DNA of 46,040 nt from a virus (lineage: Duplodnaviria; Caudoviricetes): IMG/VR virus record IMGVR_UViG_3300042863_000142, positions 1 through 46,040 of that record. One strand, given 5' to 3'. This document shows, one piece after another, positions 1 to 46,040 of the stretch; the stretch's first letter is position 1; each line of letters opens with the position of its first letter. The notes under the pieces are model-generated. The model had not been told where the DNA came from, did no database searches, and saw nothing but the letters and a program-made list of their open reading frames with translations. The position numbers were made by a program, and so were the translations under genes.

Positions 1-186
1 GCCAAGCAGGAAGGGTCACGGTTGAAAGCACTGGAACTGATGGGCAGAGCCGCTGGTATGTTCAACCACACCATCGAAGCAGTGACTGAGAAACCCAGCG
101 CAGAGCAGTTGCGCAGAGAGTTGTCGGGCCACCTCAAGCTGTTGGACAACGTGAAGCCTATGCCTAAGCGCAAGGCTGGCGTGTAA
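1..186 (+). CDS. terS: Terminase small subunit, C-terminal part (5' truncated by window edge)
   Basis: Frame 1 is open from base 1 to TAA at 184-186 (AKQEGSRLKALELMGRAAGMFNHT...). The KALELxGxxxGMF pattern is typical of phage TerS C-termini. Lies upstream of terL. Not in the ORF track. Confidence 0.65.
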   Translation, partial: AKQEGSRLKALELMGRAAGMFNHTIEAVTEKPSAEQLRRELSGHLKLLDNVKPMPKRKAGV

Positions 187-427
187 ACGCATGGCAACGG
201 TCATCCTCTCGTGCAGGGAACTGGCATCACCCCACCCGTACCCCACCCGCCTTTATGAGGGGGCACGGCCCCGCACGCGTATGCACTGGAATGCACACAA
301 CCAAATATGTTTCCCCAGAGACCACCCCCTTGCTCACCAAATTCCGACCCCCGGGGGGTACATATATTTTTCGGAACCCTTTGCGAACGTTCTGATTGAG
401 TGTAAACTCGTTTAAACGGAGGATGAG

Positions 428-658
428 ATGAACGCAGGTCATCAGTTGGTGTTGGACTTCATAAAAGCCTATGTACGTTTACACGGAGTGCCTCCGTCGT
501 ATTCTGTGATCGCACGCGGGTTGGGCTTGAAGAGTAAATCCAACATCCACCGGGTGATCCACATCTTGCAGGATGAGGGCTTGCTGGTGATCAAGCCCCA
601 CAAGTTCAACTCGATCAAGCTGATCGACCGCAGTGTGAAGGGGGTAGCTTCTCTATGA
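428..658 (+). CDS. LexA-like winged-helix DNA-binding protein (no protease domain)
   Basis: VLDFIKAYVRLHGVPPSYSVIARGLGLKSKSNIHRVIHILQDEG matches the LexA N-terminal domain pattern. GGAGG RBS upstream. Stop overlaps the terL start (ATGA). Confidence 0.85.
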   Translation: MNAGHQLVLDFIKAYVRLHGVPPSYSVIARGLGLKSKSNIHRVIHILQDEGLLVIKPHKFNSIKLIDRSVKGVASL

Positions 659-2148
659 TGTCTCGCGCAGAGGTGGAGAAGTACCGGGAGTTAATTCCGC
701 TGGTGGATGATCTTGAGCGTGCGAAGATCATGATGTTGCTTGAGTACGACAGGATTGAGAAGTGCAAAGAGTCGTTCATCTATTTCGCCTCCCACATGTG
801 GCCGGGGTTCATTTCCGGTAAACACCACCAGATCATGGCCAGCGCCTTTGAGCGCGTGGCCAAGGGAGAGTTGAAGAGGCTGATCATCAACATGCCTCCT
901 CGGCACACCAAGTCCGAGTTTGCCTCCTACCTGCTACCCGCTTGGTTTCTGGGGAAGTACCCTGAGAAGAAGATCATCCAGACTGCTCACACCGCAGAAC
1001 TGGCTGTGGGTTTTGGCCGAAAGGTGAGGAACTTGGTTTCCTCTGAAGCCTTCTCCCGGGTTTTTGACACCAAGCTGTCCTCTGATTCCAAGGCAGCAGG
1101 CCGTTGGAACACCGGAGCCGGGGGTGATTACTTCGCTATCGGTGTCGGCGGTGCGGTTACCGGTAAGGGTGCTGACCTGCTGATCATCGACGACCCCCAT
1201 TCGGAACAAGAAGCCAAGCAGGGAAACCCCGCAGTCTTCGATAACGTCTATGAGTGGTACACATCTGGCCCCCGTCAGCGTCTTCAGCCCGGTGGGGCCA
1301 TCATCATCGTGATGACCCGGTGGTCCAAGAGGGACTTGACCGGCCAAATCCTGAAAAACTCGGAAAAAGACGGTGTAAACGACTGGGAGGTCATCGAGTT
1401 CCCCGCCATTTTGCCGTCGGGTACTCCGCTGTGGCCCGGTTTTTGGAAGAAAGAGGAGCTGGAGGCCATCAAGGCTGAGATTCCCGTCTCCAAGTGGGAG
1501 GCCCAGTACCAACAGAACCCCACCTCCGAGGGAAACGCGATCATCAAGCGCGACAGCTGGCGGGTTTGGGAGTCGGAAATCGCCCCTCAGTGCGACTACG
1601 TCATCCAAAGCTGGGACACGGCCTTCGAGAAGTCGAACCGATCCGACTACTCGGCCTGCACCACATGGGGCGTCTTCGACCACCCCAACCAAAATGGCGA
1701 GATGAAGCCCAACATCATCTGCCTTGACTCGTTTAAAGCCCGCATGGAGTTCCCGGAGCTGAAGCAAAAGGCCCTCGAGCTGTATCAGGACTGGGAACCC
1801 GAAACCCTGATCATTGAAAAACGCGCCTCTGGCGCTCCGTTGATCTATGAACTCCGGCAGATCGGTGTTCCTGTTTCAGAGTACACACCGGGCAAGGGAA
1901 GCGATAAGATTGCGCGTGTAAACGCAATCTCCGATCTCTTTGCATCCGGCATCGTTTGGTGCCCGGACACAAGGTGGGCGGATGAGCTGATGGAGGAGCT
2001 CGCGGCCTTCCCCAACGGCGATCACGACGACCTTGTTGACTCAACAAGCCAAGCATTGCTCAGATTTAGGCGCGGCGGCTTCATCAGTCTCGATAGCGAC
2101 GAAGAAGATCAGCCAACCCTCCGCCGCAGAAAAGCGGCCTATTACTAA
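655..2148 (+). CDS. terL: Terminase large subunit
   Basis: Walker A-like MPPRHTKS, Walker B LLIIDDP, IIVMTRW coupling motif, nuclease motifs SWDTA and HDDLVD. Confidence 0.97.
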   Translation: MMSRAEVEKYRELIPLVDDLERAKIMMLLEYDRIEKCKESFIYFASHMWPGFISGKHHQIMASAFERVAKGELKRLIINMPPRHTKSEFASYLLPAWFLGKYPEKKIIQTAHTAELAVGFGRKVRNLVSSEAFSRVFDTKLSSDSKAAGRWNTGAGGDYFAIGVGGAVTGKGADLLIIDDPHSEQEAKQGNPAVFDNVYEWYTSGPRQRLQPGGAIIIVMTRWSKRDLTGQILKNSEKDGVNDWEVIEFPAILPSGTPLWPGFWKKEELEAIKAEIPVSKWEAQYQQNPTSEGNAIIKRDSWRVWESEIAPQCDYVIQSWDTAFEKSNRSDYSACTTWGVFDHPNQNGEMKPNIICLDSFKARMEFPELKQKALELYQDWEPETLIIEKRASGAPLIYELRQIGVPVSEYTPGKGSDKIARVNAISDLFASGIVWCPDTRWADELMEELAAFPNGDHDDLVDSTSQALLRFRRGGFISLDSDEEDQPTLRRRKAAYY

Positions 2149-2157
2149 GGTGTAAAC

Positions 2158-4566
2158 ATGGCAACGAACATTGACAAAGCGCTGTACCAACAACCCATGG
2201 GCTTGGCCGCAGAAAATCAAGAGCCTATCGAGATCGAGATCATCGACCCCGAGGCAGTCAACATCGACATGGGTGATTTGGAAATCAGCATCCAGAAGGG
2301 TGAGCCCAGCATCGATGACTTCGACGCCAACCTTGCCGAGTTTCTCCCAGAGAGCTCCATCCAGCTCATGGTCTCCGACTTGGACAGCGACATCGACAAC
2401 GATCGCAACTCCCGCAAGGAGTGGGAGAAAGCCTACGTCACCGGCTTGAAGCTCTTGGGCCTGCAGATCGAAGAGCGCACCGAGCCTTGGGATGGTGCCT
2501 CCGGTGTGTTCCACCCCATGATCACTGAGGCGGTTGTCCGCTTCCAGTCAGAGACCATCACCGAGACTTTCCCTGCGGCTGGTCCTGTGCGGACCAAGAT
2601 CATCGGCAAAGAGACCCCGGCCAAGAAAGAGGCCGCTCAGCGCGTCCAAGAGGACATGAACTTTCAGCTGACCGAGGTCATGCAAGAGTTCCGACCAGAA
2701 CATGAGCGCATGCTCTGGAGCCTCCCCGCCACCGGCTCGGCATTCAAGAAGGTCTACTTCGACCCCAGCATCGGCCGGCAGACCTCCATCTTCATCCCCG
2801 CAGAAGACATCCTTCTGCCCTACGGCACCTCAGACATCCAGAGCTGCTACCGCGTCACCCATGTGATGCGCAAGACCAAAAACGAAATTCTTGAACTGCA
2901 AAAGGCCGGCTTCTACCTCGATGTTGAGTTGGGCACCCCAGACCGCGCCATCGATGAAATTAACAAGGCCAAGGACAAAGAGACCGGCTTCGCCGACCTG
3001 AACGACGAGCGCTTCACCCTCCATGAGAGCCATGTCAAGCTGGTCTTCAAAGACGACCCTTTGGCCGATATGGACGAAGATGGCGAGCTCAGCGGAGTGG
3101 CCTTGCCCTACGTGGTGACCTACATCCGTGGGACAAACACTGTCTTGGCTATCCGCCGCAACTGGAACGAGGACGACAGCCTCCACCTGAAACGCCAGCA
3201 CTTCGTCCACTACCAGTACATCCCCGGCTTCGGTGCCTACGGCTTTGGCCTGTTCCACCTGATCGGCGGCTTTGCCAACTCGGCCACCAGCCTGATGCGT
3301 CAACTGATCGACGCAGGTACATTGAGCAACCTCCCCGGCGGTTTGAAGTCCCGTGGTCTGCGCATCAAGGGCGACGACACCCCAATCGCACCCGGCGAGT
3401 TCCGTGACGTGGATGTGGGCTCCGGCACGATCCGCGACAACATCCTGCCCCTGCCGTACAAGGAACCCAGTCAGGTTCTGATGACCCTGTTGGGCAGCAT
3501 CGTCGAAGAAGGCCGCCGCTTTGCCGCTACCGCAGATATGAAGATCAGCGACATGGGCGCGAATGCTCCCGTGGGCTCGACCCTCGCGCTGCTCGAGCGT
3601 CAGTTAAAGGTCATGACCGCCGTTCAGGCCCGTGTCCACTTCACCCTGAAGCAAGAACTCCAGCTCTTGGCTGTGATCATCCGCGACTACACGGACGACG
3701 AATACACCTACGAGCCGGACGGCGAAGAAGGCCCCCGCGCAAAGAAGAGCGACTACCGCAACGTGGACATCCTGCCCGTCAGCGATCCAAACGCAGCAAC
3801 CCTGTCCCAGCGCGTGGTTCAGTACCAAGCGGTCATCCAGCTGGCTCAGTCTGCACCGGACATCTACGACCTCCCACAACTCCACCGTGGAATGCTGGAC
3901 GTGCTGGGTATCAAGAACGCCGACAAACTCGTCCCAATGGACGAGGACCAGAAGCCAACCGACCCAGTGTCGGAGAACCAGAACCTGCTTAAGGGTAAAC
4001 CCGTAAAGGCGTTCCAGTATCAGGACCATGAGGCCCATATTCAGGTTCACATGTCGGCCATGAACGACCCGATCATCATGCAGCTGGTTGGCCAAAACCC
4101 ACGGGCACAGATGATTCAAGCCGCAGCAATGGCCCACATCTCAGAACACGTTGGCTTTGCCTACCGCCAGAAGATCGAGCAGCAGCTGGGCATGCCTTTG
4201 CCTCCAGAAGGCGAACCAATGCCTCCACAGATCGAGCTTGCCCTGTCCGGGATGATGGCTCAGGCTGCAAAGCAAGTTCTCCAGCAAAGCCAAACCATGG
4301 CAGCTCAAGAGCAGGCCCAACAGCAGGCTCAGGACCCTGTTGTTCAGATGCAACAGAAGGAGATGGAGCTCAAAGAGCGCGAGGTTGCCATCAAAGAAGC
4401 CGGCCTGCAGCTCAACCAACAAAAGCTTGCAGTCGATGCGGCCGACAAGGCGGACAAAACCGAGCTGGCCGAGAAGAGGCTGTCCATCGAAGCCGCCGAC
4501 AAGGTTGACAAGACTGATATTGCTGAATTTTTGGCCATGCGTAATTCACAGAAAGGCAACCAATGA
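2158..4566 (+). CDS. Portal protein
   Basis: 802 aa directly after terL. GSAFKKVYFD motif, Q-rich coiled-coil C-terminus typical of podovirus-type portals. Confidence 0.88.
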   Translation: MATNIDKALYQQPMGLAAENQEPIEIEIIDPEAVNIDMGDLEISIQKGEPSIDDFDANLAEFLPESSIQLMVSDLDSDIDNDRNSRKEWEKAYVTGLKLLGLQIEERTEPWDGASGVFHPMITEAVVRFQSETITETFPAAGPVRTKIIGKETPAKKEAAQRVQEDMNFQLTEVMQEFRPEHERMLWSLPATGSAFKKVYFDPSIGRQTSIFIPAEDILLPYGTSDIQSCYRVTHVMRKTKNEILELQKAGFYLDVELGTPDRAIDEINKAKDKETGFADLNDERFTLHESHVKLVFKDDPLADMDEDGELSGVALPYVVTYIRGTNTVLAIRRNWNEDDSLHLKRQHFVHYQYIPGFGAYGFGLFHLIGGFANSATSLMRQLIDAGTLSNLPGGLKSRGLRIKGDDTPIAPGEFRDVDVGSGTIRDNILPLPYKEPSQVLMTLLGSIVEEGRRFAATADMKISDMGANAPVGSTLALLERQLKVMTAVQARVHFTLKQELQLLAVIIRDYTDDEYTYEPDGEEGPRAKKSDYRNVDILPVSDPNAATLSQRVVQYQAVIQLAQSAPDIYDLPQLHRGMLDVLGIKNADKLVPMDEDQKPTDPVSENQNLLKGKPVKAFQYQDHEAHIQVHMSAMNDPIIMQLVGQNPRAQMIQAAAMAHISEHVGFAYRQKIEQQLGMPLPPEGEPMPPQIELALSGMMAQAAKQVLQQSQTMAAQEQAQQQAQDPVVQMQQKEMELKEREVAIKEAGLQLNQQKLAVDAADKADKTELAEKRLSIEAADKVDKTDIAEFLAMRNSQKGNQ

Positions 4567-4766
4567 GCGCAGAAATCGATTCTTTTGTCCGGGTTCTCAG
4601 GGAAAAAATCCGGGAGGACATGAACAACTACGCCGATGACGTGGCCACGGGCGTTTGTCAGGATTTTCATTCCTACAAGCAGCTCTGCGGGCTGATTCAA
4701 GGCTTGGCTCTCGCGGAGCGCCACATCTTGGACTTGGCGCGCAAGACTGAACAAGACGACGAATGA
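4563..4766 (+). CDS. Hypothetical protein (YxxxxGxIxGL small post-portal protein)
   Basis: ATGA overlap with the portal stop; YKQLCGLIQGL motif. Confidence 0.75.
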   Translation: MSAEIDSFVRVLREKIREDMNNYADDVATGVCQDFHSYKQLCGLIQGLALAERHILDLARKTEQDDE

Positions 4767-4801
4767 GAGATTTTTGATCTTCTGCCGAAAGGTGGACTGT
4801 T

Positions 4802-4825
4802 CGCCGCACAGCTTGCGGTGTTTTT
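4802..4825 (+). terminator. Possible weak intrinsic terminator or attenuator
   Basis: CGCCGCA-cagct-TGCGGTG stem followed by TTTTT. A second hairpin with a GAAA loop precedes it at 4781-4796. Confidence 0.45.
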
Positions 4826-4843
4826 AGAAAGTAGAGCAACCAG

Positions 4844-5278
4844 ATGAGTGAAATCATTCTGCCACCGGGCATCAGCCTGCCAAAACACATCCAACCGATC
4901 GAGGCCCCAGACGAGAGCGCGGATGCAGAGGAGAAAGCGTCGGCCCTGCCGGTCCCAACAGGCTACAAGCTGTTGTGCATCGTGCCAGAGGTTGATGAAA
5001 AGATTGCTGGCACATCCCTCGACCTCGTTCGAGATGCTGCAACCATGCGAGCCGAAGAACATGCCACCACCGTGCTGTGGGTCATGGCAGTCGGACCAGA
5101 TGCGTACAAAGACACCGCCAAGTTCCCCTCGGGTGCATGGTGCAAACCCGGTGACTTTGTGCTCGTGCGCACCTACACAGGTACGCGTTTCAAGGTGTTT
5201 GGTAAAGAGTTCAGGGTTCTGAACGACGACCAAATCGAATGTGTTGTTTTAGACCCCCGTGGGTACACCCGCGCCTAA
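4844..5278 (+). CDS. groES: GroES/Cpn10-like co-chaperonin
   Basis: PTGYKLLC...VMAVGPDAY...CKPGDFVL...YTGTRFKVFGKEFRVLNDDQIECVV follows the GroES fold signature. Confidence 0.85.
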   Translation: MSEIILPPGISLPKHIQPIEAPDESADAEEKASALPVPTGYKLLCIVPEVDEKIAGTSLDLVRDAATMRAEEHATTVLWVMAVGPDAYKDTAKFPSGAWCKPGDFVLVRTYTGTRFKVFGKEFRVLNDDQIECVVLDPRGYTRA

Positions 5279-5287
5279 GGAGCAAAA

Positions 5288-6235
5288 ATGGCTGGCTATA
5301 AATTCCCAGACGAAGTGGACAACGACAACGTTGACAACAAAGAAGGCCCCGACAACGAAGTCGAGGTGGAGATTGTTGACGACACCCCGGTCAAAGACCG
5401 TGGTCGAGAACCATTAAACCGTGAGGTGGCAGACCCCACCGACGAAGAAATCAGCAGCTACTCTGATGGCGTGCAAAAGCGCATCAAAGAGCTGACCCAT
5501 GCCCGTCATGACGAGCGCAGGGCAAAAGAGGCCCTTCTTCGAGAGAAGCAAGAGCTCGAGCGCCTCGCCCAGCACATGTCCAATGAGAATAAAAAGCTCA
5601 AAGAGTACGTCAAATCCGGCACGGAACAGTACGCAGAGTCCATCAAGAAGGTTGCCGAGAACGACTTGGAGTCAGCCAAGCGTAAGTACAAGGAAGCCTA
5701 CGAGTCCGGCGACTCTGATGCCTTGGTTGCAGCACAAGAGGCTATGACTGAAGCGAAGATGAAAACAGAAGCTGCAAAAAACTTTCGCGTGGCCCCTTTA
5801 CAGGCTGACGAAGTTGATGTACAAACACAACAAACGCAAGTACCTCGTCAAGAAGTCGATGACAAAACTGTTCGCTGGCAGGCAAAAAACCGGTGGTTCG
5901 GCGCTGACGGGTATGAGGAAGTTACCAGCTTTGCACTAGGGCTGCACCAGAAGCTAGTCAACTCGGGGGTAGACCCCCGCTCTGATGATTACTACGAGCG
6001 CATTGATGCTCGCATGAAGTCCACGTTTCCCGATATTTTTGGTGAGACCGAAGACAAGCCACGCTCCGGCGATGGCTCCAAACGACCTACCTCGGTTGTT
6101 GCCCCCGCGACTCGTTCAACGGGCGCAAGAAAGGTCCAACTCACTCCGACGCAGGTTGCGTTGGCAAAGAAGTATGGATTAACCCCGCAGCAATACGCTG
6201 CTGAAGTAGCAAAATTGGAGAAATCAAATGGCTGA
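5288..6235 (+). CDS. Putative capsid scaffolding protein
   Basis: Acidic N-terminus, long coiled coil, C-terminal helix (AKKYGLTPQQYA). Position between portal and capsid. AAGGAG RBS. Confidence 0.65.
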   Translation: MAGYKFPDEVDNDNVDNKEGPDNEVEVEIVDDTPVKDRGREPLNREVADPTDEEISSYSDGVQKRIKELTHARHDERRAKEALLREKQELERLAQHMSNENKKLKEYVKSGTEQYAESIKKVAENDLESAKRKYKEAYESGDSDALVAAQEAMTEAKMKTEAAKNFRVAPLQADEVDVQTQQTQVPRQEVDDKTVRWQAKNRWFGADGYEEVTSFALGLHQKLVNSGVDPRSDDYYERIDARMKSTFPDIFGETEDKPRSGDGSKRPTSVVAPATRSTGARKVQLTPTQVALAKKYGLTPQQYAAEVAKLEKSNG

Positions 6236-6677
6236 AAACCGGACACCTCGTGATCTTGAGTCACGCGCTAAGACAACTCGGTATGTGTACGCACCCCCGA
6301 GTGCATTGCCCGACCCGACACCCGAACCCGGATATGTGTATCGCTGGATTGCGACCCACGTTCTTGGTGAGGCCCAAAACACGAACGTGTCTACCAAGAT
6401 GCGCGAAGGTTGGGAGCCGGTAAAGGCGGTAGACCATCCAGAGCTGATGCTGGAAGGTAATGCGAAGACAGGCAACGTCGAATTGGGTGGTCTCATGCTC
6501 TGCAAGATGCCACGCGAACGCGCCCAAGCCCGTGATGAGTATTACTCCAACCAAGCAAAGGCCCAGATGGAATCTGTGGATAACAGCTTCATGCGAAACA
6601 ATGACCCACGCATGCCTCTGTTCGCTGACCGCAAGTCAACGACGAGTCGTGGTGGATTTGGTTCAGGTTCAAAGTAA
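6228..6677 (+). CDS. Hypothetical head-module protein
   Basis: Overlaps the upstream gene, GGAG RBS, YRWI...REGWEPV motif. Confidence 0.8.
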   Translation: MAENRTPRDLESRAKTTRYVYAPPSALPDPTPEPGYVYRWIATHVLGEAQNTNVSTKMREGWEPVKAVDHPELMLEGNAKTGNVELGGLMLCKMPRERAQARDEYYSNQAKAQMESVDNSFMRNNDPRMPLFADRKSTTSRGGFGSGSK

Positions 6678-6691
6678 CAAGGAGTCCTTAA

Positions 6692-7294
6692 ATGGCTACA
6701 ACCGCTTCCCCCTACGGCCTGCGTGCCGTAAACCGTAACGACGGCATGGCTTATGCCGGCGCTACGAGTCAGTTCCTGATTAACCCAGCAGGTCTGGCAT
6801 CCAACATTTTTAACGGCCAAGTCGTCATCATCAACGCTGCTGGTTACGTCGCCCTGTCTACCGCCACTGGCGCAGACTTGACGACCAACAACCTCGGCGG
6901 CGCTGATCTCGGCGCTTTGGGCGTGTTTGTTGGCTGCTCGTACATCAACGCACAAGGTCAGCAGATTTACGGCCAGTACTACCCCTCCGGCACAACCGGC
7001 GTGGTGACTGCATACGTGATCACCGACCCCAACGTGACTTTCCAAGCGCAGCTGGACGGCGTTGCCGACCAGTCGGACCTCGGTGCCAACACTTTCTTTG
7101 CCGCCGTGCAGAGCTCCAGCACTGGTTCTACCCAGACTGGCAACTCGAACAGCGCATTGGAGTCCACCACCCAGACCGCCGCTGCCGCGTTCAAGATCAT
7201 CGGTTTCGCTTCCCCAGTGACTGATGCCTTCCCTGACGTGTTGGTTAAGTTCAATCCCGGCGCTCACGCCTTCACCAACGCCGTTGGCATCTAA
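6692..7294 (+). CDS. Putative capsid decoration/minor capsid protein
   Basis: Ala/Gly/Thr-rich, beta-type composition; directly upstream of the major capsid gene; strong AAGGAG RBS. Confidence 0.6.
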   Translation: MATTASPYGLRAVNRNDGMAYAGATSQFLINPAGLASNIFNGQVVIINAAGYVALSTATGADLTTNNLGGADLGALGVFVGCSYINAQGQQIYGQYYPSGTTGVVTAYVITDPNVTFQAQLDGVADQSDLGANTFFAAVQSSSTGSTQTGNSNSALESTTQTAAAAFKIIGFASPVTDAFPDVLVKFNPGAHAFTNAVGI

Positions 7295-7305
7295 GGAGCT
7301 AAATC

Positions 7306-8238
7306 ATGGCTATTTCACGCGCACAACTGCTCAAAGAACTGCTCCCCGGCTTGAACGCTTTGTTCGGTCTGGAGTACGCTCGCTACGGCGAAGAGCACAA
7401 GGAAATCTACGAAACCGAGAGCTCTGAGCGCTCGTTCGAAGAAGAAACCAAGCTGGCCGGTTTTGGCGCTGCTCCTGTCAAGAACGAAGGCTCTGCCATC
7501 GCTTACGACAACGCGCAGGAAGCCTTCACTGCTCGCTACACCCACGAAACCATCGCTTTGGGCTTCTCCATCACTGAAGAAGCTGTGGAAGACAACCTGT
7601 ACGACAGTCTGTCTGCCCGCTACACCAAGGCTTTGGCTCGCGGTATGGCCTTCACCAAGCAGGTCAAGGCAGCTTCTGTTTTGAACACCGGCTTCTCTGG
7701 CGCTGCCCCCGGTGGCGACGGCGTGTCTTTGTTCGGCAACAACAGCTCCGGCACTCGTGTTGGTCACCCGCTGGTTGGTGGTGGTGTTAACTTCAACAGC
7801 CCAGCTACTCCTTCTGACTTGAATGAGACTGCACTGGAAAACGCAACGATCCAAATCGCTGCTTGGGTTGATGAGCGCGGCCTGCTGATCGCAGCCAAGC
7901 CTGTTAAGTTGGTGATTCCTCCATCGCTCATGTTCGTTGCCAAGCGTCTGCTTGACACCGAATTGCGCGTGGCTACCGCCGACAACGACATCAACGCGTT
8001 GAAGCAGATGGGCACCATCTCGGCCGGTTATACCGTCAACCACTTCTTGACCGACAACAACGCTTGGTTCTTGACCACAGACGTTCCAAACGGCCTGAAG
8101 CACTTCGAGCGCTCTGCCCTGCAGACCTCGATGGACGGCGACTTCGACACTGGTAACGTCCGTTACAAAGCCCGCGAGCGTTACAGCTTCGGCTTCTCGG
8201 ACCCGCTGGGTATCTTCGGCTCTTCAGGTTCGGCCTGA
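7306..8238 (+). CDS. Major capsid protein (HK97 fold, Mu gpT-like)
   Basis: 310 aa, strongly biased codons, AAGGAG RBS, KLVIPPSL and RYKARERYSFG motifs, followed by a terminator. Confidence 0.9.
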   Translation: MAISRAQLLKELLPGLNALFGLEYARYGEEHKEIYETESSERSFEEETKLAGFGAAPVKNEGSAIAYDNAQEAFTARYTHETIALGFSITEEAVEDNLYDSLSARYTKALARGMAFTKQVKAASVLNTGFSGAAPGGDGVSLFGNNSSGTRVGHPLVGGGVNFNSPATPSDLNETALENATIQIAAWVDERGLLIAAKPVKLVIPPSLMFVAKRLLDTELRVATADNDINALKQMGTISAGYTVNHFLTDNNAWFLTTDVPNGLKHFERSALQTSMDGDFDTGNVRYKARERYSFGFSDPLGIFGSSGSA

Positions 8239-8245
8239 TAAAAAT

Positions 8246-8274
8246 AAAAAGGGGGCTTCGGCCCTCTTTTTTAT
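8246..8274 (+). terminator. Intrinsic terminator, probably bidirectional
   Basis: AAAAA-GGGGGC-TTCG-GCCCTC-TTTTTT: GC stem, UUCG loop, flanking A and T tracts. Confidence 0.9.
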
Positions 8275-8302
8275 TGCGTCAGTTTAAACGCGATGGTATA
8301 TT
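8274..8302 (+). promoter_or_regulatory. Sigma70-type promoter with GTTTAAAC in the spacer
   Basis: TTGCGT (8274-8279), 17-bp spacer, TGn extension, TATATT (8297-8302). Confidence 0.65.
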
Positions 8303-8311
8303 TCAAACACT

Positions 8312-8384
8312 CCGGGCTTTCCGGTGTATCTGACAGTCCCGGCTGACGACATGCAGACAGATACGCCCAACTTGCATGTAAGGA
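8312..8384 (+). ncRNA. Candidate structured 5' leader RNA (double pseudoknot)
   Basis: Three crossing helices: 8312-8316/8338-8342, 8323-8332/8358-8367, 8349-8356/8372-8379. The last abuts the AAGGA RBS. Confidence 0.6.
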
Positions 8385-8391
8385 CCACATC

Positions 8392-8991
8392 ATGGCATTG
8401 ACCACATTCTCCGGCCCAGTCTCTTCCCTCAATGGCTTTATCGGTGGCACATCCGCCAGCCCAATTGAAGAAACAACTGCGGGCAACGTATCCGAGTTTT
8501 ACGTTACGACCTCAGCCGCTACTGGCGATACACGTTTGTCGTACAACCGGCTGACCTTTACCTCTACAGGTTCTGGCGAGACTATTCGTGCTTTGACCCG
8601 AGTAACGGGCGCTAACGGCGCTACAGGCGGCACAATTAACGGTGCTCACATCTCTACTTCAATCAACACGGGCGGCACAATCTCTGGTGCGGCTAACGCT
8701 ATTCGTGCAACCTTAGGAGGCTCCGTAGCTTCTCCCGGCGGTACTTTGGCTGTTCTGCAGTTGGACACAGATTATTCTGTTAACGCTACTTTGCCCGGCA
8801 CAGCTTCGTTTATTCGCGTGACTGACAGCGGCGCAAACACAGGGGAAGTTCCTTTGTTGATGAACATTGAAACAGCCCCCGCTGCTACGATTGCGCCTAC
8901 AGCAACCAGCGTGACTACTGTAGCCAAAGCAATCAAAGTGATGATTGGCGGCACTGTGTACTACGTTCCTGCGTACTCGACCTTTGCATAA
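8392..8991 (+). CDS. Hypothetical virion protein (possible head fibre/decoration)
   Basis: MALTTFSGPV N-terminus, Thr/Gly/Ala-rich, C-terminal IKVMIGGTVYYVP. Confidence 0.75.
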   Translation: MALTTFSGPVSSLNGFIGGTSASPIEETTAGNVSEFYVTTSAATGDTRLSYNRLTFTSTGSGETIRALTRVTGANGATGGTINGAHISTSINTGGTISGAANAIRATLGGSVASPGGTLAVLQLDTDYSVNATLPGTASFIRVTDSGANTGEVPLLMNIETAPAATIAPTATSVTTVAKAIKVMIGGTVYYVPAYSTFA

Positions 8992-9161
8992 TGCAGATCA
9001 CCAAGGAATTCTTGGAATCTGAGATTCGTGATCTTGAGACTGAAGCGCAGAAGGCCCAAACCTTTTTAGCTCAGGCTCAAGCCACAATCCAAGCGTACAA
9101 GATGCTCATTAACAGGCTAGACGCACCAGAACCGGAGCAACAAAATGACGATGCAATTTGA
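8991..9161 (+). CDS. Small coiled-coil protein, 56 aa (possible fibre chaperone)
   Basis: TAATG coupling to the upstream gene; MQITKEFLESEIRDLETEAQKAQ... fills the gap exactly. Below the ORF track size cut-off. Confidence 0.7.
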   Translation: MQITKEFLESEIRDLETEAQKAQTFLAQAQATIQAYKMLINRLDAPEPEQQNDDAI

Positions 9162-9618
9162 TGTCAAGTCGCAACACGCAGCTGTTTCTGGCTTGATGGT
9201 TCCGTACCGAACTCGTTTAAAGGGGGCTGTAATATTCCCTTTTAGCGGTGCTACGGGCTATTCAGCTTTTGTTGAGAACACCTCAATCGCCGGCACGTAC
9301 ACACGCGCCACAACCACCGCAACTGTGACCGCAACAGGCCACGGTTTGTCTACGGGTCAGTGGGTTTATTTGGACTGGGATTTGACCGACAACCCCTACC
9401 AAGTGACTGTGACAACCCCGAACGCTTTCACAGTGACTGTGACTGATACGGGCGCAGCCAGCGGTAACGTGACTGTGTACAACAAGATGCTGCTTCAGGC
9501 GGACGCCTCAAACGCCACGGCGTTTACGATGGTGATTCCCGGAGAGGGCATTTTGGCGGACCAAGGCATTCGCGTGTTTTTGGCGGCGGACATTCACTGC
9601 ACGATCTTCTATGGCTAA
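9145..9618 (+). CDS. Hypothetical virion protein
   Basis: GGAG RBS. Contains an ATVTATGHGLSTGQWV beta-module of the kind seen in phage structural proteins. Confidence 0.7.
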   Translation: MTMQFDVKSQHAAVSGLMVPYRTRLKGAVIFPFSGATGYSAFVENTSIAGTYTRATTTATVTATGHGLSTGQWVYLDWDLTDNPYQVTVTTPNAFTVTVTDTGAASGNVTVYNKMLLQADASNATAFTMVIPGEGILADQGIRVFLAADIHCTIFYG

Positions 9619-9865
9619 GAAAACCCCATCCCTTGCAGTCGGTCGTGGCGAGAAGCTGCCCGTCTCCAAAGGGGCGGGGCTGACTGCCAAAGGCCGTGCT
9701 CGTTACAACGCTGCCACCGGTAGCAACCTCAAAGCCCCGCAGCCCCAAGGCGGCAAGCGCAAGGATTCGTTCTGCGCACGCATGTCTGGGATGCCGGGTC
9801 CGATGAAAGACGAGAAGGGCAAGCCAACCCGCAAGGCGGCTGCTCTCGCAAGGTGGAAGTGCTGA
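9611..9865 (+). CDS. Small basic protein (RKxSFCARM...RWKC, DUF6321-like)
   Basis: RKDSFCARMSGM and ALARWKC motifs recognised from small phage proteins. Confidence 0.7.
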   Translation: MAKKTPSLAVGRGEKLPVSKGAGLTAKGRARYNAATGSNLKAPQPQGGKRKDSFCARMSGMPGPMKDEKGKPTRKAAALARWKC

Positions 9866-9866
9866 C

Positions 9867-10112
9867 ATGAGTGAAGACGCTATCCAAACAGCCCGTGAAC
9901 TCGCTACGCATGCGTCCGACATCAAGCACCTGCAAGATGACATGGACAAGATGCTGGTGAACATGAAAGAGATGCAGGCAACTCTGATAGACATCCAAAA
10001 AACACTTTCCGAAGCTCGTGGCGGATGGAAGGTTTTGATGTTGGTCGGCGGGGCCAGTAGCGTCGTGGGCGCAGGGCTGGTTCAACTCACCAATTGGTAC
10101 GTGGGGAAGTGA
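9867..10112 (+). CDS. Coiled-coil protein with C-terminal membrane anchor (XhlA/holin-like)
   Basis: Heptad-rich N-terminus plus hydrophobic WKVLMLVGGASSVVGAGLV segment. Confidence 0.65.
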   Translation: MSEDAIQTARELATHASDIKHLQDDMDKMLVNMKEMQATLIDIQKTLSEARGGWKVLMLVGGASSVVGAGLVQLTNWYVGK

Positions 10113-10249
10113 TGCCAAGCAAATCCCCGGAGCAGAAAAAGTTTATGCAAGCGGTGGCGAACAACCCCAAGTTCGCCAAGAAGGTAAAGGTGCCGACCAA
10201 GGTCGGTAAAGAGTTTGTCAAGGCCGACAAGGCCAAAAGGAGTAAATGA
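10112..10249 (+). CDS. Small basic protein, 45 aa
   Basis: MPSKSPEQKKFMQAVANNPKFAKKVKVPTKVGKEFVKADK...; TGATG and ATGA coupling on both sides. Not in the ORF track. Confidence 0.75.
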   Translation: MPSKSPEQKKFMQAVANNPKFAKKVKVPTKVGKEFVKADKAKRSK

Positions 10250-10560
10250 TGAAAGACATGAAAAAAGCTTTGGCCGCACACGCAGGCAAACCCGCATCCA
10301 AAGCCCACAAGGGCCTGAAGATGGGTGGTATGACTGGCTACGCTTCTGGCGGTATGCCAATGGTCATGAAAGACGGCAAGAAGGTTCCATCGTTTGCTGC
10401 TGATGGCAAGGGCAAGATGAAGATGGGCGGTTCTGTTGCAGAATCCAAGATGGGCAAGGTCAAGACCAACTCTCGCCCTGACGGTGTTGCTGAGCGAGGT
10501 CTCACCAAAGCCAAAAAGCCCGTCATGAAAACGATGGCTCGCGGCGGCAAGACCTGCTAA
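10246..10560 (+). CDS. Lys/Met/Gly-rich basic protein with four hydrophobic-x-x-GG motifs
   Basis: AGGAG RBS; LKMGG, YASGG, MKMGG, MARGG. Confidence 0.8.
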   Translation: MMKDMKKALAAHAGKPASKAHKGLKMGGMTGYASGGMPMVMKDGKKVPSFAADGKGKMKMGGSVAESKMGKVKTNSRPDGVAERGLTKAKKPVMKTMARGGKTC

Positions 10561-10570
10561 GGGGATCAAC

Positions 10571-10936
10571 ATGGTTGCACCACTCGTCGGGGCTGGGGCT
10601 GCTTTAGCAGCAGGTTTGCCAATCGTTTATGGGGCTGGCATGGCTCGAGAGCGTGCAAACTCAGAGAAGCGTGAAAAGCGCGAAAAGAAGGGGCGTGAAG
10701 ACGCCTCGGAAATGAAGCGCGAGTCACGCAACGAGATGAAATCCACCTCCAAAAGCGGTCAGAAATTGACCGCTCAAGAGCGTCAAATGATGCAAGAGGT
10801 CGAGGACAAAAAGAACCAGCCCAAAATTGACGAGGCTTACGAGAAATCTCGTACCACGTTTAAACAAGGCGGCTCTGTTTCTAAGCGTGCCGATGGCTGC
10901 GCCCAGCGCGGCAAGACTGACTGCAAAATGCGTTAA
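10571..10936 (+). CDS. Charged hypothetical protein with FKQGG...RADGCAQRGKT tail
   Basis: GGGGA RBS; tail shared with the next gene. Confidence 0.75.
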   Translation: MVAPLVGAGAALAAGLPIVYGAGMARERANSEKREKREKKGREDASEMKRESRNEMKSTSKSGQKLTAQERQMMQEVEDKKNQPKIDEAYEKSRTTFKQGGSVSKRADGCAQRGKTDCKMR

Positions 10937-12061
10937 GGAGTACGGAATGGCAATGCACAAACCGAGGAAGCAGATGCGTTTTCAAGACGGCGGTGACGTT
11001 AACGAAGCTGAAATGAAGCAGCGCGGACTGGACATTTCAAACCGTGCTCGTGAAAGCGGCACAGAAAAAACCAGCTTCTTTCAGCGCCTGCGCGAAGGTA
11101 ACATCGACGATCCAAATTCTGCGGCCTACAAGAAGTACGGCGCTGGCCGAGCCCGTCTTGATGATCAGATAGCAACAGCTAAAGAAAAGCTGGCTGGTGA
11201 AGTTCAAGAAAAAGTGGCGGCAAACAAAGCCAGCGATGGCGATGTGAGCGAGTACGATCGTCGTATGGATGCCATAGCAAGCATGCCGGACCGCATGCCC
11301 ACCCGCCCCGGTCAAGGCGATGCAATGGCCATGCCACGCATGGCCAAGCCTGCGGCCAAGAAAGAAGAGACTTCGGTTGAGTCGGCCGTCATGGCTGGCG
11401 AAGCTCGTAGACGCCAGAAGTCGGCCGTAATGAACGACGAAGACCGCAAGCGTCAGAACTCACGCTCAGCCGTTATGACTGATGAGGCTCGCAAGCGCAA
11501 GGCTGGCAAAGATCGGTACTTCAATAGCCCCGGGTACCGCGCTCAAGAAGAGGCTAGGATCAAGAAAATGGAAAAAGACCAAGCGCTCCAGAGTGTGACG
11601 CCTGAGTTGGCCTTACTTGGTGGTGCTGGTGGTTTTGGTTTAAAAGCCCTGCATGCCGGAGCCAAGCGGTTGGCTGGCACAGGTACAAAAACCGCCACAA
11701 AAACCGCCACCACTGGCGCTAAAAGCCCTTTGCGTCAGAAGACCGAACAGCTGATCAAGGAAGACAAGAACCCCGGAAGGTCTGTCAGTCCAGCACCAGC
11801 AAGCCCCAAAGTCTCGCTCAAGGAGAAGACCAAAGAGCTGATTCAAAGCGACCGGACTGCCAAGACCAAAGAGCTGTCGAGCAAGATGGCTGAAAAGCAG
11901 ACGCCAACAAAATTTGCCAGCAAGAAATCTACCTCGGCAGGAAAGCCGCTCGCTTCAAAGAGAACAAAGAAGTTCAACGAAGACGAGTCCGGGATGGACT
12001 TCAAGCGTGGTGGCTCCGTCTCCTCGGCCTCTAAACGTGCCGATGGCTGCGCCCAGCGCGG
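10886..12061 (+). repeat. 26-bp exact direct repeat at 10886-10911 and 12036-12061
   Basis: CGTGCCGATGGCTGCGCCCAGCGCGG at the 3' end of two adjacent genes. Confidence 0.9.
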
Positions 12062-12077
12062 GAAGACACGAGCATGA
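10947..12077 (+). CDS. Basic low-complexity protein with FQDGG and FKRGG...RADGCAQRGKT motifs
   Basis: Start moved to ATG 10947 behind AAGGAG. Internal triple SAVMxxExRxR repeat. Confidence 0.78.
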   Translation: MAMHKPRKQMRFQDGGDVNEAEMKQRGLDISNRARESGTEKTSFFQRLREGNIDDPNSAAYKKYGAGRARLDDQIATAKEKLAGEVQEKVAANKASDGDVSEYDRRMDAIASMPDRMPTRPGQGDAMAMPRMAKPAAKKEETSVESAVMAGEARRRQKSAVMNDEDRKRQNSRSAVMTDEARKRKAGKDRYFNSPGYRAQEEARIKKMEKDQALQSVTPELALLGGAGGFGLKALHAGAKRLAGTGTKTATKTATTGAKSPLRQKTEQLIKEDKNPGRSVSPAPASPKVSLKEKTKELIQSDRTAKTKELSSKMAEKQTPTKFASKKSTSAGKPLASKRTKKFNEDESGMDFKRGGSVSSASKRADGCAQRGKTRA

Positions 12078-12319
12078 TGACCAGTCGCGGTATGGGGGAC
12101 ATCAACCCCAGTAAAATGCCTACCAAGTACAAAGAGGGCGGGAAAACAAAGTCCAAGGTGAACGAGGCTGGCAACTACACGAAGCCGGGGCTACGCAAGT
12201 CGATCTTTGAGCGGATCAAAGCAGGCGGCAAAGGTGGCAACCCGGGCCAATGGAGCGCGAGAAAAGCGCAAATGATGGCTCAGCAGTACAAAAAATCCGG
12301 TGGCGGGTATAAGGACTGA
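12074..12319 (+). CDS. Basic protein, DUF5872-like N-terminal half
   Basis: YTKPGLR...KGGNPGQWSARKAQ...YKKSGGGY motif. Confidence 0.7.
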   Translation: MMTSRGMGDINPSKMPTKYKEGGKTKSKVNEAGNYTKPGLRKSIFERIKAGGKGGNPGQWSARKAQMMAQQYKKSGGGYKD

Positions 12320-12320
12320 C

Positions 12321-12554
12321 ATGAAAGCACCGCAAAAATCTCTTAAAGACTGGACGGACCAAGAATGGAGGACAAAAAGTGGTAAAAAATCTTCTGAAAC
12401 AGGTGAGCGATACCTTCCTAAAGCTGCAATTAAAAGCCTCAGCCCTGCTGAGTACGCTGCTACAACGCGTGCGAAACGCGCTGGCAAAAAAGCCGGGAAA
12501 CAATTCGTAGCACAGCCCAAGACCATCGCAAAGAAAACAGCAGGGTTTAGATAA
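12321..12554 (+). CDS. Basic protein, DUF5872-like C-terminal half
   Basis: QKSLKDWTDQEWRTK...RYLPK...GKQFV motif; ATG 12321 behind AAGGA. Confidence 0.7.
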   Translation: MKAPQKSLKDWTDQEWRTKSGKKSSETGERYLPKAAIKSLSPAEYAATTRAKRAGKKAGKQFVAQPKTIAKKTAGFR

Positions 12555-13252
12555 TGGCAACATCCGGCGTAGCAAACTTCAACCTCGATCTTGCAGAAGT
12601 CGTCGAGGAGGCGTTTGAACGCGCCGGCGGTGAGTTGCGCACCGGCTACGACCTGCGCACAGCTCGTCGATCGCTGAATCTGATGTTCGCCGACTGGGCA
12701 AACCGTGGTTTAAACATGTTCACCTATGAGCAGGGAACACAGGTTCTGACCCCCGGGGTGGCCACCTACGTCCTGCCAACCGACACCGTGGACCTGCTGG
12801 AGCATGTAATCCGTACCGGCGCAGGCAACGTTTCAACTCAGGCTGACCTGACCATCACCCGCATCAGCGTCTCAACCTACGCCACGATCCCAAACAAGCT
12901 CCAGCAAGCTCGTCCCATCCAGATTTTCATTGAGCGTTTAAACACTCCTCAGTTCACCGTCTGGCCAGTTCCAGACGACAGTCAGACCTACCAGCTCGTG
13001 TACTACCGCCTTCGTCGCATCCAGAATGCCGGAGACGGCGTGAACACGATGGACATGCCATTCCGCTTCTTGCCCTGCATGGTAGCCGGCTTGGCCTACC
13101 ACTTGGCCCTGAAGATACCCAGCGGCGCTGAGCGCTTGCCCATCCTCAAGCAGCAGTACGACGAAGCTTGGGCATTGGCATCTGAAGAGGACCGTGAAAA
13201 GGCCGCTGTACGCTTTGTGCCGCGCCGTCAGTACCTCGGAAGCGGGACGTAA
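12554..13252 (+). CDS. Putative head-tail adaptor / head completion protein
   Basis: ARRSLNLMFADW helix, RPIQ...VWPVPD core, LAYHLA C-terminal helix typical of podovirus adaptors. Confidence 0.65.
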   Translation: MATSGVANFNLDLAEVVEEAFERAGGELRTGYDLRTARRSLNLMFADWANRGLNMFTYEQGTQVLTPGVATYVLPTDTVDLLEHVIRTGAGNVSTQADLTITRISVSTYATIPNKLQQARPIQIFIERLNTPQFTVWPVPDDSQTYQLVYYRLRRIQNAGDGVNTMDMPFRFLPCMVAGLAYHLALKIPSGAERLPILKQQYDEAWALASEEDREKAAVRFVPRRQYLGSGT

Positions 13253-13641
13253 TGGGAAACCGGTTTGCTTCAGCCAAGAACAGCATCGCCATGTGCGACC
13301 GCTGTGGCTTCCAGTTCAAGCTGACGAACCTGCGCAAAGAGATCGTCAAGACCAAGACGTTCAATACCTTGGTGTGCCCAGATTGTTTTGATCCTGACCA
13401 GCCGCAGCTTCAGTTGGGCATGTACCCAGTGGATGACCCGCAGGCAGTGAGAAACCCACGCCGGGACACAACCTACATTGAGGCTGGTGTAAATACACAG
13501 GGCTTCACGACCGGTGGTAGCCGAGACATCCAATGGGGCTGGAACCCCGTGGGTGGCTCTAGGTTTTTTGATGATGCTCTGACACCGAATGACTTGGTTT
13601 TAACCGTGGAAGTTGGTACAGTACAGGTAACCGTAACATAA
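13252..13641 (+). CDS. Zn-ribbon hypothetical protein
   Basis: CDRC...CPDC followed by DQPQL and DPQAVRNPR. Confidence 0.75.
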   Translation: MGNRFASAKNSIAMCDRCGFQFKLTNLRKEIVKTKTFNTLVCPDCFDPDQPQLQLGMYPVDDPQAVRNPRRDTTYIEAGVNTQGFTTGGSRDIQWGWNPVGGSRFFDDALTPNDLVLTVEVGTVQVTVT

Positions 13642-13651
13642 GGAGTCCGTC

Positions 13652-13816
13652 ATGGATGCAAAGACCGCAGTTCGCAAGCATGAAGAGAACATGCACAAAA
13701 ATCAAAAGCCAACCAAGCTTCGCGCTGGTGGCAAGACCAACATCGACATGCTGAAGATGGGTCGCGGCTTGGCCAAGGTGGCCAACCAGAAATCCCCCGG
13801 CCGTAAAGGAGCTTAA
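13652..13816 (+). CDS. Small basic protein, 54 aa, with LRAGG motif
   Basis: AAGGAG RBS; MDAKTAVRKHEENMHKNQKPTKLRAGGKT...; not in the ORF track. Confidence 0.75.
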   Translation: MDAKTAVRKHEENMHKNQKPTKLRAGGKTNIDMLKMGRGLAKVANQKSPGRKGA

Positions 13817-13817
13817 T

Positions 13818-14021
13818 ATGCCTACATACAACCAGCCAAAACCAGCCGCAACTCAAGCGGTTCTTGCCCCGACGGACAACAAGAAGTACATGGCGGAAAC
13901 AAACGTCTCTGTGGGTAACAACCGCAGCAATGACTACAAGCCAACCAAGACCTCCGGGATTAAAATTCGTGGCACTGGCTGCGCTACCAAGGGCGTCATG
14001 GCCCGTGGCCCGATGGCGTGA
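13818..14021 (+). CDS. Small basic protein with RGTGCATKG tail
   Basis: AAGGAG RBS; the tail resembles the RADGCAQRG motif. Confidence 0.75.
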   Translation: MPTYNQPKPAATQAVLAPTDNKKYMAETNVSVGNNRSNDYKPTKTSGIKIRGTGCATKGVMARGPMA

Positions 14022-14028
14022 GGACTGA

Positions 14029-14736
14029 ATGAACTACGCGCAGCTGTCTGCCAACATCCAAGCATACTTGGAGAACACGTTCCCCGACACTTTGACGTGG
14101 GACGGCCAGACTGTCACGTCCGAAGACCAGATCGACACGTTCATCAAGCAGGCTGAGCAGCGTATTTTCAACACGGTCCAGTTCCCCTCGATTCGCAAGA
14201 ACGTGACGGGCACGCTGACGGCCAACAACAAGTACCTGTCCTCGCCCTCCGACTTCTTGTCGGTGTATTCGATGGCAGTGATTGATGCCACCGGGCGCTA
14301 CGAGTACCTGCTCAACAAGGATGTAAACTTCATCCGTCAGGCGTACCCCAACCCCACGAGCACCGGCATTCCTCAGTATTACGCTCTGTTTGGCCCGACC
14401 ACGACCAACAACAACCCGCCCGTCATCACCAATGAGCTGAGTTTCATGGTGGGACCTACGCCCGATGCGGCGTACTCGGTTGAGCTGCACTACTTCTTCA
14501 TGCCGACTTCGATCGTCGATGCCGGCACGACTTGGCTGGGCGACAACTTTGACACCGTGCTGCTGTACGGCTCACTGGTAGAGGCTGCGATCTTCATGAA
14601 AATTGATGCACAGACCGAAGGTATTGTGCTCGACACCAAGTACAAGGAAGCATTGGCTTTGGCCAAACGCTTGGGCGACGGCTTGGAGCGTCAAGACGCT
14701 TACCGTAGCGGCCAATACAGACAGGCAGTCACATGA
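14029..14736 (+). CDS. Putative head-tail adaptor / tail tubular protein
   Basis: FIKQAEQRI...GIPQYYA...GPTPD...LLYGSLVEA pattern of phage adaptors. Confidence 0.65.
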   Translation: MNYAQLSANIQAYLENTFPDTLTWDGQTVTSEDQIDTFIKQAEQRIFNTVQFPSIRKNVTGTLTANNKYLSSPSDFLSVYSMAVIDATGRYEYLLNKDVNFIRQAYPNPTSTGIPQYYALFGPTTTNNNPPVITNELSFMVGPTPDAAYSVELHYFFMPTSIVDAGTTWLGDNFDTVLLYGSLVEAAIFMKIDAQTEGIVLDTKYKEALALAKRLGDGLERQDAYRSGQYRQAVT

Positions 14737-15137
14737 TCACCCAAACCGTAACCACATCGTTCAAGGCCGACCTGCTTAAAGCGGTTCACGACTTCAACAC
14801 CGACACGTTTAAACTGGCCCTGTACTTGGCCACGGCCGATCTTGACGCAAACACCATCGTTTACACAACCACCGGGGAAACCTCTGGCACTGGCTATGTG
14901 GCTGGTGGCAACACCCTGACCGGTGTGTCGGTCAATGATGCCGGTTTCGTGACGTTCACCAACACCTCTTGGAACCCTGCTGCGTTCACCGCACGGGGTG
15001 CCCTCATCTACAATAGCACCAAGTCGAACAAGGCTGTGGCGGTTTTGGACTTTGGTTCCGACAAGACCGCAACCAACACGTTTCTGGTGCAAATGCCAGC
15101 CAACACAGCGACCAGTGCGCTGATCCGATTTTCCTGA
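14733..15137 (+). CDS. Putative tail structural protein
   Basis: FKLALY...GYVAGG...TARGALIYN pattern; lies in the tail module. Confidence 0.7.
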   Translation: MITQTVTTSFKADLLKAVHDFNTDTFKLALYLATADLDANTIVYTTTGETSGTGYVAGGNTLTGVSVNDAGFVTFTNTSWNPAAFTARGALIYNSTKSNKAVAVLDFGSDKTATNTFLVQMPANTATSALIRFS

Positions 15138-15149
15138 TAGGAGCTTGAA

Positions 15150-15671
15150 ATGAGCATTGAAAAAGTCAAAGCTGGTGGCGTGTTCACCGTGCAGTGTTTC
15201 GACAGCGAGGGCAACCTCAAGTGGGAAGAGAAGAAGCACAACCTCGTGGTCAACGTCGGCCTGCAGTTCATGAACGACAAGTTCTTCAAGGGCTCCTCGT
15301 ATACCGCTGCTTGGTACTTTGGCCTGTACGGCGCTGCTGCTTCGAACAACCCCGCTGCTGGCGACACCATGGCCTCCCACGCCGGCTGGACGGAAGTCAC
15401 AGCCTACTCGGAAGCCACCCGCCCCGCAGCCACATTCGGCACCCCCACCACGGCTGATCCATCGGTGATCAGCAACTCGTCTTCTGTGGCTGTGTTCAGC
15501 ATCAACGGCACCACGACCGTTGGCGGCGCGTTCCTCACCACGGACAACACCAAGGGTGGCACTTCCGGCACGCTGTTCTCGGCTTCGGACTTCCAATCCC
15601 CCGGCGATCGCTCTGTGGTCTCTGGTGACGTGATCAACCTCACGTACCAATTCAGTCTCGACGCGGCGTAA
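15150..15671 (+). CDS. Putative tail structural protein
   Basis: AGGAG RBS; HNLVVNVG N-terminal motif. Confidence 0.7.
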   Translation: MSIEKVKAGGVFTVQCFDSEGNLKWEEKKHNLVVNVGLQFMNDKFFKGSSYTAAWYFGLYGAAASNNPAAGDTMASHAGWTEVTAYSEATRPAATFGTPTTADPSVISNSSSVAVFSINGTTTVGGAFLTTDNTKGGTSGTLFSASDFQSPGDRSVVSGDVINLTYQFSLDAA

Positions 15672-15672
15672 T

Positions 15673-16581
15673 GTGTTTGCTGGAGCCCCGTTTGCAACTG
15701 CACCGTTCTCTGCCCTAAGCGGGAACGTCTTCGTCGCTGTCGTAAACGAGAGCGCGAGCGGGGCTGATTTAGTTTCTTCGCTGGCTGCATTTGCGGCCTT
15801 GACTGCTGAGTCTGCAACAGGCACCGACGAAGTTTCCACCCGTGTGGTGGTCATCTCTCTGGTCACAGAGGCGGCGGTTGGCCAAGATCAAGTCAGCACC
15901 AACACATCGGTGCGCTCGGCGGTGTTCGAGTTGGCCAGTGGGCTGGATGCTTTCATTGGCAACGTAGCGTTTAGCGCTGCCATCCAAGATGGGGCAACGG
16001 GCCAAGACCAAGTCAGCAGCACCCCTGAGTACGGCGTCACAGTCCTTGAGACCGCCTCTGGCCAAGAGGTTGCGAGTGCGCTGGTCAGCCTTGTGTCTCT
16101 GGTCTCCGAATCGGCCGTAGCCGAGGACATCATCAGTGCGCTCAAGGCGCAGATGGTCACGATCTTTGAGGGTGCTACGGGCGCTGATCAGGTTGTGGGT
16201 AACGTCATTGTGTTGGCCAACGTGGTTGAGGCAAGCACCGGCTCCGAGACGGTTTCTGCACGTATTAACTTTGCTGCTCTGGTCGCAGAAGCTGCACAGG
16301 GCCAAGACACCGTTTCGGCGCGCACGCTCTTCAAGGTGATCATCACTGAACTGGGCATCGCCGAGGACAGCGTTCAAGCTGCATTCTTATGGAACATCAT
16401 CAATGACAGCCAGACGGTAGCGTGGCAAAATATCAGCAGTGAGACAACGCCGAGCTGGACGGCCATTTCCTCGGATGCCGATGGCGCTTGGCAAACCATT
16501 CAAAGTTCGTCTGGTGTCGTTTGGCAGAACATCGGCACGGCCGCAGAGCCAAACTGGCAAGTCATCAAAACACAGCCGTAA
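15673..16581 (+). CDS. Repetitive fibre-like virion protein
   Basis: GTG start. About 22-aa periodic ExAxGxDxV repeats, then about 11-aa WxxI repeats at the C-terminus. Confidence 0.7.
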   Translation: MFAGAPFATAPFSALSGNVFVAVVNESASGADLVSSLAAFAALTAESATGTDEVSTRVVVISLVTEAAVGQDQVSTNTSVRSAVFELASGLDAFIGNVAFSAAIQDGATGQDQVSSTPEYGVTVLETASGQEVASALVSLVSLVSESAVAEDIISALKAQMVTIFEGATGADQVVGNVIVLANVVEASTGSETVSARINFAALVAEAAQGQDTVSARTLFKVIITELGIAEDSVQAAFLWNIINDSQTVAWQNISSETTPSWTAISSDADGAWQTIQSSSGVVWQNIGTAAEPNWQVIKTQP

Positions 16582-16590
16582 GGAACGCAC

Positions 16591-17049
16591 ATGGCCTTTG
16601 TTGTCAAGGATCGAGTCAAGGTCACAACGACCACCACCGGGACGGGCACGCTCACACTCGGCGCTGCTGCTGTGGGCTTTCAGTCGTTCGCCGTTATTGG
16701 CGACGGGAACACCACCTACTACGCAATTGTTGATTCCGCCTTTGGTGCGTGGGAAGTTGGCGTCGGTGTTTACACATCCAGCGGCACAACCCTGTCGCGT
16801 GACACAGTGCTTGAGTCATCGAACGCAGGAGCACTGGTGGACTTTGCTGCGGGCTCCAAGGACGTGTTCGTGACCTACCCGGCAGAGCGTGCTGTGGTAG
16901 GCGGCATGGGCTACATCGAGAACGCGGCCACGGTGACTCAAAGCTCGACGATCAACGAGGGGCACAACGCCATCTCAGCCGGTCCTGTGACAATCGCAAG
17001 TGGTGTCAGTATTACCGTGCCATCGGGCAGTCGGTACGTTGTGGTTTAA
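16591..17049 (+). CDS. Tail fibre-associated protein
   Basis: DRVKxTTTTTGTG...WEVGxG...KDVFVTYPA motif; AAGGA RBS. Confidence 0.72.
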   Translation: MAFVVKDRVKVTTTTTGTGTLTLGAAAVGFQSFAVIGDGNTTYYAIVDSAFGAWEVGVGVYTSSGTTLSRDTVLESSNAGALVDFAAGSKDVFVTYPAERAVVGGMGYIENAATVTQSSTINEGHNAISAGPVTIASGVSITVPSGSRYVVV

Positions 17050-17059
17050 GGGGTAAGAC

Positions 17060-17599
17060 ATGGCAATCGTTTTAGATGGAACCTCGGGCATCACGGCCCC
17101 CAACGCCACTGTTTCAGGAACTGTACAGGGTTCTCCCGTGCGTGGCGGCTTGGTGTCTGGTACTGCTGTCGCATCGACCAGCGGCACTTCAATTGACTTC
17201 ACTGGCATCCCATCGTGGGCCAAGCGAATCACGGTGATGTTTAGCTTGGTGAGTACAAACGGGACAAGCGGACTACTCGTGCAAATTGGTGATTCTGGCG
17301 GGGTTGAAACAACCGGGTATGCAAGTGTTACAGACGTTACTGGCGTGGTTGTGACTACGGGGTATTCAATCTACAGCACCGCCGCTGCACGGATTACAAG
17401 CGGCGCTGTTGCATTGTTAAATGTTTCAGGAAACACATGGGTTGCAAGCGGGCAGTTCGTCCAAACGGACAGTGGTTTCCTCCCGTCAGTGGGTGGAAAT
17501 AAAACCCTCTCCGACACACTGACCCAAGTCCGCATCACCACGGTCAACGGCACAGACACCTTCGACGCTGGCACGATCAACATCATGTACGAGGGCTGA
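17060..17599 (+). CDS. Tail fibre-associated protein
   Basis: SIDFTGIPSWAKRIT...FDAGTINIMYE beta-sandwich-like domain. Confidence 0.7.
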   Translation: MAIVLDGTSGITAPNATVSGTVQGSPVRGGLVSGTAVASTSGTSIDFTGIPSWAKRITVMFSLVSTNGTSGLLVQIGDSGGVETTGYASVTDVTGVVVTTGYSIYSTAAARITSGAVALLNVSGNTWVASGQFVQTDSGFLPSVGGNKTLSDTLTQVRITTVNGTDTFDAGTINIMYEG

Positions 17600-17601
17600 A
17601 C

Positions 17602-18030
17602 ATGACCAAAGTTGCAATCATAGGAAACGCGAGCGGAACAGGTACTCTGACGCTCACGTCTCCGGATACAGATACCGACCGGACGCTGAACATCCCAGAC
17701 AACTCTGGCACGATTGGCTTTGCTGGTGTCCCGCGTTCTGGTTTGGCCAAAACAGGCTCTTACACCTTGTTGGTAACTGATGTTGGTCAGCTCATTGAGG
17801 TCGGCTCCGGTGGCTCGATTACTATCCCTGACGCAACATTTGCGACAGGCGATATTGTCTCGATATTTAATAACACGACCGGCAGCATCACCATCACTTG
17901 CTCAATCACCACAGCCTACATCGCCGGGGTTGATGCAGACGATGCTTCGGTGTCTTTGCTGACTCGTGGTGTCTGCTCGGTGTTGTTTGTCAGTGGCACG
18001 GTTTGCGTTATTACGGGGAACGTCGTATGA
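17602..18030 (+). CDS. Tail fibre protein, with a C-terminal domain paralogous to that of 20010-20837
   Basis: DRTLNIPD motif; YTLLVTDVGQ...GDIVSIFNN...CVITG. Confidence 0.7.
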   Translation: MTKVAIIGNASGTGTLTLTSPDTDTDRTLNIPDNSGTIGFAGVPRSGLAKTGSYTLLVTDVGQLIEVGSGGSITIPDATFATGDIVSIFNNTTGSITITCSITTAYIAGVDADDASVSLLTRGVCSVLFVSGTVCVITGNVV

Positions 18031-18884
18031 CGGGAGTAGTTGCGCTTTTTGCGTCTTCGAAAAAGCGTTTTATTACCGCAACTGGCGGTACTGTTACTAC
18101 GTATTTGGCAGGCGGAGTTACCTATCAAGTTCACACATTCACCGGATCGGGCACTTTTACGGTTCTTGAAACTGGGGGCGTAGAAAACACCCTTGAATAC
18201 TTGGTTGTTGCAGGCGGCGGTGGCGGTGGCGGAAGTGGCGGTGGCGGCGGCGGGGCTGGCGGCATGTTAACTGGAACAACATCAGTAACCCTCGGAGATT
18301 ACACGGTTGTTGTTGGCGCTGGAGGAGCGGTAGCCACCAGAGGAGATACCTCTTCTGCCTTTAGTATTGCACCCACTGGCGGCGGCTTGGGTAGCGGCAC
18401 GGGCAACGGGGGGAGTGGTGGCTCCGGTGGCGGCGGTTACGGCAACACGAACGGAACTGGCGGTGCAGGCATCTCTGGACAAGGGCGTAACGGTGGCAAC
18501 GGCAGGGTTGTATCTGGCGATTTTCTTAGTGGCGGTGGTGGCGGCGGCGCAGGCGCTGTTGGTGGTAACGCCGGTACAGGCGGTGGTGGCGCTGGCGGGG
18601 CTGGCCTTTCAAACTCACTTCGCACTGGCACTGGTGAGTTTTATGCTGGCGGCGGTGGCGGCTCCGGTGGTTCGGCGTTTAGTTTGCCCTCTACGGACCC
18701 CGGAGGTGTTGGGGGGAATGGTGGAGGTGGTCGTGGCGGAGGATCGCAGGGTGTGTCCGTTGCTGGAACGGCGAACACTGGCGGCGGCGGTGGTGGTATG
18801 AGCTACAACCCAAACAGCCCCACCCCAAGAGATGCAAAGCCCGGCGGCTCTGGCATCGTTGTCCTTCGATATAGGATTGCGTAA
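18027..18884 (+). CDS. Glycine-rich adhesin-like protein (one domain)
   Basis: ATG 18027 overlaps the upstream stop; ATGG..HTFT..EYLVVAGGGGG...GSGIVVLRY. Confidence 0.8.
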   Translation: MTGVVALFASSKKRFITATGGTVTTYLAGGVTYQVHTFTGSGTFTVLETGGVENTLEYLVVAGGGGGGGSGGGGGGAGGMLTGTTSVTLGDYTVVVGAGGAVATRGDTSSAFSIAPTGGGLGSGTGNGGSGGSGGGGYGNTNGTGGAGISGQGRNGGNGRVVSGDFLSGGGGGGAGAVGGNAGTGGGGAGGAGLSNSLRTGTGEFYAGGGGGSGGSAFSLPSTDPGGVGGNGGGGRGGGSQGVSVAGTANTGGGGGGMSYNPNSPTPRDAKPGGSGIVVLRYRIA

Positions 18885-19246
18885 TGGCACATTTTGCACA
18901 GATCAACGAACAAGGCGCGGTGCTGACAGTCATCGTGGTCAAAAACAGCGACATCTTGGATGAGAATGGCCAAGAGTCAGAAGCCATTGGCAAGCAGTTT
19001 TGCACAAGCCTGCTCGGCGGCGAGTGGGTGCAGACCAGCTACAACGGCAATATGCGCAAGCAGTACGCCAGCATCGGCGGCAGCTACGATGTAGCAAACG
19101 ATGTGTTCATTGCGCCCAAGCCATACGCAAGCTGGGCACTAGACGAGAACTTTGACTGGCAAGCGCCAGTGCCTTCACCCGGCGGCGACTACGTCTGGGA
19201 CGAGGATAATCAGCAGTGGGTGCAAGTGCCCACGGAGGAACCATAA
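18884..19246 (+). CDS. Tail fibre accessory/chaperone-like protein
   Basis: MAHFAQI...WVQTSYN...WQAPVP..WDE pattern; follows the Gly-rich gene. Confidence 0.7.
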   Translation: MAHFAQINEQGAVLTVIVVKNSDILDENGQESEAIGKQFCTSLLGGEWVQTSYNGNMRKQYASIGGSYDVANDVFIAPKPYASWALDENFDWQAPVPSPGGDYVWDEDNQQWVQVPTEEP

Positions 19247-19803
19247 TGGCAAACGGAACATTGGCTGCAAGCCAGATTGAGATGCTGTCCCAAAGCGGGA
19301 CGGGTATCACGACCGTCGTCCCCCCAGCGACCAACATCGACCGGACACTGACGCTGCCTGATGTCACTGGCACGCTCTCGACCAACGGCCCTGCATTCTT
19401 TGCAAACGGTGCAACCAGCGCATCACTGACTTCTGGCACCAACACCAAGGTCGCCGCATTTTCGTCCGAGGTGTTTGACACCAACAGCAACTTCGACACA
19501 GCCACCAGCCGCTTCACACCAACGGTTGAAGGGTACTACCAAATCTCGGCGTCTGTTCGCTCGGATACATCGTTGACGGTTCTTCACGCAAGCGTCTACA
19601 AAAACGCAACAATTTACGCTGCTGGTAGCTTTACAAGCCTTTCGGCGGGAGTGACAAACAAGGCATCCACCGTTTCCGCACTTGTTTATTTGAACGGGTC
19701 TACCGACTACGTTGAGATTTACGCCTTTGTGTCTGGTACCGCAACAACGAGCACCTCTGCTGGTCAGACTTGGTTTTCTGGTGTTTTGGTAAGGGGAGCA
19801 TGA
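19246..19803 (+). CDS. C1q/TNF-like domain fibre protein
   Basis: PAFFA...FDTNSNFD..RFTPTVEGYYQIS...LVYLNGSTDYVEIY...FSGVLV; TAATG coupling. Confidence 0.75.
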   Translation: MANGTLAASQIEMLSQSGTGITTVVPPATNIDRTLTLPDVTGTLSTNGPAFFANGATSASLTSGTNTKVAAFSSEVFDTNSNFDTATSRFTPTVEGYYQISASVRSDTSLTVLHASVYKNATIYAAGSFTSLSAGVTNKASTVSALVYLNGSTDYVEIYAFVSGTATTSTSAGQTWFSGVLVRGA

Positions 19804-20006
19804 TGACACTCTACGAACAGATTATGGCAATCTACCCCGAGTTGACGATTGACGACTTTATGAGCGTCATTGCGTTGCAGAACGATGTTGATGGTCGCGG
19901 TGACTACATTGCCAAATGGGAGCACCCCGCCTACCCACGTCCGACTGAGGAGCAACTGCTTCCCGCAGAAGACCAAATCGGGCAAAATACACCCATTCAG
20001 GAGTAA
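19800..20006 (+). CDS. XkdW-like small tail accessory protein
   Basis: LQNDVDGRGDYIAKW...PRPTEEQL; GGAG RBS before ATG 19800/19803. Confidence 0.65.
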   Translation: MMTLYEQIMAIYPELTIDDFMSVIALQNDVDGRGDYIAKWEHPAYPRPTEEQLLPAEDQIGQNTPIQE

Positions 20007-20009
20007 CCG

Positions 20010-20837
20010 ATGCCATCAACCTTTTCACCAAATTTACGGATCGAGCTGATCGGCAACGGCGACCAAGCCGGCACTTGGGGCTCGACCACCAACACCAACC
20101 TCGGCACGCTCATCGAAGACGCAATCTCGGGCTACGAGACGGTGTCGGTGACCACGGCCAACCAAGCCTTTGTCTACGCCGACGGCGCATCGGATCAGGC
20201 ACGAAACGCCATGATTGCACTGTCTACTACGACCGGTGCCAACTTCAGCGTTTACGCGCCTCCTAGCCCCAAGCAGTACGTCATCAACAACACCAGTGCG
20301 TTCACTGCCACGATCTACAACTCCACGGTTGCAGGTAACACGACGGCTGCTGGTACGGGCGTAGCCATTGCTGCTGGCAAAAAGATGGTGGTGTTTAGCG
20401 ATGGCACAAACTTCATCACAATCTACGCAGCTACGGCTGGCTTGGCGGATGAAGCCACTGCACTGACCACCACGCTGCCAATCAACAAAGGCGGCACAAA
20501 CGCCATCACAGCGGCGGCGGCCAGAACCAATCTGGGCGTTTACACGGTACCGCCTGTAAGCACCACGGGCGTATACACATTGTTGGCCACCGATGTTGGG
20601 CAGTCTGTCCAAGCTGATGCCAACGTCACGGTGCCTCCAGCGGTGTTCAGTGCTGGTGACGTAGTGGTGATTTACAACAACTCGGCCGGCTCCATCTCAG
20701 TGCTGCGCGGCGCGGGTGTAACGATGTACTGGGTTGGTGGTGTAAACGGCGACCGAGCGTTGAGTGCTCGGGGTCTGGCCACGATACTCTGCGTGGCGTC
20801 CAACGTCTTTGTCATCACCGGTCAAGGTCTCGCATAA
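20010..20837 (+). CDS. Tail fibre protein
   Basis: MPSTFSPNLRIEL...GTWGSTTNTN anchor, LPINKGGT fibre motif, C-terminal domain paralogous to 17602-18030. Confidence 0.78.
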   Translation: MPSTFSPNLRIELIGNGDQAGTWGSTTNTNLGTLIEDAISGYETVSVTTANQAFVYADGASDQARNAMIALSTTTGANFSVYAPPSPKQYVINNTSAFTATIYNSTVAGNTTAAGTGVAIAAGKKMVVFSDGTNFITIYAATAGLADEATALTTTLPINKGGTNAITAAAARTNLGVYTVPPVSTTGVYTLLATDVGQSVQADANVTVPPAVFSAGDVVVIYNNSAGSISVLRGAGVTMYWVGGVNGDRALSARGLATILCVASNVFVITGQGLA

Positions 20838-22471
20838 TGAGCGGCGTCCTGTCTGTCCTTGCCGGGGCTATTGGCCAAGGCTTTCGTCCCATGTCCGCCA
20901 CGGGCGGCACGATCACGGACATTACAGTATCCGGCGTCCCTTACCGTGTTCACACATTTACTTCCGGGGGCACGTTTACGGTCACGAGCTTGGGTGACTC
21001 TTCTGGAACCATTGAATACCTAGTGGTTGGCGCTGGTGGCGGAGGCGGCAACAAAGACGGCACCGGTCGCGGACTTGGCGGCGGCGGTGGCGGCGGTCAA
21101 GTGATTACTGGGAACAGTTTGGTTTCAGTAACAGGGTACAGTGTTGTGGTTGGCAGCGGTGGCGGTGTTGCAACCGCTGGAGCAGCTAGTTCCGCGTTTG
21201 GTGCTTCTGCTGCAGGAGGTAGCGGCGGCAGAACTCCAACTTCAGATGCTCCCGGCGGTTCTGGAGGCGCGAGTGGTTCAGGCAACTCCGGTGGAAGCGG
21301 GTCCACATGGACAGGTTCTGGTTTTACACACGGCTCAGGTGGCGGCGGCGGTGGCAATTCCGCAAACGGAACTTCTTCTACCGGACGCCCCGGCGGCAAT
21401 GGCGGTAACGGCTCTACGTCAACGATACAAACAGGATCGGCCATTTACTATGGCGGCGGCGGAGGCGGTGGCGAAGCACAAGACGCTGGTGGTGTTGGTG
21501 GAAATGGCGGCTTGGGCGGCGGCGGTTCAACTCAGATTAACGGCCCAAACAATCCGGGCACAGCCAACACGGGTGGCGGCGGTTCTGGTTCATCGTACGC
21601 ATCAGGAAATGCAGGCTCTGGCGGCTCTGGCATTGTTGTGGTGCGGTATCCCCTTGTGCGTCTTGGCCTAATTGCCACTGGTGGCACGACTACCACATAC
21701 ACCTCTGGCGGATTCCTTTACCAATCCCACACATTTACCTCCAGCAGCGACTTCAGCGTGGTTGAGCTGGGCTCCCTTGGCGGCGCGGTTGACTACCTTG
21801 TGGTTGCTGGTGGCGGTGGTGGCGGTGGTCGAGGGGGTGGTGGTGGTGCTGGCGGCATGCTCACAGGAGCTACTACGGTCACGCCATTCACCTACCCGGT
21901 GGTCATTGGCTCCGGCGGGCTTGGCGCCATACAAGGCGTTCGAGACTCCGCAAACGGTGGTAACTCATCGGCCCTTAGCATCACAGCCACAGGCGGCGGT
22001 GGTGGCGGAAACTACAACGGGATTGCTGGTAAGGCTGGCGGTTCCGGTGGTGGCGGTGGCGGTGAAAACTCTAGCTCTGGCGGCGCAGGCGTCTCTGGCC
22101 AAGGCTTTAACGGCGGCGGAAACCCAAGTGGTAGCGCTTCCGGTGGTGGCGGCGGCGGCAAAGGTGCTGTTGGCGGTAACTCTGCCCTCGGCGGTAACGG
22201 CATTGCTGGTAACGGCGGTGCTGGTGCCGCTAACGCACTCCGTACTGGGTCAAACATCACATACGCAGGTGGCGGCGGCGGTGCAGGTATTGCAGGCGGA
22301 ACTCTGGGCTCGGGTGGTGCTGGTGGCGGCGGCGCAGGCGGCAACCCCGGCGTAAGTGGTACAGCCAACACGGGTGGTGGCGGCGGTTCTGGTGGATCGT
22401 CTGGCGGCGTCTGGTCCAATGCTGGTGACGGCGGCTCGGGTATCGTCGTAATTCGTTATCGTATTGCTTAA
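20837..22471 (+). CDS. Glycine-rich adhesin-like protein (two tandem domains)
   Basis: Two ATGG..HTFT..YLVV.GGGGG...GSGIVV.RY units. Confidence 0.8.
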   Translation: MSGVLSVLAGAIGQGFRPMSATGGTITDITVSGVPYRVHTFTSGGTFTVTSLGDSSGTIEYLVVGAGGGGGNKDGTGRGLGGGGGGGQVITGNSLVSVTGYSVVVGSGGGVATAGAASSAFGASAAGGSGGRTPTSDAPGGSGGASGSGNSGGSGSTWTGSGFTHGSGGGGGGNSANGTSSTGRPGGNGGNGSTSTIQTGSAIYYGGGGGGGEAQDAGGVGGNGGLGGGGSTQINGPNNPGTANTGGGGSGSSYASGNAGSGGSGIVVVRYPLVRLGLIATGGTTTTYTSGGFLYQSHTFTSSSDFSVVELGSLGGAVDYLVVAGGGGGGGRGGGGGAGGMLTGATTVTPFTYPVVIGSGGLGAIQGVRDSANGGNSSALSITATGGGGGGNYNGIAGKAGGSGGGGGGENSSSGGAGVSGQGFNGGGNPSGSASGGGGGGKGAVGGNSALGGNGIAGNGGAGAANALRTGSNITYAGGGGGAGIAGGTLGSGGAGGGGAGGNPGVSGTANTGGGGGSGGSSGGVWSNAGDGGSGIVVIRYRIA

Positions 22472-22491
22472 TTTTTCAACAGGAGAAAAAA

Positions 22492-22956
22492 ATGAAACGA
22501 TTGATTTTGGCCACTGCTGTGGCCCTCACCTTGACGGCTTGCGCTACAAACCAAGACGCCTACTACAACGCCATCGCTGCTCGTGAAGCACGACAGGCCG
22601 AGCAAGAACTCCGTGCCGACACTGCCATTGCGCAGATGGCCGCATCCGGTGACGCACAGGCCAAGGGCATGGCGTTGATGCACTTTGCGATGAAAGCCAA
22701 CAGTGTGAAGCAGAACCAGCAAGCCATTGCCGCACCCAAGTCCACTGCAGAGGCTTTGCTGCCGTGGGCCGCGCTGATCGTGCCAAGCATCACGCAGTTC
22801 TACTCGATCACCAAAAATGCTGAGATTGCCATCAACTCCAGCAACAATGCTTTGACTGGCAAGCTGGCCGACAATGACATGATTGTTGATCTGGTGCATG
22901 ACCGCATCACTCCAATTGTCGGCACTTCTGACGACGTGCTGCTGTACCCACGATGA
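22492..22956 (+). CDS. Lipoprotein of unknown function
   Basis: Signal peptide with lipobox LTAC; AGGAG RBS. Confidence 0.78.
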   Translation: MKRLILATAVALTLTACATNQDAYYNAIAAREARQAEQELRADTAIAQMAASGDAQAKGMALMHFAMKANSVKQNQQAIAAPKSTAEALLPWAALIVPSITQFYSITKNAEIAINSSNNALTGKLADNDMIVDLVHDRITPIVGTSDDVLLYPR

Positions 22957-23417
22957 TCTTCCCTACGCCCTACTTGTTGGCTGGTGCGCTGGCTGTGGGG
23001 CTACTCACTGGCTGGACGGCCAATGGGTGGCGTTTAAACGCTAAGATCGACGAGATGGTGCTGGAGCACACGCAGGCCGTTCAGGTGGCCACGCAGAAAG
23101 CTCTGGACGAAACAACACGGATGCAAAGGGAGAAAGACAATGCAGTTGCACAAGCCCAAGCCCAAGCGAAGTCCAATGCTGCCGCTGCTGATTCTGCTCG
23201 CGCTGAGCGTGACGGGCTGCGCGACGACCTCGCTGCCAGTCGTACCACCTTCGCCGACTCTACCCACACCTCCCTTGCCGCTTACGCCGACACCCTCTCA
23301 GTCGTATTCGAGCAGTGCACAAAAGAATATTCAGACATGGCGGCAAAGGCTGACGGCCACGCCCTTGACACAACAACCCTCTTCACAGCTTGGAAAGCCG
23401 TGATCAAGAAGGACTGA
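22953..23417 (+). CDS. Inner-membrane spanin (Rz-like)
   Basis: N-terminal TM segment ending GWTANGWRL, then an Ala-rich coiled coil; hosts a nested lipoprotein gene. Confidence 0.8.
   Translation: MIFPTPYLLAGALAVGLLTGWTANGWRLNAKIDEMVLEHTQAVQVATQKALDETTRMQREKDNAVAQAQAQAKSNAAAADSARAERDGLRDDLAASRTTFADSTHTSLAAYADTLSVVFEQCTKEYSDMAAKADGHALDTTTLFTAWKAVIKKD
23140..23403 (+). CDS. Outer-membrane spanin (Rz1-like), nested in the +1 frame
   Basis: GGGAG RBS, basic N-region, hydrophobic stretch, lipobox VTGC, Pro-rich mature part. Alternative start at the second Met. Confidence 0.8.
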   Translation: MQLHKPKPKRSPMLPLLILLALSVTGCATTSLPVVPPSPTLPTPPLPLTPTPSQSYSSSAQKNIQTWRQRLTATPLTQQPSSQLGKP

Positions 23418-23420
23418 GCC

Positions 23421-23867
23421 ATGTTGCTGGAGCTTGCAGCCGCCAATGCGGCCTTCGCGGTCATCAAAGAGGCGGTGCAGCACTCCGGCGACATCATGGC
23501 CGCAGGCGATGCGCTGTTTAAATACTTTGACAGCAAAGCAGAACTCCAGAGAAAAGCCAACGAAAAGGGTGGCTCAAAGGGCAGTGACCTTGAAGAGTTC
23601 ATGGCGCTTGAAAAACTCAAGCAGCAAGAGGAAGAACTCAAGCAGATGATGATCTACGCTGGTCGCGGTGGCATGTGGGACGACTGGTTGGCGTTTCAGG
23701 TGAAGGTCAAGAAAAAGCGTGAAGCGGACAAGCGCCAGAAAGTGCTCGATCGTCAGCGCCTCATTGGCCGGATCAAAGACGTGGCCATGATCATTTTAAT
23801 CATTGTGCTGCTGGGAGGTCTCGGGATCATCATTGGCGCAGCAGTTTGGCTTGCGAGGGACAAATGA
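23421..23867 (+). CDS. Membrane-anchored hypothetical protein
   Basis: Coiled coil plus a long C-terminal hydrophobic helix; AAGGA RBS. Confidence 0.75.
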   Translation: MLLELAAANAAFAVIKEAVQHSGDIMAAGDALFKYFDSKAELQRKANEKGGSKGSDLEEFMALEKLKQQEEELKQMMIYAGRGGMWDDWLAFQVKVKKKREADKRQKVLDRQRLIGRIKDVAMIILIIVLLGGLGIIIGAAVWLARDK

Positions 23868-24031
23868 AAACCATCATCACAATGCTGGCCTTGGTGGCCC
23901 TTGTCGGGTGCGACGATCGCTTCCGGTATGACTGCCAAGACCCCAAGAATTTCGGCAATTCGAAATGTGAGCCCCCTGCCTGTGAGGCAACGGGAACCTG
24001 TACCAAAGACCTGCTAGGACCAACCAAATGA
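23864..24031 (+). CDS. Small Cys-rich lipoprotein
   Basis: MKTIITMLALVALVGC lipobox, four further Cys; ATGA coupling. Confidence 0.72.
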   Translation: MKTIITMLALVALVGCDDRFRYDCQDPKNFGNSKCEPPACEATGTCTKDLLGPTK

Positions 24032-24300
24032 AACCCACCTTGGACGAGAAGTTGAAGTTTGTCATCGGCGTCGGCATGACGATCACCCTGATGGGCATCG
24101 TTTTCACGGTGCTGTACTCACTCGTGTTTGTCACCCAGCCGATGGGCGGCATGGCCCCCAATGACGCACGCTTCTTCGAGTTGCTGTTCCCGATTGCCAC
24201 GTTCATCACCGGCTCGTTGGGCACCCTGTTGGCCATTAACACCGACCCGGCCAAGCCCAAGAAGCCTGAGCCAACCCCCGAACCCACAGAAGGAGTTTAA
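24028..24300 (+). CDS. Two-TM membrane protein, candidate holin
   Basis: Two hydrophobic helices and a charged tail, immediately upstream of the endolysin. Confidence 0.6.
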   Translation: MKPTLDEKLKFVIGVGMTITLMGIVFTVLYSLVFVTQPMGGMAPNDARFFELLFPIATFITGSLGTLLAINTDPAKPKKPEPTPEPTEGV

Positions 24301-24302
24301 AC

Positions 24303-24770
24303 ATGACCCAACTGACCCAGAACTTCTCCCTGCATGAGCTGACCAAGTCCGAGACCGCTGCTCGTCATGACATGGAAAACAACCCCGGCCCCGCCGAGAT
24401 TGCCAACCTGACCGAGTTGGCTGGCAAGGTACTTCAACCCATTCGGGACCACTACCAGAAGGGTGTCCACATCAACAGCGGTTTCCGGCACCCCGACGTC
24501 AACGCCAAGGTCGGTGGTTCTAAGACGTCGGATCACTGCAAAGGTCAGGCCGCAGACATCGAAATTCCCGGCGTGGCCAATGCCGATCTGGCACAGTGGG
24601 TCAAGGACAACCTCGAGTTCACCCAGCTCATCCTCGAGTTCTACACCCCCGGCATCCCTGACAGCGGTTGGGTGCATGTGAGCTACGACCCCAAGAACCT
24701 GAAGAAGCAGGTCATGACTGCCACGAAGCAGAATGGCAAAACGGTGTACTTACCCGGTCTGGTTGCGTAA
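24303..24770 (+). CDS. Endolysin, peptidase M15A family
   Basis: INSGFR...SDHCKGQAADI...WVHVSY zinc-ligand motifs. Confidence 0.9.
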   Translation: MTQLTQNFSLHELTKSETAARHDMENNPGPAEIANLTELAGKVLQPIRDHYQKGVHINSGFRHPDVNAKVGGSKTSDHCKGQAADIEIPGVANADLAQWVKDNLEFTQLILEFYTPGIPDSGWVHVSYDPKNLKKQVMTATKQNGKTVYLPGLVA

Positions 24771-24796
24771 AATCCAAGCAATCTGAAGGATTTGCC

Positions 24797-27031
24797 ATGA
24801 CTCTGAAAGCGCTCAAATTTCGACCCGGTGTGAATCGGGAGAACACGACCTTGACCAACGAGGGGACGTGGTTCGAGTCGGACAAGGTGCGCTTCAGGTC
24901 TGGCAGCCCCGAGAAGATCGGCGGCTGGGAAAAGGACTCCGGCACTCAGGCGTCTGGCCTTATGCCTCCAACCGGTTCGTACTGGGGTGTGGCAAGGGCC
25001 CTGTGGAACTGGGCCAACCTGTCAGGCTACAACCTGCTGGCCGTGGGCACCAATCTGAAATACTACATCCAGAACACGGTTGGCGGTGCTTTTAACGACG
25101 TCACACCGTTGCGAGAAACCACCGCTGCCGGCGAGGCTACCTTCGCTGCCACCACTGGATCAAACATCATCACGGTGACGGACACCGGGTCTGTTGTTCA
25201 GCAAGGCGACTTTGTGACCTTTAGTGGTGCCAAAACGCTCTCCGGCCGGCTCTCAACTGGAACAATTGCAGGTACATCCACTGGTAGCGCCACCTTCACA
25301 GCGGTAGCTCAAAGCTCAACATCTGGGGTCGGTTACGGGGCGCAGTTCACCATTACCTCTAATGGAGTTGGAGCCTATACGTTAGACGCCATTACAAACG
25401 CCGGCAATGCCTACGCAGTCTCAGACACCATTGTTATTGCCGGAGCCAGCTTGGGTGGATCAACTCCAGCCAATAACGCGACCATCACCGTTACAGCAGT
25501 CAACTCTGGAAACATTACGGCCGCTGTGCTCAACAAAGAGCATCAGGTGGCCACCGTTACTAGCTCGTCTGTTTACACCATTGTGGTCGGAGTCAATGCC
25601 ACTGCAAACGACACGGGTAACGGCGGCTCATCTACCGTGGCCGAATACCAGATAAGCACCGGCTCCGATGTTTACACCGTGGGCGTGGGCTGGGGCGCAG
25701 GCGGCTGGGGTGGCATTACGCCCGGTTACTCAAACACCGGCTGGGGCGTGGCATCTTCTGCCATTGGTGTTGACGTTCAGCTCCGCACATGGAGCCAGTC
25801 AAACTGGGGTGAGGACTTGGTTCTCAATGATCGCGGTGGCCCCATCTACTACTGGAAGAACAACGCCAACCCCACCATCTTTGACCGTGCTGTGGTTCTT
25901 TCGCCAGCCAGCTCACCCCCATTTGAAACTGATGCGTACTGCCCAGAGGTGTGCAACTACGTGCTGGTGACGGATCAGTCGCGCTTTGTGGTGGCCTACG
26001 GTGTAAACGATCCAGATGCCGCAGACCCCAACCAGCAAGACCCCATGCTGATCCGCTGGTCAGGACAAAACGATTACGCCGTGTGGGACCCCATCGACGG
26101 CGATACCACTCAAGCAGGCTTCTTCCGCCTGACCCGTGGCTCTGAAATCATCATGGCCCAGCAGACCCGTCAAGAGGTGCTGGTGTTCACGGACGCTGCG
26201 GTCTACTCACAGCAGTATCAGGGTTTACCCTTTGTGTTCAACTTCCAGCTCTTGGCTGACAACACGTCGATCGCCGGACCCAACGCCGTGGCAACGGCGC
26301 ATGACGTGACCTACTGGATGGGCGTGGACAAGTTCTACGTCTACAACGGCCGGGTTCAGACCCTGCCCAGCACGCTGCGCACCTACGTGTTCCAGAACAT
26401 CAACCTAGACCAGCAGTACCAGATCACGGCAGGCATCAACGACGCATTCAGCGAGGTGTGGTGGTTCTACTGCTCGGCCAACTCCACCACTGTGGATCGC
26501 TATGTGGTGTACAACTACCTCGAGAACGTCTGGCACTACGGCACCATGGCCCGTACAGCTTGGATTGATGCACCGCTTCGTCAGTTCCCTGTGGCTGCTG
26601 GCTACGGTGGGCAGGTCCTGTACCACGAGGTGGGCAACGATGACGGCTCGACCAACCCACCAGCGGCTATTGACTGCTTTATACAGTCGGCTGACTTCAA
26701 CTTGGAGGATGGTGACTCGTTTGGTTACGTCTGGCGCATCATCCCTGACTTGACATTTGACGGCTCCAACGCTCCGTTTCCCACGGCGCAGTTCTCGATC
26801 AAACCACGTCAGTTCCCCGGTACGAACTACGGCACGGCCAACAACCCAGACGTGCAGAGCGCCAACAACTACCTTAACCAGCGGACCTACAACGTGCAGC
26901 AGTTCACCCCGCAGGTTAACGTGCGCATCCGTGGCCGTCAGATGGCTTTACGGGTCGGCTCAAACACCACGGGCGTAAATTGGCAGCTCGGCACCCCCAC
27001 GGCTGACATCAAACCATCAGGGCGTCGCTGA
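24797..27031 (+). CDS. Tail nozzle/stabilisation protein (P22 gp10 / T7 gp12-like)
   Basis: Start at ATG 24797 behind GAAGGA. Beta-propeller-like sequence (IRWSGQ, YWMGVDKFYVYNG, EVWWFY); precedes ejection genes. Confidence 0.7.
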   Translation: MTLKALKFRPGVNRENTTLTNEGTWFESDKVRFRSGSPEKIGGWEKDSGTQASGLMPPTGSYWGVARALWNWANLSGYNLLAVGTNLKYYIQNTVGGAFNDVTPLRETTAAGEATFAATTGSNIITVTDTGSVVQQGDFVTFSGAKTLSGRLSTGTIAGTSTGSATFTAVAQSSTSGVGYGAQFTITSNGVGAYTLDAITNAGNAYAVSDTIVIAGASLGGSTPANNATITVTAVNSGNITAAVLNKEHQVATVTSSSVYTIVVGVNATANDTGNGGSSTVAEYQISTGSDVYTVGVGWGAGGWGGITPGYSNTGWGVASSAIGVDVQLRTWSQSNWGEDLVLNDRGGPIYYWKNNANPTIFDRAVVLSPASSPPFETDAYCPEVCNYVLVTDQSRFVVAYGVNDPDAADPNQQDPMLIRWSGQNDYAVWDPIDGDTTQAGFFRLTRGSEIIMAQQTRQEVLVFTDAAVYSQQYQGLPFVFNFQLLADNTSIAGPNAVATAHDVTYWMGVDKFYVYNGRVQTLPSTLRTYVFQNINLDQQYQITAGINDAFSEVWWFYCSANSTTVDRYVVYNYLENVWHYGTMARTAWIDAPLRQFPVAAGYGGQVLYHEVGNDDGSTNPPAAIDCFIQSADFNLEDGDSFGYVWRIIPDLTFDGSNAPFPTAQFSIKPRQFPGTNYGTANNPDVQSANNYLNQRTYNVQQFTPQVNVRIRGRQMALRVGSNTTGVNWQLGTPTADIKPSGRR

Positions 27032-27678
27032 TGTCCCGGCTGGACGCGCCTGTAAACCCTCGCCTACCGGACCCCAATCCGGGCACCGAGACGGCTGGCT
27101 ATCTAGCCGGCCTGCTCAACGTCTTGCGCCTGTACTTCAACCGCATCACCAACATCTTGCAGTTGTTGCTCGGGCCAAACGGGGGTGTGTATATACAGAA
27201 CCCTCATGCCATGCTGATGAGCGATCAGGACCAGAGCAACCCCAGCATCACCGGAGCCAACACCGTCTCGTACAACCAGTCCGTCATCGCGCAGGGCGTG
27301 GAGGTTCGCAGCTCGAACCAAATTTGGTTTGAGAGTTCGGGGCGGTATCTGGTGACGGCCAGACTGCAGGTGGCCAACCGTGGCGCTGCAGCGGCAGAGT
27401 TTGAAGTATGGCTGGGCTCCAGCGGCTCAAACTACCCCCTGTCCAATACCCGTTTCGACATCCCTGCCCGTAAAAGTCTCAGTGTTTGGTCGCACATTGT
27501 CCCGACCATCCCCTTCATCTTTACGGTGACCAATCCACAGACTCAATACCTGACCATCCAATGGTGGGCAGATAGCACCAACGTGGCCTTGGAAAACTAC
27601 GCTGCAGGAACCAGCCCAACCCGTCCAGAAATCCCATCGGTGATCCTGACGGTTAACTTTGTCTCACGGCTTCCCTGA
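27031..27678 (+). CDS. Hypothetical tail protein (needle/plug-like position)
   Basis: TGATG coupling; LNVLRLYFNRI helix then a beta-rich domain. Confidence 0.7.
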   Translation: MSRLDAPVNPRLPDPNPGTETAGYLAGLLNVLRLYFNRITNILQLLLGPNGGVYIQNPHAMLMSDQDQSNPSITGANTVSYNQSVIAQGVEVRSSNQIWFESSGRYLVTARLQVANRGAAAAEFEVWLGSSGSNYPLSNTRFDIPARKSLSVWSHIVPTIPFIFTVTNPQTQYLTIQWWADSTNVALENYAAGTSPTRPEIPSVILTVNFVSRLP

Positions 27679-27720
27679 AGACGTGTAAACGCATAAAATC
27701 CCCCACAAGAGGTACCTACT

Positions 27721-29238
27721 ATGAGCTTGCAATTACTCGCCAAACAGATGGAGTCCAAGGGCAGGGACGGCGATTCCGTTCTTGTACACATGACGCACGG
27801 CGAAGTTGCCGGCTTGCAAAAGCTTGCAGAGTCCGCTGGTGGCTCGTTGACGGTCAACCCTGAGACGGGCTTGGTCGAGGCAAGCTTCCTTAAATCCATA
27901 CTCCCCACTCTGGTGGGTGCTGGCGTTAGCATGTATTTTGGCCCCATGGCGGGAGCTGCTGCCGGTGCTGCAATAGGCGGGTATCAGGCAAAACGCAACA
28001 ATCAAGATGTAGGCATGGGTGCGCTCATGGGTGGCGTTGGTGGCTATGGCGGCTCCCAACTGGCAGCGGGGGCAGGTTTTGGCGCTGGGGCAAAAGAGCT
28101 CACAGGGAAACAACTTTTCCGATCCGGTTTAATGGCGCTCTCCCCAATGGCTGCCGCCCCGACTCAACAGCAGCAAAGCCCATACCCCTTGATGAGTATG
28201 GACGTCAATCAATCTTCGGCCCCATTTCAGGACATCCGCGCTTACGAGCCAAAGATGCCCAGCTACACGGGCGGTGCCGGTAACGTTTACATCCCTCAGT
28301 TCCGTGCTGCACAAGGCGGCACAGTCAACATGGCTTCGGGTGGCGCGTTTGAAGACATCCGGGCATACGAGGGCGCGATGCCTAGCTACTCCTATGTTGA
28401 CGGTAATTTTGTTCGGTCGGCTACTCAGCCTGTGGCCCCTGCGCGTCCGCGAGGTCTTCTGCCTCCAAAGGCGTCTCAACCTCTCGCTCCAGCGCCGGTC
28501 GTCCGTCCGCCTGTGTCTCAGCCGATGATGGGTGGTGATGGTGTTGGCTACGCACCCAATCCTGACTTTGATACCCCTGAGAAACAAGCTGCGTTCTATG
28601 CAGAAAACCCAACAATGGGCAGATTTACGCGGACGCTCCAAGACTACAACCCGTTTGCGTCGTTGCAAGAACGTATGGACCCCGGCTTTGTCACGCGTCA
28701 AGCCGATATTGCTCTCAGTGGTGTTAAAGATGCGGGCATTGTGGATGGTGGTTTAGATCGAGACCCGCAACAGAGGGCGCAGATGGCCGCCGAATCGGCT
28801 GCCAGTGAGCGTGGCGGTGACGGTAATGGTGGTGGCGCTGATGGTAGGTCTACCACAGACAGGGACTGGGCTCAAGGGGGGCTACTCGGTCTGGCCAAGG
28901 GTGGCATGCGCTCGGGCGGCTTTGTCGTGCCTGCTGATGTGGTGGCCATGATTGGTGAAGGAAATACCGACGCTGGCTACAAGCGCATCAAGGCCATGGT
29001 GCCCGATGCCACCGCCATCAAGGGTAAGGACGGCGGTCAGTCCGATACCGTCAAGACCAGCATCGAAGGCAAGCAGCCAGCACGAGTCGCCCATGGTGAA
29101 ATGTACATTCCGCCAGAGACGGTCAAGAGCTTGGGCGGTGCCAAGAAGCTCTACGCCATGATGGACAGAGTGCGCCAGCAAGCTACCGGCAGCAAAAAAC
29201 AAATCAAGCCAGTGAATCTGAAACGGGTAATGGCATGA
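27721..29238 (+). CDS. Putative internal virion/ejection protein
   Basis: GRDGDSVLVHM..E..GL...NPETGLVEA N-terminus, Gly/Ala hydrophobic segments, several xxGG motifs, ARVAHGEMYIP tail. Confidence 0.7.
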   Translation: MSLQLLAKQMESKGRDGDSVLVHMTHGEVAGLQKLAESAGGSLTVNPETGLVEASFLKSILPTLVGAGVSMYFGPMAGAAAGAAIGGYQAKRNNQDVGMGALMGGVGGYGGSQLAAGAGFGAGAKELTGKQLFRSGLMALSPMAAAPTQQQQSPYPLMSMDVNQSSAPFQDIRAYEPKMPSYTGGAGNVYIPQFRAAQGGTVNMASGGAFEDIRAYEGAMPSYSYVDGNFVRSATQPVAPARPRGLLPPKASQPLAPAPVVRPPVSQPMMGGDGVGYAPNPDFDTPEKQAAFYAENPTMGRFTRTLQDYNPFASLQERMDPGFVTRQADIALSGVKDAGIVDGGLDRDPQQRAQMAAESAASERGGDGNGGGADGRSTTDRDWAQGGLLGLAKGGMRSGGFVVPADVVAMIGEGNTDAGYKRIKAMVPDATAIKGKDGGQSDTVKTSIEGKQPARVAHGEMYIPPETVKSLGGAKKLYAMMDRVRQQATGSKKQIKPVNLKRVMA

Positions 29239-29639
29239 ACCTTCAGGTAGTCCCCGTGCAGTGGGTCCACCGAACGTGGCCCATGGTGAGTGCGTTTATT
29301 GCTGATGCACTAGAGCAGTCCAAGGGGGATTACACGCTGGATCATGTACAGTCTCTACTGTCCACAGGTGAATGGACGCTTGTTGTTGGCGTAGAGGATG
29401 AAGTGATTCATGGCGCTGCAACGATTTCGTTTTTCAACCGATCCTCTGCCCGGGTCGCATTTATTACCACGACTGGCGGAAAGCTTGTCATCGACGAACA
29501 AACGATCGAACAAGTCAAAGCCATCGCTGCTTCTATGGGGGCTACCGCGCTTGAATGTGCAGCCCGAGAATCTATGACGCGCCTGCTTGGGCGCTACGGG
29601 TTCGAAGAGAAATACCGAATTGTTGGAGTCAAATTATGA
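29235..29639 (+). CDS. GNAT-fold acetyltransferase-like protein
   Basis: About 134 aa alpha/beta pattern ending LLGRYGFEE; position between ejection genes as for T7 gp13 / P22 gp14. Confidence 0.55.
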   Translation: MNLQVVPVQWVHRTWPMVSAFIADALEQSKGDYTLDHVQSLLSTGEWTLVVGVEDEVIHGAATISFFNRSSARVAFITTTGGKLVIDEQTIEQVKAIAASMGATALECAARESMTRLLGRYGFEEKYRIVGVKL

Positions 29640-32542
29640 GCTATTCTCGCCGTCAACTGTATGCCATGGGTGAAACCTTTGGTGACTCCGCTACCCGCAT
29701 GGAGGCCGGTGGCCGCATTGTTTATGGCGGTGGTGGCGGCGGAGCACCTGCACCTCAACCTTCGACCCGAATTACAGAATCTGGTCCAACGACAACCAAT
29801 CGCACCACGGTCAACGAGATTCCTCAGTACCTAACCAAAGCATCACAAGACTTGGTTGCTCGGGGCCAAGCATTGACCAGCCGGCCATACGAGGCATATA
29901 CCGGTGCTCGCGTAGCCGAGTTCTCGCCAGACATGCAGACTGCGTTTGGTCGCATGCGCAACCAAGGCGTGGCGGGTCAAACCACTGAAGCCTCCGGCTT
30001 GGCAAGTTTGGCCGGTAGACGCGCCACGGACTATGGCGAGTTCCAGACCGGCGTTCAGCAGTACATGAACCCATACATGCAGGGCGTGGTGGACATCGAG
30101 CGTCGTAAGGCTCAAGAAGCCGCAGACCGCCAGTCTGCCGTACTCTCCGGTCAAGCTGCCAAGACGGGCGCTTTCGGTGGTTCTGGTGCTGCACTGCAGC
30201 AACGTGCCTTGCGTCGGGATACCGCTCAACAGCTTGGCGACATCCAAACTCAAGGTTTAAACAGAGCCTACGAGGGCGCGGTCAATCAATACAACACTGG
30301 CATCACCGGTGGCTTGTCTGCCGCCAGCCAGTTGGCTGGGCTGGGCCAGCAGCAATTTGGTCAAGAGATGGACATCACCAAGGGCTTGGGTACGGCCGGC
30401 GATGTTCAGCGTCAGCGCGAGCAGGCTTTGTTGGATGTGGGTTATGGCGACTACCTTACCGCGCAGAAGTACCCCTACGAGCAGTTGGCGTTCCAGCAGG
30501 GTCTGGTCAGCGGGGTGCCGTACAGCACCACAGCTCGCACAAGAGAAATAAGCCAGCCGGGAAAACAAGTGTCTCAGTTGGTAGAGGCAAAAGAGCAACC
30601 GAACCCAGCGTCTCAGTTGATTGGCGCAGGAACGGCTCTCTATGGCGCTACCGGCGACAAAGCCAAAGGCGGAGAGGTTAAACGCTATGCTGTAGGCGGT
30701 ATTGCCAGTTTAAACCAGCCAGAGATGGCCTCTGCCGTTCAAGGCATGGATGACCAGCAGGTTGGCAACACAGCAGCCATACCCGGCCTTCCCGGCTTGA
30801 CCGCTCAAACCGAGCAGTTGCGCCGCAACGATCTTCGCATGGCCGCAGAAGGACAGCAGGCTCCTGCCAGCATGACCAAGATCACCTCGATCCTGTCGCA
30901 GATGTCTGACGCAGAACTCCAGCAGTACGCCAAGCTGCACAAGAGCGATCCATACACCATGGCTCTCGTGGTGTCTGAGGCCAACCGCCGCAAAGAGGGT
31001 GGCATGCCCACCCAAGAGCAACCCAAGGTGATTGACCAGCAGATTGCCAGCATGTCCCTGCCGGAAGATCAGGGCATCGCCCAGCTTCCCGTGGGCAACA
31101 TGGAGTTTGCCGATGGCGGCATCGTGGCATTTCAGAGCCGTGGCTCGGTGCCAGAACCCGAAGACCCATTGGAGCGTCAACGAGCAGAAGACCGCCAAAA
31201 AATTCAAGATGCTTATGAGTCAGGTCTTATCAGCGCGGAAGAGTTCAGCAGGGCCGTTTCAGACATTCTCACGCTGCCCGTGCGTGGCGTGGCTGGCGCT
31301 TTGGACACTGCGGTAGTCCGCCCCTTGCGTGCGGCTGGTGCTGATATTGGCTATCTGAGCCCCTACGTGACTCCAGAAGGAGCCAGCCCAGAAAGCATGA
31401 CTCCGTTTTCCGATCAGATGCGGTCTAGAGCCCCAGCTGCCGCTCAAGGTGCTGGCATTTCAAGCTTGATCCAGCCCTCTGCAGCCCGTGATCAGAAGCT
31501 TCTCCAGCGCCAAGACCCATCTTCTGGTGGTGTTGCTCAGGCTATTGCCGCCCAAGGTGCTGGCCCAGCCCCTGCGCCAACTGGTGCTGGTGGTGCCGGC
31601 GTACCTTCTTCTGGGGGTATTGAGGCTTTGCTCGAAAAGAATGCCCAAGCTCAAATCGCAGCAGAAAAAGAAGCTGCCAAATTTGAGACGGACGTTCTAG
31701 CCACCGACCGGATTGCACTCGAAGCCGCCAAGGCAGAGGCTGCGAAGTACGGCTCCGACCGCGAAGAGCGCCTGAAAAAGCGTGAAGAGGGCCAGAAGGG
31801 TGCAGAGAAGCGCAACGTCAACATGGGTTTCATCGAGGCTGGCTTGGCCATCATGGCTGGACAGTCTTCAAACGCCCTGCTCAACATCGCCCAAGGAGCC
31901 CAGAAGGGCCTCAAGGGTTACCAGTCTCGCTTGGAGCAGATCGAAGCCTCCAAGGAAAAGCTGGACGAGGACTTCTCCCGCCTGTACGAACTGCGTCAGG
32001 AAAAGGTCGGCGCTGCCGGCGACAGACTGCGCGAACTCAACAGGGAAGAAGCTCGCGTCAAGGCTGGCGGTGTTCGAGAGCTGAGCAAAATCTCCTCCGC
32101 ATTGGCTGGAGCAAAGATTGAAGTCAAGCTGAAAGACTTGGAACGCGCTGCGGCCGCTCGAAATGCCGGCATTAGCTCGAACACACCTACTCGGCAAATC
32201 TTTGAACAGCTTGTACAGGAGAGTGGTGGCGATCGGGTCAAAGCCCAGCTGAAGTACAACAAGCTTTTCCCGGCCGAAAAGAACGACCCCAACACCAATT
32301 TGGTCAAGGGGCTGCAGGATGAGCTGGTAAAAGCCATTGGTTCACCTCTTGCCAATGAAAAGACGGGTCAAGAAAAGATCGCAACACTCAGATCGGAAAT
32401 CGCTAAACTGACGGGCGGTAGCAGCCAAAGCGGTGGCAAAATGATCACCATGGCGGACATCAAAGCAACCGCAGCTAAACAAGGCATGACGGAAAAACAA
32501 GTGAGGGACGCTGCTCTCGCAAAGGGCTACGTCATTCAATAA
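29636..32542 (+). CDS. Large DNA transfer/ejection protein
   Basis: Start at ATG 29636 (GGAG RBS, ATGA overlap). GGGGG N-terminal motif, YMNPY and GAFGGSG motifs, Q/A-rich helices. Confidence 0.75.
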   Translation: MSYSRRQLYAMGETFGDSATRMEAGGRIVYGGGGGGAPAPQPSTRITESGPTTTNRTTVNEIPQYLTKASQDLVARGQALTSRPYEAYTGARVAEFSPDMQTAFGRMRNQGVAGQTTEASGLASLAGRRATDYGEFQTGVQQYMNPYMQGVVDIERRKAQEAADRQSAVLSGQAAKTGAFGGSGAALQQRALRRDTAQQLGDIQTQGLNRAYEGAVNQYNTGITGGLSAASQLAGLGQQQFGQEMDITKGLGTAGDVQRQREQALLDVGYGDYLTAQKYPYEQLAFQQGLVSGVPYSTTARTREISQPGKQVSQLVEAKEQPNPASQLIGAGTALYGATGDKAKGGEVKRYAVGGIASLNQPEMASAVQGMDDQQVGNTAAIPGLPGLTAQTEQLRRNDLRMAAEGQQAPASMTKITSILSQMSDAELQQYAKLHKSDPYTMALVVSEANRRKEGGMPTQEQPKVIDQQIASMSLPEDQGIAQLPVGNMEFADGGIVAFQSRGSVPEPEDPLERQRAEDRQKIQDAYESGLISAEEFSRAVSDILTLPVRGVAGALDTAVVRPLRAAGADIGYLSPYVTPEGASPESMTPFSDQMRSRAPAAAQGAGISSLIQPSAARDQKLLQRQDPSSGGVAQAIAAQGAGPAPAPTGAGGAGVPSSGGIEALLEKNAQAQIAAEKEAAKFETDVLATDRIALEAAKAEAAKYGSDREERLKKREEGQKGAEKRNVNMGFIEAGLAIMAGQSSNALLNIAQGAQKGLKGYQSRLEQIEASKEKLDEDFSRLYELRQEKVGAAGDRLRELNREEARVKAGGVRELSKISSALAGAKIEVKLKDLERAAAARNAGISSNTPTRQIFEQLVQESGGDRVKAQLKYNKLFPAEKNDPNTNLVKGLQDELVKAIGSPLANEKTGQEKIATLRSEIAKLTGGSSQSGGKMITMADIKATAAKQGMTEKQVRDAALAKGYVIQ

Positions 32543-32551
32543 GGATTAATC

Positions 32552-35500
32552 ATGGCTGGACGCGATTTAAGCTCGGAACTCTTTGGCCCGGGTGAGGGTG
32601 ATTCACAAGGCCGCGATTTGAGTGATGAGCTGTTTGGCGCAAAGCCAGCCGCCAGAACCGTCACTGAAGCCGACAAAGAGCGCACCATAGGCGAGTCCAT
32701 CAAAGACGTTGGCGCTGGCCTTGTTGGTGGTCTTGGGAGCATTGTGCAGGTGCCGGGTCAGCTGTACGGCTTGGCCACTGGCGACTTCTCCAAGACAGGT
32801 CTCCTTGGTGCCGGAGAAAGACTCTCTGAGTACGGCGAAGAGATGAAGTCTGAGGGCCTCAAGGCCCGTGAAGCCGAACGCGCAAAGATCGTAGAGGAAG
32901 CCTCGAAGGAAGGCCAGTTTGCCGCGTTTAAAGCAGCCTTGGGTGAGACGATCACCGACCCCGGCCTGCTTGCTGGCTTCCTTGCGGAGCAAGCTCCACA
33001 GGTTATCCCCATGATTCTGGCCGGCGGTGGTGCCGGCTACATCGCCAAGCGTGGCGTGATGAGTGCTGCAGCCGCACGAGGTGCTGCTGTTGAGGCTGCT
33101 GAGCGTCTTGCCCAGAAGAAGGCCCTTCAGGCTGGCACAACCGGTGCCATTCAGACCGGCGCTGTCATGCAGGGCGCAGACATTGGCGCTGGCTCTTACG
33201 ACGACATCGTGGCCGGCTTGATTGAGCAGGGTGCTACCCCAGAGCAAGCCGCAGAAGAGGCTATCAACAAAGCCCGCCTTGCTGGCGTTACTGGCTATGG
33301 TCTTTCCGTTCTTGCCAACCGTTACTTACCCGGCGGTAAGGCGCTGGAAGAGATTCTGGCTGGCAAAAGGCTGGCCGGCTCTCGACTTGGCGGCGCAGCA
33401 CTGACTGGCCTGAAGGAAATTCCAAGCGAGAACATCGAAGAGGTCGGCGGCAGGATTGCTCAAAACATCGCAGCCCGAAGTGCTGGCCTTGACCGAGAAA
33501 TCCTTGAGGGAACCGGCGAGACTGCGGCCATGGCAACCCTTGGCGCTGCCGGTATCGGTGGTGCGGCTGGTGCTTTGTCTGTTCGCCCCGAAGCCGTGAA
33601 GGCTGGCCCAGATGAGTTTGACAAAGAGCTTGCGCAGTTCCGTCAAGAGCTTGGCCCTGAAGGGGATGCCCCGGCTCAAGTCCAAGAAGAAATCGACACA
33701 GGCATCGACGCAGGCGTTGAAGAGCAGGTTGCCGCAGCCCCCGTTGCCAAGCCTCCGGTTCAGCTTCCCGGTGGCTTTACGGCCACTGAGCGAGAGCTCA
33801 GCCGTGAAGTGGTGCCTGAAGCCTTTGGCATCTTCCCAGAAGGCGGCGGAAAGCCATTGGCAACCGTTGGTACCCAAGAGGATGCTCAGAAGAAGCTTGA
33901 GTCCTTGACCCAGATTCGTCAGGAAGAACAAAAGCGCCTGTCCGAAGAGTTCGACAAGATCAACAGCGGCATCTTTGCCGAGCAGCGCAAGCTTGAGGTT
34001 ATGGAGGCCACAGGCCAAGCCGACACGGATCAGTACGTACAAGCCAAGGCTGAGCTGGACCTCAAGGAACAGGAAGCCGCTGAGAAGCTGACCGACATCA
34101 GAGATCGGATCGCTGCCTACTCAACCCCCTTGACGTTTGCCCCCATGGGACAGCGCACCGCAGTCCAGAGCGAAGTCATTGTGAATCGTGGCGATGAGGT
34201 GGTGGGCGTCTTCCCGTCTTTTGAGGCAGCTCAGTCAACGGTGCAGCAGCTCGCCCCTGAAGAGTTTAAACAGGCAGATATTGCTGCCCGCACGCAGGCC
34301 GTTGAGGCTGTGCTCAAGCCCGCGTTTGCCAAGTTCAACTTGGGCGATATTGGTTTAAACATCGTCGAAGCGATCAAGACCGGCGGTGGCGGACGTGCAG
34401 ATGGGGCCTACGCTCAAAACCTTATTCAGATTGCCTTGGATGCGCCAGAACCCCTGCAGACCATGCGCCATGAAACTGTTCATGCGCTGAAAGAGCTTGG
34501 GTTCTTCACCAAACAGCAGTGGCGAGCTTTGACCGAGCAGGCAAACAAGACGTGGGTCAAGCAGTACCTTGAGGGCCAAGTCGCTGAGCTGAACGGTGTG
34601 CAAATGAGCCGCCTTGATGCCTACAAAGAGCTGGCCAAAGAACGCAAACTAAGCCCCCGTCAGTTGCGAGAAGAAATCATTGAAGAGGCCATCGCAGATG
34701 CCTTCGGCGCTTACGCTCGTGGAGCCACACCTCCTCCCGGCTTGATCGCCACCCTGTACAAGAAACTGGCAAGCTTCTTTGCAAACTTTGGCCAAGCCCT
34801 GCGCGGTGCTGGCTTTGAGTCGGCCGAAGACATCTTCCAGCGCATCGAGCGCGGTGATTTGAAGTCCAAGGCTCCAAAGAAGGAGGCCAAGCCTGTTGTG
34901 AAAGCCAAGGAGGCTGAAAAGGCTCCCGAGACAAAGAAGGCCGAAGCCCCAGAGGCCGAGGTACGAGCTGCGCAAGAGAAAGCCAAGAAAGAAAAATATA
35001 GCCTTGCCGGCACAGGCGTTCCAATGTCTACGCGAAACCTCATGGAGCAACAAACTCCTATTGCGCAACAAGACCTCGGTTTAAACACAGAAGCCGGTCG
35101 TAGCGGGACCAACAACGTCCGGGATATTGCCAAAGCCTTGAACCGACAAACCCTAGACCAGCTTGGCGCAATGAAGCGCAACAAGCTTACGCAAGACGAT
35201 TCCACAATGATTTCGGAGGCCATAGCCGACGAGGTTGCCTACCAACTACAAACTTCATCCAAGACCGGAACCGGTTTGGGTTGGTACTCCCACAACTATC
35301 CAAATGCCGTCAAGCGTCTGGGCAAGCGCTTCCCTGAGCTGAGCACAAGCAAATACGCACGTTCCGTTTTCTCTGCGCTTGTGGCTGTCACCTCCAATGG
35401 TGAGCGCGTTACCAAGAACATTGATAACGCCATCAAGCTGTACGCCGACTTGCGCAAGGGCAAACGTTTGGTTGTCATGGGCAATCGTCGTGCAACCGCT

Positions 35501-38500
35501 CTTGAAAATAACCTGCAAGTCATTCAAGACTTGATGGCCGAGCACGGCGAGAATTTTGAAAAAGTTTTGCTCAAAGAGATTACCGTCAGTGAAATGAACG
35601 CTCGTCTGCGCAAGATGGGCAAGAAGGCTGATGGCAGCTATCTGGCCAACACAGTGGTGCCAGCGGCAGCGGTTTATTTTGGTCCAAAGCTGGGGGCGTT
35701 TTACGCCAACCTGTCGGGTTCTGAGGGCTACCTGACCATGGACTTGTGGTGGACGCGCTCCATTAACCGTATGCGTGGCTTGCTAATCCCCAAGGCCACC
35801 AGCGCATCTATTTCCAAATTCCGGGACATGATGGATAGCCCCGACGCAACTCGAGATGAAGTTGTTGCCGCGACCATACCCTTGCGCAACAAGTACGAGG
35901 AGTACGGCTGGAACTCTGAACTGGAGCATTTGGCTGGAGCCAAAGAGCCGTCTACCAAAGCCGCCAAGCCAGCTTGGTTTGAGAAGGCTGAGGCGGCGGC
36001 TGGAGATGCCTACGAGCAGCTGTTGTTTGAACACAATCTTGAGAAGATGGCAAACACCATCTACAAGAACGAGTTTGAGATGCTGGAGGAGGCCCCGTTT
36101 ACAGCCACCGACCGCAAGTTCATGTACGACGCAGCACGCAAGGCCCAAACGTTGTTGCGTAAAAATGGAGTTGACCTGAGTCTTGCTGACATTCAAGCTG
36201 CTCTTTGGTACTATGAGAAACGCCTGTATGCAAAACTTAGCGGGAGAAAAGCAGATGACATCGGATACGAAGAAGCAATCATCGCCCAAGCCAATCAGGG
36301 TTCTGGACGAGCAAGACCAAGTGTGGTCTTCGATAAAAGAACTGACCGTGGGGATGACTCCCGAGGAGAGGTCTCTGGCACTGAGGCAGTTCGTGGAGAG
36401 CCTACCAGAGGCGCAAAGCTAAGCCTCAAAAAGGGGGTCGTTGCCGAAGTGGCCCCCAATCCTGACCACATCTCGGCAGAGAAGTGGCGGGAGATGACTC
36501 CGACTGAGCGTCTTGGCGCAACCAGAAGCGTTGCCAACAAAGTCATGTCGTCTGTGTTCTCCGAGCTTGGTCTGCGGGGATACAGCTACAGCTTCTCTAC
36601 TGGCACATACGAGGGTGAGGTCAACCCCAACATCATCGTTGAAGCACCGCAAGGCGCCACGGAGCAGGAGCTTGAAGAGCTGGGCCGCGTCCTTGGATAC
36701 GTGCTTGACCAGAAGGCCATGGTCGTCTTTGATGAGGACAACAAAACGTCCGGCAGTCAGGCCGGCTTTGTAAAGGTTGTCGTACCGGATGACATGACCG
36801 CAGAGCAGTTTGATGAGTTGCGCCAGCACATCGCGCAGAAGGTTCCACAGGCTGACGGTGACACGTTGCGTAATGGAGCCTTGCTGTACGGTAACTTCTC
36901 TGCCTACAATGACAACGTTGACACCCTGACTGATGCTCAGTACCAGAAGGCTATCGTCAAGGCTGTTGAGTCGTTTACATACGATGGAGTCATCGATGTA
37001 TCCAAGCCTGAGACGTTCCACAGCTCACTCATTTGGCCTAAGACGAGAAGCGACTATTTAAAGGAAACACGCTATGGCGACAGTTCGAGAGTTCAAGGAG
37101 AAGCCGGGGCAGATGTTCGGGGGCAAGGGAGCCGCCGTCTTCAGGCCATTTCAGAGGAAGGAATCGCCCTCAGAGACCGATGGATTGACGGCCGAGGAGC
37201 GGCTCGCCTCGGAGGTCGAGAGCGCGGTAATGCGGTTGACTTCGGCAAGCCAACAGCTGAATACGGAACCCCAAGACAAGGGTCAGTAAGCGCCACAGGC
37301 ATTCACTTCAGCAAGCAGCAGCGGCCCGAGATCAGCTCAGGCTTCTACGGCACAGGCTTGCGCGGTCTGGAGCGTGAGCGTCTTGCTGAAAAGGAAAACG
37401 CAGACATCCGCGACCGCATCTACTTCTACGTGGACAACGGCAAGGGCGTGACGCCTGAGTCGGGTGTTGGCGGCATTCCCCATGTCATCAAGCTGAACAA
37501 CCTGTACGACACTTCGGCGGACCCCCTACAGATCGTCAAGAACATCAGGGGTGAAAGCTCTGCCGACAGGGCCAGCAAGCGGGAGCGTGCCATCAAGAAG
37601 GCTGGCTTTGATGGCTACTTGGTGAAAGACCCAATAGCCTCACAGGATTACGCGCTTTTGATTGGTAAGCATGCCGTCAAGACGGGCAAATACAGCCTAA
37701 AGAACGTCCGCTTCCCCTCGGTCAAGGCCGTCAAGGAAGCCGTTGCGCAAACAGAGGTGCCAGACACACCTGAGTTTAAACGCTTCATCGCAGGCAACCA
37801 GTGGACAGAAGCCGACGGCAAGCCGACGGTGTTCTACCATGCCACCGCTCGTGAGTTCCTTGAGTTCACCCCCGCAGGTCAGTCCCAAGCCATCTTCCTT
37901 GCGACAACCCCAGAGGAGGCTGAGACCTTCGGCAGTGCTGCCGAGGACAAGCTGCGCCGGGAGATTTATGAAAAGCTCTTGAACAAAGATCAAAAGCTCT
38001 CCTTCTTCCAAGGCGTTGTAGATGCTCAAGTGAAGAAGGGCGCGATCACCGAAAAGCAGGGCAGGGAGTTCATGCGTCAAGTTGACCGCAAGGCTCCGAA
38101 GTACGGCGACTTTGGTGACATCGAGCAAGAGGTCTATGACGCTCTCCTTGACCTGTCCCCTACCCGCATGTCGATCATGCCTCTATGGGCTCGTGCCGAG
38201 ACTCCATTCGACTTCGAGAACGAAGAGCATGTGGAGCAGGTCATGCAGTGGGTCACCAACAACACGGACTACCCGCAAGAGTTCCCAGAGAAGTGGCTGA
38301 GTGGCCTCAAGGGCCGCATCAAGCAGGGCTTGTGGCAAGCGATCGAAGACAAGCGCGTCCAGATGGCTCTGCGCAGGCTTGGCTTTGACTCCTTCACTGT
38401 GCGCGAGAACCGCAACTCGCCCAAGAACTATGCGGTCTACCAGCCCGAGCAGGTCAAGTCCGTCACCGGGAACTCCGGTGAGTTTGACCGAGCAGTTAAG

Positions 38501-41500
38501 AACATCAGCTACAGCCTGCGCAGCTTCCGTAAAGAAGAGTTGCCGCAAAAGGCACGCGACTACACCCTGCCGGCAAACACCTTGCTGTACCACGGTGCAT
38601 ACAAGGAGCGTGCTGACCGCATCGAAGAGATGGGTAGCGTATTGCTGTCCCGCCCCCCAATGCGTGTGAGCGGTGGTTTCACGGCCGAAGGTGATTTGAT
38701 CTTCTTTGGCGATGAGAATACAGCCCAAAATTTTGCCAGCAACAAGGCCGATCCACGGGCTGTGCAAGATGCGCGTGATGCTGGTGTTGAACGTCTTCCG
38801 GGCAAAGTGTTTGAGACTGCGACCGATCGTCCTTACGAACTGATCAACCGCGATTACAAGATGAACGCCAAAGAAGCTAAGGCTTTGACCAAAGCTCTCG
38901 GCCTTCCTGATTACAAGGCTTTGAGCGCAGGTCTTCCATTGGAAGTCGCGGTGACTCGAGCCATTGATTACGACAACAGCAAGATTGATCGGTATGAGGT
39001 CACAAGACGCACAGGTCAAGGCAAAGAAAAGATCAGTGCACCTTGGCCCGTCATCTTCCGCACCCTTGGTGTGGATGGTTTCTACGATAGCTTAGGGGTT
39101 GCTTTAACTGCGAACAACGGCATCAAGCTGGTTGGCAAAGATGGAAAGCTGGAGAAGTATAGCTTGCCAAGCATCCCAGCTGCGGCACAGGTCCGCATCG
39201 AAGAAACGACCACCGTCCGTCAAGAGAAGGGCTTTGCTCGCCGGATCGTCGAGGCCATCTCTCCAAAGAGTGTGGCCCACTTCCGCGCTGAAGCGCTCAA
39301 CAGGTACAACCAGCTCTCCGTTTACGACAAAAAGCTTGCGGAGAAGATGGGTGGAGCAGCCCTTCTCGCTGACCAGAGCGCAGAGTCTGCTGCACTGATG
39401 TCTGATCTGGCATCTGGTGTGGTTGCATCTGCCATGGGCACGGGCAACCGTACCGGCGGCATCCCCGTCCTGCGCAACGGCATCACGACCATCGACTCAA
39501 GCGTCAAAGGCTTGGTTGCATCGCTCGCCCCTCTTGCTGCTTACGGTGACCCGGTAATCTATCGCCGGTACCAGTACTGGGCCATGGTCAAGCGTGGTGT
39601 ACGTTTAAACGCTCAAGGCAAGAATGTCGGCATCACTGCAGCGGATGTGGCGTTCGCCAAGATGCTTGAGCAGAAGCACCCAGAGTTTGTCAGCGTTCAG
39701 AAAGACCTGATCAAGTTCAACAACGGCTTGGTCAAGTACATGGTTGACACGGGCGTCCTCTCCAAGGGCCGTGCGGCTGAGTACACCAAGTACGCCGACT
39801 ACGTCCCCTTCTATCGCCAGATGGATGGTGAGACCACCGTGGGTCCAAACCTCTTCCAGTCGATCTCTGGTGTCAGACCACCAAAGAAGCTCAAGGGTGG
39901 CGATGCCCCTCTTGCAGACTTCCTCGAGACCATGGTGCGCAACACCGCCGCAGCCATTCAGGCTGGTGCGAAGAACTACGCCGGCCAGCGAGCCATCAAC
40001 GTGGTTCAGCAGGTCAAAGCTCCGGGCATGGGTGCAACTCGTTTAAACAAAGTGAGCAACGCGCCCGACGTCATCAACGTGCTGGAGAATGGAGAACTGG
40101 TTTCATACCAAACTCCCGACGAGCTGCTGTTGTATGCGGTCAAGAGCTTGAACCTTTCGGACATCCCGTACCTGAGCTTCGTGTCTGCGCCTGCCGACCT
40201 GCTGCGCAACTTGGTGACCAAGGACCCCGGCTTCATGATGGCCAACTTGTTGCGTGACTCGCTTTCAGCCTACGTGACTTCGGGCCAGAAAATGACCCCC
40301 GTAGTAGATACGGTCATCAGCTTCGGCAAGGCTCTGGCCGATAAATCCCCAGCCACCCGAGCGCTGCTCGACGCTGGCATCATCAGCGGCTATGACGCTG
40401 GCGACATTGAGTCTTCCGGCATCCGTCTGGAGGAGGACTTGGCCAAGAAGGCTGGCAAGCGTAGAGACTCCATCTTCCTTCGCCCGTTTAAATCGGTGTG
40501 GGATGGATTGGAAGCAGGCACAACCGCGTCTGATGCAGCCACCCGAGCTGTGATTTACGATCGCGTCCTCGCAGAGACGGGCAACGAAGCAGAGGCTCTG
40601 TTCCGCGCACTGGAGGTCATGAACTTCCACCGCAAGGGCGGCTCTTCCTTGATCCGAATCCTGACCGCAGCTGTGCCGTTCTTCAACGCTCGTCTGCAGG
40701 GTCTTGATCTGTTCTACCGCGCCTCCACTGGCAACATGAACACCAGCGATGCCGCAGCCATCAGGAACAAGTTCTGGGCTCGTGGCATGACCATGATGGG
40801 CCTGTCTGTTGCCTACTGGTTCATGGTCTCCGATGACGAGGAGTACAAGAAGCAGGAGCAGGAGACTCGGGACAACAACTGGCTCATCCCATCTTTGGGT
40901 ATGCGAATCCCAATCCCGTTCGAGGTTGGTGTGCTGTTTAAAACAATTCCAGAGCGGATTGCTGCGTACACGTTCGGTGACGATACCGGTCAAGACCTGC
41001 GAGACTCGCTGGCCCGTAGCGCTGTTTCAACGTTTGCATTCAACCCAATCCCGCAGACGGTCAAGCCGGTTTTCGAGGCTGCGTTCGACTTCAACACGTT
41101 TACATGGCGTCCAATCCTGAGTGAGGGCATGAAGGATGTTGATCCGCAGTTCCAAGTTGGACCGGGCACATCGTCTGTTGCCAAGGGTATTGCTGGTGCG
41201 CTGGGCCTGTCCCCCATCAAGGTGGACCACGTCATCAAGGGCTACACCGGAACCATGGGCATGTACGCAATCGACACCATCGACATGGTGACCAATCAGT
41301 TCAGCGACACACCCAAAGCCACCAAGCGCTTTGAGCAGCTTCCAGTGATCAAGCGTTTTGCTCTTGACCCAGAGGCCCGTGGCAACGTCACCGAATACTA
41401 CAAGCTGAAGGACTCAGTGGACGGTGTGGTGCGGACAATGAACTTCTTGGAGAAGCAGCAGGAGTCGGAGGAGTTTGTTGATTACCTGAAGAAGAACCAA

Positions 41501-41698
41501 GGAACCTTGGCCTTCAAGGACTACATCCGCGACACCGAGAAGACGATGAAGGAGTTGAGGGATGCCCGTAACGCGATCCGCATATCCACGATGAGTGGGG
41601 ATGAGAAGCGTGATGCTTTGGTTGAGATTGGACGGGCGGAGAGCGCGATCACCGGACAGATTCAACGGATCAAGCAGGCTATCGCTTCAGCGCAATGA
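32552..41698 (+). CDS. Giant polyvalent virion protein (zincin metallopeptidase, HhH/glycosylase-like, ART-like domains, LPD38-like C-terminus)
   Basis: 3048 aa. HETVH at 34469-34483 plus EEAIAD; GWY/PKLGAF/TMDLW/QAALW; VFYHAT...AIFLA...YQPEQVKS; RIPIPFEVG in the C-terminal region. Confidence 0.85.
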   Translation: MAGRDLSSELFGPGEGDSQGRDLSDELFGAKPAARTVTEADKERTIGESIKDVGAGLVGGLGSIVQVPGQLYGLATGDFSKTGLLGAGERLSEYGEEMKSEGLKAREAERAKIVEEASKEGQFAAFKAALGETITDPGLLAGFLAEQAPQVIPMILAGGGAGYIAKRGVMSAAAARGAAVEAAERLAQKKALQAGTTGAIQTGAVMQGADIGAGSYDDIVAGLIEQGATPEQAAEEAINKARLAGVTGYGLSVLANRYLPGGKALEEILAGKRLAGSRLGGAALTGLKEIPSENIEEVGGRIAQNIAARSAGLDREILEGTGETAAMATLGAAGIGGAAGALSVRPEAVKAGPDEFDKELAQFRQELGPEGDAPAQVQEEIDTGIDAGVEEQVAAAPVAKPPVQLPGGFTATERELSREVVPEAFGIFPEGGGKPLATVGTQEDAQKKLESLTQIRQEEQKRLSEEFDKINSGIFAEQRKLEVMEATGQADTDQYVQAKAELDLKEQEAAEKLTDIRDRIAAYSTPLTFAPMGQRTAVQSEVIVNRGDEVVGVFPSFEAAQSTVQQLAPEEFKQADIAARTQAVEAVLKPAFAKFNLGDIGLNIVEAIKTGGGGRADGAYAQNLIQIALDAPEPLQTMRHETVHALKELGFFTKQQWRALTEQANKTWVKQYLEGQVAELNGVQMSRLDAYKELAKERKLSPRQLREEIIEEAIADAFGAYARGATPPPGLIATLYKKLASFFANFGQALRGAGFESAEDIFQRIERGDLKSKAPKKEAKPVVKAKEAEKAPETKKAEAPEAEVRAAQEKAKKEKYSLAGTGVPMSTRNLMEQQTPIAQQDLGLNTEAGRSGTNNVRDIAKALNRQTLDQLGAMKRNKLTQDDSTMISEAIADEVAYQLQTSSKTGTGLGWYSHNYPNAVKRLGKRFPELSTSKYARSVFSALVAVTSNGERVTKNIDNAIKLYADLRKGKRLVVMGNRRATALENNLQVIQDLMAEHGENFEKVLLKEITVSEMNARLRKMGKKADGSYLANTVVPAAAVYFGPKLGAFYANLSGSEGYLTMDLWWTRSINRMRGLLIPKATSASISKFRDMMDSPDATRDEVVAATIPLRNKYEEYGWNSELEHLAGAKEPSTKAAKPAWFEKAEAAAGDAYEQLLFEHNLEKMANTIYKNEFEMLEEAPFTATDRKFMYDAARKAQTLLRKNGVDLSLADIQAALWYYEKRLYAKLSGRKADDIGYEEAIIAQANQGSGRARPSVVFDKRTDRGDDSRGEVSGTEAVRGEPTRGAKLSLKKGVVAEVAPNPDHISAEKWREMTPTERLGATRSVANKVMSSVFSELGLRGYSYSFSTGTYEGEVNPNIIVEAPQGATEQELEELGRVLGYVLDQKAMVVFDEDNKTSGSQAGFVKVVVPDDMTAEQFDELRQHIAQKVPQADGDTLRNGALLYGNFSAYNDNVDTLTDAQYQKAIVKAVESFTYDGVIDVSKPETFHSSLIWPKTRSDYLKETRYGDSSRVQGEAGADVRGQGSRRLQAISEEGIALRDRWIDGRGAARLGGRERGNAVDFGKPTAEYGTPRQGSVSATGIHFSKQQRPEISSGFYGTGLRGLERERLAEKENADIRDRIYFYVDNGKGVTPESGVGGIPHVIKLNNLYDTSADPLQIVKNIRGESSADRASKRERAIKKAGFDGYLVKDPIASQDYALLIGKHAVKTGKYSLKNVRFPSVKAVKEAVAQTEVPDTPEFKRFIAGNQWTEADGKPTVFYHATAREFLEFTPAGQSQAIFLATTPEEAETFGSAAEDKLRREIYEKLLNKDQKLSFFQGVVDAQVKKGAITEKQGREFMRQVDRKAPKYGDFGDIEQEVYDALLDLSPTRMSIMPLWARAETPFDFENEEHVEQVMQWVTNNTDYPQEFPEKWLSGLKGRIKQGLWQAIEDKRVQMALRRLGFDSFTVRENRNSPKNYAVYQPEQVKSVTGNSGEFDRAVKNISYSLRSFRKEELPQKARDYTLPANTLLYHGAYKERADRIEEMGSVLLSRPPMRVSGGFTAEGDLIFFGDENTAQNFASNKADPRAVQDARDAGVERLPGKVFETATDRPYELINRDYKMNAKEAKALTKALGLPDYKALSAGLPLEVAVTRAIDYDNSKIDRYEVTRRTGQGKEKISAPWPVIFRTLGVDGFYDSLGVALTANNGIKLVGKDGKLEKYSLPSIPAAAQVRIEETTTVRQEKGFARRIVEAISPKSVAHFRAEALNRYNQLSVYDKKLAEKMGGAALLADQSAESAALMSDLASGVVASAMGTGNRTGGIPVLRNGITTIDSSVKGLVASLAPLAAYGDPVIYRRYQYWAMVKRGVRLNAQGKNVGITAADVAFAKMLEQKHPEFVSVQKDLIKFNNGLVKYMVDTGVLSKGRAAEYTKYADYVPFYRQMDGETTVGPNLFQSISGVRPPKKLKGGDAPLADFLETMVRNTAAAIQAGAKNYAGQRAINVVQQVKAPGMGATRLNKVSNAPDVINVLENGELVSYQTPDELLLYAVKSLNLSDIPYLSFVSAPADLLRNLVTKDPGFMMANLLRDSLSAYVTSGQKMTPVVDTVISFGKALADKSPATRALLDAGIISGYDAGDIESSGIRLEEDLAKKAGKRRDSIFLRPFKSVWDGLEAGTTASDAATRAVIYDRVLAETGNEAEALFRALEVMNFHRKGGSSLIRILTAAVPFFNARLQGLDLFYRASTGNMNTSDAAAIRNKFWARGMTMMGLSVAYWFMVSDDEEYKKQEQETRDNNWLIPSLGMRIPIPFEVGVLFKTIPERIAAYTFGDDTGQDLRDSLARSAVSTFAFNPIPQTVKPVFEAAFDFNTFTWRPILSEGMKDVDPQFQVGPGTSSVAKGIAGALGLSPIKVDHVIKGYTGTMGMYAIDTIDMVTNQFSDTPKATKRFEQLPVIKRFALDPEARGNVTEYYKLKDSVDGVVRTMNFLEKQQESEEFVDYLKKNQGTLAFKDYIRDTEKTMKELRDARNAIRISTMSGDEKRDALVEIGRAESAITGQIQRIKQAIASAQ
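36255..36422 (+). CDS. Nested +1-frame small protein, 55 aa
   Basis: GGGAG 8 nt before the ATG. Helical amphipathic product; the host frame here is low-complexity R/G/D linker. Confidence 0.55.
   Translation: MTSDTKKQSSPKPIRVLDEQDQVWSSIKELTVGMTPEERSLALRQFVESLPEAQS
37074..37289 (+). CDS. Nested +1-frame small protein, 71 aa
   Basis: AAGGA 8 nt before the ATG. Protein-like product; the host frame here is R/G-rich linker. Confidence 0.55.
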   Translation: MATVREFKEKPGQMFGGKGAAVFRPFQRKESPSETDGLTAEERLASEVESAVMRLTSASQQLNTEPQDKGQ

Positions 41699-41978
41699 GG
41701 TCGTTCTCAAAGAGCCAGCCTACCGTTGACCGGTGGGCTGTCTCCCACATGTTTACACGCTCCTCTTTGGACATCTTCGAGCCTTGGTCCAGCTCCATGT
41801 GACACCGGTAGCACAGCGCAGCTATCCGGTAGTCATGGGCCTTGAGCCCTCTGCCCTTGCCGTCCCGCAGTTGATTAGAGTGGGCAGCAACGACAGTCCC
41901 ATCGCTTGTGCCGCAGCATTGGCACGGGCAGTCCCTGACGATCTCAAGGAGTTTTTGGTTTCGGTACATGGTGTTCAC
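41679..41978 (-). CDS. Zn-binding HNH-like putative nuclease (DUF1364/DUF968-like)
   Basis: CQCCG...VAAHSN...GKGRGLKAHD...LCYRCH. Confidence 0.75.
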   Translation of the reverse strand: MNTMYRNQKLLEIVRDCPCQCCGTSDGTVVAAHSNQLRDGKGRGLKAHDYRIAALCYRCHMELDQGSKMSKEERVNMWETAHRSTVGWLFENDLIALKR

Positions 41979-42250
41979 TGCAGCATGTCCGAGGATGGCA
42001 TTGATCCCATGTCCTTCATCATGGATGAGACCACGCCGGACAGAACGCCGTACAGATCATCTTTGTCCAAGTTGTACGTGCTGATCATGACCTCATCATC
42101 ATCTTGGGGAAACATGATGATTGCGCTTTTGCGGCTGAGCATGGTCTTCATCAAGACCAAGACGACAGACTCGGTGAAGAGGATGTCTTCTTTGCTGAGC
42201 CTTGCGTATATGCTGTTGGCCTCTTCTTTGTTCTTCTCGTTGGTCTTCAT
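41975..42250 (-). CDS. Hypothetical protein
   Basis: Overlapping start/stop with neighbours; GGAG RBS. Confidence 0.65.
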   Translation of the reverse strand: MKTNEKNKEEANSIYARLSKEDILFTESVVLVLMKTMLSRKSAIIMFPQDDDEVMISTYNLDKDDLYGVLSGVVSSMMKDMGSMPSSDMLQ

Positions 42251-42271
42251 AAAAGTGCTTCTCCAAGTTGA

Positions 42272-42484
42272 TCAATACGATGCTTTGTCACCGTGCGCTT
42301 GTGGATCGCCTCGAGGAGTCGAGGGTCCACCCGTTTGAATGGCCAAAATACATTTGGCGTAGATGTGCTCGAGGGTGTGGCGCAGGTGGATTGCTTCCTC
42401 GACTGCGGCGTCACGTTGATTTCTGAGTTGACGGTTTTCATATTGAAGGTCTGCGACAAGCAGGTCAAGTTCACGGTCGTTCAT
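42272..42484 (-). CDS. Hypothetical coiled-coil protein
   Basis: MNDRELDLLVADLQYENRQLR...; ATG 42484 overlaps the upstream stop; AAGGA RBS. Confidence 0.6.
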   Translation of the reverse strand: MNDRELDLLVADLQYENRQLRNQRDAAVEEAIHLRHTLEHIYAKCILAIQTGGPSTPRGDPQAHGDKASY

Positions 42485-42741
42485 GAGTTCTTTTCCTTGA
42501 GGATGCTTTCTGCGCTGGTGGCAGCTTGCATTTTTGTTAAGCACGATTGGTTTATTGCGGAGAAGTCTTTTTCAACCAAGCCATGCCATCCATGTGGCTT
42601 CAGTCTTCCTGTGGCTTTGTTCAGCATGGTGAACGCATCAAGCATATTTATGACAAGGATGGAACGTCCTTCGCTGTCCTTGTAAACAGCTTCGTAAAGG
42701 CATTCGTTTTTTACAAACTCAACAAACTCTTCGTATTTCAT
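42481..42741 (-). CDS. Hypothetical protein
   Basis: Coupled to neighbours; WHGL...LKEKN tail shared with 44252-44446. Confidence 0.7.
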   Translation of the reverse strand: MKYEEFVEFVKNECLYEAVYKDSEGRSILVINMLDAFTMLNKATGRLKPHGWHGLVEKDFSAINQSCLTKMQAATSAESILKEKNS

Positions 42742-43193
42742 ACACAGTCTCCAAGTGCGGGTGGCACGTAGTTGGGGCCTTTCAAAACTTTGCCGTCCTG
42801 ATCAAAGTACGGCTGGCCCTCGGGTGAGAACTTGCTCCAGTTGGAGGTGTTCACGATGTTGATGGCTCTGGAGATGTCCATGTTTGCACAGTGCCCCACA
42901 CCCACCGCAGTCACAACTTGGTCTGCCAAGGAGTCAACCATGTCGCGGCAGTTGGCAATGCTTGCGGTGATGCGTCCGCTCTTCAGGCCGTCCGAGAAGT
43001 CCTTCAGCTGTTGGTAGATCATGGAGTTCTTACCGGGCATCTCCACACCTGTGCCGTTCTTGTGAGAAAAGCGCAGGGCTTCGATCATCTCCACGACTTC
43101 TTCGAGGTGGCATCCGAGTTGGACATTGAAGCCTTGTTCAGTGGGATTGGGTCGCGCACGTTTGTGCCAGAGTTCGATGGATTCGATTGACAT
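42738..43193 (-). CDS. MazG-like/PRA-PH nucleotide pyrophosphohydrolase
   Basis: EEVVE...DSLAD...SNWSKF...DGKVLKGPNYVPP. Confidence 0.85.
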   Translation of the reverse strand: MSIESIELWHKRARPNPTEQGFNVQLGCHLEEVVEMIEALRFSHKNGTGVEMPGKNSMIYQQLKDFSDGLKSGRITASIANCRDMVDSLADQVVTAVGVGHCANMDISRAINIVNTSNWSKFSPEGQPYFDQDGKVLKGPNYVPPALGDCV

Positions 43194-43393
43194 GGTTGTT
43201 TCTGCTGGTTGATGAAATTGTTTAAACGCTCGATGCGCTCATGGTGGTAGTTGGCCATGTGGTGTGCGTACTCTTGGGCGCTGTGCGCTTTGAGCAGTTC
43301 ACGCTGGGCCTGATCCAACTCCTCCTCGGCCAGCTTGATGGCGGTCGGGGGCTGGAGTAGACGGATGAAGTCGGCGAAGAAAATGCGTAGCAT
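43085..43393 (-). CDS. Hypothetical protein
   Basis: LAEEELDQAQRELLKAHSAQEYA...RIERL helix; the 3' end overlaps the next gene. Confidence 0.65.
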   Translation of the reverse strand: MLRIFFADFIRLLQPPTAIKLAEEELDQAQRELLKAHSAQEYAHHMANYHHERIERLNNFINQQKQPCQSNPSNSGTNVRDPIPLNKASMSNSDATSKKSWR

Positions 43394-43572
43394 TATTTTG
43401 CCTTGGGTTTAAATCGTGTGTCTTTGGTCTTGGCTCGGTGGGCCTGACCCGCCTTGGATGCCTTGAGGGATTGCTCTTGGTCTTTGATCATCTTGTCGCT
43501 CTTGCCAAACGGACTACCCTCTCGGATGTTGAATGCGTTGGGCAATGGCCAGACTCGTTCGTCGATATTCAT
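43393..43572 (-). CDS. Hypothetical protein, 59 aa
   Basis: GAGGT RBS; MNIDERVWPLPNAFNIRE...; coupled at both ends; not in the ORF track. Confidence 0.6.
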   Translation of the reverse strand: MNIDERVWPLPNAFNIREGSPFGKSDKMIKDQEQSLKASKAGQAHRAKTKDTRFKPKAK

Positions 43573-43994
43573 TTTTGTACCTCGTTGTGAATCTCAGTTC
43601 GTATGGAGTTTGCCCGAGCGATGTAAACGGGGTGTACCCGCCGGTTTAGCACCTGCGCCTCGTCCAGTGCTCGTTCGATGGGCACCGCTTGAGCGGAGTC
43701 CCACTTGTCTGTCTTGATCAGGGCTTGGCATGCAGACATCCCACCCCGCAGTATGCGCACACCCACATCCTCACCGCCGATGTCAGGGTCCATCTCGGAT
43801 GCTACACCGATGGTCGCCAGCATCAAGGCCAAGTTCTCCAGCAGGTCAGCGCATGGCTCACCGTCTTCCATCATGTAGAGCTTGATCTTACGGGTGGTCA
43901 GGTCATCGGCCAGCTTCTTCTGCGCCATCGCACGGGCCACAGGGTTGAGGGCTGTGTTCTTGCTGACGTACTTGACTCTCATGCCATGATCCAA
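43569..43994 (-). CDS. Hypothetical protein
   Basis: NPVARAMA helix-rich ORF; true start may be the ATG at 43982. Confidence 0.7.
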   Translation of the reverse strand: MDHGMRVKYVSKNTALNPVARAMAQKKLADDLTTRKIKLYMMEDGEPCADLLENLALMLATIGVASEMDPDIGGEDVGVRILRGGMSACQALIKTDKWDSAQAVPIERALDEAQVLNRRVHPVYIARANSIRTEIHNEVQK

Positions 43995-44080
43995 AAAGCG
44001 ATTAACAGGCCGAAGCCCACGATGATGGTCATGTAGATAACGTACAGACAGATGGTTTGCAGTTGGTCCCAGTCATCCAT
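43979..44080 (-). CDS. Small single-TM protein, 33 aa
   Basis: AAGGAG RBS; MDDWDQLQTICLYVIYMTIIVGFGLLIAFWIMA. Confidence 0.55.
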   Translation of the reverse strand: MDDWDQLQTICLYVIYMTIIVGFGLLIAFWIMA

Positions 44081-44255
44081 GGTTCTTCTCCTTGTTTAAA
44101 TACCATTTCCATCTGCGTTTCTTAGCGATCATGAGTAAATGCTCTTTGATGAAAGCCTCTACCGGTAAACCAAGTTTTTTGCATAGGTCGTACTCGATTC
44201 TTAACATGATGATTTTTCCAACCCTGTCCTCACCGCGAACCTTACGGACGATCAT
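44073..44255 (-). CDS. Hypothetical protein
   Basis: AAGGAG RBS; ATGA coupling. Confidence 0.65.
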   Translation of the reverse strand: MIVRKVRGEDRVGKIIMLRIEYDLCKKLGLPVEAFIKEHLLMIAKKRRWKWYLNKEKNHG

Positions 44256-44446
44256 GTGTTCTTCTCCTTGAGTTTGGCCTCAACCAGCCGTGCATACCTA
44301 AGCACAGCCCTCTCCGACACGTTGCCATTGTCCAAGCCAAATGCAAACCCTTCGAGTTCGTAGATGGCGGCAACCATTTCCTCATCCGTCAGCCCCACCC
44401 ACTGGCGCTGGTGTGCGTACTCTTGTGTATCGTCGTCGTCAGTCAT
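44252..44446 (-). CDS. Hypothetical protein (WVGLTDEE...EAKLKEKN family)
   Basis: Motif commonly seen in small phage accessory proteins. Confidence 0.75.
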   Translation of the reverse strand: MTDDDDTQEYAHQRQWVGLTDEEMVAAIYELEGFAFGLDNGNVSERAVLRYARLVEAKLKEKNT

Positions 44447-44705
44447 CTTTGAACCCCAACTCTTCTTTGAACATGGATAGGCCCAGCACCAAGTCGCGCG
44501 CTTGGGCGTGGTCGAGGCAGACGTAGTAGTCCTGCTGGGTGGCGCTGGCAGTAAAGAACCGTGCGATGTACCCGTTGCCCGTGTTCTCTACGATGCATCG
44601 TAATTCTCCGGGGTACATATACCCAATGCCATTGGTTATATGCGCCGTGTCCTCGAAGCGCTCGACGAGGTCCTCTGTGCCGTCTGATACGTATCGTGAT
44701 TTCAT
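44439..44705 (-). CDS. Hypothetical protein
   Basis: Start at ATG 44705 overlapping the upstream stop; TGNGYIARF...QDYYVCLD. Confidence 0.7.
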   Translation of the reverse strand: MKSRYVSDGTEDLVERFEDTAHITNGIGYMYPGELRCIVENTGNGYIARFFTASATQQDYYVCLDHAQARDLVLGLSMFKEELGFKDD

Positions 44706-44803
44706 TTCTTCTTCACCCACAACATGGCCAGCGCGAAGCCGACGATGAGGCCAAACGCCGCGCCAAAGGCCAGCAGCAGAAGTATTTGCAGTGCTTCGTT
44801 CAT
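44702..44803 (-). CDS. Small single-TM protein
   Basis: MNEALQILLLLAFGAAFGLIVGFALAMLWVKKK; ATGA coupling. Confidence 0.55.
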   Translation of the reverse strand: MNEALQILLLLAFGAAFGLIVGFALAMLWVKKK

Positions 44804-45000
44804 CGCACCACCCCCACTACAACAGCCAGCACACCAGCACCGATGGCACCGAGCACGATGCCCAGCCACAGCGCGGCCCAATATTTCATAGACTTGCGCC
44901 ATGCTGACGGCCCCCATGCCATAGCGGCGTGATACCTGCGGCCCACCTTGGCGGGGCTGATGCCGAAATGCTCCTGCTCGAATTGTTCTCTTGAGGTCAT
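44800..45000 (-). CDS. Small membrane protein
   Basis: GAGGG RBS; C-terminal TM helix. Confidence 0.6.
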   Translation of the reverse strand: MTSREQFEQEHFGISPAKVGRRYHAAMAWGPSAWRKSMKYWAALWLGIVLGAIGAGVLAVVVGVVR

Positions 45001-45215
45001 GCTTCCCTCGCTTTCAGCATGGCGTCGGCCAAAGCGTAAGCATCCAGTGCAATGGCGCTTGCTGGCGCATCCAAGTAGTCTTGTCTGCCGTTCATTGACT
45101 GCATCGCCTTGGCCGCGAAGTAGTCGCGCATGGACATTTCTGACGCAAAGGGATTGCGTTTAGCCTCACGCTTTTTGGCTTCACGGTCAGCTTGTTCAAA
45201 GGTTGTAAAGCTCAT
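44997..45215 (-). CDS. Hypothetical protein (RDYFAAKAMQ...YALADAMLKAR family)
   Basis: Widely recurring phage motif; ATG 45215 overlaps the upstream stop. Confidence 0.78.
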   Translation of the reverse strand: MSFTTFEQADREAKKREAKRNPFASEMSMRDYFAAKAMQSMNGRQDYLDAPASAIALDAYALADAMLKAREA

Positions 45216-45541
45216 AGGTTGCCGCCTTTCTTTGTTGGGCAAGGCCAGACGCTCATCAAGGGCAGCGTCACCAGCACTGAGCCGTTCATGTGCCGATTGG
45301 CCGGGGTGTTGTAGATGTAGTTGCGCACCATGTCCCGCACTTGACCGAGCGTCACGGTTGCGGGGGCGCAGTGATACTCGCCGCGAGTCATGTCAACCAC
45401 GCCAGCCACATAGCCCATGGCCAGCATGTTTTGACTTGCATCCCCAGAGTCCATGCGCTGGAGCAACTCGTTGCCCGAGTAGAACTGCGCCGATGCGGTT
45501 GTGCTGGCAACAAGGGCCAGCGCGGTGATGATGTGTTTCAT
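45212..45541 (-). CDS. Secreted Rap1a-like immunity protein
   Basis: Signal peptide, then SGNELL...GYVAGVVD...CAPATVTLGQVRDMVRNYI...WPC. Confidence 0.75.
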   Translation of the reverse strand: MKHIITALALVASTTASAQFYSGNELLQRMDSGDASQNMLAMGYVAGVVDMTRGEYHCAPATVTLGQVRDMVRNYIYNTPANRHMNGSVLVTLPLMSVWPCPTKKGGNL

Positions 45542-46008
45542 ACTCCGTTCTCCTTGCTTGCGTCATTTTTAGCAGAGAGCCAAGCCTCAATAACCTCCGA
45601 GTCCCAGCCAACAGCTCTGCCCCCAGAGAGGATGGGTTTGGGCTTGGGCAAAGTGCCTTTTGCAATCAGCACGTATATAGAACTGACACTTAGGCCCAGC
45701 CGAGCCGACAGCTCCGGCATCCGAACGATGCGCGATAGTTCATTGACATTCACTGAAGGTTGGGGCTTTTGCTTTTTGCCTGATTTTGGTTGGCTCGCTT
45801 TTGACTGTCGAGTTAATTCGATAGCCGCCTCGTTCTCCTTGCTTGCGCCCTCGATGGCTACGCACCACACAATGAAGTTCTGCTCTTTGCCCTTCTGTGC
45901 AAGCCACTCGCCAAACTCTTTCACCAATACATCGGTCTTGATTGGGTAGAACGATGCCATCTTTACTGTGAAAACAATGTCTTCTGTTACTGCGTGTACG
46001 CTGCTCAT
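45538..46008 (-). CDS. AlpA-family HTH regulator with N-terminal extension
   Basis: IVRMPELSARLGLSVSSIYVLIAKGTLPKP...RAVGWDSEVIEAWL. Confidence 0.8.
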   Translation of the reverse strand: MSSVHAVTEDIVFTVKMASFYPIKTDVLVKEFGEWLAQKGKEQNFIVWCVAIEGASKENEAAIELTRQSKASQPKSGKKQKPQPSVNVNELSRIVRMPELSARLGLSVSSIYVLIAKGTLPKPKPILSGGRAVGWDSEVIEAWLSAKNDASKENGV

Positions 46009-46040
46009 TTGATTCTCCGTTCACAGTATTTGTTGATCTC

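Follow-up and report, generated by a model that had tools for sequence, protein, structure and literature searches.

In the phage genome analysed here, the gene that follows the major capsid gene is preceded by a leader that folds into five helices, the last of which takes up the first bases of the ribosome-binding site. This five-helix leader is a real and widespread RNA from aquatic phages, and its knotted form is uncatalogued. Judged from sequence, the element is a knotted variant of Mu-gpT-DE (RF03012), with the same core and the same slot but lying outside the Rfam definition of that motif. The Mu-gpT-DE motif itself belongs, as a leader, to the gene that follows it, rather than being a 'downstream element' of the capsid gene. 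Perhaps the leader is a translational off-structure for the downstream gene, probably one for capsid decoration, with a phage protein as the most likely factor that keeps it shut; we give this reading a probability of about 45%. By the window we mean the whole stretch of DNA that was analysed, the 46,040 nt of IMG/VR record IMGVR_UViG_3300042863_000142 (Caudoviricetes).

The window carries terminase, portal and major capsid genes followed by a long run of virion genes on the same strand. The major capsid protein gene (7306..8238, plus strand, 310 aa) is the upstream neighbour of the leader, and its product matches PHROG 371, major head protein (E 6e-19), and Pfam Phage_capsid_4, as well as Mu-like_gpT at 23.5 bits (cut-off 20.1). 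On its 3' side lies a hairpin of the intrinsic-terminator type (8251..8272, plus strand) with a 6-bp stem, a UUCG loop and a U6 tail, in keeping with the capsid terminator that an earlier note on this DNA had placed 5' of a promoter. The stem, 8251-8266, was read from the sequence, and the scanner listed a hairpin on the minus strand only. Comparable hairpins are found 3' of the capsid gene in relatives, and we infer from its sequence that the post-capsid hairpin acts as a terminator. Elsewhere in the window, a GroES-like co-chaperonin gene is found within the head module (4844-5278; PHROG 3188, E 4e-7), and an ORF of 3048 aa (32552-41698) lies 3' of a DNA-ejection-protein gene and matches only unknown PHROGs, over its last 700 residues.

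A predicted sigma70-type promoter (8274..8302, plus strand) comes after the hairpin and is composed of a weak -35 at 8274-8279 (3/6 matches), a 17-nt spacer and a -10 at 8297-8302 (TG plus 5/6 matches), with a predicted transcription start near A8309. The earlier note had called this promoter good; its -10 is extended and its -35 weak, the consensus scanner made no promoter call at 8274..8302, and the promoter is supported by positional conservation in relatives. Among 310 leaders, 197 have TAnnnT 6-11 nt 5' of the first paired base, with a peak at 7-9 nt, and TTG is found at the -35 position in 92 of these 197 -10-bearing leaders compared with 48/1182 shifted controls. The RNA starts no more than 14 nt from the terminator stem in 36/310 leaders and 34 of these are without a -10, therefore the element can also work within a read-through transcript. 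The terminator hairpin often doubles as the promoter -35, as TTG is inside the hairpin in 43 of the 92 TTG-bearing leaders (for example in loci L003, L016, L042 and L056).

Three interlocked helices had been proposed for the leader, and all three are real. Helix A (5 bp, 8312-8316 with 8338-8342), helix B (10 bp, 8323-8332 with 8358-8367) and helix C are present together with AAGGA, with A crossing B and B crossing C, but two further helices of 3 bp each, D (8334-8336 with 8343-8345) and E (8371-8373 with 8380-8382), had been overlooked; all five are on the plus strand. Helix B closes the core. Helix A forms a pseudoknot into the loop of D, the 6 nt of which carry the 3' strand of A, and helix C forms a pseudoknot into the loop of E, which is made of the 3' strand of C. 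The 3' arm of E is formed by the first three bases of the Shine-Dalgarno sequence (AAGGA, 8380..8384, plus strand, 7 nt before the start codon). Helix C had been given 8 bp, of which six pairs are kept (8349-8354 with 8374-8379) but the outer two are not conserved: pair 8355-8373 forms in 25/66 aligned sequences and G8356 is part of a near-invariant GA. The presence of helix E explains why these last two pairs are not kept.

The strands are arranged in the order 5' strand of A, 5' strand of B, D closing the 3' strand of A, 5' strand of C, 3' strand of B, and E closing the 3' strand of C, with the Shine-Dalgarno sequence as the 3' arm of E. This gives two near-mirror modules, each a 3-bp hairpin with a 6-nt loop pairing back upstream, joined by the 10-bp helix B, and 27 pairs in total within 71 nt (54 bases paired). 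That such pairing would be unlikely by chance was borne out by dinucleotide shuffles of the 83-nt leader, since none of 3000 gave an interlocked set of at least 5, 10 and 8 bp; a relaxed set of 4, 8 and 6 bp was reached in 15/1500. The conserved junction bases (8333..8357, plus strand) are A8333, C8334-G8345, G8336-C8343, A8346, C8347, G8356 and A8357, which are invariant or at least 90% conserved in the alignment, and the core is intact in 72/76 capsid-selected leaders; the RF03012 consensus has the same letters at these places. The computed stability of D and E alone is marginal (-1.0 and +0.5 kcal/mol respectively). An alternative 5' hairpin, P0 (8312-8316 with 8320-8324, plus strand), competes with helix A and is limited to certain lineages: it is found in 64/196 knotted members (33%, the swapped-partner rate being 17%), some of them showing compensatory forms, and none of the 79 members with the commonest A variant has it.

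Covariation in the post-capsid leaders of relatives, which had been suggested as a check, is present in all five helices. The capsid-selected set was made of the best 80 of 601 loci scanned with the capsid protein, and the leader was found in 76 of these, 70 by a topology script and 6 more by covariance model; the remaining four end 41-1461 nt past the capsid gene, either short of the leader gene or within an inserted one. A sequence-only MAFFT alignment of 66 rows contained the window and 65 of the 70 loci, one window-identical copy and four duplicates having been excluded. In this alignment 88% of the cells of helices A to D are paired compared with 72% when shuffled and 31-40% in slid controls, and 21 of their 26 pairs are changed on both sides. 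For all five helices, again in the sequence-only alignment of capsid-selected loci, the figures are 89.3% versus 72.7% shuffled and 32-42% slid, with 296 two-sided changes versus 85 shuffled, and none of 500 shuffles reached as high a count; the sequences are related, so these counts are not independent events.

The helices were also examined one by one, using a swap test in which each strand's own partner is compared with the partners of other members. The swap tallies, which are inflated by kinship, were 196/198 for helix A, 198/198 for helix B and 168/169 for helix C, and in the 66-sequence alignment 4/5, 10/10 and 6/6 of their pairs respectively are changed on both sides. In helix C, 40 distinct 5' strands are seen, and almost every one has a partner that matches it. 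Helix D is paired in 66/66 rows, a set whose loci were selected by a topology script that demanded a paired D, and its middle pair is AU in 39, UA in 21, GC in 5 and CG in 1. Helix E was not assumed beforehand and emerged from a mutual-information scan of 148 members anchored only by the core, A and C, in which the three pairs of E ranked next after 18 pairs of A to D. All three pairs of E are formed in 147/173 knotted members versus 19% with swapped partners, in forms that include CUU/AAG, CUC/GAG, GUG/CAC and GAG/CUC; in the MAFFT alignment 2/3 pairs are compensatory and the outer pair fails in 19/65 rows. A wider set of 311 distinct leaders had been collected by the core pattern and the downstream peptide, many of them through scans whose patterns already fixed parts of D, A or C. 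In one pattern scan 34 of 120 loci had a capsid match, and the 86 without one were discarded. A single copy of the element is present in 5/5 genomes.

The earlier note could not match the RNA to a named family, and Rfam searches indeed gave no match in the window or in 20 knotted loci, but the core and the slot are those of Mu-gpT-DE. Membership of RF03012 is set at 49 bits or more with the Rfam model; this model gave no matches in the window, in the 20 knotted loci or in 6 further knotted loci, and over five genomes its best score was 12.4 bits, with all hits at other positions and none at the motif. The likeness was found in the core, where window positions 8330-8360 match the arrangement helix, A, CAG...CUG, AC, 8 or 9 nt, GA and closing strand, a consensus read from weak alignments of the model, and in the slot, where the window RNA has a Mu gpT-like capsid gene on one side and the next start codon on the other. 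The nested 53-nt fold of Mu-gpT-DE is not that of the window form. Polynucleobacter-1 (RF01718) exceeded its cut-off in none of the five genomes and had no hit at the motif.

Mu-gpT-DE is an orphan motif of 53 positions, typed as sRNA in Rfam, and the supplement of Weinberg et al. 2017 is reportedly where it made its first appearance. Its short form has a 4-bp outer helix holding the Shine-Dalgarno sequence, a 5-bp inner stem and a 9-nt loop. The Rfam form thus has 9 nested pairs (4 + 5), compared with the 27 pairs, five helices and two pseudoknots of the window form, which differs from it by a 10-bp B, a 3-bp D and the added helices A, C and E. The short form lacks A and E and uses the Shine-Dalgarno sequence as the 3' strand of B, so that both forms end on the Shine-Dalgarno sequence. 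In ZWD and CaCoFold the motif has 11-13 pairs, the pairs added by CaCoFold being listed as loop and non-Watson-Crick types with no new pseudoknot (PMC7657543 Table S1, available in part). The term 'gpT' is absent from the available part of the main text of Weinberg et al. 2017. The available tables of Fremin et al. 2023 (PMC10690425) gave no match, and the RNA may be among the 8,495 candidates of that work, unnamed. Our literature search found no description of the knotted form and no function for Mu-gpT-DE.

A scan for the RF03012 signature found 120 loci. A relative of the window capsid gene is upstream in 117, among them all 79 whose flank measures 400 nt or more, and downstream the same N-terminal arm is encoded; 12 of the 14 tested pass the Rfam cut-off. 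The covariance model of the knotted form, R1, found 0/14 short-form loci at E <= 1. As neither model finds the other form, the case for homology comes from the core, the slot and the intermediates and not from a score. An intermediate form is seen in 27 distinct leaders, in which A and a long B are kept, a GCCA segment is as in the short form, and the partner of C is lost. A longer predicted hairpin over the Shine-Dalgarno sequence was present in 27/27 members without the 3' strand of C, and the mean hairpin energy over the Shine-Dalgarno sequence was -3.6 kcal/mol in a 29-member set compared with -0.6 at 13 capsid-gene starts. In a FastTree phylogeny of 179 capsid proteins, which took in all knotted or variant members with a full capsid protein and 37/66 short-form members, supported capsid clades contain both short and knotted forms, the pattern one would expect if the forms are interchangeable alleles.

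We also considered a pairing between GCCA and the start codon in the short form; a bias towards GCU as the second codon was rejected as evidence for it, given that the capsid gene presents the same bias (56/65). A U-U mismatch is found in the GCCA/start-codon register of 16 members, and the case for this pairing is one of complementarity only. In two short-form loci, L217 and L254, the leader gene starts with TTG and a UGGC complementary to GCCA is kept.

The earlier note had inferred a cis-regulatory RNA, and there is good support for an RNA that acts in cis and is linked to the ribosome-binding site, as the Shine-Dalgarno sequence is inside the last helix or no more than 3 nt from it in 172/173 knotted members. 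In 124 it overlaps with C or E, in 48 its start is 0-3 nt past E, and in one it has no match. The RNA ends 4-16 nt before the start codon in all 173 and always abuts the ribosome-binding site of the same gene. Furthermore, 700-980 nt are inserted after the capsid gene in 19/76 loci, and in these the RNA remains with the downstream gene. Logan contigs of relatives, from which strand, ends and level are unreadable, cover the motif in 4/4 and 3/4 runs, and one contig of 1220 nt, with the same restriction, spans from 8338 through the leader gene; 15 RNA runs contain small shares, and none of this was counted as evidence of expression. The inserts themselves sit between the capsid terminator and the RNA and have a promoter-like region of their own (for example in loci L002, L009, L012, L018 and L045), and several unrelated inserts use one post-capsid site. 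By eye, the starts of the insert ORFs resemble GIY-YIG or HNH homing endonucleases.

The leader gene (8392..8991, plus strand) encodes 199 aa with a conserved N-terminal arm, and its stop overlaps the next start. The protein has no PHROG, Pfam or PDB sequence match, and its AlphaFold model is unusable (pLDDT 50, pTM 0.26). An atlas search returned only unnamed viral clusters. The 199-aa protein shares only the first 12 N-terminal columns with a sister family that occupies the same slot, and the profile of that family matches the solved cement proteins 7EEL (E 3e-5) and 7DN2 (E 5e-4). The annotation of this slot is 'cement protein' in DSL-LC04; in Pag-Yong1 it reads 'minor capsid protein'. The 199-aa protein is therefore a probable capsid decoration or cement-slot protein, where 'decoration protein' is drawn from the slot, given the 12 shared columns and the lack of a usable model. 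Leader-gene products range from 61 to 313 aa and belong to several families, with the N-terminal arm common to 218/223, in part by construction because the arm was used for collection. The slot is likely a swappable capsid-display module. Its products present a constant arm of about 12 residues fused to unrelated bodies, some cement-like and others Gly/Thr-rich and fibre-like.

If the leader is a translational off-structure, a phage protein would bind its conserved core. Helices D and E are too weak alone, so pairing of the Shine-Dalgarno sequence would depend on the whole knot forming, and a partner binding at the B/D junction would tip the balance to OFF, with P0 as what may be a competing open state in the lineage of the window. 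The junction bases look like a binding surface, and the set is kept while all of the stems turn over. The likeliest partner would be the free leader-gene product, by way of its conserved N-terminal arm, or else the capsid protein, a choice that is a guess, and autogenous control would then act when capsids are saturated. This off-structure reading is consistent with the covariation of five helices that place the Shine-Dalgarno sequence in or near the last one, with three architectures that reach it in three ways (through E, through the 3' strand of B, or through a longer hairpin), and with an element that is single-copy and follows the downstream gene through insertions. However, the 48/173 members in which the Shine-Dalgarno sequence is beside and not inside the last helix indicate that occlusion is not universal, and a product conserved over only about 12 residues is a thin basis for specific RNA binding by the protein that would hold the off-state.

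There is a precedent in the autogenous repression of T4 gene 32 at a phage leader pseudoknot (PMC3014915). That operator consists of one pseudoknot of two stems, lies 67 nt upstream, is followed by an AU-rich stretch without structure, and is bound by a ssDNA-binding protein. The window double pseudoknot differs in pairing the Shine-Dalgarno sequence itself, before a structural gene; a far-upstream pseudoknot with an AU-rich spacer is not what was found, as the last helix is 4-16 nt from the start codon.

A more tentative proposal is that the symmetric double pseudoknot senses the state of capsid assembly or a host metabolite via its core and gates the Shine-Dalgarno sequence, Mu-gpT-DE being its stripped-down form. 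It is possible rather than probable; if true, it would define a class of switch peculiar to phages that governs virion stoichiometry and is present in thousands of phage contigs from lakes and oceans, a cultured SAR11 phage among them.

The leader could be without any trigger, a knot that fixes a low and constant rate of initiation and may shield the 5' end of the mRNA, and in this case it would set the ratio of decoration to capsid protein. The fold does start 1-4 nt past the predicted transcription start in most members and fills the whole leader, and there is no alternative fold conserved family-wide, given that P0 is found in 64/196. We nevertheless consider such a static device rather unlikely, because a brake needs only a hairpin and it would leave unexplained why junction bases are kept across short and knotted forms. 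The nuclease-blocking knot mentioned in the earlier note is weakened in its purely 5'-end version by the 34 leaders without a -10 that are directly behind the terminator, hence not at a primary 5' end.

A final pseudoknot helix that covers the Shine-Dalgarno sequence is known from the preQ1 classes and SAM-II riboswitches, and the window RNA has this in common with them, although its topology is different and it has no metabolic context. We regard as unlikely a small-molecule or ion riboswitch unique to these phages, with the B/D junction as pocket and E as expression platform. A compact double pseudoknot with some nine conserved junction bases, the Shine-Dalgarno sequence in the final helix and marginal D and E would suit it, as would hosts spread across several classes of Proteobacteria, which fit a universal ligand. 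However, the RNA is found in one copy and only before one structural gene, has no metabolic gene context and no Rfam riboswitch match, and tolerates changes in the core in 4/76 loci and in HTVC027P.

It is quite improbable that the leader works like put of phage HK022, as a nascent RNA that binds host RNA polymerase and causes read-through of the same-strand virion operon of about 33 kb. HK022 put is described as two stem-loops at two early promoters acting on RNA polymerase, with putL about 70 nt long directly behind its promoter (PMC9378689). The window RNA has this length and position, and 197/310 leaders have a -10 at 6-11 nt; it also heads a long same-strand gene run, and a conserved host target would explain the conserved core. 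In contrast to HK022, the window RNA is single-copy, heads the virion operon and ends on the Shine-Dalgarno sequence, an ending of every form that this model leaves unexplained, and downstream terminator-like sites are near chance (29 versus 22 +/- 5 and 26 versus 19 +/- 4, both strands).

Rfam types Mu-gpT-DE as sRNA, and a self-contained fold beside the capsid gene, with its own promoter in 197/310, might suggest a stand-alone small RNA or a virion or packaging RNA processed from the leader. This is very unlikely, as there is no terminator between RNA and gene, the RNA ends within 4-16 nt of the start codon in 173/173, and it follows the downstream gene through insertions.

Hammerhead ribozymes have CUGANGA, stem II, GAAA and stem III with a UH site, and the HDV ribozyme has a 3-bp helix inside a double pseudoknot, an invariant unpaired catalytic C before the last P2 strand, and a P1 3' strand that follows P3. 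The small ribozyme inferred in the earlier note, whether hammerhead-like for the CUGACGA after helix A in the window or HDV-like for its 3-bp helix within a double pseudoknot, is scarcely credible, since the second stem is followed by UAAG and not by GAAA, 72% of knotted members have A in place of the U of CUGA, the 3' strand of A is inside the loop of D, the HDV catalytic position (8354) is base-paired and varies, with AU, CG and GC at about equal frequency, the short form has no helix A, and there is no Rfam ribozyme match.

Every architecture found covers or adjoins the ribosome-binding site of the downstream gene, and an orphan Rfam motif gains a directly testable mechanism; our literature search found nothing on RNA-level control of capsid-decoration stoichiometry. 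With 71 nt, 54 of them paired, and two mirror modules, the leader is a good structure target. The phage family is very abundant, with about 13,000 stretches estimated in IMG/VR for the capsid patterns. Among cultured phages, the knotted form occurs in the Pelagibacter phage HTVC023P (E 6e-11) and in DSL-LC04 (E 1e-9), and the short form in CRP-901 and CRP-902; with both forms present in cultured members, an assay is feasible. The motif was not found in Pag-Yong1, the Alcaligenes phage, Caulobacter phage RW and two spring phages. Hosts from MAG matches were set aside, as 46 loci were in unrelated bins and likely mis-binned. Three records, OQ594354, OL906435 and PP438419, are all of 65,014 bp with the same capsid identity and three different cyanobacterial hosts, and are probably one phage.

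A diverged knotted form was found in HTVC027P (L498:2668-2750) and 023Pt_psg01 (L502:2638-2728). It has a shorter D, a 6-bp A that is compensatory between both phages, and a helix C that overlaps the Shine-Dalgarno sequence, and in these phages the RNA is separated from the capsid gene by one or two small genes.
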